DNA from: a virus
Virus genome (UHGV): UHGV-0110205
Length of the DNA stretch: 10,816 bases
Reading direction: 5' to 3' (one strand)
Shown: positions 1 through 10,816 of the stretch, piece by piece
Layout of the letters: each line of letters opens with the position of its first letter
How positions within the stretch are numbered: the stretch's first letter is position 1
The notes under the pieces: model-generated
Seen by the model: the letters and a program-made list of their open reading frames with translations, nothing else
The model's database searches: none
What the model was told of the DNA's origin: nothing
Made by a program: the position numbers and the translations under genes

Positions 1-30
1 TCGTAGGTTCGACTCCTATTATCGGCACCA
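1..30 (+). tRNA. thrW: 3' end of a tRNA-Thr gene (T-psi-C arm, acceptor stem, CCA), truncated by the window edge; bacterial side of the prophage attachment site
   Basis: tcgtaggttcgactcctattatcggcacca carries a GGTTCGA-type T-loop and terminal CCA and matches my recollection of the thrW 3' end. The integrase stop codon lies 15 bp away, convergent. Identity is recalled, not searched. Confidence 0.6.
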
Positions 31-44
31 TTTAAATCAATAAG

Positions 45-1205
45 TTACCTCGCATTTAAGTAAACTACGTTCTCCTCTTGTGCCGTATTTGTGCCATTGC
101 GACTTATAATCGCATCGATTTTGCTCGCGTGCTCGGTGAGATGCCCGGCTGAAAGGTGGGCGTATCTTTGAACCATTTCGAGAGTTTCCCATCCTCCCAT
201 CTCTTTAAGCGCAAGAAGAGAGACACCGGACTGAACCAGCCAGCTTGCCCAAGTATGCCTCAGGTCATGGAAGCGGAAGTTGCTAATGCCTGCCCGCTTT
301 AACGCTCCCTTCCATGCCTTGTTGCTGTCGGTTCTCATCTTCCTTACCGCTGCTGTTTTTGTTCCGTCGCTTCGGTAGGCAGGTTTGGTGTGGACAAACA
401 CCCATCTCTTATGGAGACCCTGCTGTTTTCTTAATATCTGGCATGCGGTTTCGTTAAGAGGAACTCCGATCGCATTGCCAGCTTTTGTTTCATCAGGGTG
501 CATCCATGCCATTTTCTTATCCAGATCGACCTGTGACCACTCAAGGTCTGTAACGTTGGAACGGCGAAGGCCTGTCGTGATTGCAAACATGACCACAGGG
601 AAGAAATGAGGAGCAATTTCTGCAAACAGGCGCTTCGACTCCTCCTCTGTAAGCCATCTGATTCGTCCATTCTTAACGCGTGGTGTTGATATTTTGGGCG
701 CCCTGTCAAGCCATCCCCATTCAACAGCCATATTGAGAATAGCGCGAAGTATTGCCAGATGCCGCGTCTTCGTTCCTTTGCTTGCCAGCTTTGGTTTATA
801 CTCCGGCACTGGCTTGCCAAGCCGCAAACACCTGTCCCGGCTCATTTCCCAGTTCAGGCGATGGCGGCGGTTTTCCATCCCGTCTACCGCCTCCATTATT
901 TTTTCTGTTGTTATGTCAGAGAGAATGGTTTCTCTGAAGTGCAACATCCAGAACGATATAATGCTCTTGTCATCATCAATGGACTTCTTATCCGATTTCT
1001 CACGCAGCCACCGTATGCAGGCTTCCTTGAATAGCTTTTTCGGCGATTCCCCGAGATTTTTTACTCTCCACGCTTCTGCTTTCAGACGATCGTGAAGTTC
1101 TTGCGCTTGCCTTTTGTCCGATGTTTCAAGAGAGCGTCTAACTCTTGATCCATCTGGCGCGACGAAATCGCAGTGCCACGTGCCACCGCGTAGTTTGATT
1201 GACAT
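45..1205 (-). CDS. int: Tyrosine-type phage integrase (P22-like Int family)
   Basis: 386-aa ORF; C-terminal catalytic region HDLRHTWASWLVQSGV...MVQRYAHL (R/H-x-x-R...Y); N-terminus and internal blocks resemble P22 Int from memory. AGGAGG lies 7 nt upstream of ATG 1205. Adjacent to tRNA 3' end. Confidence 0.95.
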   Translation of the reverse strand: MSIKLRGGTWHCDFVAPDGSRVRRSLETSDKRQAQELHDRLKAEAWRVKNLGESPKKLFKEACIRWLREKSDKKSIDDDKSIISFWMLHFRETILSDITTEKIMEAVDGMENRRHRLNWEMSRDRCLRLGKPVPEYKPKLASKGTKTRHLAILRAILNMAVEWGWLDRAPKISTPRVKNGRIRWLTEEESKRLFAEIAPHFFPVVMFAITTGLRRSNVTDLEWSQVDLDKKMAWMHPDETKAGNAIGVPLNETACQILRKQQGLHKRWVFVHTKPAYRSDGTKTAAVRKMRTDSNKAWKGALKRAGISNFRFHDLRHTWASWLVQSGVSLLALKEMGGWETLEMVQRYAHLSAGHLTEHASKIDAIISRNGTNTAQEENVVYLNAR

Positions 1206-1429
1206 GCTTTAACCTCCTGCACATCAACCGCATTCACCGCGCTATTGTGTCTTACAGACTTAAGCGCCGCAATGCAGTCTGACTTGCAAATGCGATATGG
1301 GCTTTTAGGTTTATCTGGATTTATCTTTGCGGCCTGAAGTCGTCCACTTCGTATCCACTGCGTGATAGTGCCTTTGTCTACCTTCAGATACGACGCCGCC
1401 TCTTCACGAGTGAAGATTTCTTCTTCCAC
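1082..1429 (-). CDS. xis: Excisionase / DNA-binding recombination directionality factor (HTH, AlpA/Xis-like)
   Basis: 115-aa ORF with GTG start preceded by GGAGA (6-nt spacing). N-terminal TREEAASYLKVDKGTITQWIRSGRL resembles excisionase-type HTH. 3' end overlaps int start by 124 nt. Position immediately upstream of int. Confidence 0.6.
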   Translation of the reverse strand: MEEEIFTREEAASYLKVDKGTITQWIRSGRLQAAKINPDKPKSPYRICKSDCIAALKSVRHNSAVNAVDVQEVKACQSNYAVARGTAISSRQMDQELDALLKHRTKGKRKNFTIV

Positions 1430-1519
1430 CTGGAATCTCCATTTATTGAATTGGTATTATTGCGGTAGGTCTGGATATCATTGAGCAATGAACAGGACTC
1501 ATCGAGTGTGAGGCTGTGG

Positions 1520-1864
1520 TTAGTCCTTGCGTAACTCGCTAATTCTTCTGTAAGTCTCTGGTGCTTTGTTTCCGTGTATCTTCATTTCAGACTTCAACAG
1601 AGCAACGAGTGAATCCCATTCGTTGAGGATGCCTTTGAATGCCGGAACGCGCTTTGCAACCTTGTTGAATGAATCCCTGATTTCTGGAATCTGCTCAACA
1701 AGTGCAACGCATCGTCGGAAATCGGCTGCATCATGTGGAGCGCCGAAGTGATGACCATAGATATTCTTTTTCAGTCCACATGCGATTGAGGCAAGAGTTG
1801 CGCTACTGATGCCGACATCGCCAGTCGATTGCCATTTCAAAACCTTCATAGCCAAATCTGACAT
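1520..1864 (-). CDS. Hypothetical protein, 114 aa (ea-region accessory gene)
   Basis: ORF MSDLAMKVLKWQ... with GGAGA 6 nt upstream of ATG 1864. Non-repetitive composition; same strand as operon. Lies 39 nt downstream of an intrinsic terminator. Confidence 0.55.
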   Translation of the reverse strand: MSDLAMKVLKWQSTGDVGISSATLASIACGLKKNIYGHHFGAPHDAADFRRCVALVEQIPEIRDSFNKVAKRVPAFKGILNEWDSLVALLKSEMKIHGNKAPETYRRISELRKD

Positions 1865-1902
1865 TTCTTGTCTCCATAAAACAAAACTCGCCGTAGCGAG
1901 TT

Positions 1903-1933
1903 CAGATAAAAGAAAACCCGCACTCGGCGGGTT
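1903..1933 (-). terminator. Rho-independent terminator (minus strand)
   Basis: 7-bp GC-rich stem aacccgc/gcgggtt (1915-1921, 1927-1933) with 5-nt loop. On the minus strand it is followed by uucuuuuaucu (revcomp of 1904-1914). Confidence 0.5.
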
Positions 1934-2212
1934 CGCATTCGTTCAAATTGCGTTTACTTCTTGGCGTTCTGTTCATCCATATCGATATACCATGGGTTGC
2001 TTCCCTTGGGCATGTTTAACGACTGCTCGCGATAGTATCTGATGCGCTCCATGAAATACTCGCGTGAGTGCTCAGGTTGCTCTCATGATACCTGCTCAGT
2101 GATAACAGGTATGTTAAGGCGCTCTCTGTACTCCATGCCTGATGCTGCAAGGTCAACGTTTACCTTGTTCTGTTTTTCTTTCGATTTCTCGGCGATGTTA
2201 TGCCTGACATTG

Positions 2213-2455
2213 TCAACCCGCCTCCTTCTGAACATAACGGTTATAAATCAGTCCCTGAGGGCCATAAGGAAGCGGGATGTGCAACTCCTCTGGTTCAGAA
2301 ACTATCCATTCTCCGGCCATCTCCGCTGGAGAGGTAATGATAAGTTGTTTGCTAATAAAAGGACCACTCCTCTCAACAACAAGCTTACCATCTTCATTAA
2401 TAAAAGCTTGGATGTCAGGTGTGCTTCCACACTTGGTGATGCAGCGTTTGAACAT
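2213..2455 (-). CDS. Hypothetical protein, 80 aa (moron-like cargo gene)
   Basis: ORF MFKRCITKCGSTPDIQAFINEDGKLVVERSG...; GGGAGA 6 nt upstream of ATG 2455. The ORF-track start at 2497 would lie upstream of the predicted -10, so I prefer 2455. Confidence 0.5.
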   Translation of the reverse strand: MFKRCITKCGSTPDIQAFINEDGKLVVERSGPFISKQLIITSPAEMAGEWIVSEPEELHIPLPYGPQGLIYNRYVQKEAG

Positions 2456-2485
2456 TTTGTGTCTCCCCATTTTATGGACGGGGTA

Positions 2486-2494
2486 ATTATAACA
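2486..2494 (-). promoter_or_regulatory. Candidate extended -10 promoter (TGTTATAAT) for the 80-aa gene
   Basis: Reverse complement of 2486-2494 is TGTTATAAT (TGn plus perfect TATAAT). Lies in a 126-bp AT-rich intergenic stretch, about 30 nt upstream of the SD/ATG of the 2455 gene. No good -35. Confidence 0.25.
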
Positions 2495-2581
2495 CATTGA
2501 AATATAGTAATATTTGACGTAGATTTCTTTTGATCTATAAGCGATTTTTTAATGCTTTTAAGTTATAAATACTTGTTTTCA

Positions 2582-3253
2582 TCACCCATCTTGCTGCGGT
2601 GCTACTATTGAAAAGTGCTCACACCCTTTAGCCCAAATAGTTTTGATAGTTGTCCAACTGACTGGAACCTTGATTTCGATTCTCCCGCTACAGTCACAAG
2701 TTTCGCAATCATCATCACCAAAGCATTCCGGGCAGCTTATAAACGTAGTTTCTGAAAATTCACCGGATAGCACACCCTTAGCGCCGTTCTCGGCTGTTAG
2801 TCTCTTCGGCACCATGACCCAACCATCCGGAATTACCGGAGAGTTGCCGGGTTCTTTAATGTGCAAGCGAGGCTCACCATCTTTTGGCTCAGGCCACTGG
2901 CGCTCCATGTTGATCTTCAATTTATCTTCCATAGCAGCGGTAATTTCAGCATCGCTGATGCCAGCACGGCGCTGTGAATCCCACAACAGAAACTGCATAT
3001 CAGCCCACTCGCTAAGATCGTCTGGTTCGGCTGCGGCTTCCAGTGCCTCTTTTGAGAGGTGTTTCAGTGGACCAATGGGGCCAACGCAGCCAAATGTGGA
3101 GTCAGACCATTTGGCATGCTCGTGGCGAATCTGTTCGCGTTCCAGTGATGCCAGTGCAATTCGTGCCAGTTCCATTTGTTCGCCACGAGTAAGCCCGTTT
3201 TCAAGCGGATTTTTAATGAATAATTCGATACGTTCTTTGGTAATAGTGGTCAT
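2582..3253 (-). CDS. DUF550 / MazG-like nucleotide pyrophosphohydrolase-domain protein (P22 EaA-like) with Cys-rich C-terminal region
   Basis: 223-aa ORF; AAGGTGA 7 nt upstream of ATG 3253. N-terminal block HEHAKWSDSTFG...GPLKHLSKEALE...DDLSEWAD resembles MazG/DUF550 motifs from memory. C-terminus has CPECFGDDDCETCDCSG. Confidence 0.7.
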   Translation of the reverse strand: MTTITKERIELFIKNPLENGLTRGEQMELARIALASLEREQIRHEHAKWSDSTFGCVGPIGPLKHLSKEALEAAAEPDDLSEWADMQFLLWDSQRRAGISDAEITAAMEDKLKINMERQWPEPKDGEPRLHIKEPGNSPVIPDGWVMVPKRLTAENGAKGVLSGEFSETTFISCPECFGDDDCETCDCSGRIEIKVPVSWTTIKTIWAKGCEHFSIVAPQQDG

Positions 3254-3255
3254 AG

Positions 3256-3447
3256 CTATTTCACCTTAATCTCAACATTTCGCAGCTTTAGCTCTACTGG
3301 CAGGTCTGACTTTCCTGTTAATGCTAATGCGAGATTTTCTGGGGTAATGAGAGCAGTTATTGCTTTCCCCATTGCCAGACGAATAATTATTCGTATTTCG
3401 CGATCGTCACATGCTCCTGGTCGAACGATTGATATTTGTCCGTCCAT
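3256..3447 (-). CDS. Hypothetical small protein, 63 aa
   Basis: AAGGAGA 5 nt upstream of ATG 3447; tightly packed between flanking genes (2-nt gaps), consistent with operon context. Confidence 0.5.
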   Translation of the reverse strand: MDGQISIVRPGACDDREIRIIIRLAMGKAITALITPENLALALTGKSDLPVELKLRNVEIKVK

Positions 3448-3448
3448 C

Positions 3449-4165
3449 TCACTCTCCTTTGATGCGAATGCCAGCGGAGCGGATTGCAGCGATGACTTCA
3501 GAAACTTTGTATGCCATTACCGTTTGGTAATCCTCGTGGAAATCTGTTCGATGAAGCATGCTGCTACGTTCCGGGAGCAGTATTTCCCGCGCTTCCAGTT
3601 CTGCAATGCGCTTCTCTGCGGCTTCCAGCTTCTCGCGCATATCGTCAACGTACTCGACCAGAGAACCGCCAGCAGGAATTTCGCACTCCTCGACCAGTTG
3701 GAAGTAGATATCAGCTGCGGCCCGTGTGTTGCTATGCCTAGCGTCGCCCATCTCACCTTCACGAAGAGCATCGCGTTCGGCGGTAAGATTGGCTATTTTG
3801 CTGTCTTTGCCTTCCAGCTCAACGCGCAGCCTCCCAACCGTAAGCGCAATATCCTCGTTCTCCTGGTCGCGGCGTTTGATGTATTGCTGGTTTCTTTCCC
3901 GTTCATCCAGCAGTGCCAGCACGGTAGCCGGATTGGCTGCAGCGATGAATTCAGCATTGGCCTGCTGTTCCATTTGGAAATCTTCATCGAAACCGCTTTC
4001 AGGATGCGCTCCTTCAATTCTGCAAATGGGAAGATATCCAACAACTTCACGATGAATTAGCGCATCACCAGCATCAAATCTCTCCTCTCCATATTCGAGC
4101 GACCACACACCACACGTTGCTTTCTCTGCCTTTTCACGCAGCGCCTGATAGTTAATTTTGGTCAT
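3449..4165 (-). CDS. Ead/Ea22-like protein
   Basis: 238-aa ORF; N-terminal NYQALREKAEKATCGVWSLEY...AEFIAAANPATVLALLDE matches my recollection of the Ead/Ea22 family signature; central coiled-coil-like acidic region. Upstream stop/start are adjacent. Confidence 0.75.
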   Translation of the reverse strand: MTKINYQALREKAEKATCGVWSLEYGEERFDAGDALIHREVVGYLPICRIEGAHPESGFDEDFQMEQQANAEFIAAANPATVLALLDERERNQQYIKRRDQENEDIALTVGRLRVELEGKDSKIANLTAERDALREGEMGDARHSNTRAAADIYFQLVEECEIPAGGSLVEYVDDMREKLEAAEKRIAELEAREILLPERSSMLHRTDFHEDYQTVMAYKVSEVIAAIRSAGIRIKGE

Positions 4166-4166
4166 A

Positions 4167-4466
4167 TCACATCACCCTGAAGCCGTTGCATTTACGTAAG
4201 AAATCGCAGATATAGCCCTTCATTTTTTCATGCCAATCTCGATCATTCCCATTGCACCAACCATCAGGTGGAGTCCAGTTTTCTATCAGAGCAGCCATTT
4301 TCTTTGCTTTCGCCGGAGTAGCTGTTGCGGTATCGCAGTAATGACGAGTGTCAACCAACGCATCCATACCATCGATATCAAGTACGCAAAACCATGTGTG
4401 ATTCGGCATTCCAACAGATGGTATTTGTTGCCCACGTCGACGTTTATCAATAAGACATACACTCAC
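4167..4466 (-). CDS. Hypothetical protein, 99 aa (GTG start)
   Basis: AAGGAGG 6 nt upstream of GTG at 4466; start overlaps stop of upstream ORF as GTGA (translational coupling). The ORF-track start at 4487 lacks an RBS. Confidence 0.55.
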
Positions 4467-4630
4467 TGCTTGCCTCCTTTGCGCCACATCGCATTCAGAT
4501 ATTTGTTTTGATTTACTGACGGAAAAGAATTTCTCTTAAGCAATTCCTCTCTCGATGGCATTGGCTTTACGCGTTGGCGAATAATCATTTCTGCCGGAAG
4601 AATGCCGGGATTGTATGCAAGTCCTCTCAT
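4463..4630 (-). CDS. Hypothetical small protein, 55 aa
   Basis: GAGGA 7 nt upstream of ATG 4630. The long ORF-track version (start 4780) overlaps the abc2-like gene out of frame, so the shorter form is preferred. Confidence 0.4.
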
Positions 4631-4640
4631 GGTAAATTCC

Positions 4641-4934
4641 TCAGTCATTACTGATAGCGCCATAGCGTGAGCGGTAATTACGCAGGCGCGGGTCAATTTC
4701 AGGGAAGTGGGTATATGTGGCTTTGCGGAATGGTCGGATTGATGTCTGGTAAATTCGATCGCGTTCTTCTTTCTCTGCAAGCCATATACAGTGGCGAAAT
4801 TCCTTTTCCTCTTTCGTTTCCTGCGGTAGCGACATTATTCGATCGTAGTTTTTTCTGAATTTATCCAGCACCTCCGATACGGAATTGCCGGAACAGCGGC
4901 GCGCGTCGTCCGCACCATACAGAGGCGCTGGCAT
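4641..4934 (-). CDS. abc2: Abc2-like anti-RecBCD protein (recalled similarity to P22 Abc2)
   Basis: 97-aa [29 protein letters not shown]...; AAGGA 7 nt upstream of ATG 4934. Located downstream of erf/ssb as in P22-type recombination modules. Family assignment is from memory. Confidence 0.6.
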
Positions 4935-4957
4935 AATGGAATCCTTATGTTGCTACT

Positions 4958-5341
4958 TTAGAAGGGAATTGAATCGTCGTATTCAGGATGATTTTGATGA
5001 TTGCTACTTTGCTGCTGTTGGCTGTTTCCTGAAGTTGCAAATCCAATCCTTGCATTCAGTAATTCAAGAGTGATTGATTGACCATTTTGCCCCTGATAAA
5101 CATCAACCCTGATGTTTTCTCCGGTAATTTCTACAATGCCACCTTCAACAAGAACACTACGGTAGTAATCCGCTTGCGCTCCCGGCTTGGCAAATACAAC
5201 GGCGCTGTAGTTTGTCCATTCTTTCTTTTTTGTCTGGCGATCGTAATACTGAACGCCAGCACGGATGTTGAATCCGATATTTTCCCCGGCCTGAAACTCT
5301 CTTGCGGGCTTGTTTAGTCTTACAGTAATCGAATGTGCCAT
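4958..5341 (-). CDS. ssb: Phage single-stranded DNA-binding protein
   Basis: 127 aa from ATG 5341; canonical SSB acidic C-terminal tail ...PEYDDSIPF preceded by Gln/Ser-rich linker. Start overlaps erf stop as TAATG. Confidence 0.75.
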   Translation of the reverse strand: MAHSITVRLNKPAREFQAGENIGFNIRAGVQYYDRQTKKKEWTNYSAVVFAKPGAQADYYRSVLVEGGIVEITGENIRVDVYQGQNGQSITLELLNARIGFATSGNSQQQQSSNHQNHPEYDDSIPF

Positions 5342-5946
5342 TAAGCAGCCGCTCCTTCTAATTCGTCTCGTCTGATGTTGTAAACGTCCTGCGCTTTGTG
5401 CTGCTCCGGTGTGCCTTCGAGCATCTTCCACGCTTTGGCGAACGCCTGTTTAAGCTCTTCCACGGTGTTTTTCTGCAATGCTGCGTCAGTGAATGCTTTT
5501 AGAACCTGTTCAGGTGTAGGTGATGGTTTTGATTGCTTTACTGCTGCGTTCTGCTGATGTTTATGCTCGTCTGTATCTGCATCTTTCGCATCATCAATGC
5601 CGAACAAACCATTAAGGCAATACTTGCGCGCATAAGAGCTTGTAGCTCCAGTAACTTGTGCAGAATCCATTCCTTTCTTGCTTTCTTCCTCTCGTGCAAG
5701 AGCGGTTGCCGTATGACTGTTTTCGCCATCGGTAATAGTTGCCGTGGCTTTCACGTAATACCGATCACCAATCAACACAACTTCATCGCTGATTGATAAA
5801 AACAGGCCATTCAGTAACGGCTTAACGCCTTCAAGAATGTCTTCGCAGCTTCTGTATTTATATTTGCCGAATGAGTTGTACTGATTCTTTGGCGCGTTCA
5901 GATTCTCCTGAATAGCTGCCAGTCTTGCGTAAAATTCTTTGCTCAT
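5341..5946 (-). CDS. erf: Erf-family single-strand annealing protein (P22 Erf-like)
   Basis: 201 aa from ATG 5946 (MSKEFYARLAAIQENLNAPKNQYNSFGKYKYRSCEDILEGVKPLL...), matching my recollection of P22 Erf. The ORF-track start is an upstream TTG. Confidence 0.9.
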   Translation of the reverse strand: MSKEFYARLAAIQENLNAPKNQYNSFGKYKYRSCEDILEGVKPLLNGLFLSISDEVVLIGDRYYVKATATITDGENSHTATALAREEESKKGMDSAQVTGATSSYARKYCLNGLFGIDDAKDADTDEHKHQQNAAVKQSKPSPTPEQVLKAFTDAALQKNTVEELKQAFAKAWKMLEGTPEQHKAQDVYNIRRDELEGAAA

Positions 5947-5956
5947 ATGATTGTTC

Positions 5957-6127
5957 TCAGAATGGACACGGCCCAAGGAAATAACGCTGATTTAATACTT
6001 CGACTCGTGACAAATTAAGGCATACCCGCATTCCTTCGCGGTCGCCATTATGGCGATACCAGAGAGCTTTCTGCGTGTACATGCGTCTCTGTAACTTGCT
6101 CTCCTTCACTGTGGTTGCAAGTGACAT
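5957..6127 (-). CDS. Small protein, 56 aa, at the position of P22 arf (accessory recombination function)
   Basis: AAGGAGA 5 nt upstream of ATG 6127; MSLATTVKESKLQRRMYTQKALWYRHNGDREGMRVCLNLSRVEVLNQRYFLGPCPF; ends 11 nt before erf. Not in ORF track (<60 aa). Function inferred from position only. Confidence 0.4.
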   Translation of the reverse strand: MSLATTVKESKLQRRMYTQKALWYRHNGDREGMRVCLNLSRVEVLNQRYFLGPCPF

Positions 6128-6202
6128 GAATATCTCCTTCGTTACCGATTAAATCTTTCATCTGACGAATGAATTCTTCGTCTGACCAGTTATCTGTAAA
6201 AC

Positions 6203-6355
6203 TCATTTCCTGCGATACCACGGAAGGTTGATAGCTGATTTCATCGCTTTATTTGCTTCAAACCACATTTTGGAATCACCAATAAATCTGGCTATTACTG
6301 CTTTGTTTTGTGCAGCACGAAGCATCTGGTGATTGATGGCTATTTCATTGCGCAT
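6203..6355 (-). CDS. kil: Kil-like host-killing/cell-division inhibitor small protein
   Basis: 50-aa ORF MRNEIAINHQMLRAAQNKAVIARFIGDSKMWFEANKAMKSAINLPWYRRK. Motif IARFIGDSKMWFEA resembles lambda Kil IATFIGDEKMFREA as recalled. GAGGT 6 nt upstream of ATG 6355 (alternative ATG at 6325). Overlaps cIII 3' end. Confidence 0.5.
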   Translation of the reverse strand: MRNEIAINHQMLRAAQNKAVIARFIGDSKMWFEANKAMKSAINLPWYRRK

Positions 6356-6471
6356 AATAAGACCTCAACTCTTTTCCATCCGTCACGTAATTTACGGGTG
6401 ATTCGTTCAAGTAAAGATTCATTTAGTTGGAAGGCACCCATGCGAGCGCCTCCCGCGATTGCGTAAATCAT
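6340..6471 (-). CDS. cIII: CIII-like FtsH (HflB) inhibitor
   Basis: 43-aa ORF MIYAIAGGARMGAFQLNESLLERITRKLRDGWKRVEVLLCAMK. Core ESLLERITRKLRDGWKR matches the lambda CIII amphipathic helix. AAGGA 7 nt upstream of ATG 6471. Confidence 0.7.
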   Translation of the reverse strand: MIYAIAGGARMGAFQLNESLLERITRKLRDGWKRVEVLLCAMK

Positions 6472-6495
6472 GGGTGGTTCCTTATGTTGGTTTTA

Positions 6496-7464
6496 TTAGT
6501 AGGTTATTTTTGTTGCGAATACTTCGCCTTTTACGATGGCTGTTATGATATTTTTAGCAACATCTTCTGATGCGCCAACCTTGATAAGGTCAGCAAGTAT
6601 TTTGTTATTTACTTCTTTCCGGTGAGCTTTATCCTTTGCTCTACGCTCTTCTTCTTCCTTGATTCTTTTTTCTTCTGCTATTCTGGCTTGCTCTTTTGCT
6701 TCAGCATCGCGACGGATTCGTTCAGCCTCCTCCTGTGCTTTTCTGCGTTCTGCTTCAATTGCTGCCTGCTTTTCTCTTTCAGCTCGTTCTGCTGCCTCTT
6801 TTGCTTCGCGCTGTGCTCGCTGCTCGGCTTCAATGCGTTCACGCTCTGCACGTTCCGCTGCGGCCTTAGCTTCTGCTTCTCGCCTTGCTGCTGCTTCAAT
6901 TTCGTCTTTTGCCTTTGCTTCGGCTTCTGCTCTGGCTTTCTCTTCAGCTTCTCTTTTTAAGCGTTCTTCATGCTCTCGCTTTTCCTGCTCCGCTTTGAGT
7001 CTTGCCTCTTCTCTTTGGCGGTCAAATTCGCGATCCATCAAAATAGCTATTTCATGGTCAGACTCAATTTGCTTTGCGAGAGCTTCAGCTGCTGCCTTAG
7101 CTTCTTCTTCGGCTTTAATCCGCGCCTGTTCTTCCTCATAATCAGTAAGAGGCTGGCGTGCCTTGGCTTTCAGCTCATCAAGGCGATCACGCACTGTCTT
7201 GCGGTTGGCATCAATTAGCTTTGGAATTTCCTTCAGTTCAGCCACAAGGTCTTTGCCAAGACCATCGAGATATGTTTTCGTCTGCGCAACTTTATACGCC
7301 AGAGAAGCGATCTCCTTTCTGCCCTTTGCCGTTGTGATATCAGGCACAAAGGACATAACTTCACGTTCAACCTTTTGAAGGATTTCTTCAATCTGGTCGG
7401 CAGACTGAAATACAGTCATTGCATTTGATTTTTCAATAACAACTAAATCTGTTACTTCACTCAT
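6496..7464 (-). CDS. 322-aa protein with long E/R/A/K-rich predicted alpha-helical (coiled-coil or single-helix) central domain; function unknown
   Basis: GGAGGA 3-4 nt upstream of ATG 7464. Globular N-terminus (~110 aa), ~170-aa low-complexity charged segment (EEARLKAEQEKREHEERLKREAEEKARAEAEAKAK...), short C-terminal domain. Coding strand fixed by operon context. Confidence 0.85.
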   Translation of the reverse strand: MSEVTDLVVIEKSNAMTVFQSADQIEEILQKVEREVMSFVPDITTAKGRKEIASLAYKVAQTKTYLDGLGKDLVAELKEIPKLIDANRKTVRDRLDELKAKARQPLTDYEEEQARIKAEEEAKAAAEALAKQIESDHEIAILMDREFDRQREEARLKAEQEKREHEERLKREAEEKARAEAEAKAKDEIEAAARREAEAKAAAERAERERIEAEQRAQREAKEAAERAEREKQAAIEAERRKAQEEAERIRRDAEAKEQARIAEEKRIKEEEERRAKDKAHRKEVNNKILADLIKVGASEDVAKNIITAIVKGEVFATKITY

Positions 7465-7475
7465 ATATCCTCCGT

Positions 7476-7503
7476 CAAAAAAATCGCCCTCACATTAGAG
7501 GGC
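7476..7503 (-). terminator. Rho-independent terminator (minus strand), tL1-like, directly upstream of the 322-aa gene
   Basis: 6-bp stem gccctc/gagggc (7486-7491, 7498-7503) with 6-nt loop; on the minus strand followed by gauuuuuuug (revcomp of 7476-7485). Confidence 0.55.
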
Positions 7504-7565
7504 AAAGAAGATTTCCAATAATCAGAACAAGTCGGCTCCTGTTTAGTTACGAGCGACATTGCTCC

Positions 7566-7593
7566 GTGTATTCACTCGTTGGAATGAATACAC
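7566..7593. repeat. Perfect 9-bp inverted repeat (gtgtattca ... tgaatacac) with 10-nt spacer in intergenic region
   Basis: 7566-7574 and 7585-7593 are exact reverse complements. No U-tract on the minus strand; candidate protein-binding site or RNA processing hairpin. Confidence 0.3.
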
Positions 7594-7639
7594 AGTGCAG
7601 TGTTTATTCTGTTGTTTATGCCAAAAATAAAGGCCACCA

Positions 7640-7891
7640 TCAGGCAGCCTTGTTGTAAATGTTGCAGGTATCAAGTAAGTAATTAGATGGAGCGCCATAA
7701 ATTATGAACTCATCGTTTGTCGGGTCCATCTCCATCTCTTGGCCTATTGCCATTCTTGCGTCAGTGTCATCAGCGGCGAAGCATAAAACAGCCCACGCCC
7801 ACATTGTTTTAAAAAGAACTGCAATTGGCTGTGGTTTTACTGAATTTGCGTTAGCGCGAAAATCACAAATCGCACTTTCATGAAATTCCAT
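7640..7891 (-). CDS. Hypothetical protein, 83 aa, immediately downstream of N (position of ral in lambda)
   Basis: GAGGTG 4 nt upstream of ATG 7891; begins 9 nt after N stop. C-terminus ...YNKAA faintly recalls lambda Ral (...NNKAA), but the rest does not obviously match. Confidence 0.55.
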   Translation of the reverse strand: MEFHESAICDFRANANSVKPQPIAVLFKTMWAWAVLCFAADDTDARMAIGQEMEMDPTNDEFIIYGAPSNYLLDTCNIYNKAA

Positions 7892-7899
7892 ATCTCACC

Positions 7900-8232
7900 T
7901 CAATCGTAATAAGCTGGAATTGATTTTCCGCGTTGCTTCTGGCGGCCTGAACAAGTCACACCAATTTCACTGCGTGGCTTGCTGTACCATGTGCGCTGAT
8001 TCTTGCGCTCAATACGTTGCAGGTTGCTTTCAATCTGTTCGTGGTATTTAGCCAGCACCGTAAGGTCTATCGGATTCAGTGCGCTTTCTACTCGTGATTT
8101 CGGTTTGCGATTCAGCGAGAGAATAGGGCGGTTAACTGGTTTTGCGCTTACCCCAACCAACAGGGGATTTGCTGCTTTCCATTGAGCCTGTTTCTCTGAG
8201 CGACGTTCGCGGCGGCGTGCTTGTGCATCCAT
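7900..8232 (-). CDS. N: Antitermination protein N (lambda N family)
   Basis: 110-aa ORF MDAQARRRERRSEKQAQWKAANPLLVGVSAKPVNRPILSLNRKPKSRVESALNPIDLTVLA... is near-identical to recalled lambda N, including the Arg-rich boxB-binding motif. GGAGA 5 nt upstream of ATG 8232. Confidence 0.95.
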   Translation of the reverse strand: MDAQARRRERRSEKQAQWKAANPLLVGVSAKPVNRPILSLNRKPKSRVESALNPIDLTVLAKYHEQIESNLQRIERKNQRTWYSKPRSEIGVTCSGRQKQRGKSIPAYYD

Positions 8233-8233
8233 T

Positions 8234-8365
8234 TTATTCTCCTTTGAGCAACTTCATCGCTTCATCAATACGTGATTGTGTCCCTGCGTTTGACTCCACT
8301 TCTTGAATTCGGCGTGCGTCCTCAAGGAGTTTCGCAATCATTTCTTTAAGCGCTTCGTTATTCAT
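8234..8365 (-). CDS. Candidate small ORF (43 aa) in the nutL-N leader
   Basis: AGGAGA 7 nt upstream of ATG 8365; MNNEALKEMIAKLLEDARRIQEVESNAGTQSRIDEAMKLLKGE (helical, charged). Stop is 2 nt before the N start and overlaps the N SD. Could instead be non-coding leader. Confidence 0.35.
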   Translation of the reverse strand: MNNEALKEMIAKLLEDARRIQEVESNAGTQSRIDEAMKLLKGE

Positions 8366-8475
8366 GGTCATTCTCCTGTCAGTTAGCTTTGAGTAACGCG
8401 CCGTGATGCTTATCTCCACGGTTGCTGTCTTGCAGCTGCATTTCGCGCTACTCAAAGCCTTCTGCTTTGAATGCT

Positions 8476-8506
8476 GCCCTTCTTCAGGGCTTAATTTTTA
8501 AGAGCC
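8476..8506 (-). promoter_or_regulatory. nutL (boxA + boxB) N-utilisation site
   Basis: Minus strand reads GGCTCTTAAAAATTAAGCCCTGAAGAAGGGC. boxB GCCCTGAAGAAGGGC is identical to lambda nutL boxB; boxA GGCTCTTA is one mismatch from CGCTCTTA. Confidence 0.7.
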
Positions 8507-8545
8507 TCACCTTCATGGTGGTCAGCGCGTCCTGCTGATGGCTAA

Positions 8546-8574
8546 ATAGTACGATTTGTACTTTATCGAGTCAA
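8546..8574 (-). promoter_or_regulatory. PL early-left promoter (-35 TTGACT, 17-bp spacer, -10 TACTAT)
   Basis: Reverse complement of 8569-8574 is TTGACT and of 8546-8551 is TACTAT. Faces nutL and N. Spacer contains the palindrome AGTACgatttGTACT. Confidence 0.5.
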
Positions 8575-8620
8575 TACAAAATGTTCTAAATATAACTACT
8601 TTTTTATAACGCTTTGTATT
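8548..8620. promoter_or_regulatory. Candidate OL operator sites (15-bp AGTAC-N5-GTACT type)
   Basis: Perfect palindrome AGTACgatttGTACT at 8548-8562. Degenerate copies AATACaaaatGTTCT (8573-8587) and ATAACgctttGTATT (8606-8620), spaced 25 and 33 bp. Same motif class recurs at OR. Confidence 0.35.
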
Positions 8621-8635
8621 TAATGGGTTTATATT

Positions 8636-8669
8636 TTGGAAAAAGAAAACCCGACGCTAAGGTCGGGTT
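8636..8669 (-). terminator. Rho-independent terminator downstream of the repressor gene
   Basis: 8-bp stem aacccgac/gtcgggtt (8648-8655, 8662-8669), 6-nt loop; minus-strand U-tract uuucuuuuucc (revcomp of 8636-8647). 30 nt after the cI stop. Confidence 0.55.
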
Positions 8670-8699
8670 ATTGTTGTGTGTTTTAGAGTTGTGAGGCTG

Positions 8700-9359
8700 T
8701 TAACTAAATGTCTCTTCAGGCCACTGGCTGGCGATAACTTTCCCTACTACGGAACAGCTATCATTGCATGGAATCATTGGATATTGCGGGTTTAGTGGTT
8801 GTAGAAACACCTGACCGCTATCCCTGATTAGTTTCTTGAAGGTAAACTCATCACCTCCAAGTCTGGCTATGCAGAAATCACCTGGCTCAACAGCCTGCTC
8901 AGGGTCAACCAGAATTAACATTCCGTCAGGAAAGCTTGGCTTGTAGCCTGTTGGTGCGGTCATGGAATTACCTTCAACCTCAAGCCAGAATGCAGAATCA
9001 CTGGCTTTTTTGGTTGTGCTTACCCATTTCTCCGCATCGCCTTTGGTAAAGGTTCTAAGCTCAGGCGAGAACATCCCGGCCTGAACATGAGAAAAAACAG
9101 GGTACTCATATTGTTTTTTAACGGGGGCAGATGAGTATTCGCCAACAGGTGAAAATGTACCGTCGTGGTTGAATGAGACGTTATCAATACCAAGGTATTT
9201 AAACACCACACCAATCTCGTCAAGAGATGGATGACGAGATCCGCGCAACCAGTGACCAATTCCACCCTGCGTCATACCAAGCTCTTCAGCTAACTTCTCT
9301 TGAGTTATGCCGAGCTCTTTCATTCTGGATCTAGCCAGTTCATACCATTTCATTTTCAT
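8700..9359 (-). CDS. cI: Prophage repressor, CI-like (N-terminal HTH plus C-terminal LexA-type S24 autopeptidase domain); not lambda immunity
   Basis: From ATG 9359 ([37 protein letters not shown]...): XRE-type HTH; C-terminal domain with Ala-Gly (HVQAGMF), Ser (EGNSMTAP) and Lys (FTFKKL). Start could be 9353 or 9401. Divergent from cro. Confidence 0.9.
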
Positions 9360-9368
9360 ACCCTTATT

Positions 9369-9442
9369 ATTACGCTCTGTACTAAAACCATCCATGCACA
9401 AGATGTATTTTTTGTTTGCATTCTAAAAGTACATATCGTATT
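9369..9442. promoter_or_regulatory. Candidate OR operator sites (same 15-bp motif class as OL)
   Basis: TTACgctctGTACT (9370-9383), TGCACaagatGTATT (9394-9408), AGTACatatcGTATT (9428-9442); spacings 25 and 34 bp. The last overlaps the PR spacer and -10. Confidence 0.35.
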
Positions 9443-9444
9443 AT
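9416..9444 (+). promoter_or_regulatory. PR early-right promoter (-35 TTGCAT, 17-bp spacer, -10 TATTAT)
   Basis: TTGCAT at 9416-9421 and TATTAT at 9439-9444; about 27 nt upstream of the cro ATG; SD GGAGGG at 9462-9467. Confidence 0.5.
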
Positions 9445-9470
9445 TGTTTCATGGTTACTATGGAGGGCAT

Positions 9471-9686
9471 ATGAGCAACCTACGAAAATATCGAGAGTCA
9501 CTGAATATCTCTCAAACAACACTTGCTAAGGCAGTTGGATGCACACAGGGAGCTATCGGACATTGGGAATCTGGTCGTCGCTTCCCAGACCTTAAAACAT
9601 GCCGTGCTCTTGTTGAGTGCCTAAACAAGTTAGGCGCAAAAGTCAGTCTTGATGACGTGTTCCCGCCGGAACACAAAGCCGCTTAA
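9471..9686 (+). CDS. cro: Cro-like HTH repressor
   Basis: 71 aa from ATG 9471 (MSNLRKYRESLNISQTTLAKAVGCTQGAIGHWESGRRFP...), XRE-type HTH. GGAGGG 4 nt upstream. The ORF-track N-terminal extension crosses the operator region and is rejected. Confidence 0.85.
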   Translation: MSNLRKYRESLNISQTTLAKAVGCTQGAIGHWESGRRFPDLKTCRALVECLNKLGAKVSLDDVFPPEHKAA

Positions 9687-9694
9687 GACATTCC

Positions 9695-9726
9695 CGCTCT
9701 TACACATCCCAGCCCTGAAAAAGGGC
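9695..9726 (+). promoter_or_regulatory. nutR (boxA CGCTCTTA + boxB GCCCTGAAAAAGGGC)
   Basis: Both elements match lambda nutR as recalled; located just after the cro stop. Confidence 0.75.
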
Positions 9727-9750
9727 ATCAAATTAAACCACACCTATGGT

Positions 9751-9770
9751 GTATGCATTTATTTGCATAC
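9751..9770 (+). promoter_or_regulatory. Lambda-like tR1 / cII leader region with 7-bp inverted repeat (gtatgca-N6-tgcatac)
   Basis: Sequence 9727-9805 appears identical to the lambda nutR-tR1-cII leader as recalled (ATCAAATTAAACCACACCTATGGTGTATGCATTTATTTGCATACATTCAATCAATTGTTATCTAAGGAAATACTTACAT). Confidence 0.35.
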
Positions 9771-9805
9771 ATTCAATCAATTGTTATCTAAGGAAATACT
9801 TACAT

Positions 9806-10084
9806 ATGCAACTTACAAGTACTCGCAAGAAAGCGAATGCAATTACAAGCAACATCCTGAATCGAATTGCTGTACGTGGTCAGCGAAAGGTTGCCGACGC
9901 GTTAGGGATTAATGAATCGCAAATTTCGCGATGGAAAGACAGCTTCATCCCCAAAATGGGAATGCTTCTGGCTGTTCTTGAATGGGGTGTTGAAGACGAG
10001 GAGTTGGCGGAACTGGCTAAGAAAGTAGCCAGAATGCTGACAAAAGAAAAAGCCCCGAAGAACGGCGAATTCTTCGAGGCCTAA
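9806..10084 (+). CDS. cII: CII-like transcriptional activator
   Basis: 92 aa from ATG 9806 with lambda-identical SD AAGGA; C-terminal ISRWKDSFIPKMGMLLAVLEWGVEDEELAELAKKVARMLT parallels lambda CII; N-terminus diverges. Confidence 0.85.
   Translation: MQLTSTRKKANAITSNILNRIAVRGQRKVADALGINESQISRWKDSFIPKMGMLLAVLEWGVEDEELAELAKKVARMLTKEKAPKNGEFFEA
9839..9852 (-). promoter_or_regulatory. TTGC-N6-TTGC direct repeat (candidate CII-binding site / PRE -35 region)
   Basis: Minus strand reads TTGCttgtaaTTGC, inside the 5' end of cII as in lambda PRE. Distance to the lambda-like -10 (AAGTAT near 9790-9800) is longer than in lambda. Confidence 0.25.
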
Positions 10085-10108
10085 TGTAGAAAGACTGGAT
10101 CAATCCAC
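10042..10108 (-). ncRNA. oop: OOP-like antisense RNA (candidate) with pO -10 and intrinsic terminator overlapping the cII 3' end
   Basis: Minus strand has TGtCATAAT extended -10 (revcomp of 10116-10124); 5' region GTGGATTGATCCAGT resembles lambda OOP GTTGATAGATCCAGT as recalled; hairpin cgaagaa/ttcttcg (10056-10076) then cuuuuucuuuug. Confidence 0.45.
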
Positions 10109-10118
10109 AGGAGTAATT

Positions 10119-10286
10119 ATGACAAAACGTCGTAAGAAATACCAGGAAAAAGAAGAGATTCGACACCCTGATTCACCTGAGGGATTAGTGGTAGCCGCAG
10201 CAAATAACAGGGCGTTCGCAGAGCGCCTTGTTGGTGTTTACAGACTAGCCAAAGCAGGAGTGAAACATGGGCGTCGTTAAGTTAGC
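10119..10286 (+). CDS. Candidate 55-aa ORF starting at the lambda-O-like start codon context
   Basis: CAGGAG 5 nt upstream of ATG 10119 (AGGAGTaATTATGACAAA matches the lambda O start context); MTKRRKKYQEKEEIRHPDSPEGLVVAAANNRAFAERLVGVYRLAKAGGETWASLS. Overlaps the rep gene start by 19 nt. Confidence 0.3.
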
Positions 10287-10816
10287 TGATTACAGGCATA
10301 ACCCTGTACAACATCAGGAGGCATCCAGTATGGGGTATGTCTCTATACACCGCCAGTTTATGGACAGCAGGCTCTATAAGGACTCTCAGGCAGTACATCT
10401 TTGGCTTCACTTAATCCTCAAGGCTAATCACGAATCTACTGTCGTCAATACGGATATCGGTCCGATAACTGTTGATCGCGGTCAGATGATAACTGGACGC
10501 CCGTCGCTGGTCAGAGAAACATTCATCCCCGACAACAAAGTTCGGAGCTTATTACGGACTTTTGAGTCGAAAGGGATGCTTAATATTTGCTCGATGGGGA
10601 AGAAATTTAGCCTGTTTACAATCGTTAAATATGACGATTTTCAGGCAAAAAATTGTCCAACGGTTGTCCAACGGTTGTCCAACGCAAACACCAGTAATGG
10701 CGCGGCTCTCAGCGGAGATTGTCCAACGGTTGTCCAACGGTTGTCCATAAACAATAATATAAATAATATCTCTAATACTGACGTATTAGAGAGTGCCACA
10801 GCAGATAAAAAGTCTG
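10268..10816 (+). CDS. O-like replication initiator, N-terminal part (runs off window end); contains ori iterons
   Basis: Open frame from ATG 10268 (AGGAGG 6 nt upstream) to window end, 183 codons, no stop. Alternative start ATG 10331 also has an SD. Missing from ORF track because it has no stop. Confidence 0.8.
10654..10790 (+). repeat. Replication origin: six 11-bp direct iterons (TTGTCCAACGG) in two triplets plus AT-rich region
   Basis: Iterons at 10654, 10665, 10676, 10720, 10731 and 10742 (last degenerate TTGTCCATAAA), separated by a 33-bp spacer, followed by aaacaataatataaataatatctctaatact. Lambda-ori-like architecture inside the initiator gene. Confidence 0.7.

What the first reader, a model, noticed from the sequence alone, without database searches (positions are those of the whole stretch)
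1903..2520. Moron-like autonomous transcription unit between the DUF550 gene and the 114-aa gene
An AT-rich 126-bp intergenic stretch carries an extended -10 element (TGTTATAAT, minus strand, 2486-2494) just upstream of an 80-aa ORF with a good SD. The unit ends at a GC-rich hairpin plus U-tract (1903-1933). Between gene and terminator are ~280 nt with only two SD-less small ORFs (50 aa at 2083-2235, 32 aa at 1954-2052), so this may be a 3' UTR or small RNA instead. Promoter-gene-terminator cassettes in prophage early-left regions are typical lysogenic-conversion or defence/anti-defence cargo; the 80-aa protein matches no family I recognise.
Basis: partly seen in the sequence, partly recalled or inferred. 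Interest (0 to 1): 0.6.

Follow-up and report, generated by a model that had tools for sequence, protein, structure and literature searches.

The report
Prophage moron carrying a decayed theta gene
A small add-on gene cassette in a lambda-like E. coli prophage has its own conserved promoter and terminator and encodes an uncharacterised 80-residue protein, and its supposed 3' UTR is the broken remnant of a phage copy of the DNA polymerase III theta (Hot) gene; this is an ordinary kind of prophage cargo, not a new system.

Summary
They are the 126-nt AT-rich gap, the extended -10 TGTTATAAT (2494-2486), an SD plus 80-aa ORF (2455-2213), and a GC hairpin with T-tract (1934-1904). The "~280 nt with two SD-less small ORFs" was misread. 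It is one reading frame (2235-1954) homologous to DNA polymerase III theta / phage P1 Hot (PF06440, 98.9 bits). It is disabled by a 1-nt deletion just after its ancestral SD-linked ATG (2210) and by CGA->TGA at 2085-2083. Related copies keep CGA or carry other, independent lesions, so this is a decaying pseudogene, not a UTR, sRNA or recoding site. The moron reading holds. The slot between the DUF550-type gene and the 114-aa gene is empty or differently filled in related prophages. The small gene belongs to a tiny Enterobacterales prophage family under purifying selection (dN/dS about 0.2-0.3). All members keep an upstream CTACGTC box, then 24 or 25 nt (box end to the first T of the hexamer), then TGnTATnnT, and a terminator hairpin downstream. 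The protein is predicted to be a small beta-barrel of unknown function. Promoter activity is inferred, not shown. Interest is modest.

The parts
2456..2581 (-). AT-rich 126-nt intergenic region upstream of the small gene; it contains the promoter block.
   Evidence: GC 0.27 against 0.46 for the window. About 75% identical to the Citrobacter-type copy.
2516..2522 (-). Invariant CTACGTC box, about -43 to -37 relative to the inferred start site. It lies just upstream of where a -35 hexamer would be. Its binding factor is unknown.
   Evidence: Invariant in all five diverged lineages (A2). Present as two direct copies 22 nt apart in L038 and L039. TCTACGTC occurs only once in the window.
2486..2494 (-). 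Extended -10 promoter element TGTTATAAT. The inferred transcription start is near 2479.
   Evidence: The TG and positions T1, A2, T3 and T6 of the hexamer are invariant across Escherichia, Citrobacter-type, Pectobacterium and metagenomic homologues.
2463..2468 (-). Shine-Dalgarno GGGGAG, 7 nt before ATG 2455.
   Evidence: Read from the sequence. Purine-rich SD-like sequences sit at the same place in the homologues.
2213..2455 (-). 80-aa ORF (stop included) encoding a small all-beta protein of a narrow prophage family (phrog_9613).
   Evidence: dN/dS is 0.19-0.31. The AlphaFold model has pLDDT 83 and pTM 0.74 with six strands. PGAP annotates it as WP_000476264.1.
2221..2227 (-). SD AAGGAGG of the ancestral theta gene, embedded in the last codons of the small ORF.
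   Evidence: Read from the sequence. Aligned with the SD region of intact Klebsiella phage theta genes.
2208..2210 (-). Ancestral theta start codon, now out of frame. A 1-nt deletion at about 2202 follows it, so this ATG opens only a 16-codon ORF ending at TAA 2162-2160.
   Evidence: Alignment with KO-TP1 (ATG TCA CAG TGG AAC ATC) and L196 (ATG TCA GGC CAT AGC ATC).
1954..2235 (-). Reading frame of a DNA polymerase III theta / P1 Hot homologue, now a pseudogene. Its only in-frame start is ATG 2235, which has no SD and lies inside the small ORF.
   Evidence: PF06440 at 98.9 bits and phrog_1105. 60-70% identical to phage theta/Hot proteins. PGAP marks it as a pseudogene with an internal stop.
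2083..2085 (-). In-frame TGA at the position of a conserved Arg codon.
   Evidence: The codon is AGA or CGC in intact phage genes and CGA in L191-L194. It is TGA in all 28 copies found by the flank pattern. 72 of 90 E. coli genomes carrying the segment match the TGA 61-mer exactly.
1904..1934 (-). Intrinsic-terminator-like hairpin 1 (stem 1934-1914, T-tract 1913-1904). This is the cassette's own terminator.
   Evidence: A nearly identical stem (AACCCGCC..GCGGGTT) follows the small gene directly in Pectobacterium prophages.
1862..1919 (-). Widely shared linker: the T-tract, hairpin 2 (1903-1884), a second T-tract, the SD and the start of the 114-aa gene. It belongs to the downstream module, not to the cassette.
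   Evidence: A sharp homology boundary at 1919 in L030, L031, L032, L034 and L005. Matched in 84 phage records and more than 1,400 E. coli records. Fold z-score -4.7.

Best explanation
Window 1904-2581 (minus strand) is a moron-type accessory cassette at the int-proximal end of the early-left arm of a lambdoid prophage. It sits in a variable slot between a DUF550/dATP-dGTP-pyrophosphohydrolase gene and a conserved 114-aa gene.

Anatomy shown here:
- A conserved promoter block: a CTACGTC box, then 24 nt (25 in three of the five lineages), then the extended -10 hexamer with its TG motif (TGTTATAAT).
- An SD and an 80-aa gene for a small cytoplasmic all-beta protein.
- The remains of a theta/Hot gene that was once translationally coupled to the small gene. 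Its SD lies in the last codons of the small gene and its ATG lies 2 nt after the small gene's stop. It is now disabled by a 1-nt deletion after the ATG and by CGA->TGA.
- An intrinsic terminator hairpin, followed by a second hairpin that belongs to a widely shared module linker.

Inferred working: in the lysogen, host sigma-70 RNA polymerase starts near 2479 independently of the repressed PL. It transcribes the small gene and the dead theta sequence as a de facto untranslated tail, and stops at the tandem hairpins. During lytic growth, antiterminated PL transcription reads through the whole unit. The only functional product is the 80-aa protein. My best guess is that it acts by binding a host or competitor-phage protein, as small, slightly acidic, single-domain moron products usually do. 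The CTACGTC box is most likely a site for a host or phage transcription factor acting beside the missing -35.
For: Anatomy and theta:
- Theta identity: PF06440 at 98.9 bits across the stop, and 60-70% identity to phage theta/Hot proteins.
- Two lesions are seen by alignment to the intact KO-TP1, ST13-OXA48phi12.5 and P1 hot genes and to L196.
- Decay pattern: CGA in L191-L194, TGA plus TAG in L178, a 2-nt deletion in L193/L194, a 1-nt deletion in L192, loss of the 5' end in L027, and an 11-nt junction deletion in P0002.
- PGAP annotates the gene as a pseudogene with an internal stop.

Slot polymorphism:
- The slot is empty in L032, holds Eag in L033 and holds DUF4752 plus two genes in L034.
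- The cassette or related units also occur in nin regions (L003, L005, L043).

The small gene is real:
- Homologues of 46-70% identity occur in Citrobacter, Pectobacterium and metagenomes.
- dN/dS is 0.19-0.31, with synonymous sites at or near saturation.
- The fold model is confident.

Promoter and terminator:
- CTACGTC and the TG/T-A-T-n-n-T positions are invariant in five lineages, while the spacer and synonymous sites have diverged.
- Every homologue follows a gap of 126-418 nt.
- Hairpin plus T-tract follows the small gene in L038, L039 and L043. The L039 stem nearly matches window hairpin 1.
Against: - No transcript data exist, so promoter and terminator activity are inferred from sequence and conservation only.
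- The extended -10 alone is not beyond chance in this window, and there is no -35.
- The GC content of the two genes equals that of the surroundings (0.46), so the compositional hallmark of morons is absent.
- Within the E. coli lineage the small ORF shows only weak constraint: 7 synonymous against 11 nonsynonymous polymorphisms, pN/pS 0.43. One copy (L191) carries a nonsense codon in it while keeping an open theta frame.
Confidence: 0.72

Rival explanations
1. The theta homologue is still expressed. Translation would start at ATG 2235 (giving an 11-residue N-terminal extension), perhaps by re-initiation coupled to the small ORF. The UGA at 2085-2083 would be read through or recoded, so the cassette would deliver a Hot-like stabiliser of the Pol III epsilon subunit.
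For: - The frame downstream of TGA is open to the normal theta C-terminus.
- In L005 the C-terminal third has been replaced by another theta allele and stays in frame.
- L191 has an uninterrupted 93-codon frame from the ATG 2235 equivalent, with CGA.
- The TGA allele is found in 72 of 90 carrier genomes.
Against: - ATG 2235 has no SD. The strong SD serves ATG 2210, which is out of frame after a 1-nt deletion.
- Sister copies carry additional, different disabling mutations: TAG next to TGA, and 1-nt and 2-nt deletions. This is the signature of neutral decay, not of a maintained recoding site.
- Diversity among TGA copies is too low for the open downstream frame to carry weight.
- No SECIS-like or other known recoding RNA was found by Rfam.
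Confidence: 0.05
2. The roughly 280 nt between the small gene and the terminator function as RNA, either as a regulatory 3' UTR or as a 3'-UTR-derived small RNA released by processing.
For: - The stretch is probably transcribed but not productively translated.
- It ends in a strong terminator hairpin, the usual scaffold of 3'-UTR-derived sRNAs.
- There is a weak, sub-threshold rsmX-like hit (24 bits against a gathering score of 56).
Against: - The sequence is fully explained as a protein-gene remnant: it is 71-78% identical at DNA level to intact phage theta genes over the homologous part.
- No Rfam family reaches threshold.
- The stretch is absent from the Pectobacterium-type and metagenomic units, where the terminator follows the small gene directly.
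- It accumulates indels among sister copies.
Confidence: 0.06
3. There is no autonomous promoter. The genes are ordinary distal PL-operon (or PR/nin-operon) passengers expressed only by antiterminated read-through. The conserved upstream block would then be something else, such as a recombination linker or a protein-binding site unrelated to initiation.
For: - No -35 element is present, and the single TGnTATAAT is within chance for the window.
- All units lie co-oriented inside early operons.
- Conserved module-junction sequences do exist in these phages, for example the hairpin-2 linker.
- The GC content of the genes is not anomalous.
Against: - The invariant positions are exactly those that matter for an extended -10 (TG, T1, A2, T3, T6), at a fixed distance from the ATG region, while positions 4-5 and the spacer vary. 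A recombination linker would be conserved as a block.
- Conservation persists where synonymous sites are saturated.
- Each unit also carries its own terminator.
Confidence: 0.15
4. The small protein is an autoregulator that binds the CTACGTC box or boxes of its own promoter, making the unit a self-contained regulatory switch.
For: - The box co-travels with the gene in every lineage and is duplicated 22 nt apart in L038/L039.
- It occurs nowhere else in the window.
Against: - The predicted fold has no recognised DNA-binding motif, and fold matches are weak and generic.
- By my residue count from the sequence, the protein is slightly acidic (10 acidic, 8 basic residues).
- A box at -43 to -37 beside a promoter lacking a -35 fits an activator site better than an operator.
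Confidence: 0.08

Closest known systems
Morons of lambdoid phages (HK97 gene 15 and the HK022/HK97 morons, as reviewed in 'The moron comes of age', PMC3594210)
   Same: It is an extra transcription unit that is present or absent between the same neighbouring genes in related phages. It has its own promoter-like and terminator-like elements and is carried in a prophage. Related units occur at different genomic positions (distal PL arm and nin region).
   Different: GC content does not differ from the surrounding genes. Expression from the repressed prophage has not been shown. The unit sits in the early-left accessory region, not in the late operon like HK97 gene 15. It also carries a second, now dead, passenger gene.
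Phage P1 Hot and other phage-encoded homologues of DNA polymerase III theta (HolE; Pfam PF06440)
   Same: The 2235-1954 frame matches PF06440 at 98.9 bits. It is about 70% identical to P1 Hot and to Klebsiella phage theta proteins over the shared part. Theta genes are common small cargo of temperate enterobacterial phages, often in nin regions.
   Different: The gene is disabled here by a frameshift after the ancestral start and by an internal TGA. PGAP annotates it as a pseudogene. Hot is an intact protein that can substitute for theta (PMC2528190, citing Chikova and Schaaper 2005).
Other occupants of the same early-left slot (Eag, DUF4752 and small hypothetical genes; the ea/Ea22-type accessory region)
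   Same: Same position between the DUF550-type gene and the 114-aa gene upstream of xis-int, the same orientation, and a small accessory gene.
   Different: The sequences are unrelated. The Eag unit in L033 has a different upstream region and terminator.

Membership tests
Moron (autonomous accessory transcription unit in a phage genome) | Extra DNA that is present in some related phages and absent in others, between the same neighbouring genes | tested here: met
   L032 joins the DUF550-type gene to the 114-aa gene with only the hairpin linker. L033 and L034 hold other genes in the slot. Only 84-90 of 5,426 E. coli genomes carry the cassette, while more than 1,400 carry the flanking linker.
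Moron (autonomous accessory transcription unit in a phage genome) | Own promoter (sequence level) | tested here: met
   Extended -10 at 2494-2486. Its diagnostic positions and an upstream CTACGTC box are invariant across five lineages with saturated synonymous divergence. No -35 is present.
Moron (autonomous accessory transcription unit in a phage genome) | Own terminator | tested here: met
   Hairpin plus T-tract at 1934-1904. Equivalent hairpins follow the small gene in L038, L039 and L043.
Moron (autonomous accessory transcription unit in a phage genome) | [quoted passage not shown] | tested here: not met
   Small ORF 0.457, theta remnant 0.463, window 0.459. Only the intergenic promoter region is deviant, at 0.27.
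Moron (autonomous accessory transcription unit in a phage genome) | Transcribed from the repressed prophage | not testable with these tools
   This needs RNA 5'/3'-end mapping in a lysogen. No paper mentions the protein accession.
DNA polymerase III theta / Hot (Pfam PF06440) | Sequence match above the family's gathering score | tested here: met
   98.9 bits against a cut-off of 34.6, covering residues 12-77 of the conceptual translation. Also matches phrog_1105.
DNA polymerase III theta / Hot (Pfam PF06440) | Intact, translatable gene | tested here: not met
   A 1-nt deletion after the SD-linked ATG 2210 and a TGA at 2085-2083. Marked as a pseudogene by PGAP.
DNA polymerase III theta / Hot (Pfam PF06440) | Binds and stabilises the epsilon proofreading subunit | not testable with these tools
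   This is a biochemical property, and it is moot if the protein is not made.
Known small RNA families (Rfam 15) | Covariance-model match at the gathering score | tested here: not met
   No match in the whole window. The best sub-threshold hit is rsmX, 24 bits against 56.
Known anti-phage defence proteins (PADLOC-DB 2.0) | Profile match of the 80-aa protein or its homologues | tested here: not met
   No family matched the window protein, P0012 or P0013 at E up to 1.

The most novel reading that the evidence does not exclude
The 80-aa beta-barrel protein is a previously unrecognised lysogen-expressed effector, for example a superinfection-exclusion, anti-defence or replisome-directed factor. 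The replisome idea comes from its former translational coupling to a theta gene. Its promoter would be switched by an as yet unidentified factor that recognises the invariant CTACGTC box beside an extended -10 that lacks a -35.
Probability: 0.2. Interest if true: 0.55.

Novelty: new member of a known kind. Interest (0 to 1): 0.3.

Why it matters
The result corrects a tempting misreading. A "UTR with two tiny ORFs" behind a moron gene turned out to be a recognisable gene in decay, and the in-frame TGA shared by many genomes is a nonsense mutation that spread, not a recoding signal. It also picks out a very small, uncharacterised prophage protein family (Escherichia, Citrobacter, Pectobacterium). 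The family has a clear promoter-gene-terminator architecture and an unexplained invariant promoter-proximal box. That makes it a cheap, well-defined candidate for lysogenic-conversion or phage-defence screens. Nothing here challenges current understanding of lambdoid phage biology.

Tried and rejected
1. Programmed readthrough or recoding at the TGA. I scanned for the codon with free flanks and found 28 of 28 TGA, which at first looked like conservation. I rejected the idea once CGA-bearing and otherwise-broken sister copies appeared and the start-proximal frameshift was seen.

2. Programmed -1 frameshifting from ATG 2210 into the theta frame. Reading the sequence, there is no canonical X XXY YYZ slippery site in the 16-codon ORF. 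Rejected.

3. Collection-wide scan for the promoter motif TCTACGTC-N20-24-TGTGWTAT in viral contigs. It returned more than 120 hits in unrelated environmental contigs. None encodes the family, so these are chance matches for about 15 specified bases.

4. Scans of GTDB species-representative genomes, with both the DNA pattern and the protein alignment, found nothing.

5. tblastn of the 80-aa protein against 50,697 phage records found no match.

6. P0014, an 864-aa MBG-repeat protein, appeared as a weak hit with five matching stretches. It is low-complexity and I dismissed it.

8. The 158-aa and HNH_2 genes downstream of homologues were considered as possible two-gene partners. A terminator separates them from the small gene, and only HNH_2 gave a weak generic PADLOC match. 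I did not treat them as part of the unit.

9. I compared the CTACGTC box from memory with binding sites of known E. coli regulators (for example the MetJ box AGACGTCT and the NarL heptamer). No convincing identity emerged, and this was not tested.

Full report
**Context.** The window is the early-left arm and immunity region of a lambdoid prophage, all leftward on the minus strand. It holds int (1205-45), an excisionase-type ORF, a 114-aa gene (1864-1520), the region in question, and a DUF550/dATP-dGTP-pyrophosphohydrolase gene (3253-2582; PF04447). Beyond these lie recombination-type genes, cI (9401-8700) and the rightward cro and cII-like genes. Near-identical DNA lies in E. coli prophages next to torI/dsdC and at other attachment sites.

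**Checking the observation.**
- The gap 2456-2581 is 126 nt with GC 0.27, against 0.46 for the window.
- TGTTATAAT occupies 2494-2486 and is the only TGnTATAAT in the window. With 0.30 expected by chance it is not significant alone.
- The generic sigma-70 scan found no -35/-10 pair on this strand.
- GGGGAG (2468-2463) precedes ATG 2455 by 7 nt, and the ORF ends at TGA 2215-2213.
- The hairpin has its stem at 1934-1914 and its T-tract at 1913-1904. A second hairpin (1903-1884) with its own T-tract follows directly.

**The '3' UTR' is a broken theta gene.** PGAP annotates "DNA polymerase III subunit theta, internal stop" under this stretch in near-identical genomes. Translating 2235-1954 gives one frame with a single in-frame TGA (2085-2083). 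With the stop masked, the frame scores 98.9 bits on PF06440 (cut-off 34.6), and the match runs across the stop. It is 60-70% identical to theta/Hot proteins of Klebsiella, Enterobacter and Serratia phages, HK639 and P1. Hot is the P1 homologue of theta, which stabilises the epsilon proofreading subunit (PMC2528190).

Alignment with the intact genes of phages KO-TP1, ST13-OXA48phi12.5 and P1 shows two lesions.
- The strong SD AAGGAGG (2227-2221) and ATG 2210-2208 correspond to the intact genes' start. The window lacks one base right after it (ATGTCAGG-CATAAC), so this ATG opens only a 16-codon ORF.
- An Arg codon (AGA or CGC in relatives) is TGA in the window.

The only in-frame start for theta is ATG 2235, which has no SD and lies inside the small ORF.

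**Is the TGA maintained?** A scan with the codon left free found TGA in 28 of 28 copies, and 72 of 90 carrier E. coli genomes match the TGA 61-mer exactly. But these copies are nearly identical, so the count says little by itself. Loci recovered through the small protein settle the matter.
- L191-L194 have CGA at this codon.
- L178 has TGA followed by TAG.
- L193 and L194 have a 2-nt deletion, and L192 a 1-nt deletion.
- L027 has lost the 5' end.
- P0002 has an 11-nt junction deletion.
- The Citrobacter-type copy L196 retains the extra base and an in-frame ATG.

Several independent disabling mutations in sister copies are the pattern of a pseudogene decaying. They do not fit recoding. No complete E. 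coli genome has the exact CGA haplotype.

**Promoter.** Each homologue follows an intergenic gap of 126-418 nt. Aligning the upstream regions of five lineages shows a 7-nt box, CTACGTC (window 2522-2516), and the TG plus T-A-T-n-n-T of the extended -10 as invariant. The spacer, hexamer positions 4-5 and the leader vary. The spacer from the end of the box to the first T of the hexamer is 24 nt in the window and L043 and 25 nt in L196, L038 and L039. This is the conservation pattern expected of a working extended -10 promoter, and it persists across divergence that has saturated synonymous sites. L038 and L039 have two CTACGTC boxes 22 nt apart. The box lies at about -43 to -37, beside the absent -35, which suggests an activator site. 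What binds it is unexplained.

**Terminator and boundaries.** In L038, L039 and L043 a hairpin plus T-tract follows the small gene directly. The L039 stem (AACCCGCC..GCGGGTT) almost equals window hairpin 1. The ancestral unit was therefore promoter, small gene and terminator. In the Escherichia/Citrobacter branch a theta gene came to lie between gene and terminator. Downstream, homology to many phages and prophages that lack the cassette starts sharply at window 1919 (L030 mEp234, L031 g341c, L032, L034, L005). Hairpin 2, the SD and the start of the 114-aa gene form a widely shared linker, matched in 84 phage records and more than 1,400 E. coli records.

**Moron criteria** (definition from PMC3594210).
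- Presence/absence between the same neighbours: met. L032 is empty, L033 holds Eag and L034 holds three other genes.
- Own promoter and own terminator: met at sequence level.
- Deviant GC: not met.
- Expression in the lysogen: untested.

Related units sit both in distal PL arms (window, L039-L042) and in nin regions (L003, L005, L043), as expected of a mobile module.

**The sRNA alternative.** No Rfam family reaches threshold in the window. The only weak hit (rsmX, 24 bits against 56) covers the terminator hairpins.

**Verdict.** This is a one-gene moron of unknown function, dragging a dead theta/Hot passenger. It is a new member of a known kind and of modest interest. The invariant CTACGTC box and the orphan beta-barrel protein are the only parts worth experimental follow-up.

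**Caveat on counts.** The 51 full-length copies include contigs fetched twice, so only the 18 distinct sequences should be counted.

Noticed in passing
window 1862-1919 (minus strand); also L005 4946-5003, L032 1295-1350, L034 1765-1813: A roughly 58-nt element (T-tract, hairpin GAACTCGCTACGGCGAGTT, T-tract, SD, ATG) recurs as a sharp homology boundary upstream of different genes. These include the 114-aa gene in many phages and a 45-aa fusion gene in the nin region of L005. It is also found in E. coli B/BL21-type genomes with no annotated gene under it. It looks like a general module-junction or terminator linker of lambdoid phages.
   Followed up: partly
window 2582-2848 (minus strand): The Cys-rich C-terminal ~89 residues of the DUF550 gene (CPECFGDDDCETCDCSG...) travel with the cassette. 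In other genomes they are fused to different N-terminal domains (ead/Ea22-like, DnaJ, DUF551, dATP/dGTP pyrophosphohydrolase). Homology to cassette-free prophages ends at about 2821.
   Followed up: partly
window 10641-10758: Two clusters, 66 nt apart, each with three tandem 11-bp repeats TTGTCCAACGG. They resemble iterons and lie rightward of cII, where a lambdoid replication-origin/O-type gene would be expected.
   Followed up: no
L191 (IMGVR_UViG_2737471863_000004), cassette copy: This copy shows the reverse pattern to the window. Its theta frame is open (CGA, 93 codons from the upstream ATG), but the small ORF has a TTG->TAG nonsense mutation at codon 58.
   Followed up: partly
L038 and L039, about 30-75 nt upstream of the small gene: Two direct copies of AATCTACGTC spaced 22 nt apart (two helical turns) in the Pectobacterium-type units. 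The window has one clear copy. This suggests cooperative binding of an unidentified factor.
   Followed up: no
L197 (E. coli IAI1) 2768-3888: In strain IAI1 an IS3-family element (ISSen4) is inserted about 100 nt downstream of the theta remnant, and the gene beyond it is annotated with an internal stop. This prophage region is decaying more generally.
   Followed up: no
window 2497-2525 (plus strand): The only hit of the generic promoter scan in 1400-3400 is on the opposite strand (TTGAAA-17-TAGATT), inside the AT-rich gap and pointing into the DUF550 gene antisense. It is within chance expectation.
   Followed up: no
L196 3243-3305: In the Citrobacter-type copy a 62-nt spacer containing TTGCTT...TATAAT separates the small gene from a shortened (64-aa), diverged theta gene that has its own SD and ATG. 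Whether that theta is functional is unclear.
   Followed up: no

Follow-up and report, generated by a model that had tools for sequence, protein, structure and literature searches.

What kind of protein is obtained when a nucleotide-hydrolysing domain and a cluster of cysteines are encoded by one and the same phage gene, and do the two parts need each other? This question is raised by positions 2582 to 3253, on the minus strand, of the stretch of 10,816 nucleotides of viral DNA (UHGV virus genome UHGV-0110205, hereafter the window). A first-pass annotation had read in it a DUF550 (MazG-like) pyrophosphohydrolase domain fused to a Cys-rich C-terminal module, and both are indeed present in a single protein, encoded by an intact gene of 223 aa. 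That annotation had named two observations that would speak against it, the lack of any HMM match to MazG/DUF550 and a Cys cluster that is not conserved among homologues; we found a strong match for the domain, and the cluster is conserved.

The gene is complete (2582..3253, minus strand; 223 codons plus the stop): in the ORF list the start ATG is at 3253 and the stop at 2582-2584, and both Pfam and the RefSeq name given to near-identical DNA, 'DUF550 domain-containing protein', agree with this reading frame. A Shine-Dalgarno sequence, AAGGTGA, can be read at 3261..3267 (minus strand), 7 nt 5' of the ATG, while the stop of the preceding ORF (3256-3258) lies 2 nt 5' of the ATG, between the Shine-Dalgarno sequence and the start, a spacing which is typical of phage operon packing. 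We looked for a minus-strand promoter or terminator near the gene and found none, in agreement with a gene co-transcribed in the pL operon. The homologues of the protein at 97-99% identity are of equal length, and the DNA is found in E. coli chromosomes at 98-99.5% identity. This means that the ORF is not a chance one. The annotation of the most similar E. coli DNA splits the gene and marks a partial pseudogene, so that the gene is dispensable in lysogens.

According to the ORF list, PHROGs and Pfam, the window contains genes for N-like, Erf, SSB, Abc2 and Ea22-like proteins, the DUF550-module gene, xis, int and a gene for a CI-like repressor. The DUF550-module gene belongs to the leftward early operon, with the Ea22-like gene on one side and xis/int on the other, and the RefSeq annotation of one E. 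coli prophage displays a gene arrangement identical to that of the window. The Ea22-like protein is the product of a separate upstream gene (3449-4165; PF13935, E=3.5e-29), and the 223-aa protein itself has no Pfam match to PF13935 (Ead/Ea22-like). The element is a P22/lambda-like prophage, and 2582-3253 is one of its intact early genes. One can also notice in the window a theta-like neighbour gene with an in-frame stop. The PADLOC-DB defence models gave no match at E<=0.01 for the 223-aa protein and five of its neighbours, an NCBIfam scan of the protein gave no match, and the PHROG matches of the protein are all of unknown function.

The protein begins with an N-terminal leader (residues 1-38, MTTITKERIELFIK...ARIALASLE; 3140..3253, minus strand) which, scanned alone, matches phrog_3323, phrog_10451, phrog_660 and phrog_60. 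This leader is common to many otherwise unlike prophage early proteins, and it also heads proteins which carry only the module (P0003, for example). The DUF550 domain comes next (residues 42-137; 2843..3130, minus strand), a MazG-like, all-alpha domain according to Pfam and to a profile comparison with MazZ. The DUF550 signature that had been proposed at first is genuine, PF04447 matching with 142 bits against a gathering cut-off of 23 (E=7.3e-42) over profile positions 1-96 of 97; the domain is located in the middle of the protein, so not strictly in its N-terminal half. The MazG-like assignment can be kept as well: a profile made of seven DUF550 sequences finds MazZ in the PDB (7ODY) at E=1.1e-7, with the ExxE...ExxD residues aligned, where phmmer with a single sequence reached MazZ at only E=0.57.

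The predicted metal-binding motif of this domain, E69-x-x-E72 ... E82-x-x-D85 (EALEAAAEPDDLSEWAD; 2999..3049, minus strand), was located by translation and alignment. A check on the conservation of the metal ligands had been proposed, and its outcome is favourable: E69, E72, E82 and D85 are invariant in our DUF550 alignment (A6) and align with E35, E38, E50 and D53 of MazZ, which coordinate three catalytic ions. Equally invariant in this alignment are R118, the counterpart of MazZ R83 (located at the beta-phosphate), and K111, N115 and W120, the counterparts of K76, N80 and W85, so that the Lys, Asn, Arg and Trp which the last helix of the partner chain supplies to the pocket and the transition state are all present. 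D92, also invariant, corresponds to MazZ D60, which contacts the N2 of guanine. The invariance is to be understood over phage DUF550 sequences from Klebsiella, Mycobacterium, Pseudomonas and Paracoccus phages. This residue-by-residue match to the ion ligands and to several pocket residues of MazZ indicates a probable purine (d)NTP pyrophosphohydrolase activity for the DUF550 proteins of lambdoid phages, although these phages make no Z-DNA. A full-length AlphaFold2 model, computed from a shallow alignment of 71 sequences, places helices at residues 23-54, 68-74, 83-96 and 101-117 with a mean pLDDT of only 52.7, and it was left out of fold searching.

The DUF550 domain is joined to the rest by the linker GNSPVIPDGW (residues 136-145; 2819..2848, minus strand), which is common to DUF550-only and module-only genes and which the translation and the megablast breakpoints designate as a recombination junction. 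Against 5426 complete E. coli genomes, the megablast matches coming from the DUF550 side end at about 2819-2821 and those coming from the module side at about 2848. The fusion occurs in 19 of these 5426 genomes, the DUF550 side of the junction in 667. A 198-aa allele common in E. coli (P0173) is identical to our protein up to PDGWVMVPK, then diverges. Elsewhere the fusion is found intact, at 70-99% identity, in prophages of E. coli, Salmonella, Citrobacter and Klebsiella. The protein is an EaA-family mosaic made of the leader, DUF550, the linker and the zinc-finger module, and the fusion is one rare product of module shuffling and not a dedicated architecture. The combination of DUF550 with a zinc finger is in itself ordinary, one of many shuffled prophage versions.

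The C-terminal part of the protein (residues 141-217; 2603..2833, minus strand), as delimited by the HMM envelope, the translation and AlphaFold2, is a portable, acidic module, a putative zinc finger, composed of an extended LTAENGAK..GEF segment, a beta-hairpin and a C-terminal helix. The first-pass annotation had proposed a structure prediction of the Cys cluster; AlphaFold2 gives for the module alone a pLDDT of 89.4 and a pTM of 0.70, and the hairpin tip on which it sets both CxxC motifs lies between strands 167-173 and 191-197. This tip is the putative zinc knuckle CPECFGDDDCETCDCSG (residues 174-190; 2684..2734, minus strand), recognised by translation, conservation and profile matches, whose two CxxC motifs are of the DnaJ CxxCxGxG type and whose predicted ligands are C174, C177, C183 and C186. 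In 88 sequences with 31-84% identity, none of these four cysteines varies, nor do W200 and K204. The cluster is therefore conserved in four of its columns, whereas C188 and C211, the latter outside residues 174-190, are specific to a lineage: position 188 is a Gly in 83% of the relatives and position 211 a Val in 85%, and the second motif reads here CETCDCSG. That the cluster might bind a metal, as had been suggested, is made more plausible by the profile match of the module to DnaJ-type zinc centres. The copy of the module in phage ST64B / 118970_sal3 is deprived of the first cysteine, so that some copies may not need to bind zinc.

The invariant W200 and K204 belong to a predicted C-terminal amphipathic helix (residues 200-216, H64-80 in the numbering of the module; 2606..2656, minus strand), seen in the AlphaFold2 model and in the conservation. 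The net charge is negative in all 88 module copies, with a median of -7, and we rejected as a leading idea a zinc finger that binds nucleic acids because every one of these 88 family members is net acidic. No family of Pfam, NCBIfam or PADLOC matches the module above threshold; when the module was scanned by itself against Pfam, only DUF7895, GRXCR1-2_C, Anti-TRAP and DnaJ_CXXCXGXG came up, all sub-threshold. The idea that YdaE of the Rac prophage might be a related zinc protein was dropped.

The module is widespread. Among 1.84 billion representatives its profile matches 1465 clusters at E<=1e-3, at least 270 of them at E<=1e-30 and about 1200 between 1e-30 and 1e-3; we inspected the best 150 of the 1465. 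Stand-alone module proteins measure 76-90 aa, and more than half of the divergent relatives (60/115) are stand-alone, with <=95 aa. In 141 representative module proteins, the partners recognised by Pfam are DUF551 (10 cases), DUF550 (8) and Ead_Ea22 (6), most proteins having none. The stand-alone copies occupy the equivalent early region in prophages of Pseudomonas and of other Gammaproteobacteria. The module is an autonomous domain without an entry in Pfam or NCBIfam. Some of its copies are labelled 'molecular chaperone DnaJ' or 'DnaJ-class molecular chaperone' by RefSeq and JGI. We found no DnaJ Pfam match corresponding to a J domain with its HPD motif, either in the protein or in its module-bearing relatives; hence the RefSeq name 'molecular chaperone DnaJ' is a misnomer for module-only proteins.

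The explanation which we favour, and which we consider fairly probable, is that of an accessory protein built like beads on a string, where an active purine (d)NTP pyrophosphohydrolase precedes an independent, acidic, zinc-stabilised module that binds a protein. Its early transcription would start at pL and include the other ea genes of the exo-xis region. The DUF550 domain, probably a dimer or a tetramer in the way of MazZ, would cleave (d)NTP into (d)NMP and pyrophosphate with the help of divalent cations, its substrates being most likely purine nucleotides (dGTP, dATP or GTP), a preference that we extrapolate from two characterised relatives with which the alignable stretch is about 35% identical at best. 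The C-terminal 77 residues would fold by themselves into a separate domain, in which one zinc held by C174, C177, C183 and C186 would staple the tip of the beta-hairpin, itself packed on the C-terminal helix. Since the module is always acidic, its partner can be expected to be a protein rather than a nucleic acid, and most likely it would bind a host or phage protein in the manner of anti-TRAP, an inhibitor derived from DnaJ. The two activities would not be obligatorily coupled, the fusion having arisen by homologous recombination in the 29-nt linker common to many ea genes. Of this picture, the sequences show the identity of the domains, the conserved residues, the modularity, the junction and the genomic context, while the enzymatic activity and its substrate, the zinc, the protein partner and the oligomeric state are inferred.

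The independence of the two parts would be lost if the zinc module regulated or oligomerised the pyrophosphohydrolase, by redox or zinc sensing or by a higher-order assembly, the fusion being then a dedicated architecture. MazZ-type enzymes are oligomers, as are zinc proteins of the DnaJ type (anti-TRAP, for instance), and the fusion stays intact at 70-99% identity in the prophages of four genera. However, DUF550 is mostly found without the module (667 E. coli genomes have the DUF550 side, 19 the fusion), the module is far more often alone or with unrelated partners than with DUF550 (8/141), and the homology breakpoints are exactly at the common linker; we judge such a coupling unlikely. The rarity of the fusion could also be taken, along with the split gene and the partial pseudogene annotated in the most similar E. 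coli DNA and the in-frame stop of the theta-like neighbour, as a sign that we are dealing with a decaying recombinant gene of a cryptic prophage, a chimera without any selected function. This is hardly credible for an intact ORF with a good ribosome-binding site, where all the catalytic and zinc-ligand positions are kept and whose fusion versions at 70-99% identity persist across four genera.

Other readings concern the targets. The DUF550 domain might deplete a nucleotide alarmone or an immune messenger, for instance (p)ppGpp or a non-canonical (d)NTP signal of the dITP kind, while the module would direct it to a component of host immunity or of a stress response, or would inhibit such a component on its own. 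Small acidic phage proteins are often inhibitors, the modules are extensively shuffled, as expected under an arms race, and the gene is in the early accessory region, where it adjoins the anti-RecBCD gene abc2. The first-pass annotation had thought of a role in host nucleotide signalling or defence; a precedent is provided by another MazG-like phage protein, Atd1, with its (p)ppGpp depletion and its protection against TIR-STING toxicity (bioRxiv 10.1101/2022.06.09.495361), and dITP is an immune messenger in the Kongming system. But Atd1 is of the canonical MazG type and is not established as a DUF550, the factor known to counter Kongming acts as a dNMP monophosphatase and not as a pyrophosphohydrolase, and the pocket, D92 included, suits ordinary purine (d)NTPs as substrates. 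The literature searched contained no link of EaA or DUF550 to defence and nothing on MazG-like proteins, prophages and anti-defense together; DUF550 appears in it only in Z-genome papers and genome descriptions. We regard a role in counter-defence or host takeover as improbable. The module could instead imitate the zinc centre of DnaJ and act on the DnaK/DnaJ chaperones, recruiting DnaK or competing with DnaJ so as to tune their use in the early development of the phage. Lambdoid phages depend on DnaK/DnaJ, and the profile aligns the CxxCxGxG motifs and the preceding LTAENGAK..GEF with ELTFNQAAKGVNKEF of the cysteine-rich region of DNAJA3, but this similarity is borderline (E=8.7e-5 overall, 0.007 for the best stretch), the module has one zinc centre and not two, there is no J domain, PF00684 stays sub-threshold and no structural match is found, which makes this idea very unlikely.

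Beyond the beads-on-a-string accessory protein that we prefer, one may think of the module as the founding example of a widespread group of early temperate-phage proteins, acidic, derived from DnaJ and carrying a single zinc, which would serve as portable inhibitors or adaptors directed at some conserved component of the host (chaperone, stress pathway or immunity), the DUF550 fusion being a two-pronged counter-defence factor. We hold this to be rather improbable; if it were true, the module fused to DUF550 would bring nucleotide or alarmone hydrolysis to its host target. The view of the gene as a whole is hardly altered: it is a recognisable accessory gene of the DUF550/EaA type, with near-identical proteins already in RefSeq under this name. 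The physiological substrate of the lambdoid DUF550, which is probably active without Z-DNA, can easily be tested. The cysteine module is a conserved, self-contained domain, sometimes mis-annotated as 'DnaJ', in early regions of temperate phages across the Gammaproteobacteria, and a name for it, together with the discovery of its partner, would shed light on a recurring part of the exo-xis/ea region.

Compared with known systems, the enzyme resembles the DUF550 enzyme of Acinetobacter phage SH-Ab 15497 and MazZ of cyanophage S-2L (7ODY), whose ion ligands, beta-phosphate arginine and K/N/W pocket are identical here; by analogy the same chemistry, from (d)NTP to (d)NMP and PPi, is expected. The former is a dATP/dGTP pyrophosphohydrolase and the latter a (d)GTP-specific homotetramer (PMC12884076, PMC8342488), and both form part of the Z-genome cluster, in which they accompany PurZ and DatZ, supply dGMP to PurZ and remove dATP. 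The SH-Ab 15497 enzyme is fused to DUF5664, whereas ours is fused to the zinc-finger module. No ORF for PurZ (PurA-like) or DatZ (HD-domain) is evident in the 10.8-kb window from the ORF list, PHROGs and Pfam, and we rejected a Z-genome role because the gene is surrounded by an ordinary lambdoid early operon. Closer relatives are P22 EaA, likewise from the early-left ea region, to which residues 1-143 of our protein are 62.5% identical, and P0173, which covers 70% of the query at 97-99% identity and is identical over the first 150 residues. After PDGWVMVPK, however, P22 EaA and the 198-aa alleles continue with other tails (e.g. ELTPEMMRAVQ...), without the Cys module; the literature searched offered no study of the function of P22 EaA. 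Atd1, the (p)ppGpp-depleting MazG-like protein of a Pectobacterium phage whose anti-defence effect was mentioned above, is also a phage-encoded NTP pyrophosphohydrolase of the all-alpha type situated among accessory or anti-defence genes, but its catalytic domain is a canonical MazG one, whose relation to DUF550 is not established, and it has no zinc module.

For the module, the five best PDB sequence matches of its profile (A5) are all DnaJ-type cysteine-rich domains or anti-TRAP, among them DNAJA3 (2CTT, E=8.7e-5), E. coli DnaJ (1EXK, 1.4e-3) and anti-TRAP (0.03), which points to a borderline similarity, at the superfamily level, with the DnaJ-type zinc knuckle. The PF00684 HMM does not match the module of the window, and the best match among the relatives scanned has 13.2 bits against a cut-off of 32.7; among the relatives listed, 3/120 have a precomputed annotation with PF00684. 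The model of the module has no significant 3D match to DnaJ cysteine-rich domains, and the literature searched held nothing relevant on CXXCXGXG phage zinc fingers. The cysteine-rich domain of DnaJ (PF00684; 1EXK, 2CTT) has motifs of the CxxCxGxG type like those at the hairpin tip of the module, but it has four of them and two zinc centres, whereas the module has two CxxC motifs, one possible centre, and is extended by a conserved segment at its N-terminus and by the C-terminal helix that bears the invariant W and K. Anti-TRAP (PF15777; 2BX9, 3LCZ) is a small stand-alone protein, a form which the module also takes, and the lambda protein Ea8.5 (PDB 2M7A) is a small zinc-binding protein from the same exo-xis/ea region of lambdoid phages.

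The gene under study is a 223-codon ORF with an ATG start on the (-) strand (window 2582-3253). An AAGGTGA Shine-Dalgarno sequence lies 7 nt 5' of the ATG, and the preceding ORF, of 63 codons, ends with a stop codon only 2 nt from it; neither a sigma-70-like promoter nor an intrinsic terminator was found on the (-) strand around the gene. It belongs to a P22/lambda-like E. coli prophage, of which the window covers the immunity and early-left region. The integrase (45-1205) and the excisionase (1082-1429) are separated from the DUF550 gene by several small PHROG families of unassigned function; upstream of the gene lie the 63-aa ORF and an Ead/Ea22-like gene (3449-4165; PF13935, E=3.5e-29), past which are found the Abc2 anti-RecBCD gene (4641-4934), an SSB-like protein, Erf, an N-like antiterminator at 7900-8232, a CI-like repressor and, on the opposite strand, cII. 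E. coli SFAD3 (99.5% DNA identity across 1.1 kb) has an annotated prophage of identical layout, which adjoins sbcB. Hence, we concluded that the DUF550 gene is an accessory gene (ea) of the exo-xis region. In SFAD3 the annotation splits the ortholog and includes a partial pseudogene, which means that the gene is dispensable for the lysogen.

Three other features of the window can be mentioned here. A frame resembling DNA polymerase III theta (HolE) on the (-) strand at 1954-2235 has an in-frame stop after codon 50, and RefSeq lists its SFAD3 ortholog, which has an internal stop, as a pseudogene. A 322-aa, extremely charged, Lys/Glu/Ala-rich and coiled-coil-like protein is encoded on the (-) strand at 6496-7464, with the N-like gene on one side and the kil/erf region on the other; PHROG and Pfam scans gave for it only the function-unassigned phrog_1376 and phrog_21365 and no Pfam family. 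Downstream of cII, three tandem 11-nt repeats (TTGTCCAACGG) occur in each of two clusters at 10641-10758, separated by 66 nt; they look like iterons or replication-initiator binding sites.

Residues 42-137 match PF04447 (dATP-dGTP_PPHyd, formerly DUF550) in Pfam with E=7.3e-42, and the first-pass annotation, which had read the gene as a DUF550/MazG-like domain with a Cys-rich tail, was right in its core. Residues 1-143 are 62.5% identical to EaA of Salmonella phage P22, and RefSeq already has proteins of 97-99% identity under the DUF550 name; as a member of the DUF550/EaA class, the gene is ordinary. The name of the family derives from an enzyme of Acinetobacter phage SH-Ab 15497 which converts dATP and dGTP into dNMP and pyrophosphate, and a related enzyme, MazZ from cyanophage S-2L, has the MazG-HisE fold, forms a homotetramer and is specific for (d)GTP (PMC12884076, PMC8342488). 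As a single sequence our domain reached MazZ in the PDB at E=0.57 only; a profile of seven DUF550 domains (Klebsiella, Mycobacterium, Pseudomonas and Paracoccus phages included) reached MazZ (7ODY) at E=1.1e-7. According to the alignment of this profile with MazZ and to the residue functions described in the MazZ paper, E69, E72, E82 and D85 are equivalent to E35, E38, E50 and D53, the ligands of the three catalytic ions, R118 to R83, which adjoins the beta-phosphate, K111, N115 and W120 to the pocket residues K76, N80 and W85 of the partner chain, and D92 to D60, which contacts the guanine 2-amino group. All these residues, the metal ligands among them, are invariant in the seven-sequence alignment. 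Catalytic competence is hence very probable for the domain, and we infer a preference for purine nucleotides. Neither PurZ nor DatZ, its partners in Z-genomes, is evident in the window, and the physiological role must therefore differ from that in Z-phages.

The tail with the cysteines is a domain in its own right, and a portable one. Residues 137-223 as sole query retrieved about 250 proteins, most of them only 115-153 aa long with other N-termini, some Ead/Ea22-like; a few bear the name 'molecular chaperone DnaJ'. An exhaustive HMMER search of 1.84 billion cluster representatives with the module profile matched 1465 clusters at E<=1e-3 (1044 at E<=1e-10, 270 at E<=1e-30), and in the best 150 of these 1465, which are 104-442 aa long, the module is nearly identical and usually C-terminal. 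Among the 141 representatives new to this search, the Pfam partners are DUF551 (10/141), DUF550 (8/141), Ead_Ea22 (6/141), DUF3850/ASCH (1/141) and Lar (1/141), no Pfam domain being found in the remaining module-bearing ones. Three divergent copies, from Serratia, Pseudomonas and Vibrio phages, yielded, when used as queries, 193 further relatives; among the new relatives listed, 60 of 115 are stand-alone (module only, <=95 aa). In Pseudomonas luteola, in a gammaproteobacterial MAG and in a metagenomic contig, the module occurs alone in the early region of a prophage, between recombination genes and the integrase. In Vibrio phage D93 (record L006), a nucleoside triphosphate pyrophosphohydrolase is annotated at 890-2002, and two genes downstream of it comes a divergent module gene of the stand-alone type (2327-2722), a second case of the module near such an enzyme. 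In Paracoccus phage vB_PyeM_Pyei1 (record L010, 712-870), an annotated 52-aa 'chaperone protein DnaJ' adjoins an EaA-like DUF550 gene on the opposite strand, and may be another small DnaJ-type zinc protein adjoining DUF550 without being fused to it.

The fusion itself is rare. Up to and including ...GNSPVIPDGWVMVPK, our protein is identical to P0173, the common 198-aa allele of E. coli, which then has a different tail. In 5426 complete E. coli genomes, the module DNA (window 2585-2845) is matched in 193, part of the junction-spanning segment 2700-3000 in 667, and at least 80% of that segment, which we counted as the fusion, in 19. Among the matches listed, those on the DUF550 side end at window 2819-2821 and those on the module side at 2848; the 29 nt between these endpoints encode GNSPVIPDGW, and this common linker is, on the evidence of the match endpoints, the crossover site. 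Longer relatives have extra modules inserted either at this linker or past the leader, at the ARIALASLE boundary, and versions of the fusion that are 70-90% identical exist in Salmonella, Citrobacter and Klebsiella. More generally, ea-region proteins consist of cassettes joined at two recurrent boundaries, ...ARIALASLE past the leader (window 3140-3253) and GNSPV(I/T)PDGW before the tail (2819-2848), with up to four unrelated modules in between and lengths of 115-442 aa (P0128, P0135, P0154, P0164, P0222, P0231). This looks like a systematic module-shuffling scheme.

We aligned 88 copies of the module, 31-84% identical to the query. C174, C177, C183, C186, W200 and K204 are invariant, and P149, L152-T-A-E-N-G-A-K159, G164-E-F166, I203 and I206 nearly so. 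The cysteine string cited in the first-pass annotation (residues 174-190), with the additional C211, is therefore a family feature for four of its six cysteines only: position 188 is Gly in 83% of copies and position 211 Val in 85%, where our protein has Cys. A few copies have CxC or Cx4C as first pair instead of CxxC, and in the ST64B / 118970_sal3 copy the first cysteine is gone. In Salmonella phage 118970_sal3 (record L003, 3001-3582), the common leader is joined to the module without DUF550; here the glycine after the lost cysteine is missing too (SFPECLADEECESCDGSG), and this copy may be a zinc-independent or decaying variant. The identity of its module stretch with the same consensus-module query in ST64B sb31 is 74%. 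An AlphaFold2 model built on the 88 sequences is confident (pLDDT 89.4, pTM 0.70): an extended ordered segment (137-157) is followed by a short helix, a beta-hairpin (strands 167-173 and 191-197) whose connecting loop carries both CxxC motifs, and a helix at 200-216.

We think it probable that the DUF550 domain would be an active MazG-like purine (d)NTP pyrophosphohydrolase, and the C-terminal domain an independent, zinc-stabilised, acidic protein-binding module, the two being carried without obligatory coupling by a mosaic, presumably early-expressed protein. The net charge is negative in all 88 copies (median -7; -6 in ours), a composition which favours protein binding over nucleic-acid binding. 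That the module is a truly coupled regulatory or oligomerisation domain seems unlikely, as its distribution speaks against obligatory coupling. A counter-defence or alarmone-depleting role, for which the MazG-like Atd1 is a precedent, has about the same small chance. A decaying chimera is least credible of all, given the conservation of residues.

The top PDB matches of the module profile are all DnaJ-type cysteine-rich domains, DNAJA3 (2CTT, E=8.7e-5, with an alignment extending over the LTAENGAK..GEF segment) and E. coli DnaJ (1EXK, E=1.4e-3), then anti-TRAP (3LCZ and 2BX9, E=0.03 and 0.12) and Ydj1 (E=0.12). A structural-neighbour search with the model gave nothing significant. We rejected the module as a DnaJ cysteine-rich domain proper: it falls below the Pfam threshold, has one putative zinc centre versus two, and no J domain accompanies it. 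A mimicry of DnaJ acting on DnaK, which these matches might evoke, is improbable in our eyes. The still unnamed zinc-finger module is the part of the gene that merits further study, because it is broadly distributed, strictly conserved and occasionally mis-annotated as DnaJ. Functionally, it is best compared with anti-TRAP, an inhibitor of another protein and itself a small zinc protein derived from DnaJ.

Follow-up and report, generated by a model that had tools for sequence, protein, structure and literature searches.

The minus-strand hairpin at 7566–7593 of the 10,816-nucleotide viral DNA analysed here (UHGV-0110205; this whole stretch is the window) flanks the 5′ side of a locus for the small RNA PreS (LPR1) and, with a probability that we put at roughly 55%, acts as a boundary or processing element for that RNA; it may in addition shield the upstream mRNA at its 3′ end. 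On the basis of sequence identity, the region is a prophage copy of the phage lambda ea10–ral spacer, the home of PreS, and is part of the early-left (pL) operon, a minus-strand transcription unit under N antitermination. The locus itself is already known; what had not been described is the hairpin beside it.

The PreS locus and its flanking hairpin

Window positions 7478–7656 align with phage lambda 33925–34103 at 97% identity, and this lambda segment is the intergenic region between ea10 and ral. The minus-strand gene order in the window is cI, N, an 83-aa ORF, the PreS block, a 322-aa ORF and Erf, and the same order, with the addition of cIII and kil, is found in mEp234, HK633 and VT2-Sakai. 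The 83-aa ORF (7640–7891, minus strand; phrog_2471, VT2-Sakai H0090/ECs_1180 type) precedes the PreS block, at the place where lambda has ral, and the 322-aa ORF (6496–7464, minus strand; Sf6 gp33-like, with no assigned function) lies downstream of it in the position of lambda ea10. The initial annotation had likened this neighbourhood to the part of lambda that holds tL1 and RNase III processing sites; this analogy was misplaced, as the homologous lambda segment is the ea10–ral spacer with tL2a, and the classic lambda RNase III sites (the N leader and sib) presumably lie elsewhere. The smallest block common to all phages consists of the hairpin and PreS (window 7478–7598). The PreS block occurs in approximately 40% of complete E. 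coli genomes, Shiga-toxin phages included, and P22-like Salmonella phages carry a diverged form of it.

PreS has been described as an Hfq-dependent small RNA encoded in the lambda ea10–ral region, with tL2a as its 3′ end, and is defined by the primers P810, P1103 and P1104 (Table S5) as GAGCAATGTCGCTCG...GAGGGCGATTTTTT (bioRxiv 10.1101/2024.10.31.621285). These primer sequences correspond to window 7564–7477 and, together with alignment to lambda, place an 88-nt homologue at 7477–7564 on the minus strand; its +1 agrees with the numbering of the alaS pairing in the preprint, which states the 5′ end without a mapping method (bioRxiv 10.1101/2024.10.31.621285). The homologue is identical to lambda PreS at 85 of 88 nt (the differences are two terminator-loop bases and the last base), and positions 1–67, which cover the seed pairing with dnaN and alaS as well as probes P843 and P922, are unchanged. 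It begins with a mini-hairpin (GAGC/GCUC, 7564–7551), carries its target-pairing seed region at approximately 7531–7504 and folds with z = −5.3. Its 3′ end is an intrinsic terminator (7477–7505, minus strand) that is the direct counterpart of tL2a in the lambda tL2 cluster, as indicated by the terminator scan, by a rho-independent terminator in the mEp234 record and by tL2a in the preprint: an 8-pair stem (7505–7484) is followed by seven U (7483–7477), such that the G+C-rich hairpin and poly-U tail of the usual Hfq-binding module are present.

The locus therefore resembles that of lambda in its strand (pL), in its operon slot (behind the gene at the ral position and ahead of that at ea10), in its tL2a-type terminator, and in a seed and an upstream 28-nt hairpin that are both identical, and differs in that the 83-aa ORF replaces ral and the 322-aa Sf6 gp33-like ORF replaces ea10. 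A small RNA had been one of the options initially raised for the repeat. This proves correct for the neighbourhood, but the repeat itself falls outside PreS as its authors define it; the homologue sits just beyond, between the repeat and the terminator. All data on the expression, sizes, Hfq binding and targets of PreS come from lambda, in which the RNA is made in the lytic cycle, is absent in lysogens, is bound by Hfq, raises dnaN translation, appears on northern blots as bands of approximately 88 and 68 nt only and, as reported, increases host DnaN and aids lambda replication; lpr1 mutants release approximately 2–4-fold less phage spontaneously (bioRxiv 10.1101/2024.10.31.621285). The full lpr1 deletion of that study leaves the hairpin in place (primer P969), and the preprint makes no mention of a hairpin before the PreS +1 (bioRxiv 10.1101/2024.10.31.621285). 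Literature on tL2a, the ‘boundary sequence’ and lambda ribosome profiling yielded nothing further on it.

Both hairpins noticed in the initial annotation are real. The first rests on a perfect 9-bp inverted repeat, the arms of which (7566–7574, GTGTATTCA; 7585–7593, TGAATACAC) lie 10 nt apart; a repeat search returned arms at 7556–7577 and 7582–7603 (82% complementary) as the longest inverted repeat of the window. In the minus-strand RNA, the 10-nt loop is itself partly paired (U.G, U-A and C-G), which gives a 12-bp stem (GUGUAUUCAUUC / GAGUGAAUACAC) with a CAAC tetraloop, and G7565 and G7564 can extend the stem to as much as 14 bp over 7564–7595. The hairpin ends one nucleotide (G7565) before the PreS +1; in lambda coordinates the stem-loop spans 34013–34040 and the +1 is 34011. 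Folding of both strands, a check proposed at the outset, gave −18.8 kcal/mol for the minus strand (z = −6.3, 0 of 200 shuffles as good) versus −13.1 kcal/mol for the plus strand. Directly 5′ of the hairpin, a GCACU (GCACY motif; 7594–7598, minus strand) is present in all four alleles described below (columns 11–15 of alignment A2); its GCAC could pair with the GAGC at PreS nucleotides 1–4, although this possible pairing is invariant and hence uninformative on covariation.

Neither strand has a U-run behind the stem (the next bases are GGAGCAAUGUCG on the minus strand, AGUGCAGUGUUUAUU on the plus strand), which bears out the earlier remark that the repeat has no terminator tail. The hairpin is also missing from the terminator scan, and we rejected 7566–7593 as an intrinsic terminator. 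A perfect 9-bp repeat alone is not above chance, given that approximately 1.7 are expected (10816 × 41 / 4^9, spacing ≤40 nt; our own arithmetic), and the window holds other inverted repeats of 9–10 bp. What sets the hairpin above chance is its extended fold together with the conservation of the hairpin region in 344 phage records and in 2,248 of 5,426 complete E. coli genomes, to which the covariation adds.

Several other identities were considered for the region. The Rfam 15 covariance models, run over the whole window, gave no match at an E-value of ≤1 within 7400–7700; the sole match at that threshold is a weak rsmX at 1881–2016. An N-utilisation (nut) site, with boxA followed by a boxB of the GCCCUGAAAAAGGGC type, was rejected for the hairpin region, as the true nut sites lie away from the PreS block (nutL at 8506–8476, minus strand; nutR at 9695–9726, plus strand); the interior of PreS contains a one-mismatch boxA-like 9-mer, without boxB and at chance level. 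EcOnc20 (an Hfq-bound RNA of prophage Sp5 in E. coli O157 Sakai; Tree et al. 2014) was rejected as the same locus, its coordinates being upstream of N. Several phage records call ORFs over the PreS block (for example, phrog_31828 and BTP1_033), and the gene table of Salmonella D23580, among the rows listed, has only a CDS across the BTP1 copy; this intergenic block should carry a small-RNA locus label.

Hairpin alleles and covariation

Four sequence-distinct hairpins occupy the same position, each ending one nucleotide before GAGCAAU: allele A (lambda, Stx phages, the window and UPF_BP1), allele B (P22, ST64T, mEp043 and mEp213), allele C (ST104, SE1, BTP1 and epsilon34) and allele D (ES18, S107 and SEN22). 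A BLAST search for distant matches, with the P22 version as query, brought in alleles C and D, and two metagenome pattern scans built to exclude alleles A and B found no further hairpin alleles. The alleles differ in length by 1–2 nt, and their continuous stems measure 12–14 bp in A, 11 bp in B and C, and 9 bp followed by a mismatch and 2 bp in D.

Pairs were counted on alignment A2, which includes the conserved 5′ flank and is in register; RNAalifold on a longer alignment had placed the allele B hairpin out of register and was set aside in favour of A2. In A2, 8 of 11 pairs have changes in both partners, pairing is kept in 99.1% of cells, and the pairing, the number of cells changed in both partners and the covariation score (0.512 versus 0.143) were matched by 0 of 500 shuffles; with the partners slid by 1–3 columns, 23–54% of cells pair. 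The basis of this covariation is four alleles, equivalent to about three independent replacement events. The lower stem varies and the top three pairs (A-U, U.G and U-A below the loop) are invariant, such that some of the signal may reflect sequence recognition. Single-base stem variants within alleles are uninformative, because the three of six that keep pairing and the three that break it approximate the expectation for neutral transitions.

The pL-sense strand is the more stable in all 204 of 204 copies, by approximately 4.8 kcal/mol on average, and every allele contains G.U pairs, which is why only the sense strand folds well. Taken together, the covariation and the strand bias, as read from these alignments, point to a selected RNA structure and not to an operator. 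The proposed check of conservation in relatives thus came out in favour of the repeat, which is kept whatever the flanking genes.

The hairpin also behaves as a separate unit at the PreS boundary, as judged from mosaic junctions and from the combination of its alleles with small-RNA bodies of the lambda type or of the P22 type. Among 138 copies, 32 have such a junction at 7599, immediately ahead of GCACU and the hairpin, 4 have it at 7565 (between the hairpin and the PreS +1) and 1 has it at 7563. More than six unrelated sequences are found upstream of the hairpin among phages. In L052 (an allele B locus) and ES18 the upstream ORF stops 5–6 nt before the hairpin; in the window and lambda a further 40–60 nt separate the two, and the window has its second hairpin there.

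A predicted terminator behind the 83-aa ORF

This second hairpin (7621–7651 with its tail, minus strand) is predicted to be an intrinsic terminator behind the 83-aa ORF, on the basis of the terminator scan, its fold and a rho-independent terminator in the mEp234 record. The AAGGC/GCCTT repeat noticed initially forms the outer five pairs of a 9-pair stem (7651–7630; AAGGCUGCC-UGAU-GGUGGCCUU, with two G.U pairs and five G-C) that holds the stop codon of the 83-aa ORF (TGA, 7642–7640), and the minus-strand stem leads into the U-run UAUUUUUGG. Its folding energy is −13.9 kcal/mol (z = −2.7; as good a value arose in 3 of 200 shuffles). Its variants change G.U to G-C or A-U, and other phages have a different left arm; lambda has a degenerate counterpart at the stop codon of ral (−4.3 kcal/mol, z = +1.1). 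The predicted element shares its intrinsic-terminator form and its operon with the lambda early-left terminators, but it is not tL1, which we take to follow N directly.

Proposed role of the hairpin

The initial annotation had also suggested a processing site, and this is the reading of the repeat that survives best, given that structure rather than sequence is conserved and that the hairpin ends one nucleotide before the PreS +1; cleavage itself is something that we infer. The 5′ end of PreS apparently arises by processing and not from a promoter of its own. A sigma-70-like promoter scan of 7465–7640 on both strands found none, candidate promoter hexamers read by eye round the hairpin included none common to alleles A and B, and the RNA is confined to the lytic cycle, being absent from lysogens.

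We suggest that read-through transcription from pL would yield a long RNA in which the hairpin folds as an independent unit and so may keep the variable upstream sequence from pairing with PreS. A host endonuclease would then cut at the 3′ base of the hairpin, releasing the 88-nt PreS with its tL2a-type 3′ end for binding by Hfq, and the upstream mRNA would keep a 3′-terminal stem-loop that resists 3′ exonucleases. Such stabilization of the upstream mRNA fits the upstream ORFs of L052 and ES18, with their stop codons so close to the hairpin. In the window, the second hairpin (7630–7651) and its U-run may stop pL transcripts that are unmodified by N after the 83-aa ORF, and with a terminator of this kind in place PreS would therefore be a delayed-early product.

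Three sets of known systems offer partial parallels. Like the enterobacterial small RNAs of the CpxQ/SroC type, PreS is embedded in a longer transcript, has an intrinsic terminator that doubles as the Hfq-binding module and has a 5′ end that is apparently processed, without a promoter of its own. RNase E liberates the CpxQ/SroC-type RNAs at single-stranded, A/U-rich sites, whereas the PreS 5′ end abuts a stable hairpin at a junction that is not A/U-rich, and its parent transcript runs past the terminator when N is active. Intercistronic stabilizers (the malE–malF REP elements and the pap operon) are likewise stable stem-loops between cistrons, and after downstream cleavage the PreS hairpin would similarly end the upstream mRNA fragment and could block 3′ exonucleases; however, theirs have no defined small RNA one nucleotide on, and the partner with which the PreS hairpin moves is the small RNA rather than the upstream gene. 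The RNase III sites of the lambda pL transcript (the N leader and sib) are cis-acting RNA hairpins of the same operon, yet they are imperfect duplexes of at least approximately 20 bp, upstream of N or in the att region, whereas the stem before PreS has 11–14 bp and is a candidate site only.

No nuclease fits cleanly, because the junctions (CACG|GAGCAAU in allele A and UAUGU|GAGCAAU in allele B) do not resemble the usual RNase E site (RN|WUU) and an 11–14 bp stem is short for RNase III. We regard it as unlikely that RNase III nevertheless makes the PreS 5′ end by cutting at the base of the stem, in the way that it cuts other parts of lambda pL transcripts. The lambda pL RNA is a classic substrate of this enzyme, the little sequence preference of which would fit the atypical junction. 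On the 3′ arm, 12–13 nt separate the loop from the PreS 5′ end, and this end would fall within a putative lower stem (GCAC/GAGC round an A.A mismatch) that would bring the helix to approximately 16–17 stacked positions. Classical E. coli substrates have approximately 20 bp (about two helical turns) and are cut with a 2-nt stagger, but the continuous stem is shorter than this in all four alleles, and the invariant pairs of the lower stem neither support nor oppose the idea.

A role confined to the upstream gene, in which the hairpin would stabilize the 3′ end of the mRNA of that gene and would adjoin PreS through tight packing, is rather unlikely. Stable 3′ stem-loops do protect mRNA in E. coli, and the closely spaced stop codons in L052 and ES18 accord with such a role, but the hairpin travels with PreS behind its many unrelated upstream sequences, the ORF in the window and lambda ends well short of it (in the window with another hairpin intervening), and its 3′ end is fixed one nucleotide from the PreS +1 in all four alleles.

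More doubtful still is a 5′-terminal stem-loop of a longer PreS precursor or isoform (approximately 118–125 nt) that protects the RNA or modulates its activity. Such stem-loops stabilize E. coli RNAs, and the minimal shared block does comprise the hairpin together with PreS. Against this, a promoter-like site just upstream is lacking, and pairing between hairpin and seed is no better than in shuffled sequences: both hairpin alleles carry a 6-mer complementary to the PreS seed, yet the duplex energies are at shuffle level (fractions as good, 0.18 and 0.13), and we dropped the idea of an anti-seed. Nor did northern blots detect RNAs other than those of approximately 88 and 68 nt (bioRxiv 10.1101/2024.10.31.621285).

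A DNA operator bound by a dimeric protein, proposed initially for a lysogen-expressed gene, is highly improbable: the repeat is intergenic, perfectly palindromic over 9 bp and spaced by 10 bp, but no promoter-like site adjoins it, the half-site GTGTATTCA recurs in the window only as one chance one-mismatch match, the arms are unrelated in sequence among four alleles that keep their pairing, the opposite strand would have A.C mismatches in place of the G.U pairs, so that the pL-sense strand is always the more stable, and PreS is reported to be absent in lysogens (bioRxiv 10.1101/2024.10.31.621285). Conservation for protein coding is just as improbable. The 51-aa ORF at 7543–7698 matches its PHROG family (phrog_31828) over the full length, and a 32-codon frame from the ATG at 7558 is open, ends in an ATGA that overlaps the start codon of the 322-aa ORF and, by our own reading, renders three of five base changes in the small-RNA body synonymous; however, the 51-aa ORF starts inside the 83-aa gene (a gene missing from most phages that bear the block), has no Pfam match and crosses a terminator and the hairpin, whose alleles differ by 1–2 nt, and the 32-codon ORF has a GGAG only 2 nt before its ATG and crosses the tL2a stem, where terminator-loop indels shift the frame in some copies.

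Returning to the hairpin as a boundary or processing element of PreS, we tentatively propose, as a possibility that we consider less probable than this general role, that it forms a modular release cassette, in which the invariant top of the stem and the GCACY motif would be recognized by a host nuclease or RNA-binding protein, the lower stem need merely be paired, and the exact 5′ end of PreS would be set in the antiterminated pL transcript whatever the upstream gene. If true, this would explain the swapping of the cassette as a unit among lambda-like and P22-like phages, and the cassette would be the first cis-acting signal to be defined for the production of such a phage small RNA. How PreS is released from the long early-left transcript is not explained in the preprint (bioRxiv 10.1101/2024.10.31.621285), and the conserved, covarying hairpin offers a direct handle on this step.

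A known small RNA locus in the early-left spacer

The window covers the immunity and early-left region of a lambdoid prophage, in which the pL operon lies on the minus strand together with a CI-type repressor gene (8700–9401, from gene calls and family matches), a lambda-type N gene (7900–8232; Pfam N36), an 83-aa ORF (7640–7891; phrog_2471), a 322-aa gp33-like ORF (6496–7464), an Erf gene (5341–5976) and a lambda-type nutL (boxA 8506–8498, boxB 8490–8476); a lambda-type nutR (9695–9726) is found on the plus strand. Given that its left arm starts at the upstream edge of a pL-like promoter match (8574–8546), an 18-nt inverted repeat at 8573–8620 (arms 83% complementary, 12 nt apart) is probably part of the oL operator region. 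Elsewhere, a weak Rfam rsmX match on the minus strand (1881–2016; E-value 0.35, 24 bits where the gathering score is 56), with a terminator-like hairpin at its end, is most likely due to chance.

Both hairpins described in the initial annotation (the inverted repeat at 7566–7593 and a second hairpin at 7630–7651) are present at those positions, within the 175-bp spacer separating the 83-aa ORF from the 322-aa ORF. Window 7478–7656 is 97% identical to phage lambda 33925–34103, the spacer of ea10 (33536–33904) and ral (34087–34287); the analogy initially drawn with lambda tL1 therefore gives way to the ea10–ral spacer with tL2a. That spacer encodes LPR1, renamed PreS, an Hfq-bound RNA of ~88 nt that is processed to ~68 nt, ends at tL2a, is produced in the lytic cycle but absent from lysogens, increases dnaN translation and supports phage replication (bioRxiv 10.1101/2024.10.31.621285, 2024 preprint). 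Cloning and in vitro transcription primers in the same work delimit PreS (GAGCAATGTCGCTCGTAACT...GAGGGCGATTTTTT), and the numbering of its alaS pairing diagram confirms the +1. The locus is thus already known, as PreS with tL2a. In the window, PreS runs from 7564 to 7477 (minus strand), differs from lambda at two terminator-loop bases and the last base only, and ends at the tL2a counterpart, so that the terminator named in the title of the initial annotation is the PreS 3′ end. No Rfam 15 family matches the PreS/hairpin region at E-value 1 or better.

The block is found in 344 phage records and 2,248 of 5,426 complete E. coli genomes with variable flanks: its upstream neighbour is ral or the 83-aa ORF, its downstream neighbour ea10 or the gp33-like ORF. 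The PreS pattern also matched low-coverage contigs of ~48.4–48.5 kb in Shewanella and Pseudomonas assemblies, and others of various sizes in, for example, Neobacillus, Oceanobacillus and Bradyrhizobium assemblies; such contigs (L009, L014, L024 and other pattern hits) look like contamination with lambda control or spike-in DNA.

The 9-pair stem of the second hairpin (7651–7630, minus strand) holds the TGA stop of the 83-aa ORF, is followed by UAUUUUUGG and matches a terminator pattern (−13.9 kcal/mol, z = −2.7); it is best read as a predicted intrinsic terminator behind the 83-aa ORF, at which N-independent transcripts would stop. Its variants turn G.U pairs into G-C or A-U, a different left arm pairs with the identical right arm and U-run in other phages, and it carries a terminator annotation in the mEp234 record. 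As the lambda counterpart is degenerate (−4.3 kcal/mol, z = +1.1), this hairpin does not belong to the unit in all phages.

Exchangeable hairpins at the PreS 5′ boundary

The perfect 9-bp arms of the inverted repeat (7566–7574 and 7585–7593) are by themselves within chance (an estimated ~1.7 expected per window of this size, with others present). In minus-strand RNA, three extra pairs form within the apparent loop, giving a stem of 12 bp capped by a CAAC tetraloop, or of 14 bp with G7565 and G7564 paired; it is the longest inverted repeat anywhere in the window. Folding of both strands, as initially recommended, yielded a hairpin favoured on the minus strand (−18.8 kcal/mol, z = −6.3, versus −13.1 on the plus strand). 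Its 3′ end lies one nucleotide (G7565) before PreS +1.

Across 138 copies pulled from IMG/VR and genome contigs by seed pattern, the 3′ limit of the conserved block is always the tL2a U-run, and on the 5′ side window homology stops at a few discrete positions: 7657 (42 copies, ral type), 7636 (20), 7618 (4), 7609 (6), 7599 (32, directly 5′ of the GCACU motif that precedes the hairpin), 7565 (4, the hairpin/PreS +1 boundary) and 7563 (1, like 7565 with a base change at PreS nucleotide 2). Copies broken at 7565 or 7563 carry another hairpin instead, UAUAGCAGAUU-UACG-AGUCUGCUAUG (allele B), which likewise ends one nucleotide before GAGCAAU. Two IMG/VR contigs are recombinants in which a lambda-type PreS body is fused part-way to another 3′ end: L195 changes over to a P22-type terminator after GGAAAUC, and L198 has two copies, one without a terminator.

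Allele A occurs in lambda, Stx phages and the window, and allele B in P22, ST64T, mEp043 and mEp213; a distant-homology search queried with the P22 version added allele C (UAAUGACCA...UGGUCAUUG; ST104, SE1, BTP1 and epsilon34) and allele D (UAAUGCGGA...UCCGCAUUG; ES18, S107 and SEN22). In P22-like Salmonella phages there is a diverged PreS relative of 101–104 nt (P22 copy L209:1541–1642; also ST104, ES18, SE1, BTP1, S107, ST64T, epsilon34 and SEN22, L210–L217) that retains the 5′ end GAGCAAUAUCGCUCGUAAC and core GUUCUGGUUA, with 11–13 nt inserted in the seed region, another terminator (GCCGC...GGCGGC) and an internal helix in which the two types differ by a G-C to A-U change; none of the literature examined describes it as a small RNA. 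The hairpin alleles occur in free combination with both bodies, alleles A and B being joined to the lambda type and A (UPF_BP1), B, C and D to the P22 type.

In an alignment of 41 distinct sequences (A2), anchored on conserved flanks with the four alleles in register, both sides changed in 8 of 11 pairs and 99.1% of cells were paired. None of 500 shuffles matched the observed pairing, both-sides-changed cells or covariation score (0.512 versus 0.143), a signal limited by the four alleles representing about three independent replacement events; offsetting partners by 1–3 columns lowered pairing to 23–54% of cells. Single-base variants inside alleles kept pairing in three cases and broke it in three. 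No variation occurs in the three pairs nearest the loop (A-U, U.G, U-A) or in a GCACY motif directly preceding the stem on its 5′ side. G.U pairs in all alleles become A.C mismatches on the opposite strand, and the pL-sense strand is more stable in all 204 copies; of random 36-nt segments drawn from these loci, only ~2% reach the folding stability of allele B and 0.15% that of allele A. Conservation in relatives, which the initial annotation had singled out, holds for the structure across all four alleles, whatever the flanking genes. These observations point to a selected RNA structure of the pL-sense transcript, and the hairpin is tied to the PreS 5′ boundary and to no single upstream gene.

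Processing and alternative readings

The suggestion of a small RNA or processing site was partly right, in that the known PreS adjoins the repeat; cleavage at the repeat is our proposal. A scan of both strands of the spacer (7465–7640) found no evident promoter and PreS is absent in lysogens, so its 5′ end most likely comes from cutting of the long pL transcript. We suggest that the hairpin may shield PreS from variable upstream RNA, may fix the cleavage point at its own 3′ base and, after the cut, could protect the upstream mRNA as the stem-loop left at its 3′ end. In ES18 and at one allele B locus (L052), 5–6 nt separate the stop of the upstream ORF from the hairpin. The hairpin/PreS junction departs from the usual RNase E site, and RNase III usually acts on longer stems; GCAC and GAGC, which do not vary across copies, could pair as a lower stem and so lengthen the duplex. 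Just upstream of the hairpin, RNA 7602–7616 (minus strand) reads AAC AAC AGA AUA AAC, with four of five triplets fitting A-R-N, like motifs for which binding to the distal face of Hfq has been reported; it occurs only in phages with homology extending past 7609.

ECs1180 ranks 22nd among coding sequences in Hfq crosslinking, and no small RNA is listed there at the Sp5 PreS position (Tree et al. 2014). Given that ECs_1180 (E. coli O157 Sakai prophage Sp5), the counterpart of window 7640–7891, has the PreS block directly downstream, these reads may originate from PreS.

The operator idea failed on every test run: there is no promoter, the half-site has no second copy in the window, arm sequences differ among alleles and stability is strand-biased. 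Coding is unlikely. The 51-aa ORF phrog_31828, called straight across the hairpin and small RNA in Stx phages (window 7543–7698, minus strand), starts inside a gene missing from most block carriers and spans a terminator and hairpin alleles of unequal length; this call and BTP1_033 (STMMW_03491; L213:106–252), drawn across the BTP1 copy, are probably spurious over a non-coding locus. For a 32-codon frame across PreS, the ribosome-binding site is poor, and indels in the terminator loop shift the frame in some copies. Self-inhibition via hairpin–seed pairing was unsupported. Inside PreS, 7547–7555 (minus strand; CGCTCGTAA) is one base off the lambda boxA 9-mer query CGCTCTTAA; it is not followed by a boxB hairpin, and the window's three matches of this type lie within chance expectation.

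The PreS preprint does not mention the hairpin, and its full lpr1 deletion retains it (primer P969; bioRxiv 10.1101/2024.10.31.621285); the covarying structure is described neither there nor in a review. What is added here is a covarying hairpin abutting the PreS 5′ end, with at least four exchangeable alleles in lambda-like and P22-like phages. It is no new kind of system; it offers a moderate, testable lead on PreS biogenesis.

Follow-up and report, generated by a model that had tools for sequence, protein, structure and literature searches.

We found that a 43-codon open reading frame (ORF) lying directly upstream of the antitermination gene N in a lambdoid prophage is, judged by the way it has evolved, a genuine protein-coding gene, and that it sits inside the translation-initiation region of N, where it separates the ribosome-binding site used for N in lambda from the start codon of N. 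The whole stretch of DNA that was analyzed (10,816 nucleotides of the virus genome UHGV-0110205; hereafter the window) corresponds to the early-left and immunity region of the prophage. Our explanation as a whole is that the ORF is an early-operon gene carried as a cassette at the N initiation region, and that its product most probably works in trans by binding a protein partner; we give this explanation a probability of roughly 60%. The placing of a small gene in the translation-initiation region of N was not found in any paper searched, and in databases the gene appears only as a hypothetical protein. The features needed for the argument are these:

9401–8700, minus strand: LexA/S24-type repressor, with a terminator at 8669–8648
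8574–8546, minus strand: pL-like promoter, with a −35 element TTGACT (8574–8569), a 17-nt spacer, and a −10 element TACTAT ending at 8546
8506–8476, minus strand: nutL, with a boxA-like element GGCTCTTAA (8506–8498) and boxB GCCCTGAAGAAGGGC (8490–8476)
8459–8385, minus strand: large leader hairpin, GGCUUUGAGUAGCGCG...CGCGUUACUCAAAGCU, −35.5 kcal/mol
8377–8372, minus strand: Shine-Dalgarno (SD) sequence AGGAGA for the small ORF, in CTAACTGACAGGAGAAT, at the position of lambda N's own SD
8369–8233, minus strand: segment without a counterpart in lambda or phi458; in alignments, 137 nt replace the 4-nt CCAG of lambda (net gain, 133 nt)
8365–8234, minus strand: small gene, 43 aa, matching PHROG 32391 and equal to WP_001701111.1 apart from P25S
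8293–8291, minus strand: codon 25 of the small ORF, TCA (Ser), which is CCA (Pro) in all other close copies
8242–8238, minus strand: second SD, GGAGA, serving N, inside the last two sense codons (GGA GAA) of the small ORF and 6 nt before the N ATG
8232–7900, minus strand: antitermination protein N, lambda type, 110 aa (phrog_271), with the arginine-rich motif MDAQARRRERRSEKQAQWKAAN

The small ORF starts at an ATG (8365–8363), stops at a TAA (8236–8234), and encodes MNNEALKEMIAKLLEDARRIQEVESNAGTQSRIDEAMKLLKGE. An earlier note on this DNA had proposed a 43-aa ORF at this place with an AGGAGA SD at ideal spacing; the ORF is present at those coordinates on the minus strand, and the GGAG core of its SD is separated from the ATG by 7 nt. 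An alternative in-frame ATG at 8371, two codons upstream, abuts the SD and is unlikely to be the start; PGAP also selects 8365.

The small gene follows a leader of lambda type. A promoter scan of positions 7850–8750 returned pL as the sole σ70-like site, and by homology with the lambda pL +1 site (ATCAGCAGGACGC) the transcript would start at about 8539. The boxB of the window is identical to that of lambda nutL, and its N is 91% identical to lambda N; the presence of boxA and boxB past pL, together with an N that has an arginine-rich motif, identifies a lambda-type N–nutL antitermination module. The scan of 7850–8750 yielded only pL, the cI terminator, and the boxB stem, with no terminator between nutL and N, and no Rfam family was matched anywhere in the window. 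The leader as a whole folds with a z score of −4.1 relative to shuffled sequences. The N leader of lambda is a long-studied regulatory RNA with a hairpin that is cleaved by RNase III. The large hairpin of the window lies where lambda has its structured leader hairpin, which we take to be the RNase III-sensitive one; the interiors of the two hairpins differ, and the flanks (GGCTTTG...CAAAGCT) are the same. Phage phi458 has exactly the leader of the window, including the hairpin, without the small ORF. Among the relatives, at least five hairpin/nutL modules have been interchanged, so that the position of the hairpin appears to be conserved while its sequence is swapped.

Comparison of the junctions locates the small ORF precisely. 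In lambda, phi458, Dewey, Bas106, and the ORF-less E. coli prophage STEC711, the junction reads CTAACTGACAGGAGAAT-CCAG-ATGGATGCA; in the window, it reads CTAACTGACAGGAGAAT-GACC-(ORF)...GGAGAATAA-A-ATGGATGCA. The 137-nt segment is made up of the spacer (GACC), the 43 codons of the ORF, the stop codon, and a single A, and it ends in a second GGAGAAT. The AGGAGA at the position of the lambda N SD serves the small ORF, and N uses the second SD. The earlier note had placed the ORF in the interval equivalent to the untranslated leader of lambda, which proved to be inaccurate: that interval is still present and untranslated, and the ORF is an additional net 133 nt. When a 371-nt leader/N query was used, ORF-less E. 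coli leaders matched as two pieces (238–239 nt), and the best matches showed a clean absence of 133 nt. About 860 complete E. coli genomes matched this query, and the small ORF was present in 6 of 5,426. Similarly, the ORF-bearing junction was found on 6 IMG/VR contigs, against at least 120 contigs with the lambda junction, and none of 50,697 deposited phage genomes had the ORF within the N leader.

The small gene also occurs beside an N of a different type. In four related loci (L022, L026, L044, and L045), the small gene (86–88% protein identity) comes 44 nt after a 933W-type N, and the gene that follows it is a different one. The region upstream of these copies reads CTAACCGACAGGAGCAT-GACC-ATG and is identical at 15 of 17 positions to the ribosome-binding region of lambda N, a score reached by approximately 1% of shuffled sequences. 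Recombination could have used this shared ribosome-binding patch as its left crossover point. To the right, homology between the two arrangements (before a lambda-type N and after a 933W-type N) stops directly after the stop codon. As the spacers differ (AAA versus CCAG), neither the ORF-bearing nor the ORF-less leader is a simple derivative of the other. The copies upstream of N have diverged to a dS of about 0.5 and sit behind at least five different nutL/hairpin leader types, which suggests that the arrangement is old and has been spread by recombination through its conserved flanks.

The evidence that the ORF is a gene comes from its conservation as protein. It matches PHROG 32391 with an hmmscan E value of 1.1e-32, residues 1–43 aligning with positions 1–43 of the 43-position profile, and its first ~40 residues are matched by PHROGs 30817, 12693, and 2982, which comprise longer proteins. 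The RefSeq hypothetical protein WP_001701111.1 is the same ORF, annotated by PGAP in three different E. coli prophages. The earlier note had asked for frameshifts or stops to be sought in close relatives and for substitutions to be examined codon by codon. All copies were intact in the approximately 20 related loci that were fetched (L009–L011, L014, L020–L022, L026, L037–L045, and cluster members), and most changes were synonymous. Between the window and L014, there are 10 synonymous and 5 nonsynonymous differences over 26 and 91 sites, respectively (dS 0.53, dN/dS 0.11); dN/dS was 0.16 against L020 and 0.07 against L022, with dS values of 0.53–0.64 across these three comparisons, and it ranged from 0.05 to 0.17 among the window, L009, L014, L020, and L022 (dS ~0.5). 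The protein is also 51–72% identical to the products of genes from Pectobacterium, Serratia, Aeromonas, Cronobacter, and Stx phages. Synonymous sites are saturated over these distances, which indicates that conservation acts at the level of the protein and not of the DNA or RNA. The ORF has only 43 codons and no function in the databases, and the copy in the window is substituted at a conserved proline, as might be expected of a chance ORF or of a noncoding RNA element that is open by accident. Set against the low dN/dS, the conservation across genera at saturated dS, the full-length profile match, a confident predicted fold, and the lack of excess RNA structure in the region, this interpretation is effectively refuted. 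The suggestions that the ORF is a real gene and that it might encode an independent small protein are, conversely, strongly supported by purifying selection and by the occurrence of the same protein where N is not directly downstream.

The substituted proline is Pro25, which lies in an EPNAGT loop and is at least 90% conserved in three alignments (A1–A3). The exact Pro25 protein was found on 247 contigs in a large collection, whereas the Ser25 form was found on one ENA contig, which is evidently the window. Ser25 could represent a mutation with a mildly damaging effect or a variant introduced by assembly, and the copy in the window is possibly impaired.

The protein belongs to a family defined by a module of ~38 residues, L-K-x-I-A-x-L-L-E-D-A-x-R-x-Q-x-x-E-P-N-A-G-T-x-x-R-I-x-x-A. 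A profile search found 385 family proteins; when 1.84 billion representatives were searched exhaustively, the family amounted to 113 clusters at 50% identity. Family members are 39–220 aa in length, save for three weak matches to proteins of 630–780 aa; no member has a name or a Pfam domain. The module occurs alone (42–48 aa) or with highly variable extensions, in which case it can be N-terminal, C-terminal, or internal, and common forms of 118–133 aa are included among the family members of E. coli and Stx phages. The invariant core residues (I10, A11, L13, L14, E15, D16, A17, T29, R32, I33, and A36) are all present in the window, and the near-invariant Pro25 is the Ser described above. AlphaFold2, run with an alignment of 48 sequences, predicted a two-helix hairpin (helices 3–23 and 27–41, with the EPN loop between them; mean pLDDT 94.3, pTM 0.70). 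The peptide is helical, charged, and nonrepetitive, as the earlier note had described it. From its sequence and this model, the protein is expected to be soluble and mildly acidic and to have no membrane segment.

Searches for a functional homolog gave negative results. Scans of the 43-aa protein against Pfam, NCBIfam, and PADLOC gave no match below an E value of 0.01; DUF5806 (E 0.067) and Striatin (E 0.002–0.004, with a 29-bit cutoff), which appeared when the 43-aa protein and its longer relatives were scanned, were rejected as sub-threshold noise. The best matches in a profile search of PDB sequences, LemA and a HAMP-domain protein (E 0.22), were not significant. The resemblance to LemA is only local (AGTExRI), and we know of no function for LemA itself. 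Foldseek found nothing below an E value of 0.001 in the PDB or BFVD, and the BFVD matches, including the top one, were family members only. No fused domain was found in the longest family members (up to 220 aa). YdaG and YdaF of Rac and YdfB and YdfC of Qin, which had been guessed to be K-12 homologs from their size and position, were discarded because their translations are dissimilar. Literature searches by motif, by accession, and for small ORFs upstream of N returned nothing relevant, and no described function, structure, or publication was found for PHROGs 32391, 30817, 12693, and 2982 or for WP_001701111.1.

We took a census of 86 loci that contain the module. At 63 of these it follows a DUF1391 gene (ydfA/ydaF-like) and precedes dicB/kilR, in early operons of the Rac/Qin type; 7 lie upstream of a lambda-type N, 2 lie downstream of a 933W-type N, and 11 have other neighbors. 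Further members are found as the first gene past a DicA-type repressor (phiES15 and pAEv1818) and in Pectobacterium phages, and one 77%-identical member is in a P2-like element. The common denominator of the family is a promoter-proximal place in an early operon, and not N. In E. coli, the module most often takes the form of a 133-aa protein encoded between the DUF1391 gene and dicB/kilR (L016–L018, L023, and most of L052–L107), which is present on hundreds of contigs and is entirely unannotated; in the Qin and Rac prophages of K-12, unrelated small genes (ydfB/ydfC and ydaG, respectively) occupy its position.

At its 3′ end the small ORF abuts N, as the earlier note had stated: the N ATG begins 1 nt past the stop codon (...AAA GGA GAA TAA A ATG). 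The further claim that the stop overlaps the N SD needs to be amended, as the SD lies within the Gly-Glu codons and the stop lies in the spacer before the N ATG. The distance from stop to ATG is 1–3 nt in every lineage in which the ORF is upstream of N. Copies that precede N end in AAAGGAGAATAA or AAAGGGGAATAG (KGE*; AAA GGA GAA TAA or AAA GGG GAA TAG), and these endings (AGGAGA or GGGGA) place an SD 6–9 nt before the N ATG, whereas copies with no N after them end in AAAGCAGAATAA (KAE*; AAA GCA GAA TAA, giving AGCAGA), which contains no SD. The presence of KGE before N and of KAE elsewhere fits selection on the last codons of the small gene to serve N. A natural variant found on 4 contigs (P0225) ends in KVE (GGA to GTA), a change that would weaken the SD serving N, and so the SD in the end of the ORF is not universally kept.

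This arrangement makes it structurally plausible that translation of N is coupled to that of the small ORF. We found nothing to support a coupling that is enforced by RNA structure, and N has a strong SD of its own that could make its translation independent. The RNA across the ORF-to-N junction has a folding z score of +1.5, 186 of 200 shuffled sequences folding at least as well, and no covariation was detected at the junction. In the minimum-energy fold, a stem forms between CUCCUUGAG (codons 13–15) and CUCAAAGGAG (the N SD); we dropped this stem as evidence for coupling because most shuffled sequences fold better than the region does and no compensatory changes were seen in it.

If coupling were the whole purpose of the ORF, it would be a cis-acting regulatory upstream ORF (uORF), in which translation, and not the product, sets the amount of N, for example by relaying the nutL-dependent, RNase III-modulated repression of N. 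The position of the ORF, on the ribosome-binding site that lambda uses for N and right after the conserved leader hairpin, is what such a role would predict, as are the invariably short distance to the N ATG and the restriction of the embedded SD to copies that N follows. Moreover, lambda N represses its own translation from nutL, ~200 nt upstream (PMC5725501). The peptide of such a leader or uORF would not be expected to be conserved outside its regulatory context, whereas the amino acid sequence of this one is under strong purifying selection and persists where no N comes after it: beside the 933W-type N, in Rac/Qin-type operons, in the P2-like element, and in phages of Pectobacterium, Serratia, and Aeromonas. 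There is also no RNA structure that ties translation of the ORF to exposure of the N SD. Conservation of the peptide in contexts unrelated to N makes a purely cis-acting uORF unlikely.

A product that acts on N itself, either as a chaperone or stabilizer of this basic, disordered, short-lived protein or as a modulator of the antitermination complex, would explain why members of the closest subfamily (at least 77% identity) nearly always flank N, and do so with two unrelated types of N and on either side of the gene; the small protein is mildly acidic and N is very basic, which would suit such a pairing. However, any promoter-proximal gene of the pL operon would likewise adjoin N, and one of the 77%-identical members is the one in the P2-like element. 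Furthermore, 63 of the 86 census loci are in operons without a detectable N, and the rarity of the ORF among E. coli genomes, set against the number that match the leader and N, implies that N works without the small protein. The closest subfamily might serve as a dedicated partner of N; as the role of the small gene, we regard this as quite improbable. The interval between cI and N commonly hosts accessory genes in the relatives (L014, L009, L026, and L011), which raises the alternative of a moron-type gene that is expressed in the lysogen and specifies superinfection exclusion or defense. The small ORF lies beyond the repressed pL, not before it, and lacks its own promoter and terminator, which makes a lysogen-expressed moron unlikely, and its product is soluble and acidic, lacks a membrane segment, and has no PADLOC match; taken together, these properties leave this alternative with very little probability.

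The presence of the same gene with another type of N and in operons that lack N argues that its product is most probably an early protein that is independent and acts in trans; the connection of the gene with the translation of N most likely follows from its location. In the explanation that we favor, the small gene is the first cistron of the pL transcript, past nutL and the large hairpin. It should be silent in the lysogen and would be made at once upon infection or induction, before or together with N, and its expression would not depend on N antitermination. Its translation would start from the ribosome-binding site that corresponds to that of lambda N, and N would be translated from the duplicate SD, probably both by direct initiation at the embedded SD and by termination and reinitiation 1 nt upstream. 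The repression that N exerts from nutL should now strike the ribosome-binding site of the small gene and would reach N only to the extent that the two cistrons are coupled. The protein would bind a protein partner early in the lytic program, and might thereby contribute to host takeover, anti-defense, or the control of protein stability. Action in trans is suggested by a mildly acidic protein with a conserved surface and variable tails. As no functional homolog was found by sequence or fold, the proposed action is a guess from size, charge, fold, and position.

A more far-reaching idea, which we put forward tentatively and consider rather doubtful in its entirety, is that the module represents a new class of immediate-early effector, a hairpin of ~38 residues acting on a conserved host protein, that it has here taken over the ribosome-binding site at which lambda-type N exerts its self-repression, and that N autoregulation from nutL and its modulation by RNase III are then relayed to N only through coupling. 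If this were true, the window would contain a natural two-cistron version of the classic N autoregulation circuit. The arrangement offers a ready-made test of whether autoregulation by N is confined to the first cistron or is transmitted further through coupling. The module is highly conserved, widespread in the prophages of Enterobacterales, and uncharacterized, and its place near the promoter of early operons makes it plausible as a candidate factor directed at the host early in infection. Should both ideas fail, what is left is another small hypothetical gene of a phage, oddly placed.

The arrangement can be compared with several known systems. The window shares with the lambda pL region the order and sequences of pL, boxA, the identical boxB, the hairpin flanks, CTAACTGACAGGAGAAT, and N. 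In lambda and most relatives, however, GGAGAAT leads through CCAG directly to the N ATG, whereas the window has a whole extra cistron in between, with the N SD duplicated inside it. In many bacterial and phage operons, translationally coupled cistrons have a stop and a start within a few nucleotides of each other and a downstream SD within the upstream gene. The sequence GGA GAA TAA A ATG, with the N SD in the last two codons of the upstream gene, conforms to this pattern; the differences are that no enforcing RNA structure is predicted and that the N SD is strong enough for independent initiation. Morons are autonomous genes inserted in phage genomes with a promoter and terminator of their own. 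The small gene resembles them in being a single extra gene that is sporadic among otherwise syntenic mosaic relatives, but it is without its own promoter or terminator, is situated in a translation-initiation region, and depends on pL. Lambda cIII and gp4 of the Pseudomonas phage LUZ24 are small helical early proteins that bind proteins of the host, and the small protein resembles them in size (~45 aa), helical character, and predicted early expression, a likeness that is analogy only. LUZ24 gp4 was the top Foldseek match in the PDB but was not significant (E 3.4, probability 0.28) and has no sequence similarity, and the window has a separate cIII of its own at 6471–6340.

Other features of the region were recorded in passing. 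Leftward of N, the window encodes an 83-aa protein, a 322-aa charged protein, cIII, kil, erf, ssb, abc2, and int. The 83-aa gene (7640–7891, minus strand; phrog_2471), which lies past N here, directly follows the small gene in prophages with a 933W-type N (L022, at 476–727, and L044), and this adjacency marks a mosaic joint that is common to two otherwise different early-left regions. The gene for the 322-aa protein (6496–7464, minus strand; phrog_1376 and phrog_21365) sits between the 83-aa gene and cIII; its product is very rich in E, A, K, and R and is predicted to form a long coiled coil. The accessory genes between the repressor and pL in L009, L011, L014, and L026 encode a P63C-domain protein, an SDH Clp-fold protease, a BstA-like protein, and a HigB toxin pair, respectively; the window has no accessory gene there, the terminator and pL following the repressor directly. 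Right of cII there are two groups, spaced 66 nt apart, of three tandem 11-nt repeats each (TTGTCCAACGG; 10652–10692 and 10718–10758), which look like iterons or another repeated protein-binding array.

Follow-up and report, generated by a model that had tools for sequence, protein, structure and literature searches.

A probable three-site left operator at the PL promoter of a lambdoid prophage with VT2-Sakai/Nil2-type immunity

A palindrome lying within a candidate phage promoter raises the question of whether it serves as an operator and, if so, to which immunity type that operator belongs. The virus genome UHGV-0110205, analyzed here as a single stretch of 10,816 nucleotides (hereafter, the window), presents such a case. 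A preliminary description made from the sequence alone reported a perfect 15-bp palindrome, AGTAC-N5-GTACT, in a promoter spacer, together with two degenerate copies, and read the locus as OL/PL of a phage whose N and nut are lambda-like and whose immunity specificity differs from that of lambda. Everything testable agrees with the OL/PL of a lambdoid immunity region, including the layout, the OR set, N/nut, the operator, and the DNA-binding domain. Positions 8546-8621 very probably constitute the left operator (OL1-OL3) overlapping PL of a lambdoid prophage with an immunity module of the VT2-Sakai (Sp5)/Nil2 type. The predicted operator set is already known, having been annotated since 2000 for the Shiga-toxin phage VT2-Sakai; the palindrome is therefore real but ordinary.

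The palindrome, AGTACGATTTGTACT at 8548-8562, is perfect as described. Both weaker copies were also recovered: AATACAAAATGTTCT (8573-8587) carries two mismatches with its center 25 bp further on, and ATAACGCTTTGTATT (8606-8620) carries three with its center 33 bp beyond that of AATACAAAATGTTCT. The 17-mers around these sequences are designated OL1, OL2, and OL3 (Table 1). On the minus strand, 8574-8546 reads TTGACT cgataaAGTACAAATCG TACTAT, which a consensus scan identified as the sole promoter-like minus-strand site in 8380-9500, with 9/12 consensus matches. The palindrome had been placed exactly in the spacer of this promoter candidate. It does fill the 11 promoter-proximal bases of the 17-nt spacer, but it also runs 4 bases into the -10 hexamer, and given this overlap it is not purely a spacer element. 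Transcription from PL is predicted to start at about 8539, a position placed by homology to the lambda PL leader, for which we take the start to be 35582. With lambda operator coordinates drawn from NC_001416, OL1 (-8 to -24) and OL2 (-33 to -49) lie essentially where lambda has its own OL1 (-9 to -25) and OL2 (-33 to -49), in keeping with the classic operator position proposed earlier, whereas OL3 lies at -66 to -82 compared with -53 to -69 in lambda. Lambda OL1 likewise overlaps its promoter, much as OL1 does here.

Table 1. Features of the immunity region in the window
Feature	Coordinates	Strand	Description
N antiterminator	7900..8232	-	Pfam N36, 2.9e-24; first long gene of the PL operon
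nutL boxB	8476..8490	-	GCCCTGAAGAAGGGC on the minus strand, within the lambda-like PL leader
PL promoter candidate	8546..8574	-	-35 TTGACT (8574-8569), 17-nt spacer, -10 TACTAT (8551-8546)
OL1	8547..8563	-	TAGTACGATTTGTACTT, 17-mer around the palindrome; overlaps PL -10 hexamer and proximal spacer
OL2	8572..8588	-	CAATACAAAATGTTCTA; center 25 bp from OL1; 3-bp overlap with PL -35 hexamer
OL3	8605..8621	-	TATAACGCTTTGTATTT; center 33 bp from OL2
Bidirectional stem-loop terminator	8648..8669	.	Directly past the cI stop codon; lambda tIMM-like
cI repressor, 219 aa	8700..9359	-	Pfam HTH_3 and Peptidase_S24
OR3	9368..9384	+	TATTACGCTCTGTACTA; between the probable PRM -35 (9389-9394) and -10 (9366-9371)
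OR2	9394..9410	+	ATGCACAAGATGTATTT; weakest match, score 10.7; abuts the probable PRM -35
PR promoter	9415-9444	+	TTTGCA, 18 nt, TATTAT
OR1	9427..9443	+	AAGTACATATCGTATTA; spacer and -10 of PR; score 19.2
cro, 71 aa	9471..9686	+	Pfam HTH_3; recognition helix TQGAIGHW, almost the same as that of cI
cII homologue	9746-10084	+	

Three further sites matching the OL set lie between the divergent cI and cro genes (9368-9443). OL1-3 (8547-8621) and OR3-1 (9368-9443) flank cI (8700-9359) as a tripartite operator on each side, and a CI-type repressor with an HTH domain and an S24 self-cleaving-type domain adjoins the operators, with cro divergent, as in a lambda switch. The promoter-proximal operators overlap the -10 and spacer regions of both promoters; OL1 has 4 bp in common with TACTAT, and the end of OR1 falls within TATTAT. 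OR2, whose distances from OR3 and OR1 are 26 and 33 bp, makes no contact with the PR -35, and its counterpart in phage Dewey, ATGTACAAGATGTATTT, scores 13.1 against an operator matrix described below. A site placed like OL2, 25 bp from OR1 (~9402-9418, over the PR -35), was considered as well, but nothing motif-like is present there and the matrix puts OR2 at 9394-9410. Within the set, OL3 departs from the palindrome at three positions and OR2 is a weak match. PRM is likely formed by TGGATG (9394-9389) and AATAAT (9371-9366), which are placed like the PRM annotated in AP000422, a record that also annotates an OR3 equivalent. Given this PRM, OR2 and OR3 would be centered at about -43 and -17, respectively, relative to a transcript whose start coincides with the cI ATG at 9359 or lies close to it. 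At the other end of that transcript, the tIMM-like terminator (88.9% identity between window 8642-8677 and lambda 35799-35834) probably ends PRM/cI transcription ahead of OL.

Comparison with lambda indicates that the window is a natural hybrid. The earlier statement that N and nut are lambda-like holds; N and the nutL leader show 96.7% and 97.7% nucleotide identity to lambda, respectively. The PL leader with nutL extends over 8453-8540, where the similarity stops; nutR is 99% identical (9693-9808), and the boxB sequences are GCCCTGAAGAAGGGC and GCCCTGAAAAAGGGC. Within cI, the C-terminal S24 domain equals that of lambda at 132/135 residues and is 95% identical in DNA (8706-9110), whereas the N-terminal HTH domain is only ~26% identical and carries a non-lambda recognition helix, TQGGIGHW. 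CI and Cro have a common helix, TQG(G/A)IGHW, and are 35% identical over 62 residues. Lambda homology thus ends at 8540 and 9110, and the segments unlike lambda are 8541-8641, containing the three OL sites, and 9111-9692, containing the cI N-terminal domain, OR, and cro. These two segments are the ones that set immunity specificity. An Erf-type recombinase is also encoded by the prophage, and no stx gene is seen within the window.

Could the palindrome be a chance feature of an AT-rich promoter, and its degenerate copies a product of loose pattern matching? The window contains no excess of perfect 5-N5-5 palindromes (14 found versus 11.7 +/- 3.5 expected from shuffles), so the palindrome alone is not evidence, and a three-mismatch copy of a 10-base pattern is likewise weak evidence by itself. 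However, the stricter pattern WGTAC-N5-GTAYT, for which a search had been proposed, matches only OL1 (8548) and OR1 (9428) in the window, with 0.01 matches expected. A 17-column matrix was then built from the six VT2-Sakai operators in Table S5 of PMC4587872; because its source is a set of orthologous sites, it tests conservation and positioning and is not an independent discovery. This matrix ranks 8547, 9427, 8572, 9368, and 8605 first to fifth in the window and 9394 seventh, and gives scores of 20.5 (the best in the window), 17.4, and 14.2 to OL1, OL2, and OL3. Seven matches score at least 10, compared with 0.67 expected from dinucleotide-preserving shuffles, and six of the seven form 3+3 clusters at OL and OR; three such matches within 80 bp occurred in 0/1000 whole-window shuffles. 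A comparable frequency in random AT-rich sequence had been named as grounds for abandoning the operator reading, but shuffling the two AT-rich intergenic segments yields 0.03 matches each versus the 3 observed. Additionally, an unbiased repeat search returned as its best inverted repeat OL1 (8545-8564) paired with OR1 (9426-9445), 20 nt in length and 90% complementary. The sites remain fixed while the intervening DNA diverges, and VT2-Sakai, 2G7b, E212, phi330, and phage L all show these sites at this spacing. A chance origin is, in our assessment, barely credible.

Several other candidates were examined and set aside. One matrix match outside the six operators (7861-7877) falls within a gene showing 98% identity to its VT2-Sakai counterpart and was probably just carried along with that gene. 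The window lacks AAATACAATTGGTTATG, which occurs 114-116 bp past OL3 in VT2-Sakai and its relatives and also in lambda itself, and the spacer of ATACCAAGGTATT (9187-9199, within cI) is of the wrong length. An Rfam scan of the whole window at gathering thresholds gave no match.

The assignment to the VT2-Sakai/Nil2 type draws on both the regulators and the operators. CI and Cro are 96% and 99% identical to their VT2-Sakai counterparts, and a repressor identity of at least 92% has been used to predict the same specificity (PMC2629481, Table 1). The preliminary description had recommended a comparison with known lambdoid operator sets, and in this comparison all six sites are orthologous to the VT2-Sakai set and agree with it in order and sequence. 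GenBank records AP000422 and AP005153 annotate three "putative operator" 17-mers by PL and three by PR/PRM, which are the orthologues of the six sites in the window. The window 17-mers differ from their VT2-Sakai orthologues at 1-3 bases, almost all of them outside the invariant arm positions; OL1 differs from TAGTACGATATGTACTT by one central base, and the annotated orthologues of OL2 and OL3 are CAATACAATTTGTTCTA and TACAACGCTTTGTATTT. Table S5 of PMC4587872 credits Fattah et al. 2000 and describes the operators as "same as operator sequences in E. coli O157:H7 Sakai"; in that table, the OL and OR labels are swapped relative to the gene map. The cI-OR-cro DNA is 93% identical to that of VT2-Sakai, the Stx1-converting phage AP005153, Stx2 II, Nil2, 2851, and PA4-type Stx2a phages, and 98% identical to that of the non-Stx phages Dewey, Louie, vB_EcoP-720R6, and vB_EcoP-683R2. 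Of 5426 complete E. coli genomes, 768 (~14%) contain at least 80% of this region.

Other immunity types fit poorly. The OR1-3 sequences of BAA2326 (PMC5977221) differ from these sites, and 933W has a different CI and only two left operators (PMC3064807); the identity between the Sp5 and 933W CI proteins is 19.1% according to a 2024 bioRxiv preprint. Phage L/ST64T immunity was also rejected, since the repressor is 46% identical to phage L c2, far from ~92%, despite the shared helix and operator motif. No operator detail was found in PMC8951638, which treats CI clades, or in PMC10458857.

Conservation among relatives provides a further view of which bases matter. Six distinct OL versions of this immunity type were compared (window, Dewey, E212, 2G7b, phi330, and VT2-Sakai), with overall identity ranging from 97% down to 78%. 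Variable columns number 5/51 in the operators versus 29/44 in the DNA between and beyond them (Fisher p = 9e-9, an optimistic value because the sequences are related by descent), a contrast that is nonetheless obvious on inspection. Only 2/36 contacted-arm columns vary, and the OL2 arms are kept in all six versions. The spacings OL1-25-OL2-33-OL3 and OR3-26-OR2-32/33-OR1 occur in all E. coli members, and those of phage L are 25/30 at OL and 26/34 at OR. Klebsiella phage phiKp_30 has kept OL and OR and lost most of cI, of which only the first codons are left; its substitutions fall on the otherwise invariant A5 (OR3) and C6 (OR2) and on both OL2 arms. This single, anecdotal case may be seen as a natural experiment favoring operator function.

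The same comparison bears on whether OL3 belongs to the set. OL1 and OL2 might be the true operators, with OL3 (8605-8621) conserved for another function, such as a UP-like/A-tract element or the end of the cI transcript. Its three mismatches to the palindrome and its location 33 bp from OL2, outside the promoter and preceded by a conserved T-run, could be explained in this way, and 933W-type phages manage with only two OL sites (PMC3064807). Nevertheless, 16/17 OL3 columns are invariant across the six diverged OL versions, whereas its flanks are variable, and it keeps the invariant A2, A5, and C6 as well as G12-T13. Furthermore, OL3 (TATAACGCTTTGTATTT) closely resembles OR3 (TATTACGCTCTGTACTA), the expected number of matches per window at its matrix score of 14-15 is 0.05, and in phage L a third site occupies a similar location. 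We therefore retain OL3 as an operator and consider a separate function unlikely.

Whether the sites might still be read by lambda-type repressors, such that the prophage shares lambda immunity, deserves more careful weighing. The operator contacts of lambda CI include Q33 and Q44, of which Q44 reads A2. Both residues align with Q in the window repressor, and the TAGTAC half-site has T1, A2, A5, and C6 in common with lambda TATCAC; the retained Q44 would fit the shared T1-A2...A5-C6, with positions 3 and 4 altered. In addition, PMC10742460 reports Fattah et al. 2000 as having seen some cross-immunity between VT2-Sakai and lambda, and lambda CI binding was measured on all six VT2-Sakai operators (PMC10742460). 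However, that report of cross-immunity is second-hand, and the measured affinities, 3.7-6.4 µM compared with 0.2-0.35 µM for lambda OL1/OR1, are nearly flat across sites and look weak or non-specific. These lambda CI measurements are the only binding data that the literature yielded; no binding study with the cognate CI or Cro on these sites was found. None of the window sites matches the lambda operators of NC_001416, as the preliminary description had maintained, and imm-lambda would need both TATCACCGCCAGTGGTA-type operators and a lambda-type N-terminal domain, neither of which is present. In place of lambda S45 and N55 the window repressor has G and R; it lacks the N-terminal arm, and its N-terminal identity to lambda is low, as noted above. 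PMC2629481 takes an N-terminal-domain identity of ~50% as ground for predicting a different operator specificity of epsilon34 versus L, VT2-Sa, and Nil2. An immunity specificity different from that of lambda is thus well founded on sequence, and functional lambda immunity appears very unlikely.

The sequence, layout, enrichment, conservation, and orthology to annotated operators described above point to a switch whose protein binding, cooperativity, and promoter activity we infer as follows. CI dimers would bind each site through their HTH N-terminal domains, with one recognition helix per A-N-T-A-C arm. The half-site consensus of the twelve arms is A-(G/A/T)-T-A-C, and A2, A5, and C6 are nearly invariant in the matrix. 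The arm centers are 10 bp apart, a distance consistent with an HTH dimer in successive major grooves on one DNA face. The central N5 is mostly A/T-rich and variable between sites, and is therefore probably read indirectly. OL1 occupancy would cover the -10 and spacer and OL2 occupancy the -35, thereby excluding RNA polymerase, and such exclusion at PL would silence N and the leftward genes in the lysogen. The same CI bound at OR1-OR3 would block PR, with OR2 probably activating PRM and OR3 probably shutting it off. Cro, with its near-identical helix, is expected to occupy all six of these sites in lytic growth; the common helix would suit both proteins reading the same sites, by analogy with phage 434. 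The lambda-type C-terminal domain would supply dimerization, pairwise cooperativity, possibly OL-OR looping, and RecA-stimulated self-cleavage for induction. Because the Ala-Gly cleavage site and the Ser and Lys motifs are retained, RecA-dependent induction and lambda-like oligomerization are expected.

The spacing of the sites complicates this picture. With gaps of 33 bp compared with 20-24 bp in lambda, pairwise cooperativity of the lambda style cannot simply be assumed. A C-terminal domain ~98% identical to that of lambda, combined with 25/33 and 33/26 spacing and an OR2 clear of the PR -35, may indicate that the switch uses another cooperative geometry, such as OR1-OR2 pairing over three helical turns. 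Moreover, as the dimerization and oligomerization domain is common to lambda-type repressors, mixed dimers or OL-OR loops with lambda-type repressors could form in double lysogens. We offer these ideas tentatively and think it doubtful that they will hold. If they did, such dimers or loops would link "heteroimmune" prophages through cross-talk and could account for the cross-immunity that PMC10742460 attributes to Fattah et al.

Conceptually, the window offers nothing new, being a further copy of a predicted operator set. The immunity module is nevertheless common in E. coli and governs the induction of Sakai-type Stx2a and some Stx1 prophages, so these operators bear on Shiga-toxin output. 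The main use of the window lies in its being a clean natural "lambda imm-VT2-Sakai" hybrid, which delimits the exchanged specificity cassette to the OL sites at 8541-8640 and the cI N-terminal domain-OR-cro segment at 9111-9692.

Among known systems, VT2-Sakai is the closest, with the same layout of PL, PR, and PRM. The OL spacing is 25/33 in both, and the OR spacing is 26/33 here versus 26/32 in VT2-Sakai. The VT2-Sakai OL region is only 78% identical overall to the window, and the differences fall almost entirely between the sites. In the window, cI is followed by the terminator and OL, ~0.9 kb from OR, whereas VT2-Sakai has two extra ORFs between and a distance of ~2.3 kb. N and nut are of the lambda type here, whereas the VT2-Sakai record describes an N similar to those of 933W and H-19B.

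Lambda, too, has two divergent promoters, each with three two-fold symmetric 17-bp sites. In both phages, the cI start is probably leaderless at PRM, the Ala-Gly cleavage site is kept, and near identity extends to tIMM, the PL leader, nutL, N, and nutR. However, the operator is TAGTAC-N5-GTACTT here and TATCAC-N5-GTGATA in lambda, and the sites are spaced 25/33 and 33/26 bp here versus 24/20 and 24/23 in lambda. Unlike in lambda, OR2 is clear of the PR -35 and rexAB is missing. Cro here belongs to HTH_3 and is related to the N-terminal domain of its own repressor, unlike lambda Cro (Cro/CI family, NC_001416), which was not found among the PDB sequence matches of the window Cro.

More distant relatives extend the motif. 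Salmonella phage L (= ST64T immunity) uses the same half-site family, A(A/G)TAC-N5-GTA(C/T)T, with AATACAAAATGTACT twice at OL and AGTACGAAATGTATT at OR1, and the annotated operators of coliphage HK620 have the variant form AATAC-N5-GTATT. Their recognition helices, TQGAIGHW in phage L and TQGAVGHY in HK620, are related to that of the window repressor. Overall repressor identity is 46% for phage L and 35% for HK620, with C-terminal domains that are not lambda-like; the phage L Cro is 70% identical to the window Cro, whereas the HK620 Cro belongs to a different family. The operator consensus proposed for epsilon34 is WTACRAWWTGTAT, and the nearest counterparts of its repressor N-terminal domain are in L, VT2-Sa, and Nil2, at ~50% identity (PMC2629481). 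The related motifs in phage L, HK620, and epsilon34 indicate a recognized group of related specificities.

Phage 434 (ACAA-N6-TTGT) provides a working analogy, not a close sequence relationship; its half-site sequence and site length differ from those here, and it was not found among the PDB sequence matches of the window proteins. The likeness lies in the arrangement: repressor and Cro are both HTH_3 proteins with a common recognition helix, as in the window, where short contacted arms similarly flank a mostly A/T-rich center that is probably not contacted.

The cI gene is a natural chimera. In its product, 132 of the 135 residues from 84 to 218 are identical to those of lambda CI (95% at the DNA level), residues 1-83 share only about 26% identity with the lambda protein, and the recombination joint near 9110/9111 falls inside the inter-domain linker. 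Downstream of cI (8640-8700), neither rexA/rexB nor other lysogenic-conversion genes are present. Because a bidirectional terminator comes immediately after the cI stop and the left operators (OL) come next, with no such genes in between, OL and the right operators (OR) lie only about 0.9 kb apart, compared with about 2.3 kb in both lambda and VT2-Sakai.

The leader of N is otherwise lambda-like; however, it contains a 126-bp insertion between nutL and N that lambda lacks. A 43-aa ORF, MNNEALKEMIAKLLEDARRIQEVESNAGTQSRIDEAMKLLKGE, is carried by this insertion and preceded by a good ribosome-binding site, and its stop directly adjoins the start of N. The ORF matches PHROG 32391 (1.2e-32), which is annotated as function unknown. 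The left arm of the prophage (45-7464) is mosaic and, in addition to the genes tabulated, contains several ORFs of unknown function, some of which are common to HK620 and VT2-Sakai. In none of the complete E. coli genomes does coverage of the window at a single location exceed 73%.

Coordinates of the features discussed, as positions in the window
Feature	Position	Strand	Remark
Integrase	45-1205		left arm
SSB	4958-5431		left arm
Erf-type annealing protein	5341-5976		left arm
PHROG 2471 gene	7640-7891		contains 7861-7877
43-aa ORF	within 8234-8369	-
Insertion	8244-8369	-
Terminator	8648-8669		lambda tIMM-like
cI	8700-9359	-

An additional match to the VT2-Sakai operator matrix, AATCACAAATCGCACTT at 7861-7877 (score 11), also occurs in VT2-Sakai, phi330 and the Stx1 phage. 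As the gene containing it is 98% identical in those phages, the match has probably travelled with that gene rather than being an operator.

In phage Dewey (PQ850600), the CDS annotated as 'hypothetical protein' at 2983-3099 (+) spans nutL and the PL/OL1 region. Most likely this stretch is regulatory DNA that was wrongly called as a gene. In Table S5 of PMC4587872, the OL and OR labels appear to be swapped, because the site positions in AP000422 (VT2-Sakai; two clusters, 2621-2695 and 4850-4924) contradict the names: 'OR1-3' map between N and cI and are thus OL, and 'OL1-3' map between cI and cro.

Phage phiKp_30 (LC768498), isolated on Klebsiella, displays OL1 and OL2, only the first codons of cI, OR and cro in that order at 1600-1900, with substitutions at otherwise invariant operator positions. 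The phage thus resembles a lytic, possibly vir-like member of the VT2-Sakai immunity type that arose by deletion of cI.

Operator spacing lacks mirror symmetry, as the PL-nearest pair in OL (8547-8621) is separated by 25 bp and the PR-nearest pair in OR (9368-9443) by 33 bp, and this 25/33 and 26/32-33 pattern is kept in every relative examined. Although the CI C-terminal domain is of the lambda type, the spacing is unlike that of lambda.

Follow-up and report, generated by a model that had tools for sequence, protein, structure and literature searches.

A predicted right operator region of the VT2-Sakai (Sp5) immunity type in a lambdoid prophage

The right operator (OR) of phage lambda consists of three 17-bp partly symmetric sites between the divergent cI and cro genes, with three matching sites at OL. 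The lambda OR spacings are 24 and 23 bp, and lambda cI activates PRM from −42. The operators of VT2-Sa, which belong to the VT2-Sakai (Sp5) immunity type, have been given as AAGTACATATTGTATTT (OR1), ATGCACAATGTGTATTT (OR2) and TATTACGCTCTGTACTG (OR3) (PMC10742460, Table S1), and for the VT2-Sakai immunity region both that paper and Yin et al. 2015 (PMC4587872) refer to Fattah et al. 2000. In AP005153, the record of a Stx1-converting phage, three 17-bp sites in the cI-cro spacer are annotated as 'putative operator', together with a putative major rightward promoter (PR), a putative maintenance promoter (PRM) and three further operators at PL. No footprint or binding of the cognate repressor on VT2-Sakai-type operators was found in the literature searched. 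The operators of phage 933W, which have been footprinted (Koudelka and Tyler groups; PMC3317979), are 15-bp dyads G(A/T)AC-N5-GT(A/T)C, with oR1 reading CGTACTGAAAGTACG; they lie 24 bp (OR1-OR2) and 32 bp (OR2-OR3) apart, oR3 overlaps the cI start codon, OL has two sites, and the 933W repressor was reported to bind without cooperativity.

The window, i.e. the whole stretch of viral DNA analysed here (10,816 nt), is the early region of a lambdoid prophage. Its genes and nut sites were assigned from open reading frames, Pfam matches and hairpins as follows:

45-1205, minus strand: integrase (ORF and Pfam assignment)
7900-8232, minus strand: N-type antiterminator (Pfam N36 match)
8476-8490, minus strand: nutL boxB, lambda-type, hairpin GCCCTGAAGAAGGGC
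8700-9359, minus strand: cI repressor, 219 aa (Pfam HTH_3 and Peptidase_S24), start ATG 9359
9471-9686, plus strand: cro, 71 aa (Pfam HTH_3), ribosome-binding site GGAGGG at 9462-9467
9712-9726, plus strand: nutR boxB, hairpin GCCCTGAAAAAGGGC
9806-10084, plus strand: cII, ORF downstream of nutR
right end of the listed genes: O-like replication gene, carrying 11-bp iterons

The cI and cro genes are divergently transcribed, with an intergenic region of 111 bp. Both boxB hairpins match those of lambda nutL and nutR. The antitermination module is classed as lambda-type because of this boxB match and the N36 Pfam match of ORF 7900-8232.

Three predicted operator sites were located between cI and cro and three at OL (no strand is assigned to the dyads):

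9368-9384: OR3, repressor-proximal, TATTACGCTCTGTACTA; exact TAC-N5-GTA core, centre 9376
9394-9410: OR2, middle, ATGCACAAGATGTATTT; degenerate CAC left half-site, centre 9402
9427-9443: OR1, PR-proximal, AAGTACATATCGTATTA; exact TAC-N5-GTA core, centre 9435
8547-8563: OL1, TAGTACGATTTGTACTT; perfect AGTAC dyad, overlapping the PL −10
8572-8588: OL2, CAATACAAAATGTTCTA; overlapping the PL −35 (TTGACT, 8574-8569)
8605-8621: OL3, TATAACGCTTTGTATTT; ranked seventh with a matrix trained on OR

All six are 17-bp sites of the class A(G/A)TAC-N5-GTA(T/C)T. Among the 12 half-sites, AGTAC and AATAC occur four times each, and ATTAC, ATAAC, AGAAC and TGCAC once each. The initial annotation had described three sites of one motif class between the repressor and cro; these are present, and the 14-15-nt spans given for them fall within the symmetric 17-mers. 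The spacings of 25 and 34 bp that it reported are corrected by the site centres to 26 bp (OR3-OR2) and 33 bp (OR2-OR1), and at OL the centres lie 25 bp (OL1-OL2) and 33 bp (OL2-OL3) apart. Its further statement that OR mirrors OL stands for the sequence of the promoter-proximal sites, since OL1 with the PL −10 and OR1 with the PR −10 form a 20-nt inverted repeat (8545-8564 and 9426-9445) with 18/20 positions (90%) complementary, but fails for the spacing order, which outward from the promoter is 25 then 33 bp at OL and 33 then 26 bp at OR. As a result of this unmirrored order OR2 ends 4 bp short of the PR −35 and the close pair at OR is OR2-OR3; given spacings of 33 and 26 bp, wider than those of lambda, OR2 does not overlap the PR −35, unlike its lambda counterpart. 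The PR-proximal site was correctly placed over the PR −10, as OR1 covers the PR spacer and five bases of TATTAT (9439-9444), and the repressor-proximal site, put at about 10 bp from the cI start, begins 9 nt from the ATG at 9359. The roles proposed for these two sites, OR1 for the former and PRM/OR3-like for the latter, agree with this geometry.

The repressor encoded in the window is 97% identical to the cI of AP005153, with residues 1-46 including the helix-turn-helix (HTH) identical, and 96.3% identical to the VT2-Sakai cI (NC_000902). Cro is identical to that of AP005153 at 70 of 71 residues, again with an identical HTH, so that the DNA-recognition residues of both proteins are the same as in this record, which is 93% identical. 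When mapped, the three putative operators annotated in the cI-cro spacer of AP005153 equal OR1-OR3, the three at PL are equivalent to OL1-OL3, and its PR and PRM assignments are those made here. The VT2-Sa operators match as well, with identities of 15/17 (OR1), 15/17 (OR2) and 16/17 (OR3); the two, two and one differences are central or outermost and lie outside the TAC/GTA cores, and at OR2 they affect central bases only. Comparison with related immunity regions thus agreed with the sites first noted, which coincide with the AP005153 putative operators and with those of VT2-Sa; at the level of sequence the earlier observation is confirmed and its interpretation as operators is supported.

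On these comparisons the OR of the window is assigned to the VT2-Sakai (Sp5) immunity type, and the feature is, with a probability of about 0.88, the OR/PR/PRM region of a lambdoid prophage with that predicted specificity. Other members of the type (AP005153, Stx2 phage II AP005154, Nil2, 2851 and the PA phages) have the same repressor and three sites in the same order. In Stx phages of this type cI and OL are separated by additional genes amounting to approximately 1.3 kb, whereas in the window OL lies directly downstream of cI. The N gene, nut sites and integration module of the window are also of other types than in VT2-Sakai-type phages, and no stx context is seen in it; within the one window, antitermination thus appears lambda-type whereas immunity appears VT2-Sakai-type.

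The recognition helices of cI (TQGGIGHW) and Cro (TQGAIGHW) are near-identical, which fits competition of the two proteins for one set of sites. Residues ~85-218 of cI (window 8700-9110) form a C-terminal domain near-identical to that of lambda cI (PDB 3bdn, E = 1e-95), from which lambda-like dimerization, cooperativity, looping and RecA-stimulated self-cleavage are expected. The protein is a mosaic, in which a lambda-type C-terminal domain with few substitutions is joined to an N-terminal DNA-binding domain of other specificity. Differences from lambda lie in the recognition helix (GQSGVGAL in lambda, TQGGIGHW here), in the operator (TATCACCGC... in lambda, ATAC-N5-GTAT here) and in Cro, which is an HTH_3 protein of the 434/P22 kind and does not have the lambda Cro fold.

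For conservation among close relatives, 80 IMG/VR loci with cI 98-99% identical were fetched, of which 78 were alignable. In positions 9360-9470 of these 78, variation was seen at 16/60 non-operator positions and at 2/51 operator positions, the latter being the central bases 9402 and 9435 only; OR3 was invariant. The T-run at 9408-9413, between OR2 and the PR −35, varied from T5 to T8, and with its length the OR2-OR1 centre distance ranged from 32 to 35 bp, while the OR3-OR2 distance was constant at 26 bp. A corresponding count at OL was dropped, as 4-5 of the 78 aligned loci carried unrelated DNA downstream of cI; because of this contamination the polymorphism statistic was limited to OR. The frequent OL variants in the aligned IMG/VR loci (8556, 8611 and 8612) all lie in the central N5.

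Promoters were predicted as follows:

9415-9444, plus strand: PR, −35 TTTGCA/TTGCAT (9415-9421), −10 TATTAT (9439-9444), putative start near 9451
−35 8574-8569, −10 8551-8546, minus strand: predicted PL, the −10 overlapped by OL1
9366-9394, minus strand: putative PRM, −10 AATAAT (9366-9371), −35 TGGATG (9389-9394), start 9359

PR was found in a sigma-70 consensus scan with 9/12 matches and is predicted from the consensus alone; an equivalent TTGC(N)-17-TATA(C/T)T was seen in relatives. The PRM −35 is poor (3/6 consensus) and its placement is accurate to 1 nt only. The PRM −10-like hexamer at 9366-9371 overlaps OR3 and is made from an OR3 half-site, so that the outer sites lie on the divergent predicted promoters, OR1 on PR and OR3 on PRM. 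As anchored, 11 of 13 relatives have a TATAAT-like hexamer exactly 6 nt 5' of the conserved first ATG; the window has AATAAT and Proteus TATAAT, and TATTAT, TATCAT or TATGAT occur elsewhere. In the Oslo phage the arrangement TATAAT, 6 nt, ATG was read once the sequence was re-anchored on the first ATG, and in L102 the hexamer-to-ATG gap is 7 nt. This 6-nt distance implies a leaderless cI mRNA from 9359, with the A of the cI ATG as the probable first base of the PRM transcript.

The cI start differs between public records, being the equivalent of ATG 9395 in AP005153 and Dewey (231 aa) and of 9353 in Nil2. TTG 9401 and ATG 9395 were rejected as starts: the upstream extension is unconserved, and in-frame stops are present in the relatives L104 and L105. 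ATG 9359 is favoured because of the conserved M-x-M-K-W-Y and these upstream in-frame stops; the longer ORF of some public records would cross OR3. A second cI ATG lies 6 nt downstream of 9359 and is preceded, 8-10 nt upstream, by a GG-rich stretch, which could serve PRE transcripts.

A switch of the following kind is proposed. The A(G/A)TAC-N5-GTA(T/C)T dyads would bind dimers of the prophage cI and of Cro. Repressor on OR1, predicted to be the best site, would block the PR −10 and spacer and thereby switch off cro and the rightward lytic operon. Repressor on OR2, whose centre is at approximately −43 from the putative PRM start and which adjoins the weak −35, would most likely activate PRM. 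Repressor or Cro on OR3 would cover the PRM −10 and lower cI transcription. The PRM transcript would start at the A of the cI ATG and be leaderless, and dimerization, pairwise cooperativity, OL-OR looping and RecA-stimulated self-cleavage would follow lambda. Lambda is also matched in the overall plan of three 17-bp partly symmetric sites between divergent cI and cro with three matching OL sites, in the position of OR1 over the start of the PR −10 and of OR3 over PRM, in the leaderless cI mRNA (here predicted) and in the centring of OR2 approximately 42-43 bp upstream of the PRM start.

At 33 bp, OR1 and OR2 lie further apart than the 24 bp at which lambda cI cooperates, and their distance varies among close relatives, so lambda-style cooperativity between OR1 and OR2 is not assured. 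The sites could thus be true operators with an occupancy logic unlike that of lambda, either with OR2 coupled to OR3 or, as in 933W, with no OR1-OR2 cooperativity; repression of PRM would then follow almost at once on its activation, with low repressor levels and ready induction of the prophage. Such a logic is in keeping with OR2-OR3 being the closest pair at OR, with the polymorphic OR2-OR1 and fixed OR3-OR2 spacing, and with the promoter-proximal position of the close pair (25 bp) at OL, and low repressor through similar OR2/OR3 occupancy has been reported, by different routes, in two other Stx-phage immunity types (PMC5977221). Against it, 33 bp corresponds to approximately 3.1 helical turns, so that dimers on OR1 and OR2 would face the same side and the flexible lambda-type linker could allow them to touch; the conserved −43 placement of OR2 speaks for the importance of PRM activation; and the same layout is found in many non-Stx prophages. 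We consider a logic of this kind unlikely. A related and equally speculative idea is that the wiring of a lambda-type cooperativity module differs here, through OR2-OR3 pairing or through a reach across three turns; it is raised because a family-wide spacing and a fixed OR2 CAC half-site are joined to a lambda-like C-terminal domain. If true, this wiring would give stronger negative autoregulation and easier induction than in lambda; this would be of relevance, since Stx2 production in Sakai-type phages is under the control of this same immunity module.

The identity of the sites as repressor operators, with OR2 among them, was assessed by chance tests and by comparison with distant relatives. 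The exact core TAC-N5-GTA occurs three times in the 10.8 kb (OL1, OR3 and OR1) versus 0.82 expected, and 6 of 200 shuffles reach three. With one mismatch the core is not enriched in the window (26 found, 26.5 expected); the core by itself is therefore little proof, and cross-validated 17-bp matrices were used instead. Matrices were trained on OL only or on OR only and 10,800 positions were scored. The OL-trained matrix ranked OR1 second, OR3 fifth and OR2 14th, and the OR-trained matrix ranked OL1 second, OL2 sixth and OL3 seventh. Seven positions scored at least as high as the weakest OL site, versus 0.62 in shuffles, and the six operators account for all but one of these seven. The initial annotation had held the recurring architecture on both sides of cI to be hard to explain by chance; this cross-validation between OL and OR bears it out for the set, but not for OR2 taken alone, which by sequence is inseparable from chance, with 14 matches at its score versus a shuffle mean of 5.8 and maximum of 14. 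A further match, AATCACAAATCGCACTT at 7861-7877, is located within ORF 7640-7891 (minus strand), just downstream of N; ranked fifth with the OR-trained matrix, ahead of OL2 and OL3, it may be a chance match or an extra weak site.

The distant set consisted of one genome per species, scanned with an alignment of the cI N-terminal domain alone, plus Salmonella phage vB_SosS_Oslo and Proteus phage Pm34. It comprised prophages of Moellerella, Providencia, Proteus, Superficieibacter, Scandinavium, Yokenella, Kosakonia, Silvania, Buttiauxella and others (approximately 10 enterobacterial genera), with N-terminal identities to the window of 50-87%. The tblastn repressor matches HK106 and HK542 (70%) and phiON-2011 (51%) were dropped as having other N-terminal domains; such matches are uninformative for operators because their score is owed to the lambda-like C-terminal domain. 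Three xTAC-N5-GTAx sites lie between cI and cro in all distant relatives but one, with a constant offset from the cI ATG and spacings of 26-27 and 33-34 bp, and the position and half-sites of OR3 are kept in 12 diverged relatives. The exception is L094, a Xenorhabdus prophage (N-terminal domain 63% identical), in which a single clear TAC-N5-GTA site was seen, upstream of 1501, so that not every member of the wider family has the three-site layout. In a phylogenetic footprint from a MAFFT alignment of 13 OR regions, columns at least 85% conserved made up 25/51 in operators and 3/60 outside (Fisher p = 6e-8). Of the columns in half-site cores, 20/24 were conserved to this degree, versus 8/87 elsewhere (p = 4e-12). 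This footprint is the main independent support for the operators, and it rescues OR2.

A reading in which only OR1 and OR3 are real, OR2 being a chance match or a promoter-related sequence that does not bind repressor, could appeal to the 14th rank of OR2, to its score within the range of the shuffles and to its CAC in place of TAC. The pattern CAC(AA)-N3-GTAT is nonetheless held at 26-27 bp from OR3 in the window lineage, Oslo, L093 and L097-L105, though the surrounding spacer has fully diverged, the exceptions being a GAC half-site in the closely related L095 and L096 and a degenerate right half in Pm34. In close relatives the central base of OR2 alone varies, and a weak OR2 that depends on cooperativity is usual in lambdoid phages (PMC3317979). 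Loss of OR2 from the set is accordingly very improbable, and OR2 is accepted as an operator because it is conserved in relatives. That the conserved blocks are merely the PR, PRM and PL hexamers (AT-rich −10s), with the likeness to OL due to shared promoter sequence, is hardly credible, for although OR1, OR3 and OL1 each overlap a −10-like hexamer and GTAT(N)AT resembles TATAAT, conservation spans both arms of an 11-bp-wide dyad including the arm distant from the hexamers, the motif is present in OL2, OL3 and OR2, which have no matching −10, the common recognition helix of cI and Cro is what competitors at one set of sites should have, and the footprinted 933W operators are of the same motif class.

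Several of the distant relatives (Oslo, Pm34, the Proteus, Kosakonia, Yokenella and Buttiauxella prophages and others) share with the window the layout, the spacings, the OR2 CAC half-site and the distance to the cI ATG. They differ from it in repressor N-terminal domains that are only 50-69% identical and in a half-site flank of ATAC, not GTAC. The central bases and spacers of their ORs are unrelated, so they probably represent different immunity specificities within one family.

The 933W operators are related to those of the window in motif, and the recognition helix pattern is related too (SKGVSKW in 933W, TQGGIGHW here). The two systems differ in the number of OL sites (two in 933W, three in the window), in the order of their OR spacings, which is reversed, and in the position of oR3 relative to the cI start. 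The 933W immunity type, with its helix S41-K42...K46 and two OL sites, was rejected for the window on the 20% identity of the cI proteins and the three OL sites. The annotated 933W oR1 (phage 933W record L114, region 4776-4846) fits the window operator motif despite this low repressor identity, and cross-recognition between the 933W and VT2-Sakai types may occur. The nearest characterized system is VT2-Sakai/AP005153 by descent, lambda OR by logic and, by operator chemistry and among footprinted operators, 933W.

As a lambdoid right operator the OR feature is ordinary, and public records already predict and annotate it. The immunity region of the window is of a known and very common prophage type, with VT2-Sakai-type matches in 1222 of 5426 complete E. 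coli genomes, and there is little new in it. For annotation, the operator coordinates are fixed, the likely PR and PRM are placed and ATG 9359 is supported as the cI start. The point of interest is a lambda-type cooperativity domain acting, as predicted, on sites 33 and 26 bp apart, which would bear on the ease of induction of Sakai-type Stx phages.

Two further elements were observed in the window. Inside the O-like gene there are five direct 11-bp repeats TTGTCCAACGG, at 10653-10685 and 10719-10740, one copy of which ends in ...ACGC; this is the place expected for lambdoid origin iterons. Between OL3 and the cI stop codon, at 8648-8669, lies a G+C-rich hairpin with T-runs on both strands, which looks like a bidirectional terminator and is a candidate for the end of the PRM transcript.

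Follow-up and report, generated by a model that had tools for sequence, protein, structure and literature searches.

A predicted oop antisense locus of the short P22/BTP1 form at the cII end of a mosaic lambdoid phage genome

OOP RNAs of lambdoid phages and the setting of the locus

In phage lambda, the 77-nt OOP RNA (unit pO-oop-tO) forms a duplex with cII mRNA, which leads to the RNase III-dependent loss of that mRNA and favours lytic growth; this chain of events has been shown in lambda only. The tail of lambda cII that is overlapped by OOP is dispensable for activity. Other lambdoid phages carry oop beside different replication modules (lambda O, P22 orf48-18 or the HK97 gp53-type), as was described for 21-23 of them (Hayes 2012; Clark 2001). 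A consensus for the conserved block of these 21-23 phages, Sf6 among them, was given by Hayes et al. 2012 (Fig. S1).

OOP RNAs are also described from Salmonella phages. In the Salmonella prophage BTP1, transcriptomics revealed an ncRNA that lies antisense to the cII 3' end and is called OOP-BTP1 (Owen et al. 2020, PMC7067206); exact OOP coordinates were not found in the supplements of that paper. For P22, a 2026 sRNA-seq study (PMC13397905) reported P22C-oop, a 63-nt minus-strand RNA with the sequence GAUUGAUCCAGUCUUUCUACAUCAGGCCUCAAAACUGUUCCCGCAGUCUUGAGGCUUUUCUUU. The P22 RefSeq record NC_002371 annotates both a 'promoter, oop' and a 'terminator, oop' at positions homologous to those discussed below, and in phage L a minus-strand terminator is annotated at the equivalent position.

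The DNA studied here is a 10,816-nt stretch of the UHGV virus genome UHGV-0110205, and this whole stretch is referred to below as the window. Its layout is that of a mosaic lambdoid early region (integrase ... N, cI, cro, cII, a small ORF and an O-like gene), and any one phage record covers at most 53% of it. The 600 bp surrounding the oop locus share 99.5-99.7% identity with Shigella phage Sf6 and Escherichia phage Huey. As in other lambdoid phages, oop lies here between cII and the replication module, is directed opposite to pR, has the 33-bp block across its promoter -10 and 5' end, and reaches a terminator 60-80 nt from its start. The oop locus in the window is a real feature, and one that is already known; oop goes unannotated in the majority of the phage records carrying this allele (Sf6, HK542, mEp213, ES18). 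Overall, we consider it very probable that the locus is a lambdoid (Sf6/HK542/P22-like) pO-oop-tO antisense unit in the short P22/BTP1 form, its effect on cII being proposed by analogy. The features on which this reading is built are collected in Table 1.

An earlier note, made from the letters of the window, had proposed an OOP-like locus conserved despite a non-lambda replication gene. The term 'non-lambda replication gene' holds only in part. The immediate neighbour is the 53-aa ORF, which starts 34 nt beyond cII and for which no Pfam match was found; the gene after that is an O-like initiator, of another allele than lambda O.

Table 1. Positions of the features of the oop locus, numbered from the first letter of the window
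Feature	Position	Strand	Basis or remark
cII-like gene	9806..10084	+	Phage_CII PF05269, E = 1.8e-42
Predicted oop-like antisense RNA, ~63-67 nt	10042..10108	-	homology and covariance model
Predicted target, 3' end of cII mRNA (codons for ..KEKAPKNGEFFEA and stop)	10042..10084	+	fully complementary to the RNA
U-tract UUUUUCUUUU	10042..10051	-	first two U able to extend the stem
Terminator hairpin tO, 12-14 bp, loop UCGCC	10050..10082	-	inside the last cII codons
Short 5' helix, RNA nt 1-5 with 19-23	10086..10108	-	predicted fold; where lambda has the long stem-loop I
33-bp conserved block	10094..10126	.	spans the pO -10 and the 5' end of oop; includes the next gene's Shine-Dalgarno and ATG
CTG-N10-CAG palindrome-like site, candidate LexA box, CTGTGGATTGATCCAG (minus)	10095..10110	.	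pattern match
DnaA-box-like CAATCCACA, 7/9	10101..10109	+	overlaps the candidate LexA box
Extended -10 of pO, TG-T-CATAAT (TGTCATAAT)	10124..10116	-	same sequence as the -10 region of lambda pO
Weak -35-like hexamer CTGGTA of pO	10140..10145	-	3/6 to TTGACA, 18-nt spacer; inside the 53-aa ORF
53-aa ORF	10119..10280		phrog_1331, function unknown; counterpart of Sf6 gp42 / HK97 gp53
O-like initiator gene	start 10267		phrog_345; allele differs from lambda O

Several other elements were seen around the locus. A perfect 8-bp GC-rich hairpin at 8648-8669 (AACCCGAC...GTCGGGTT), with T-runs on both strands, forms a bidirectional terminator-like site upstream of a cI-like repressor gene (8700-9401, minus strand). 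Mapping from the Sf6 annotation placed a nutR-like site at ~9695-9726 and a tR1-like hairpin, TGTATGCA-TTTATT-TGCATACA, at 9750-9771, and a TTGC-N6-TTGT site for CII binding (pRE) overlaps the cII start at ~9815-9828. Six copies of the 11-bp iteron TTGTCCAACGG lie within the O-like gene (10652-10758), arranged as two triplets with 66 bp between them; the equivalent stretch is labelled a putative replication origin in the Sf6 record.

Promoter, conserved block and predicted RNA

The minus strand of lambda 37900-39700 was aligned directly with that of the window, a check that the earlier note had proposed. The oop/pO region does align: 29 of 32 positions are identical from the -10 region through oop nt +14, while past nt +14 nothing alignable was found between the two. 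Thus, the close likeness to the 5' region of lambda OOP that the earlier note had described is borne out from the -10 region to nt +14 and is lost beyond it. Lambda oop itself (38675->38599; 776->700 of L004) folds into the long stem-loop I followed by the terminator.

The extended -10 noted earlier on the minus strand is indeed there. It is closely interwoven with the next gene: its CAT is the start ATG of the 53-aa ORF read on the other strand, and this ORF also provides, in its first codons, the TG and the -35. The pattern TGNYATAAT has three matches in the window, where 0.73 would be expected; the other two belong to the early-left region, at 2486-2494 (minus) and 4929-4937 (plus), reading TGTTATAAT and TGGCATAAT. 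A consensus promoter scan of the locus missed pO. Taken together with the poor -35, this means that pO would have to work as an extended -10 promoter, with CTGGTA presumably serving as its -35.

In 324 tabulated related loci, CATAAT stands 7 nt from +1 in 311 and is replaced by TATAAT in three more, and 264 of the loci have the TG two bases upstream of the -10. It is also important to keep in mind that the block holds the start codon and the Shine-Dalgarno sequence of the next gene, so its conservation is no specific evidence of a promoter. Relatives that do not have the TG of the extended -10 (L211, L214, L245, L234) often have a better -35 (TTGAAA, TTGAAT, TTGTAA), whereas the -35 of TG-bearing relatives often matches the consensus at only 3/6. 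The loss of TG against a better -35 looks like compensation within a real promoter, with ~17 loci fitting neither pattern. Lambda pO was reported to reach full activity only with ~94 bp of sequence upstream of oop, which the window does not share. The strength of pO in the upstream context of the window, presumed by analogy, would be the least secure step of our reading.

The conserved block matches the consensus of Hayes et al. 2012, ACTGGATCaATCcACAGGAGTaATTATGaCAAA, at 33 of 33 positions. It is the same element as bsq5, the 'sequence 5' of Clark et al. 2001, and the Sf6 record AF547987 labels its equivalent 'bsq5; boundary sequence', not oop; this name refers to the role of a recombination joint and not to a promoter or an RNA 5' end. 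The various types of oop body and cII tail (lambda, a lambda loop variant, a third 'B' type, the type of the window and the P22 type) each occur with several downstream genes, namely lambda O, the 53-aa ORF and the 48-aa orf48, and the type of the window is found beside a 214-aa ORF as well. Since the block is a known mosaic joint of reassorting cII and replication modules, its conservation beside a non-lambda gene is unsurprising. The first 11-15 nt of the RNA (AUUGAUCCAGU, DNA 10094..10104) are invariant among phages of Escherichia, Salmonella, Shigella, Klebsiella, Yersinia and Erwinia, although this segment does not code for protein and its surroundings all reassort.

The +1 of the RNA (G at 10108) was placed by homology to the +1 of lambda oop (38675). 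A minus-strand RNA of ~67 nt, antisense to the 3' end of cII, had been claimed in the earlier note, and our prediction agrees with it: the span 10108->10042 (67 nt) folds at -27.1 kcal/mol (z = -4.97), with none of 200 shuffles as stable, and would overlap cII by 43 nt, that is, by 13 codons and the stop. The predicted RNA is also complementary to the 24-nt spacer beyond cII. At its 5' end, a short helix appears in the predicted fold (Table 1); with covariation in just one of its five pairs, we do not claim it as a conserved helix. The cII stop (10083) is TAA in the window and TGA in nearly all relatives with the same allele, TAA being otherwise found in only two loci; this corresponds to U versus C at RNA position 26, in an unpaired linker.

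The terminator and its conservation in relatives

The strongest call of a terminator scan over 8500..10816 was a 14-pair stem at 10082..10050 with TTTCTTTTGT after it. The hairpin and U-tract that the earlier note had placed over the last cII codons are thus in their place, but the stem has 12-14 bp instead of the 7 bp proposed there. A search for related loci with the cII protein gave only sequences of at least 98% identity, and hence no diversity was gained from it; the comparison set came from two DNA-pattern scans of viral contigs and from ten diverse phage records chosen across a tblastn spread. Downstream of the conserved block, the set contained 151 distinct 90-mers, and in 123 of these a T-run follows a hairpin at least as stable as -8 kcal/mol. 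Among the other 28, there are 8 that the finder could not score and that still have a hairpin, followed by a poorer T-run.

A large subgroup of Klebsiella-type loci (L218, L224, L253 and similar ones) has the stem GAAAGCCG...CGGCUUUC followed by GCCUUUC or GCCUUUU, a poor U-tract. The annotated cII is shorter in this subgroup (73 aa in ST11-VIM1phi8.1). Termination in these loci may be weak or may work differently.

RNAalifold, applied to 41 sequences of the short class, found 12 pairs, and compensatory double changes were present in 12 of 12. In this alignment, 91.8% of the cells are paired; column shuffles gave 65.7%, and none of 500 came as high. These counts come from related sequences and hence are not independent events, although the distinct stem solutions are nevertheless many. 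Sliding the partner by 1-3 columns lowers pairing to 35-59%. Read from the sequences, such a pattern indicates selection for an intrinsic terminator on the minus strand. That the overlapped tail is dispensable in lambda cII fits the free changes of the tail here, which keep the stem. The 41-sequence alignment, with all its pairs compensated, would be sufficient to seed an Rfam family of the short class.

A covariance-model search had also been proposed in the earlier note. We built the model from 33 sequences, leaving out the window and all sequences with its terminator allele, and it gave a single match in the window, at the predicted RNA (10043..10108, minus strand; 59.3 bits, E ~4e-17). The same model scored 53.2 bits with BTP1 and 8.3 bits with lambda oop. 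Keeping in mind this low lambda score, the absence of stem-loop I and the unalignable body, we dropped an assignment of the locus to the lambda type. Rfam 15 yielded nothing at the gathering score in the window, with chance-level matches only at E<=10, and no match at E<=1 in the oop region of lambda itself. As even lambda oop is unmatched, Rfam 15 is without an oop family, and the empty result for the window carries no weight.

It might be argued against this that no RNA is made at all: the block would be only a ribosome-binding site, a start codon and a recombination joint, and the hairpin would be incidental to the cII tail. The next gene does draw its GGAG and ATG from the block, the block does lie at a mosaic joint, and the -35 is weak. 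However, the 12 stem pairs covary while the peptide of the cII tail varies (..RPAATERSEQIQMEF, ..SPAATEDFKQIDMQF, ..APKNGEFFEA, ..PQDCGNSFEA and others), and the U-tract is on the minus strand only. Moreover, the 11 nt from the cII stop to the ribosome-binding site, ATTGATCCAGT, are non-coding and yet invariant in 41 of 41 aligned relatives, and transcripts of near-identical sequences are known from BTP1 and P22. We therefore regard a locus without any RNA as highly improbable. We likewise give very little credence to a hairpin that would operate in the pR mRNA on the plus strand, for example by stabilising the transcript, serving in its processing or causing a pause at the cII end. An equally strong stem would form in the sense RNA, where 82.5% of the cells would still pair, but this is below the 91.8% of the minus strand, as 63 G-U cells turn into A-C mismatches. 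In addition, the relatives have no T-run on that strand (mean of 1.3 T in the 8 nt past the stem, versus 5.2 on the oop strand), and the ends of the P22 RNA map to the minus-strand U-tract. A plus-strand mRNA element was rejected on the G-U asymmetry and the missing T-run.

Proposed role and comparison with known systems

We propose that the pO-oop-tO unit of the window would act as an antisense unit in the following way. The host sigma-70 RNA polymerase would start at TGTCATAAT, overlapping the start codon of the 53-aa ORF, and leftward transcription from ~10108 would halt at the intrinsic terminator in the last cII codons, leaving an RNA of 63-67 nt. By analogy with lambda, RNase III might cut the duplex of this RNA with the mRNA; CII synthesis would then drop, and the decision would be shifted toward lytic growth. 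The firing of pO against convergent pR transcription may also modulate the expression of the replication genes. We infer the production of the small RNA in the phage of the window from its BTP1 and P22 relatives, while promoter activity in this upstream context, cleavage by RNase III and the effect on CII are presumed by analogy.

Transcription from pO might itself be the main job of the locus, with the RNA as a by-product or a minor antisense. In that case, leftward transcription would collide with or modulate the pR transcription that runs into the replication genes and, together with DnaA or LexA sitting immediately past the start, would tune the initiation of replication. In lambda, pO activity alters plasmid copy number via interference with pR, and the oop RNA itself has little effect on replication; pO is followed by two DnaA boxes, and a LexA site was reported in oop-pO. 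OOP was also found to be only minor in lambda prophage induction, in the removal of CII after the SOS response sets in. The window retains CTG-N10-CAG and a 7/9 DnaA-box-like sequence within a segment that is invariant across several host genera. However, a role of pO transcription alone leaves unexplained the constant end in the cII tail and the covarying terminator 60-77 nt away, and overexpressed OOP clearly abolishes CII activity in lambda. Such a main role thus appears rather unlikely to us, though it deserves some weight, and the antisense and pO-transcription roles are compatible rather than exclusive, the LexA and DnaA sites of the window being candidates.

We would also like to comment on the invariant 5' segment. 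CTG-N10-CAG has one match in the window against 0.21 expected, and at least one match was seen in 38 of 200 shuffles, so the site is not significant alone. One could speculate that the segment is a conserved operator in which a LexA-type site overlaps a DnaA-like box, or else a conserved seed; we find this doubtful. An operator, if it is one, would tie the firing of oop/pO to the SOS response or to the replication status across these phages. With a seed, the RNA would have a host target in trans in addition to its cis-antisense action on cII.

Coming back to the antisense unit, the locus resembles lambda OOP in its orientation, in its target (the 3' end of cII) and in the intrinsic terminator placed within the dispensable cII tail. 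The mechanism is presumably shared as well, with cII mRNA lost through RNase III once the antisense duplex has formed. In contrast, lambda OOP overlaps cII by 55 nt and has a long stem-loop I (AUCCAG/CUGGAU), and the window has only a 5-bp helix at the 5' end, a 43-nt overlap and a terminator of unrelated sequence. In lambda, pO lies directly within gene O, whereas in the window the upstream half of the promoter lies in the 53-aa ORF.

As judged by sequence, the oop of the window is of the short P22/BTP1 type, which is nearer to it than lambda oop. The hallmarks of this type are all present: a predicted length of ~63-67 nt and a 5' end GUGGAUUGAUCCAGUCUUUCUACAU, followed directly by the terminator hairpin GGCCUC...GGGGCU. 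The BTP1 sequence is identical to the predicted RNA at 65 of 67 positions and shares its terminator allele, and the P22 oop RNA is collinear with it, with a compensated stem. In P22, too, a small ORF separates oop from the O-like gene: orf48, located between c1 and gene 18. The differences concern the surroundings: the upstream half of the promoter is of the orf48 type in BTP1 and P22 (-35 TGGTCA, 4/6) and of the 53-aa ORF type in the window (3/6); the cII body is only 56% (BTP1) and 86% (P22) identical to that of the window; and the cII stop is TAA in the window versus TGA in BTP1 and P22.

What the first reader, a model, noticed from the sequence alone, without database searches (positions are those of the whole stretch)
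10101..10331. Mosaic junction at the replication gene start: lambda-O start context drives only a 55-aa ORF
The SD and first codons (AGGAGTaATTATGACAAA) look like the lambda O start, but the frame terminates after 55 codons. A different initiator then begins with its own strong SD (10268, alternative 10331) and carries non-lambda iterons. This looks like a recombination scar where a foreign replication module was spliced just inside O; the 55-aa ORF may be a remnant or a new small protein.
Basis: partly seen in the sequence, partly recalled or inferred. Interest (0 to 1): 0.45.

Follow-up and report, generated by a model that had tools for sequence, protein, structure and literature searches.

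The report
Known lambdoid junction with conserved small gene
The lambda-O-like start signal is a known 33-bp sequence shared by lambda-like phages, and the short reading frame behind it is a conserved, selected small gene (HK97 gp53 family, function unknown), not a broken remnant of the lambda replication gene.

Summary

Window 10094-10126 matches lambda 38661-38693 at 30 of 33 bases, through ATGACAAA. Similarity then stops.

The region is about 99.4% identical to Shigella phage Sf6. That record already annotates this stretch as boundary sequence bsq5, the ORF as gene 42 (HK97 gp53 homologue) and the next gene as initiator gene 43. Hayes et al. 2012 describe the same junction across 23 lambdoid phages.

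- The ORF occurs in 97 phage records and 799 of 5426 complete E. coli genomes.
- Copies diverged to 57% identity keep the frame, with median dN/dS 0.14.
- Its stop overlaps the initiator ATG by 14 nt (17 nt in the two Rahnella copies) in all 28 loci measured.

The shared block is probably conserved because it carries the oop RNA 5' end, the pO -10 (CATAAT, reverse complement of ATTATG) and the ribosome site.

HK97 and Stx2 phage 1717 share exactly 10094-10297 at 100% identity, between unrelated flanks.

Possibly new: a covarying mRNA hairpin inside the ORF, and exclusive pairing with replication modules that encode their own helicase.

The parts
10040..10109 (-). Predicted oop-like antisense RNA. 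Its 5' end lies about 10-11 nt upstream of the ORF ATG. A terminator hairpin at 10082-10050 is followed by a U-tract, and the RNA overlaps the 3' end of cII.
   Evidence: The terminator-like site on the minus strand has 14 pairs followed by TTTTCTTTTGT. The position is homologous to lambda oop. The P22 and HK633 records annotate oop, its terminator and its promoter at the same place. Hayes 2012 (PMC3349717) covers this. The transcript itself was not tested here.
10094..10126 (.). Conserved lambdoid boundary sequence (Sf6 'bsq5', 'sequence 5' of Clark 2001). It contains the oop 5' end, the pO -10, the SD AGGAG (10109-10113) and ATGACAAA.
   Evidence: 30/33 identical to lambda 38661-38693. Annotated in Sf6. 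Present in 354 phage records, followed by different genes.
10116..10124 (-). Inferred pO extended -10 element. TGTCATAAT is the reverse complement of ATTATGACA, so the start codon and the second codon (NCA) double as promoter bases.
   Evidence: In lambda the pO- mutation in the -10 lies 2 bp from the O start codon, and pO sits at the 5' end of O (PMC3985674). P22 annotates the oop promoter across the orf48 start. Where the ATG sits directly after ATTATG, the second codon is always NCA (Thr, Pro, Ala or Ser). This is inference, not an assay. The simple promoter scan calls nothing here because the -35 is weak.
10119..10280 (+). Small protein gene, 53 aa (Sf6 gene 42, HK97 gp53 family, phrog_1331). 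Net charge is about +8. The N-terminal 20 residues are predicted disordered, followed by two helices (residues 21-29 and 31-49).
   Evidence: phrog_1331 match over 1-53/53, E 1.4e-37. 97 phage records. 68 protein clusters. dN/dS 0.14. AlphaFold2 mean pLDDT 68. No Pfam, NCBIfam, PADLOC or PDB relatives.
10210..10228 (+). Conserved sense-strand mRNA stem-loop inside the ORF. It has 8 bp and a GCN triloop that is the Ala34 codon. In the window the stem extends to 10207-10231.
   Evidence: It is the only consensus structure RNAalifold finds in 21 diverged copies. 96.4% of cells are paired, against 33-51% when the partner is slid. 0 of 500 shuffles reach the observed covariation. G-C, C-G and U-G swaps involve the synonymous third base of Arg36. 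The U-tract is poor, so it is not a canonical terminator.
10256..10280 (+). Coupling junction. The initiator SD AGGAG (10256-10260) and ATG (10267) lie inside the 3' end of the small ORF, whose stop TAA is at 10278-10280. The overlap is 14 nt.
   Evidence: The same 14-nt overlap (17 nt in the two Rahnella copies) is found in all 28 loci measured.
10267..10816 (+). Replication initiator (Sf6 gene 43 type), which runs off the window end. The first 10 codons (MGVVKLADYR, 10267-10296) belong to the shared cassette. The in-frame ATG at 10330 is Met22.
   Evidence: Sf6 annotation. phrog_345 'replication initiation O-like', E 2e-30. The frame upstream of Met22 is kept across in-frame 6-nt indels in relatives. 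The cassette's right edge is at 10297.
10653..10748 (+). Putative origin iterons: 11-bp TTGTCCAACGG units in two clusters of three.
   Evidence: the repeat finder. Sf6 rep_origin annotation.

Best explanation
The window is the cII-to-replication junction of an Sf6/HK620-type lambdoid phage.

(1) Conserved 33-bp block. Positions 10094-10126 are a multifunctional block shared by hundreds of lambdoid phages. On the bottom strand it carries the 5' end of the oop antisense RNA and the -10 element of its promoter pO (CATAAT, extended by TGn). On the top strand it carries a strong SD and an ATG. Both strands are constrained, so the block stays nearly identical while the sequences on either side are exchanged. 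It therefore marks, and probably promotes, a recombination joint.

(2) What the ATG opens. In lambda this ATG opens O directly. Here it opens a separate 53-aa gene of the HK97 gp53 family, whose protein sequence is under purifying selection.

(3) Link to the initiator. The small gene ends 11 nt after the initiator's ATG (14-nt overlap), and the initiator's SD lies in its last codons. The initiator is therefore most likely translated partly by termination-reinitiation coupling and partly from its own SD.

(4) Cassette. The small gene plus the initiator's first 10 codons (10094-10297) move as one cassette between different cII and initiator types.

(5) Function. The protein's function is unknown. 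Every copy examined sits in front of an O-like initiator followed by a phage-encoded DnaB-like or primase-helicase, and never in front of a lambda-P-type loader. My best guess is that it is a small accessory or regulatory factor of such helicase-carrying replication modules.

Shown here: points 2 and 4, and the anatomy in point 3.
Inferred: pO and oop activity in this phage, translational coupling, and any function.
For: Identity and annotation:
- 99.4% identical to Sf6, with bsq5, gene 42 and gene 43 annotated.

Lambda comparison:
- Only the 33-mer is shared at this junction.

pO and oop:
- The lambda pO -10 lies 2 bp from the O ATG (PMC3985674).
- P22 annotates the oop promoter and terminator at the homologous place.
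- A minus-strand terminator lies at 10082-10050.
- Hayes 2012 aligned this 33-mer in 23 phages, with the ATG serving lambda O, P22 orf48 or HK97 gp53 homologues.

Real gene:
- phrog_1331 full-length match.
- 97 phage records.
- 799 of 5426 E. coli genomes.
- dN/dS 0.14, with mean pairwise difference by codon position of 0.24, 0.14 and 0.50.
- In-frame indels only.

Cassette:
- 100% identity to HK97 and Stx2 phage 1717 over exactly 10094-10297.

Overlap and partners:
- 14-nt overlap in 26 of the 28 loci and 17 nt in the two Rahnella copies.
- The next gene is DnaB-like in 10 of 10 tested by Pfam.
- It is a toprim primase-helicase in the ES18, Oslo and NM-3 types.
- Initiators are either Phage_rep_O or the Sf6 type with no Pfam match.
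Against: - No experiment shows that the 53-aa protein is made, or that the initiator depends on its translation. The initiator has its own good SD.
- The simple sigma-70 scan finds no promoter on the minus strand here, because the -35 TGGTAT is poor. pO activity in this phage rests on homology and on the extended -10.
- The AT-rich SD-to-ATG spacer could look like a -10 for translational reasons alone.
- An identical gp53 protein sits in front of three unrelated initiator and helicase sets. This argues against a specific contact with either protein.
- The link with own-helicase modules comes from 32 loci, many of them closely related.
- The AlphaFold2 model is only moderately confident (pLDDT 68) and has no structural neighbours.
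Confidence: 0.8

Rival explanations
1. Recombination scar: a foreign replication module was spliced just inside lambda O, and the short ORF is a meaningless out-of-frame remnant kept open by chance.
For: The first 8 nt of the ORF equal the start of lambda O, and similarity ends abruptly. The site is an annotated module boundary. The ES18/epsilon34 initiators equal lambda O from residue 17 on, so a joint inside O does exist in some phages (PMC2629481).
Against: The ORF is kept open in copies as low as 57% identical, with dN/dS 0.14 and only in-frame indels. It is a full-length PHROG family member. It has no similarity to O beyond 8 nt and no Phage_rep_O hit.
Confidence: 0.03
2. Leader ORF only: the frame is translated merely to deliver ribosomes to the initiator start or to shield the mRNA, and the peptide itself has no function.
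For: The 14-nt stop/start overlap is conserved, and the initiator SD lies inside the ORF in all 28 loci. The ORF has a strong lambda-O-type RBS. A different, unrelated small ORF (P22 orf48, DUF2740) fills the same slot and also overlaps the gene 18 start.
Against: A pure leader would not keep its amino-acid sequence. Here 22 of 53 positions are invariant or nearly invariant across 33 proteins, and dN/dS is 0.14 outside the overlap and the first three codons.
Confidence: 0.1
3. The conservation is mainly at the RNA or DNA level. The region would be a structured regulatory element (the covarying hairpin at 10210-10228, pO, the oop start), and the ORF would be incidental.
For: There is a covarying sense-strand hairpin. 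The 247-nt mRNA segment folds with z = -4.6. Both ends of the ORF overlap regulatory signals.
Against: The hairpin covers 19 of 162 nt. Third codon positions elsewhere vary freely while the amino acids are kept. RNAalifold finds no other conserved structure.
Confidence: 0.05

Closest known systems
Sf6 gene 42 / HK97 gp53 / ES18 gp58 / epsilon34 gp49 (PHROG 1331, function unknown)
   Same: Identical 53-aa protein in Sf6 and HK97. Same position after cII and oop, and the same 14-nt overlap with the initiator gene.
   Different: Nothing. The window ORF is this gene.
Lambdoid boundary sequence 5 (Clark et al. 2001, HK620; 'bsq5' in Casjens et al. 2004, Sf6; Hayes et al. 2012, Fig. S1)
   Same: The same 33 bp between the cII stop and the next ATG, with unrelated flanks in different phages.
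   Different: 3 mismatches to lambda and 1 to Sf6.
Lambda O start, pO promoter and oop RNA
   Same: Same SD, ATG and first 8 coding bases. Same -10 hexamer on the opposite strand. There is an oop-like terminator over the cII 3' end.
   Different: In lambda the ATG opens O itself, and the -35 of pO lies in O codons 7-9 (TTGAGT). Here the ATG opens gp53 and the -35 position reads TGGTAT. The origin lies about 148 bp further from pO.
P22 orf48 (Pfam DUF2740, PF10872)
   Same: A small ORF (48 aa) in the same slot after the same boundary sequence. It overlaps the start of an O-like initiator (gene 18), which is followed by a DnaB-like helicase (gene 12).
   Different: No detectable homology (hhalign probability 0.05). 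The overlap is 8 nt, not 14. The initiator N-terminus differs (MSNLATVTPIK).
ClpX N-motif-1 degron of lambda O (TNTAKILNFGR) and Dps (STAKLVKSKAT)
   Same: The initiator N-terminus MGVVKLADYR (variants NVAKL, GVARL, SVARI) has the same pattern of small or hydrophobic residues, then a basic residue, then a hydrophobic residue, at the same distance from the Phage_rep_O domain.
   Different: This is a resemblance only. No degradation data exist, and the P22 gp18 N-terminus does not fit.

Membership tests
HK97 gp53 / PHROG 1331 small-protein family | Full-length sequence match to the family profile | tested here: met
   phrog_1331, E 1.4e-37, 1-53 of 53. 100% identical to HK97 gp53 and Sf6 gp42.
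HK97 gp53 / PHROG 1331 small-protein family | Position between the cII/oop region and an O-like initiator, with the stop overlapping the initiator start | tested here: met
   The 14-nt overlap is seen here and in 26 of the 28 loci measured (17 nt in the two Rahnella copies). Annotations agree.
HK97 gp53 / PHROG 1331 small-protein family | Protein-level purifying selection (a real gene) | tested here: met
   Median dN/dS is 0.14 over 192 pairs with dS > 0.2. The third codon position is the most variable.
Lambda O / Phage_rep_O (PF04492): 'remnant of O' reading | Sequence similarity of the ORF to O beyond the start context | tested here: not met
   No Pfam hit for the 53-aa product. The DNA alignment loses similarity after ATGACAAA. 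blastn finds no O similarity.
Lambdoid boundary sequence 5 (bsq5) | A conserved block of about 33 bp at the cII/replication joint, with unrelated flanks in different phages | tested here: met
   30/33 identical to lambda. 354 phage records carry it. HK97 and Stx2 phage 1717 share the sequence starting exactly at 10094, with different cII genes upstream. The Sf6 record labels it.
oop antisense RNA / pO promoter unit | A -10 hexamer on the minus strand overlapping the ATG, and a leftward intrinsic terminator over the cII 3' end | tested here: met
   CATAAT preceded by TGT at 10124-10116. The terminator is at 10082-10050 and is followed by a U-tract. Homologous annotations exist in P22 and HK633.
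oop antisense RNA / pO promoter unit | A leftward transcript is actually made | not testable with these tools
   This needs 5'-end mapping or RNA-seq of an infected or induced culture. Rfam has no oop family, and nothing relevant was found.
P22 orf48 / DUF2740 | Sequence homology | tested here: not met
   hhalign probability 0.05. The window ORF has no Pfam hit, whereas P22 orf48 hits PF10872 at 2e-28.
Intrinsic terminator (for the hairpin at 10210-10228) | A U-rich tract directly after a GC-rich stem | tested here: not met
   There are 1-5 U in the 8 nt after the stem across 21 copies. The terminator scan does not call it.
ClpX N-motif-1 degron (initiator N-terminus) | N-terminal motif resembling TNTAKIL or STAKLV, and ClpXP-dependent turnover | tested here: inconclusive
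   The pattern resemblance holds in most initiator types, compared with published degrons. Degradation cannot be tested here.

The most novel reading that the evidence does not exclude
The gp53 cassette is a post-transcriptional dosage controller for phage initiators. The very basic, disordered N-terminus of the 53-aa protein (MTKRRKKYQEKEE) would bind the covarying stem-loop in its own mRNA (10210-10228). That binding would tune coupled translation of the downstream initiator in replication modules that bring their own helicase. Alternatively, the protein would act on the host DnaB/DnaC machinery, much as the 52-aa ORF104 of Staphylococcus phage 77 blocks the host helicase loader (this analogy is recalled from memory and was not tested).
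Probability: 0.1. Interest if true: 0.55.

Novelty: already known. Interest (0 to 1): 0.15.

Why it matters
The junction itself is textbook lambdoid mosaicism. It shows how a short sequence constrained on both strands (promoter and antisense RNA start on one, ribosome site and start codon on the other) can act as a fixed joint at which immunity and replication modules are swapped.

Two open points remain:
- The function of a 53-aa protein carried by about 15% of complete E. coli genomes, including many Shiga-toxin prophages, which always sits in front of the replication initiator.
- The role of the conserved hairpin inside its mRNA.

Either could affect how these prophages set initiator dosage after induction.

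Tried and rejected
- Remnant of lambda O: rejected. There is no similarity beyond 8 nt and no Phage_rep_O hit.
- Homology to P22 orf48 (DUF2740): rejected.
- Known family or defence/anti-defence role: nothing in Pfam, NCBIfam or PADLOC.
- Remote relatives or a larger protein containing this domain: a profile search of 1.84 billion representatives gave only 24 small proteins of 29-84 aa.
- Solved-structure relatives: none by sequence or by fold (Foldseek against PDB, 0 hits). The model is small and only moderately confident, so this says little.
- Rfam: no family matches the oop-like RNA or the hairpin.
- Hairpin as an intrinsic terminator: rejected, because the U-tract is poor.
- Origin of the ORF by duplication of the initiator 5' end: considered, because CGTCGT(T)AAG occurs near both 10128 and 10272. 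The repeat is absent from diverged copies, so it is probably chance from Arg-Arg codons.
- Literature on gp53 function: a search for 'HK97 gp53' returned only unrelated gp53 proteins.

Full report
WHAT IS THERE

The window end is a lambdoid immunity/replication region:
- cI, 8700-9401 on the minus strand.
- cro, 9471-9686.
- cII, 9806-10084 (Pfam Phage_CII, E 2e-42).
- A 53-codon ORF, 10119-10280.
- An initiator gene starting at ATG 10267, which runs off the window end.

Positions 9700-10816 are 99.4% identical to Shigella phage Sf6 and 99.6% to Escherichia phage Huey. The Sf6 record annotates:
- window 10094-10126 as 'bsq5; boundary sequence';
- the ORF as gene 42 ('Phage HK97 53 protein homolog');
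- the next gene as gene 43, a putative initiator;
- the iteron stretch as the putative origin.

CHECK OF THE OBSERVATION

The lambda 33-mer around the O start (lambda 38661-38693) matches the window once, at 10094-10126, with three mismatches. No match occurred in 200 shuffles. In the pairwise alignment the similarity ends after ATGACAAA.

- The ORF has 53 codons, not 55.
- The initiator ATGs are at 10267 and 10330, not 10268 and 10331.

The iterons are six 11-bp TTGTCCAACGG units in two clusters. They are unlike lambda's 18-bp iterons.

IS THE ORF A SCAR OR A GENE?

It is a gene. The evidence:
- It matches PHROG 1331 (function unknown) end to end (E 1.4e-37).
- tblastn finds it in 97 phage records from Escherichia, Salmonella, Shigella, Cronobacter, Erwinia and Enterobacter phages. 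These include HK97 gp53, ES18 gp58, epsilon34 gp49 and many Stx phages.
- The large protein collection holds 68 clusters, all unnamed.
- One-genome-per-species contigs gave 17 prophage copies down to 57% identity, from Serratia, Rahnella, Brenneria, Chimaeribacter and others.
- All copies keep an open frame of 51-55 codons, and the indels are in frame.
- Nei-Gojobori analysis of 23 copies, leaving out the first three codons and the overlap with the initiator, gives median dN/dS 0.14 over 192 pairs with dS > 0.2.
- Synonymous sites are near saturation against the distant copies.
- Mean pairwise differences by codon position are 0.24, 0.14 and 0.50.

The family is narrow. An exhaustive profile search of 1.84 billion representatives returns only 24 proteins, all 29-84 aa. 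Nothing turns up in Pfam, NCBIfam, PADLOC or PDB.

AlphaFold2 predicts a disordered, highly charged N-terminal 20 residues and two helices (residues 21-29 and 31-49), with mean pLDDT 68. Foldseek finds no neighbour.

MAPPING THE MOSAIC

blastn of the window against individual phages gives sharp edges:
- HK97 and Stx2 phage 1717 share exactly 10094-10297 at 100% identity (204 bp). Their cII genes on the left and their initiators on the right are unrelated to those of the window.
- HK446 shares 9675-10297 (99.4%) and then switches to the HK97-type initiator.
- HK633 aligns from 9675 to the end of the window, with a lambda-type cII.
- Lambda shares the nutR/tR1 stretch (9693-9808, 99%), a piece of cII, and the 33-bp block.

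The mobile unit is therefore bsq5, the small gene, and the first ten codons of the initiator (MGVVKLADYR).

The ES18/epsilon34 initiators equal lambda O from about residue 17 on (94% identity, PMC2629481). They are preceded by gp53 plus MGVVKLADYRPLEPVV. Relative to lambda, the first 16 codons of O are replaced by about 200 bp carrying the small gene and a new N-terminal tail.

The cassette occurs in 799 of 5426 complete E. coli genomes, at 99% identity or more in 796 records.

WHY THE LAMBDA-LIKE START CONTEXT IS CONSERVED

In lambda, pO lies at the 5' end of O. The pO- mutation in its -10 lies 2 bp from the O start codon (PMC3985674). ATTATG on the top strand reads CATAAT on the bottom strand.

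The P22 record annotates the oop promoter across the start of its own small ORF, and the oop terminator over the end of c1. HK633 and HK629 annotate oop at the same place.

In the window:
- The bottom strand reads TGTCATAAT at 10124-10116, which has the form of an extended -10.
- A strong leftward terminator lies at 10082-10050 over the cII 3' end.
- In copies where the ATG sits directly after ATTATG, the second codon is always NCA (Thr, Pro, Ala or Ser), as it is in lambda O and P22 orf48. On the bottom strand this is the TG of an extended -10 with a free middle base.

I infer that the block is conserved because it serves both strands: the oop start and pO -10 on one, and the SD and ATG on the other. 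This is inference. The -35 position is poor (TGGTAT), and the simple promoter scan calls nothing here.

PRIOR DESCRIPTION

Hayes et al. 2012 (PMC3349717) already state three things:
- This 33-nt 'sequence 5' of Clark et al. 2001 is conserved in 23 lambdoid phages.
- Its ATG serves lambda O, P22 orf48 homologues or HK97 gp53 homologues.
[quoted passage not shown]'

A search with the 37-mer finds the block in 354 phage records. It is followed by O directly (lambda, 434, 933W, VT1-Sakai), by gp53, by DUF2740 proteins, or by other genes. P22 orf48 is Pfam DUF2740 and is not homologous to gp53 (hhalign probability 0.05).

HOW IT PROBABLY WORKS

In all 28 loci measured, the small ORF's stop overlaps the initiator's ATG by 14 nt (17 nt in the two Rahnella copies), and an SD-like AGGAG or AGGGG lies in its last codons. 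This is the usual layout for translational coupling, although the initiator could also start independently.

The gene after the initiator varies by phage type:
- It is a DnaB-like helicase in all ten cases tested by Pfam and in mEp213 by annotation. In phi330 a 1377-nt gene of the same length occupies that position but is annotated only as hypothetical.
- It is a toprim primase-helicase in the ES18, Oslo and NM-3 types.
- No copy precedes a lambda-P-type loader.

The initiators belong to at least two classes: Phage_rep_O (HK97, ES18, Erwinia and others), and the Sf6 type with no Pfam match. The same gp53 protein therefore works with unrelated initiator and helicase sets. This argues against a specific contact with their bodies, and leaves either a host target or the shared N-terminal tail.

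That tail (GVVKL, NVAKL, GVARL) resembles the ClpX N-motif-1 degrons of lambda O (TNTAKILNFGR) and Dps (STAKLVKSKAT). It lies just upstream of the Phage_rep_O domain, as in lambda.

Three points favour 10267 over 10330 as the true start:
- the resemblance of the tail to these degrons;
- the in-frame 6-nt indels between 10297 and 10330 in relatives;
- the conserved overlap with the small ORF.

Met22 with its AGGAGG could still give a shorter isoform. That was not tested.

AN UNEXPECTED FEATURE

RNAalifold on 21 diverged copies predicts a single consensus structure: a stem-loop at window 10210-10228, whose triloop is the Ala34 codon.

- Counting pairs for the 8-bp stem gives 96.4% of cells paired, against 33-51% when the partner is slid by 1-3 columns.
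- No shuffle out of 500 reaches the observed covariation.
- The informative pair links the first base of codon 32 (Ala G, Pro C, Ser U) to the synonymous third base of Arg36 (C or U, G, G). There are at least three independent double changes.
- The frequent G-U pairs make the structure specific to the mRNA strand.
- It is not a canonical terminator, because only 1-5 U occur in the 8 nt after the stem.
- It lies 39 nt upstream of the initiator AUG and does not cover the SD.

Its role is unknown.

VERDICT

- The interpretation as a mosaic junction is right and already documented.
- The feature as a whole is already known and annotated, and the protein's function remains open.
- The hairpin and the strict pairing with own-helicase modules are modest additions. 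I did not find them in the papers I searched and read.

Noticed in passing
window 10210-10228 (+): A covarying sense-strand mRNA stem-loop lies inside the small ORF. It has 8 bp and a triloop that is the Ala34 codon. Compensatory swaps involve the synonymous third base of Arg36. It is not terminator-like, and its function is unknown.
   Followed up: yes
window 10267-10296 (+): The initiator's first ten residues, MGVVKLADYR, are shared by otherwise unrelated initiator families. They resemble the ClpX N-motif-1 degron of lambda O (TNTAKILNFGR) and Dps. This suggests ClpXP turnover like that of lambda O.
   Followed up: partly
window 10316-10332 (+): An in-frame internal ATG (Met22) is preceded by AGGAGG. 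It is conserved in most Sf6-type initiators but absent in the Brenneria copy. It could give a shorter isoform lacking the N-terminal tail.
   Followed up: partly
L030 1850-1996 (P22 32349-32495); also the Salmonella phage ST160 record (NC_014900) and Erwinia phage Midgardsormr38: RefSeq labels the P22 orf48 (DUF2740) gene, and a gene at the same boundary sequence in other phages, as 'tail protein'. Its position between c1/oop and replication gene 18 makes that name implausible.
   Followed up: no
L012 (JAEZIN010000021.1, 'Bacillota bacterium' MAG) and L015 (CACSKA010000001.1, 'Chryseobacterium sp.'): Contigs assigned to non-enterobacterial organisms carry this enterobacterial prophage cassette (gp53 is 100% and 83% identical). 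This is probably contamination or mis-binning.
   Followed up: no
window 10128-10136 and 10272-10281: A short direct repeat CGTCGT(T)AAG occurs near the start of the small ORF and again at the initiator start. It is not conserved in diverged copies, so it is probably chance.
   Followed up: partly
window 9693-9808: The nutR/tR1 stretch between cro and cII is 99% identical to lambda (116 bp), although the neighbouring cro and cII genes are of other types. This is another short conserved regulatory block at a module joint.
   Followed up: no
bsq5 matches in 354 phage records: The slot after the boundary sequence is polymorphic. It holds O directly, gp53, DUF2740, a 'ParB-like' gene (Erwinia phage EhrS_59) or a 'DNA-binding protein' (a Klebsiella phage). 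Small ORFs were seen only with modules that encode their own helicase.
   Followed up: partly

Follow-up and report, generated by a model that had tools for sequence, protein, structure and literature searches.

An 11-bp iteron array within a G38P-type initiator gene as the putative replication origin of HK022/Sf6-type lambdoid phages, with an adjoining conserved palindrome

Introduction

Close to the right-hand end of a 10,816-nt stretch of the UHGV virus genome UHGV-0110205 (hereafter the window, meaning the whole stretch analyzed), a predicted replication gene contains a block of short tandem repeats followed by AT-rich DNA. Is this block an origin of replication, how far would such an origin extend, and what kind of initiator would read it? 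The first-pass annotation had proposed an origin of classic architecture inside an O gene, with a distinct iteron sequence. The window comes from a mosaic lambdoid phage or prophage, of which it represents the int-to-replication segment, and encodes an integrase (45-1205), a cI-type repressor (8700-9401) and a cII protein (9746-10084), and the best single phage record covers at most 53% of its length. Translation from an ATG at 10267 identified the 5' part of the initiator gene (10267-10816, plus strand, 183 codons), which runs off the window end. Over its whole length, this 183-aa fragment shows no difference from residues 1-183 of the O protein of phage HK75, which has 296 aa in full. In HK75, a 478-aa DnaB-family helicase (TIGR03600, E=5e-175) directly follows the initiator, its start overlapping the initiator gene; as the window stops inside the initiator gene, the helicase is seen in near-identical relatives only. 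We combined a recount of the repeats with profile comparisons of the initiator and a comparison of related loci to examine what the block is and which of its parts are under selection.

Results and discussion

Architecture of the repeat array

Recounting and Tandem Repeats Finder both recovered what had first been described, namely six repeats in two clusters separated by a 33-bp gap, with a degenerate last copy. Tandem Repeats Finder returned two arrays of period 11, both matching the consensus TTGTCCAACGG at 100%: one at 10653-10684 (2.9 copies, score 64), the other at 10719-10747 (2.6 copies, score 58). Cluster 1, delimited by repeat finders, by eye and by translation, spans 10653-10685 on the plus strand and consists of TTGTCCAACGG (10653-10663), TTGTCCAACGG (10664-10674) and TTGTCCAACGC (10675-10685, ending in CGC). 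Cluster 2, delimited by repeat finders and by eye, spans 10719-10751 on the same strand and consists of TTGTCCAACGG (10719-10729), TTGTCCAACGG (10730-10740) and TTGTCCATAAA (10741-10751). This last copy keeps 7 of 11 positions, only the TTGTCCA core, and merges into the AT-rich tract. The start had been placed at 10654, which is one base off or reflects a register shift of the unit, and is immaterial. Start-to-start distances between successive iterons are 11, 11, 44, 11 and 11 bp, and the two clusters lie 66 bp apart start to start, equal to six repeat lengths. Between them, the G+C-rich spacer (10686-10718, 33 bp) is conserved in length and variable in sequence. Reading the spacer as three further degenerate iterons was rejected, as it agrees with the unit at only ~2 of 11 positions and shows unconstrained variation among relatives.

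The exact 11-mer TTGTCCAACGG occurs at four sites in the whole window, all within the array, and copies with one mismatch occur twice, once inside the array and once as a stray at 2650. Looser matches (≤3 mismatches, whole window) were found about as often as expected by chance (26 vs 23.2), so the signal of the array resides in its exact, clustered copies. Within the complete 36.7-kb HK75 genome, the 8-bp core TGTCCAAC occurs five times against 1.04 expected by chance, all in the array, and no second cluster of the core was detected there. A second origin comparable to oriR of phage SPP1 was rejected on the same grounds. Because the 11-bp period is not a multiple of three, the three copies per cluster are read in three frames; cluster 1 is translated as CPTVVQRLSNA (CPTV/VQRL/SNA). 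The repeats also generate alternative-frame open reading frames on both strands, as had been noted, at 10552-10737 (minus), 10562-10750 (plus) and 10641-10799 (minus).

Downstream of cluster 2 lies an AT-rich tract (10747-10768), a putative DNA unwinding element with a single C in 22 nt. GC content falls to 0.20 in 10740-10779, the minimum over 9800-10816, which bears out the AT-rich DNA reported after the repeats. The right half of the region so described is, however, a perfect 10-bp inverted repeat that the first reading overlooked (see below).

Previous annotation and distribution

The block is a real and well-supported feature and is not new: it corresponds to the already annotated putative origin of HK022/Sf6-type lambdoid phages. 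The last 717 bp of the window (10100-10816) are 99.3-99.6% identical to HK75, HK106, mEp234, IME10, HK629 and Sf6, with 99.6% to HK75 and 99.3% (717 bp) to Sf6. The Sf6 record carries a rep_origin at 28385-28480, equivalent to window positions 10652-10747, labelled as a putative, lambda-origin-like repeat region similar to HK620; the HK620 record has a two-part rep_origin in its O gene, and the phage L record annotates the block as a putative origin of replication (gene 18). In phage L, the likely origin was described as six imprecise 11-bp repeats TGTCCAACGGA, of the form TGTCCAACGG, inside the initiator gene (PMC8022706, 2020). The unit TGTCCAACGGA is the same 11-mer as TTGTCCAACGG, shifted by one base in register. 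The exact string TTGTCCAACGG was absent from the searchable literature, where the unit has been printed in the other register, and we found no replication, binding or unwinding experiments on this iteron class in that literature. All three annotations (Sf6, HK620 and L) cover the repeats alone, leaving out the AT-rich tract and the palindrome. The origins of Sf6, HK75 and phage L show no substantive difference from that of the window. Shigella phage Sf6 (gene 43), coliphage HK620 (gene O), HK022 (gp54) and Salmonella phage L, the closest systems with a putative origin, have an initiator of the same family (phrog_345), with a DnaB-type helicase downstream. DNA bearing the array is common, being present in 371 of 5426 complete Escherichia coli genomes, 151 phage records and 385 viral contigs.

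The number of iterons varies between alleles. A protein search recovered initiators of 274, 296 and 318 aa, which correspond to 3, 6 and 9 iterons at the DNA level; one length differs from the next by exactly 66 bp, a step that disturbs neither the reading frame nor the 11-bp phase. The 3-iteron allele examined, with one cluster, comes from Shigella flexneri 8401; next to it, an IS4 element has taken the place of the immunity region, so this prophage is probably defective. The 9-iteron allele is found in an intact-looking cI-cro-cII-initiator-helicase context.

Family assignment of the initiator

The initiator had been called an O protein. In the PHROGs database, HK75 O indeed matches the 'replication initiation O-like' entry phrog_345 at E=4.8e-85 and, less strongly, entries for a 'DnaD-like helicase loader'; no match was found in Pfam, in NCBIfam (above threshold) or among PDB sequences. 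Whereas lambda O and P22 gp18 match PF04492 (Phage_rep_O) with E-values of about 1e-36 to 1e-38, the full-length initiator has no match to this family at E≤1, and the lambda O N-domain did not match our family profile (hhalign). The first reading was right in placing the origin in the initiator gene and in finding the iteron unlike that of lambda, but the term 'O gene' holds by analogy only, as the N-domain does not belong to PF04492.

A profile built from 41 family sequences instead aligned residues 19-129 with residues 1-114 of SPP1 G38P (hhalign probability 98.75%, E=1.5e-16), a relationship also detected by tblastn (27.9% identity, E=1e-5). The G38P-type N-domain family PF09681 was hit by 3 of the 41 members, the window-type initiator not among them. 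The C-domain, in turn, has a homologue in the C-domain of P22 gp18 (hhalign 94%). The possibility of a distant lambda O homologue was considered and rejected: for the N-domain it is unsupported, and the C-terminal match is weak (probability 37%) and can be attributed to those members of the alignment whose C-domain is lambda-O-like and whose partner protein is lambda-P-like, such as that of Erwinia phage Ehr59. In an AlphaFold2 model, based on a shallow alignment of 12 sequences that are 68-86% identical, the N-domain has pLDDT values below 50, the C-domain is confidently predicted and the origin-encoded residues 122-188 lack secondary structure; a Foldseek search of this model against PDB returned nothing at E below 0.1. 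On these comparisons, the initiator is composed of a G38P-type N-domain, predicted to bind DNA, and a P22-gp18-type C-domain. Residues ~19-129 would form the origin-recognition domain and residues ~129-190 a linker encoded by the origin DNA.

Conserved layout and iteron specificity across related loci

A scan of viral contigs with a single protein returned only loci that were 99-100% identical, useless for covariation. We obtained 51 diverse prophage loci from a one-genome-per-species contig scan with the family alignment; together with annotated phage loci, 54 could be anchored on the conserved KYD(D/E)(F/Y)Q motif that closes the N-domain. Most of them (47/54) fit a layout of 3 × 11 + 33 + 3 × 11 bp at a fixed offset from the motif. 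The common template places the first unit 26-28 nt past the motif, followed after its cluster by the 33-bp spacer, three further units, the AT-rich tract and the palindrome. This layout is conserved while the unit sequence changes, with at least seven iteron types such as TTACCAGCA, TGCCAACA and TGTCCAGCC. The type TTGTCCAACGG is shared by the window, Sf6, L and ENT47670. HK620 and VT2-Sakai carry TTACCAGCA(G/A)A; many Klebsiella, Yersinia and Pantoea prophages carry (G/A/T)TGCCAACA(G/A)A, and CobraSix carries (G/A)TGTCCAGCC. Further types include AATCCAA(A/G)GGA, TTGTCCGG and others, as well as CGACACCCTAC in Glaciecola and AACAAATGAGC in Prevotella, the latter in ~10 tandem units.

Third codon positions in loci of the same iteron type were 86-100% identical inside the iterons compared with 28-58% in the N-domain. 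Iterons were still conserved at 31 of 33 positions where spacer identity dropped to 12 of 33, and the AT-rich tract was conserved at 21 of 21 positions in most loci of the same type. Frozen third positions, together with a period of 11 bp, indicate selection on the DNA and not on the peptide.

Iteron similarity tracked N-domain identity (Spearman r=0.70, Mantel p=0.0002) and was unrelated to C-domain identity (r=-0.05, Mantel p=0.84). N- and C-domain identities were themselves unlinked (r=-0.04), and the domains reassort freely. HK620 and VT2-Sakai share the C-domain and the palindrome but differ in the N-domain and in their iterons; between HK75 and HK620, the C-domains are 98% and the N-domains 51% identical. 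Conversely, locus L094 combines an HK75-type iteron and N-domain (88-91% identical to the HK75-type loci L092 and L093) with a CobraSix-type C-domain and palindrome, and the mosaic junction between domain types, from L094 compared with HK75, falls in the AT-rich tract. Erwinia phage Ehr59 keeps the N-domain and iterons with a different C-domain and a lambda-P-like partner, while Pectobacterium phage ZF40 keeps the C-domain and DnaB-type partner with an HTH_36/DnaD_N N-domain and another repeat pattern. These patterns agree with the classical modular picture, in which the N-domain would read the origin and the C-domain would recruit the helicase system.

The iterons adjoin the N-domain coding sequence, and part of their co-variation could be linkage; the C-domain coding sequence is equally close and shows no co-variation.

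A conserved palindrome at the downstream edge

Directly after the AT-rich tract, a repeat finder located a perfect palindrome of 10+4+10 nt at 10769-10792, TCTCTAATAC-TGAC-GTATTAGAGA, with arms at 10769-10778 and 10783-10792 and TGAC as the loop. On either strand, the predicted DNA hairpin has a folding energy of -7.5 kcal/mol (z=-5.8). Every anchorable locus carries a palindrome whose loop is 4 nt long, at a nearly fixed distance from the anchor motif. Its arms are 9-10 bp long and perfect in all but two loci, the exceptions being Glaciecola with arms of 6 bp and Prevotella with arms of 4 bp. The arms come in at least 17 different sequences; what related loci keep is the structure and not the sequence. 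Across 24 distinct sequences, double changes were found at 10 of 10 arm pairs, and 95.4% of cells were paired, compared with 59.1% after shuffling and 28-45% when the partner position was slid. The loop follows the consensus T(A/G)A(C/A). Its first T, which falls on the third position of ACN, TCN, CCN, GGN or GAY codons, is invariant (52/52 loci); with a synonymous position held constant in this way, the loop sequence is itself constrained.

Could the palindrome serve leftward transcription, as an intrinsic terminator or some other RNA hairpin, instead of being an element of the origin DNA? On the minus strand, TATTATTTAT comes directly after the hairpin, a consensus scan flags a weak leftward intrinsic terminator, and the phage L record has predicted minus-strand terminators just to the right of its rep_origin. 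The stem is weak, however, with three G-C pairs in ten, no leftward promoter is known downstream, and Rfam gave no significant match in the region, its two weak hits (E=0.43 and 0.93) lying outside the origin at chance level. The 24 sequences moreover contain no one-sided (G-U type) changes in arm pairs on either strand, which would be unusual for an RNA helix and is expected for DNA, so that a constraint at the DNA level fits better. Terminators do not need a conserved loop, least of all at a synonymous position, and both lambda and P22 keep a palindrome at the same place. We therefore consider a terminator unlikely, and prefer the reading in which the palindrome would form a hairpin or cruciform upon opening of the neighbouring AT-rich tract. 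The conserved palindrome very probably belongs to the origin, which would then reach 10792; as a whole, the origin probably runs from 10653 to 10792.

Relation to the origins of SPP1, lambda and P22

The closest parallel of known function is SPP1, in which oriL lies inside gene 38 and comprises repeats bound by G38P and an AT-rich unwinding element (PMC5737612; PMC6316719). In a reconstituted in vitro system, theta replication requires a 356-bp oriL fragment, which also suffices for it (PMC5737612; PMC6316719). Immediately after the motif NYEKWQ, we found five tandem 11-bp units in SPP1, AGAAACGACAG, AGAAACGACAC, GAAAAAGACAC, GAAAAAGACAC and AGAAACGGATA, and then an AT-rich tract. [quoted passage not shown] They differ in that SPP1 has a single run of five units instead of 3+3 and lacks a strong palindrome after the AT-rich tract, that the C-domain of G38P (PF09524) neither matches nor is related to that of the initiator here, and that SPP1 needs a separate loader, G39P, and has a second binding site, oriR, whereas HK75 has no loader between initiator and helicase and no second array. 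Judged from these comparisons, members of the family share an 11-bp tandem array placed after the coding part for the N-domain, and in one of them, SPP1, it is a proven origin.

Lambda and P22 resemble the window in another way. Their origins, too, are embedded in the initiator gene, where they separate the coding parts of an N-domain that binds the origin and a C-domain that recruits the partner, and they follow the order of iterons, AT-rich tract and palindrome with a 4-nt loop. In lambda, the palindrome GTCAGAGAATTC-TGGC-GAATCCTCTGAC comes immediately after the AT-rich tract, and P22 has CCCCC-TAAA-GGGGG at the corresponding place. As in the near-identical relatives of the window, the P22 gp18 gene precedes a DnaB-type helicase gene, whereas lambda relies on its P loader and host DnaB. 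The iterons set the systems apart: lambda and P22 have four dyad-symmetric units of ~19-20 bp spaced 20-24 bp apart, in contrast to the 11-bp direct tandem repeats in 3+3 arrangement here. Comparison with lambdoid origin types thus upheld the claim of a distinct iteron. Since lambda, P22 and the window share the order of parts, the succession of iterons, AT-rich tract and palindrome is common to lambdoid origins with unrelated initiator N-domains.

Proposed mechanism and alternatives

We propose, with a probability of roughly 0.85, that the array is the vegetative (theta) origin of a lambdoid phage or prophage with a replication module of the HK022 gp54, Sf6 gp43 or phage L gp18 type. This reading, argued from comparison and homology, agrees with the existing annotation of near-identical DNA and with all comparative tests that we ran. 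The N-domain of the initiator would bind the six 11-bp direct repeats, as suggested by its homology to G38P and by the co-variation of iterons and N-domain. With repeats one helical turn apart and clusters 66 bp apart, the geometry is such that the bound proteins could lie on one face of the DNA and assemble into a higher-order complex. By analogy with the lambda origin and SPP1 oriL, this complex would melt the adjacent AT-rich tract in negatively supercoiled DNA. Once the tract opens, the palindrome may fold into hairpins or a cruciform that stabilizes the bubble or marks an entry point; this is the weakest step of the scheme, suggested by the conservation of the structure. The C-domain, given the modularity of the domains, would then recruit the DnaB-family helicase of the phage itself, whose gene comes directly after that of the initiator in near-identical phages. 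The origin DNA also encodes the unstructured linker between the two protein domains, and its double use as origin and linker coding sequence would explain why the repeat number changes in steps that keep the frame.

Two alternatives concern the array itself. It might bind the initiator and act as a control element, by autoregulation, by titration or handcuffing, or as a fork barrier of the kind proposed for SPP1 oriR, with initiation taking place elsewhere. Iterons have control functions in many plasmids. There is also a precedent in the family, for SPP1 G38P binds oriR as a second site, which is proposed to stall forks (PMC6316719). Yet the complete HK75 genome has no second cluster of the core, the array adjoins the lowest-GC tract and the conserved palindrome in the part order of lambda and P22, and SPP1 has its proven start site, oriL, at the homologous position. 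A control element with initiation elsewhere is therefore very unlikely, and we retain the theta origin. Hardly credible is the other alternative, a feature of the protein only, in which slippage would have duplicated a flexible linker peptide (CPTVVQRLS) that has no role as DNA: the repeats are indeed translated, with PT..Q loosely similar across relatives, the segment is predicted to be unstructured and copy number varies in frame, but selection on a peptide could not produce an 11-bp period whose three copies encode different residues, nor does it fit the conservation of synonymous iteron positions relative to the flanking domain, a spacer fixed in length with a variable peptide, co-variation of the repeat sequence with the N-domain only, or the recurrence of the 11-bp period with unrelated peptides in Glaciecola, Prevotella and SPP1.

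Implications

The array in itself matters little, being an already annotated putative origin in very common DNA. What this analysis contributes is the quantitative pairing of iterons with the N-domain, the link to SPP1 and the conserved, covarying palindrome omitted from current annotations. The comparison adds quantitative evidence for DNA-level selection on the 11-mers and for their pairing with the N-domain. The initiator is to be grouped with SPP1 G38P rather than lambda O, which makes the database label 'replication protein O' misleading, and annotated origins should be extended over the palindrome with its covarying arms.

Origins and structured origin DNA have been reported as sensing targets of anti-phage systems such as Lamassu (PMC12663957). 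More speculatively, and at well under even odds in our estimation, the palindrome could be a structure-specific origin element, a DNA hairpin or cruciform with a recognized loop 5'-T(A/G)A(C/A)-3' that arises upon opening of the unwinding element, directs helicase loading or priming, is common to lambdoid origins whatever their initiator family (TGGC in lambda, TAAA in P22) and is possibly sensed by Lamassu/DdmABC-type defences. Under the same tentative proposal, 11-bp tandem direct repeats in frame-preserving multiples would be the hallmark binding array of G38P-type initiators, in phages of Bacillus as well as in Enterobacterales, Glaciecola and Prevotella prophages. The correspondence between iteron types and N-domain types provides a specificity table that may help to predict which mosaic lambdoid and Stx phages, VT2-Sakai for instance, are compatible in replication.

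The AT-rich tract of the origin (10747-10768) is followed directly by a palindrome with a 4-nt loop at 10769-10792, and the same arrangement was found in phages lambda (locus L143, 563-590; 12-bp arms, loop TGGC) and P22 (locus L150, ~1966-1984; CCCCC-TAAA-GGGGG). Across the family of initiators with an N-domain homologous to that of SPP1 G38P, the palindrome arms covary with strict Watson-Crick pairing, and the loop T, which occupies a synonymous position, is invariant. Current records carry no annotation of this palindrome as part of the origin. The 11-bp period of the iterons is also retained in distant family members from beyond the Enterobacterales, with ~10 AACAAATGAGC units in tandem in Prevotella sp. 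oral taxon 376 and CGACACCCTAC units arranged 3+3 in a Glaciecola MAG. Both arrays are succeeded by an AT-rich tract and then by a short palindrome with the loop TAAC or TAAA.

Iteron number varies among natural initiator alleles, which carry 9 or 3 copies instead of the six present at 10653-10751. The encoded proteins are 318 aa (P0002; loci L144-L145) and 274 aa long (P0041; loci L146-L147), respectively, and the size steps between them are exact 66-bp units (22 codons). In Shigella flexneri 8401, the 3-iteron allele adjoins an IS4 transposase that stands in place of cI and cro.

Other repeats were observed elsewhere in the window. In the early-left region, a 322-aa ORF (6496-7464, minus strand) holds two tandem repeats, one of 48 bp x2 with 78% matches (6863-6957) and one of 15 bp x2.1 (6967-6996). 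In the xis/att neighbourhood, immediately upstream of the minus-strand integrase ORF (45-1205), an 11-bp unit, TCCACTGCGTA, occurs in 1.9 copies at 1343-1363.

Between cII and the initiator lies a 53-aa ORF (10119-10280, plus strand; phrog_1331), a homologue of HK022 gp53 and P22 orf48, which runs over the initiator start codon with an overlap of 14 nt and is kept at this place in phages of both initiator types. Within the 3' end of cII, a strong terminator-like hairpin of 14 pairs with a T-run was observed on the minus strand (10050-10082). In lambda, the oop RNA terminator sits at this position, which the HK629 and HK633 records label "similar to lambda oop RNA"; a match to Rfam ctRNA here is weak (E=0.43).

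Erwinia phage vB_EhrS_59 and Pectobacterium phage ZF40 are domain-swap relatives. The Erwinia phage retains the N-domain, iterons and palindrome, but its C-domain differs and the partner of its initiator is lambda-P-like. ZF40 retains the C-domain and the DnaB-type partner, but its N-domain is HTH_36/DnaD_N and its repeats differ (CCTGTGCC, at gene positions 277, 301, 343 and 367).
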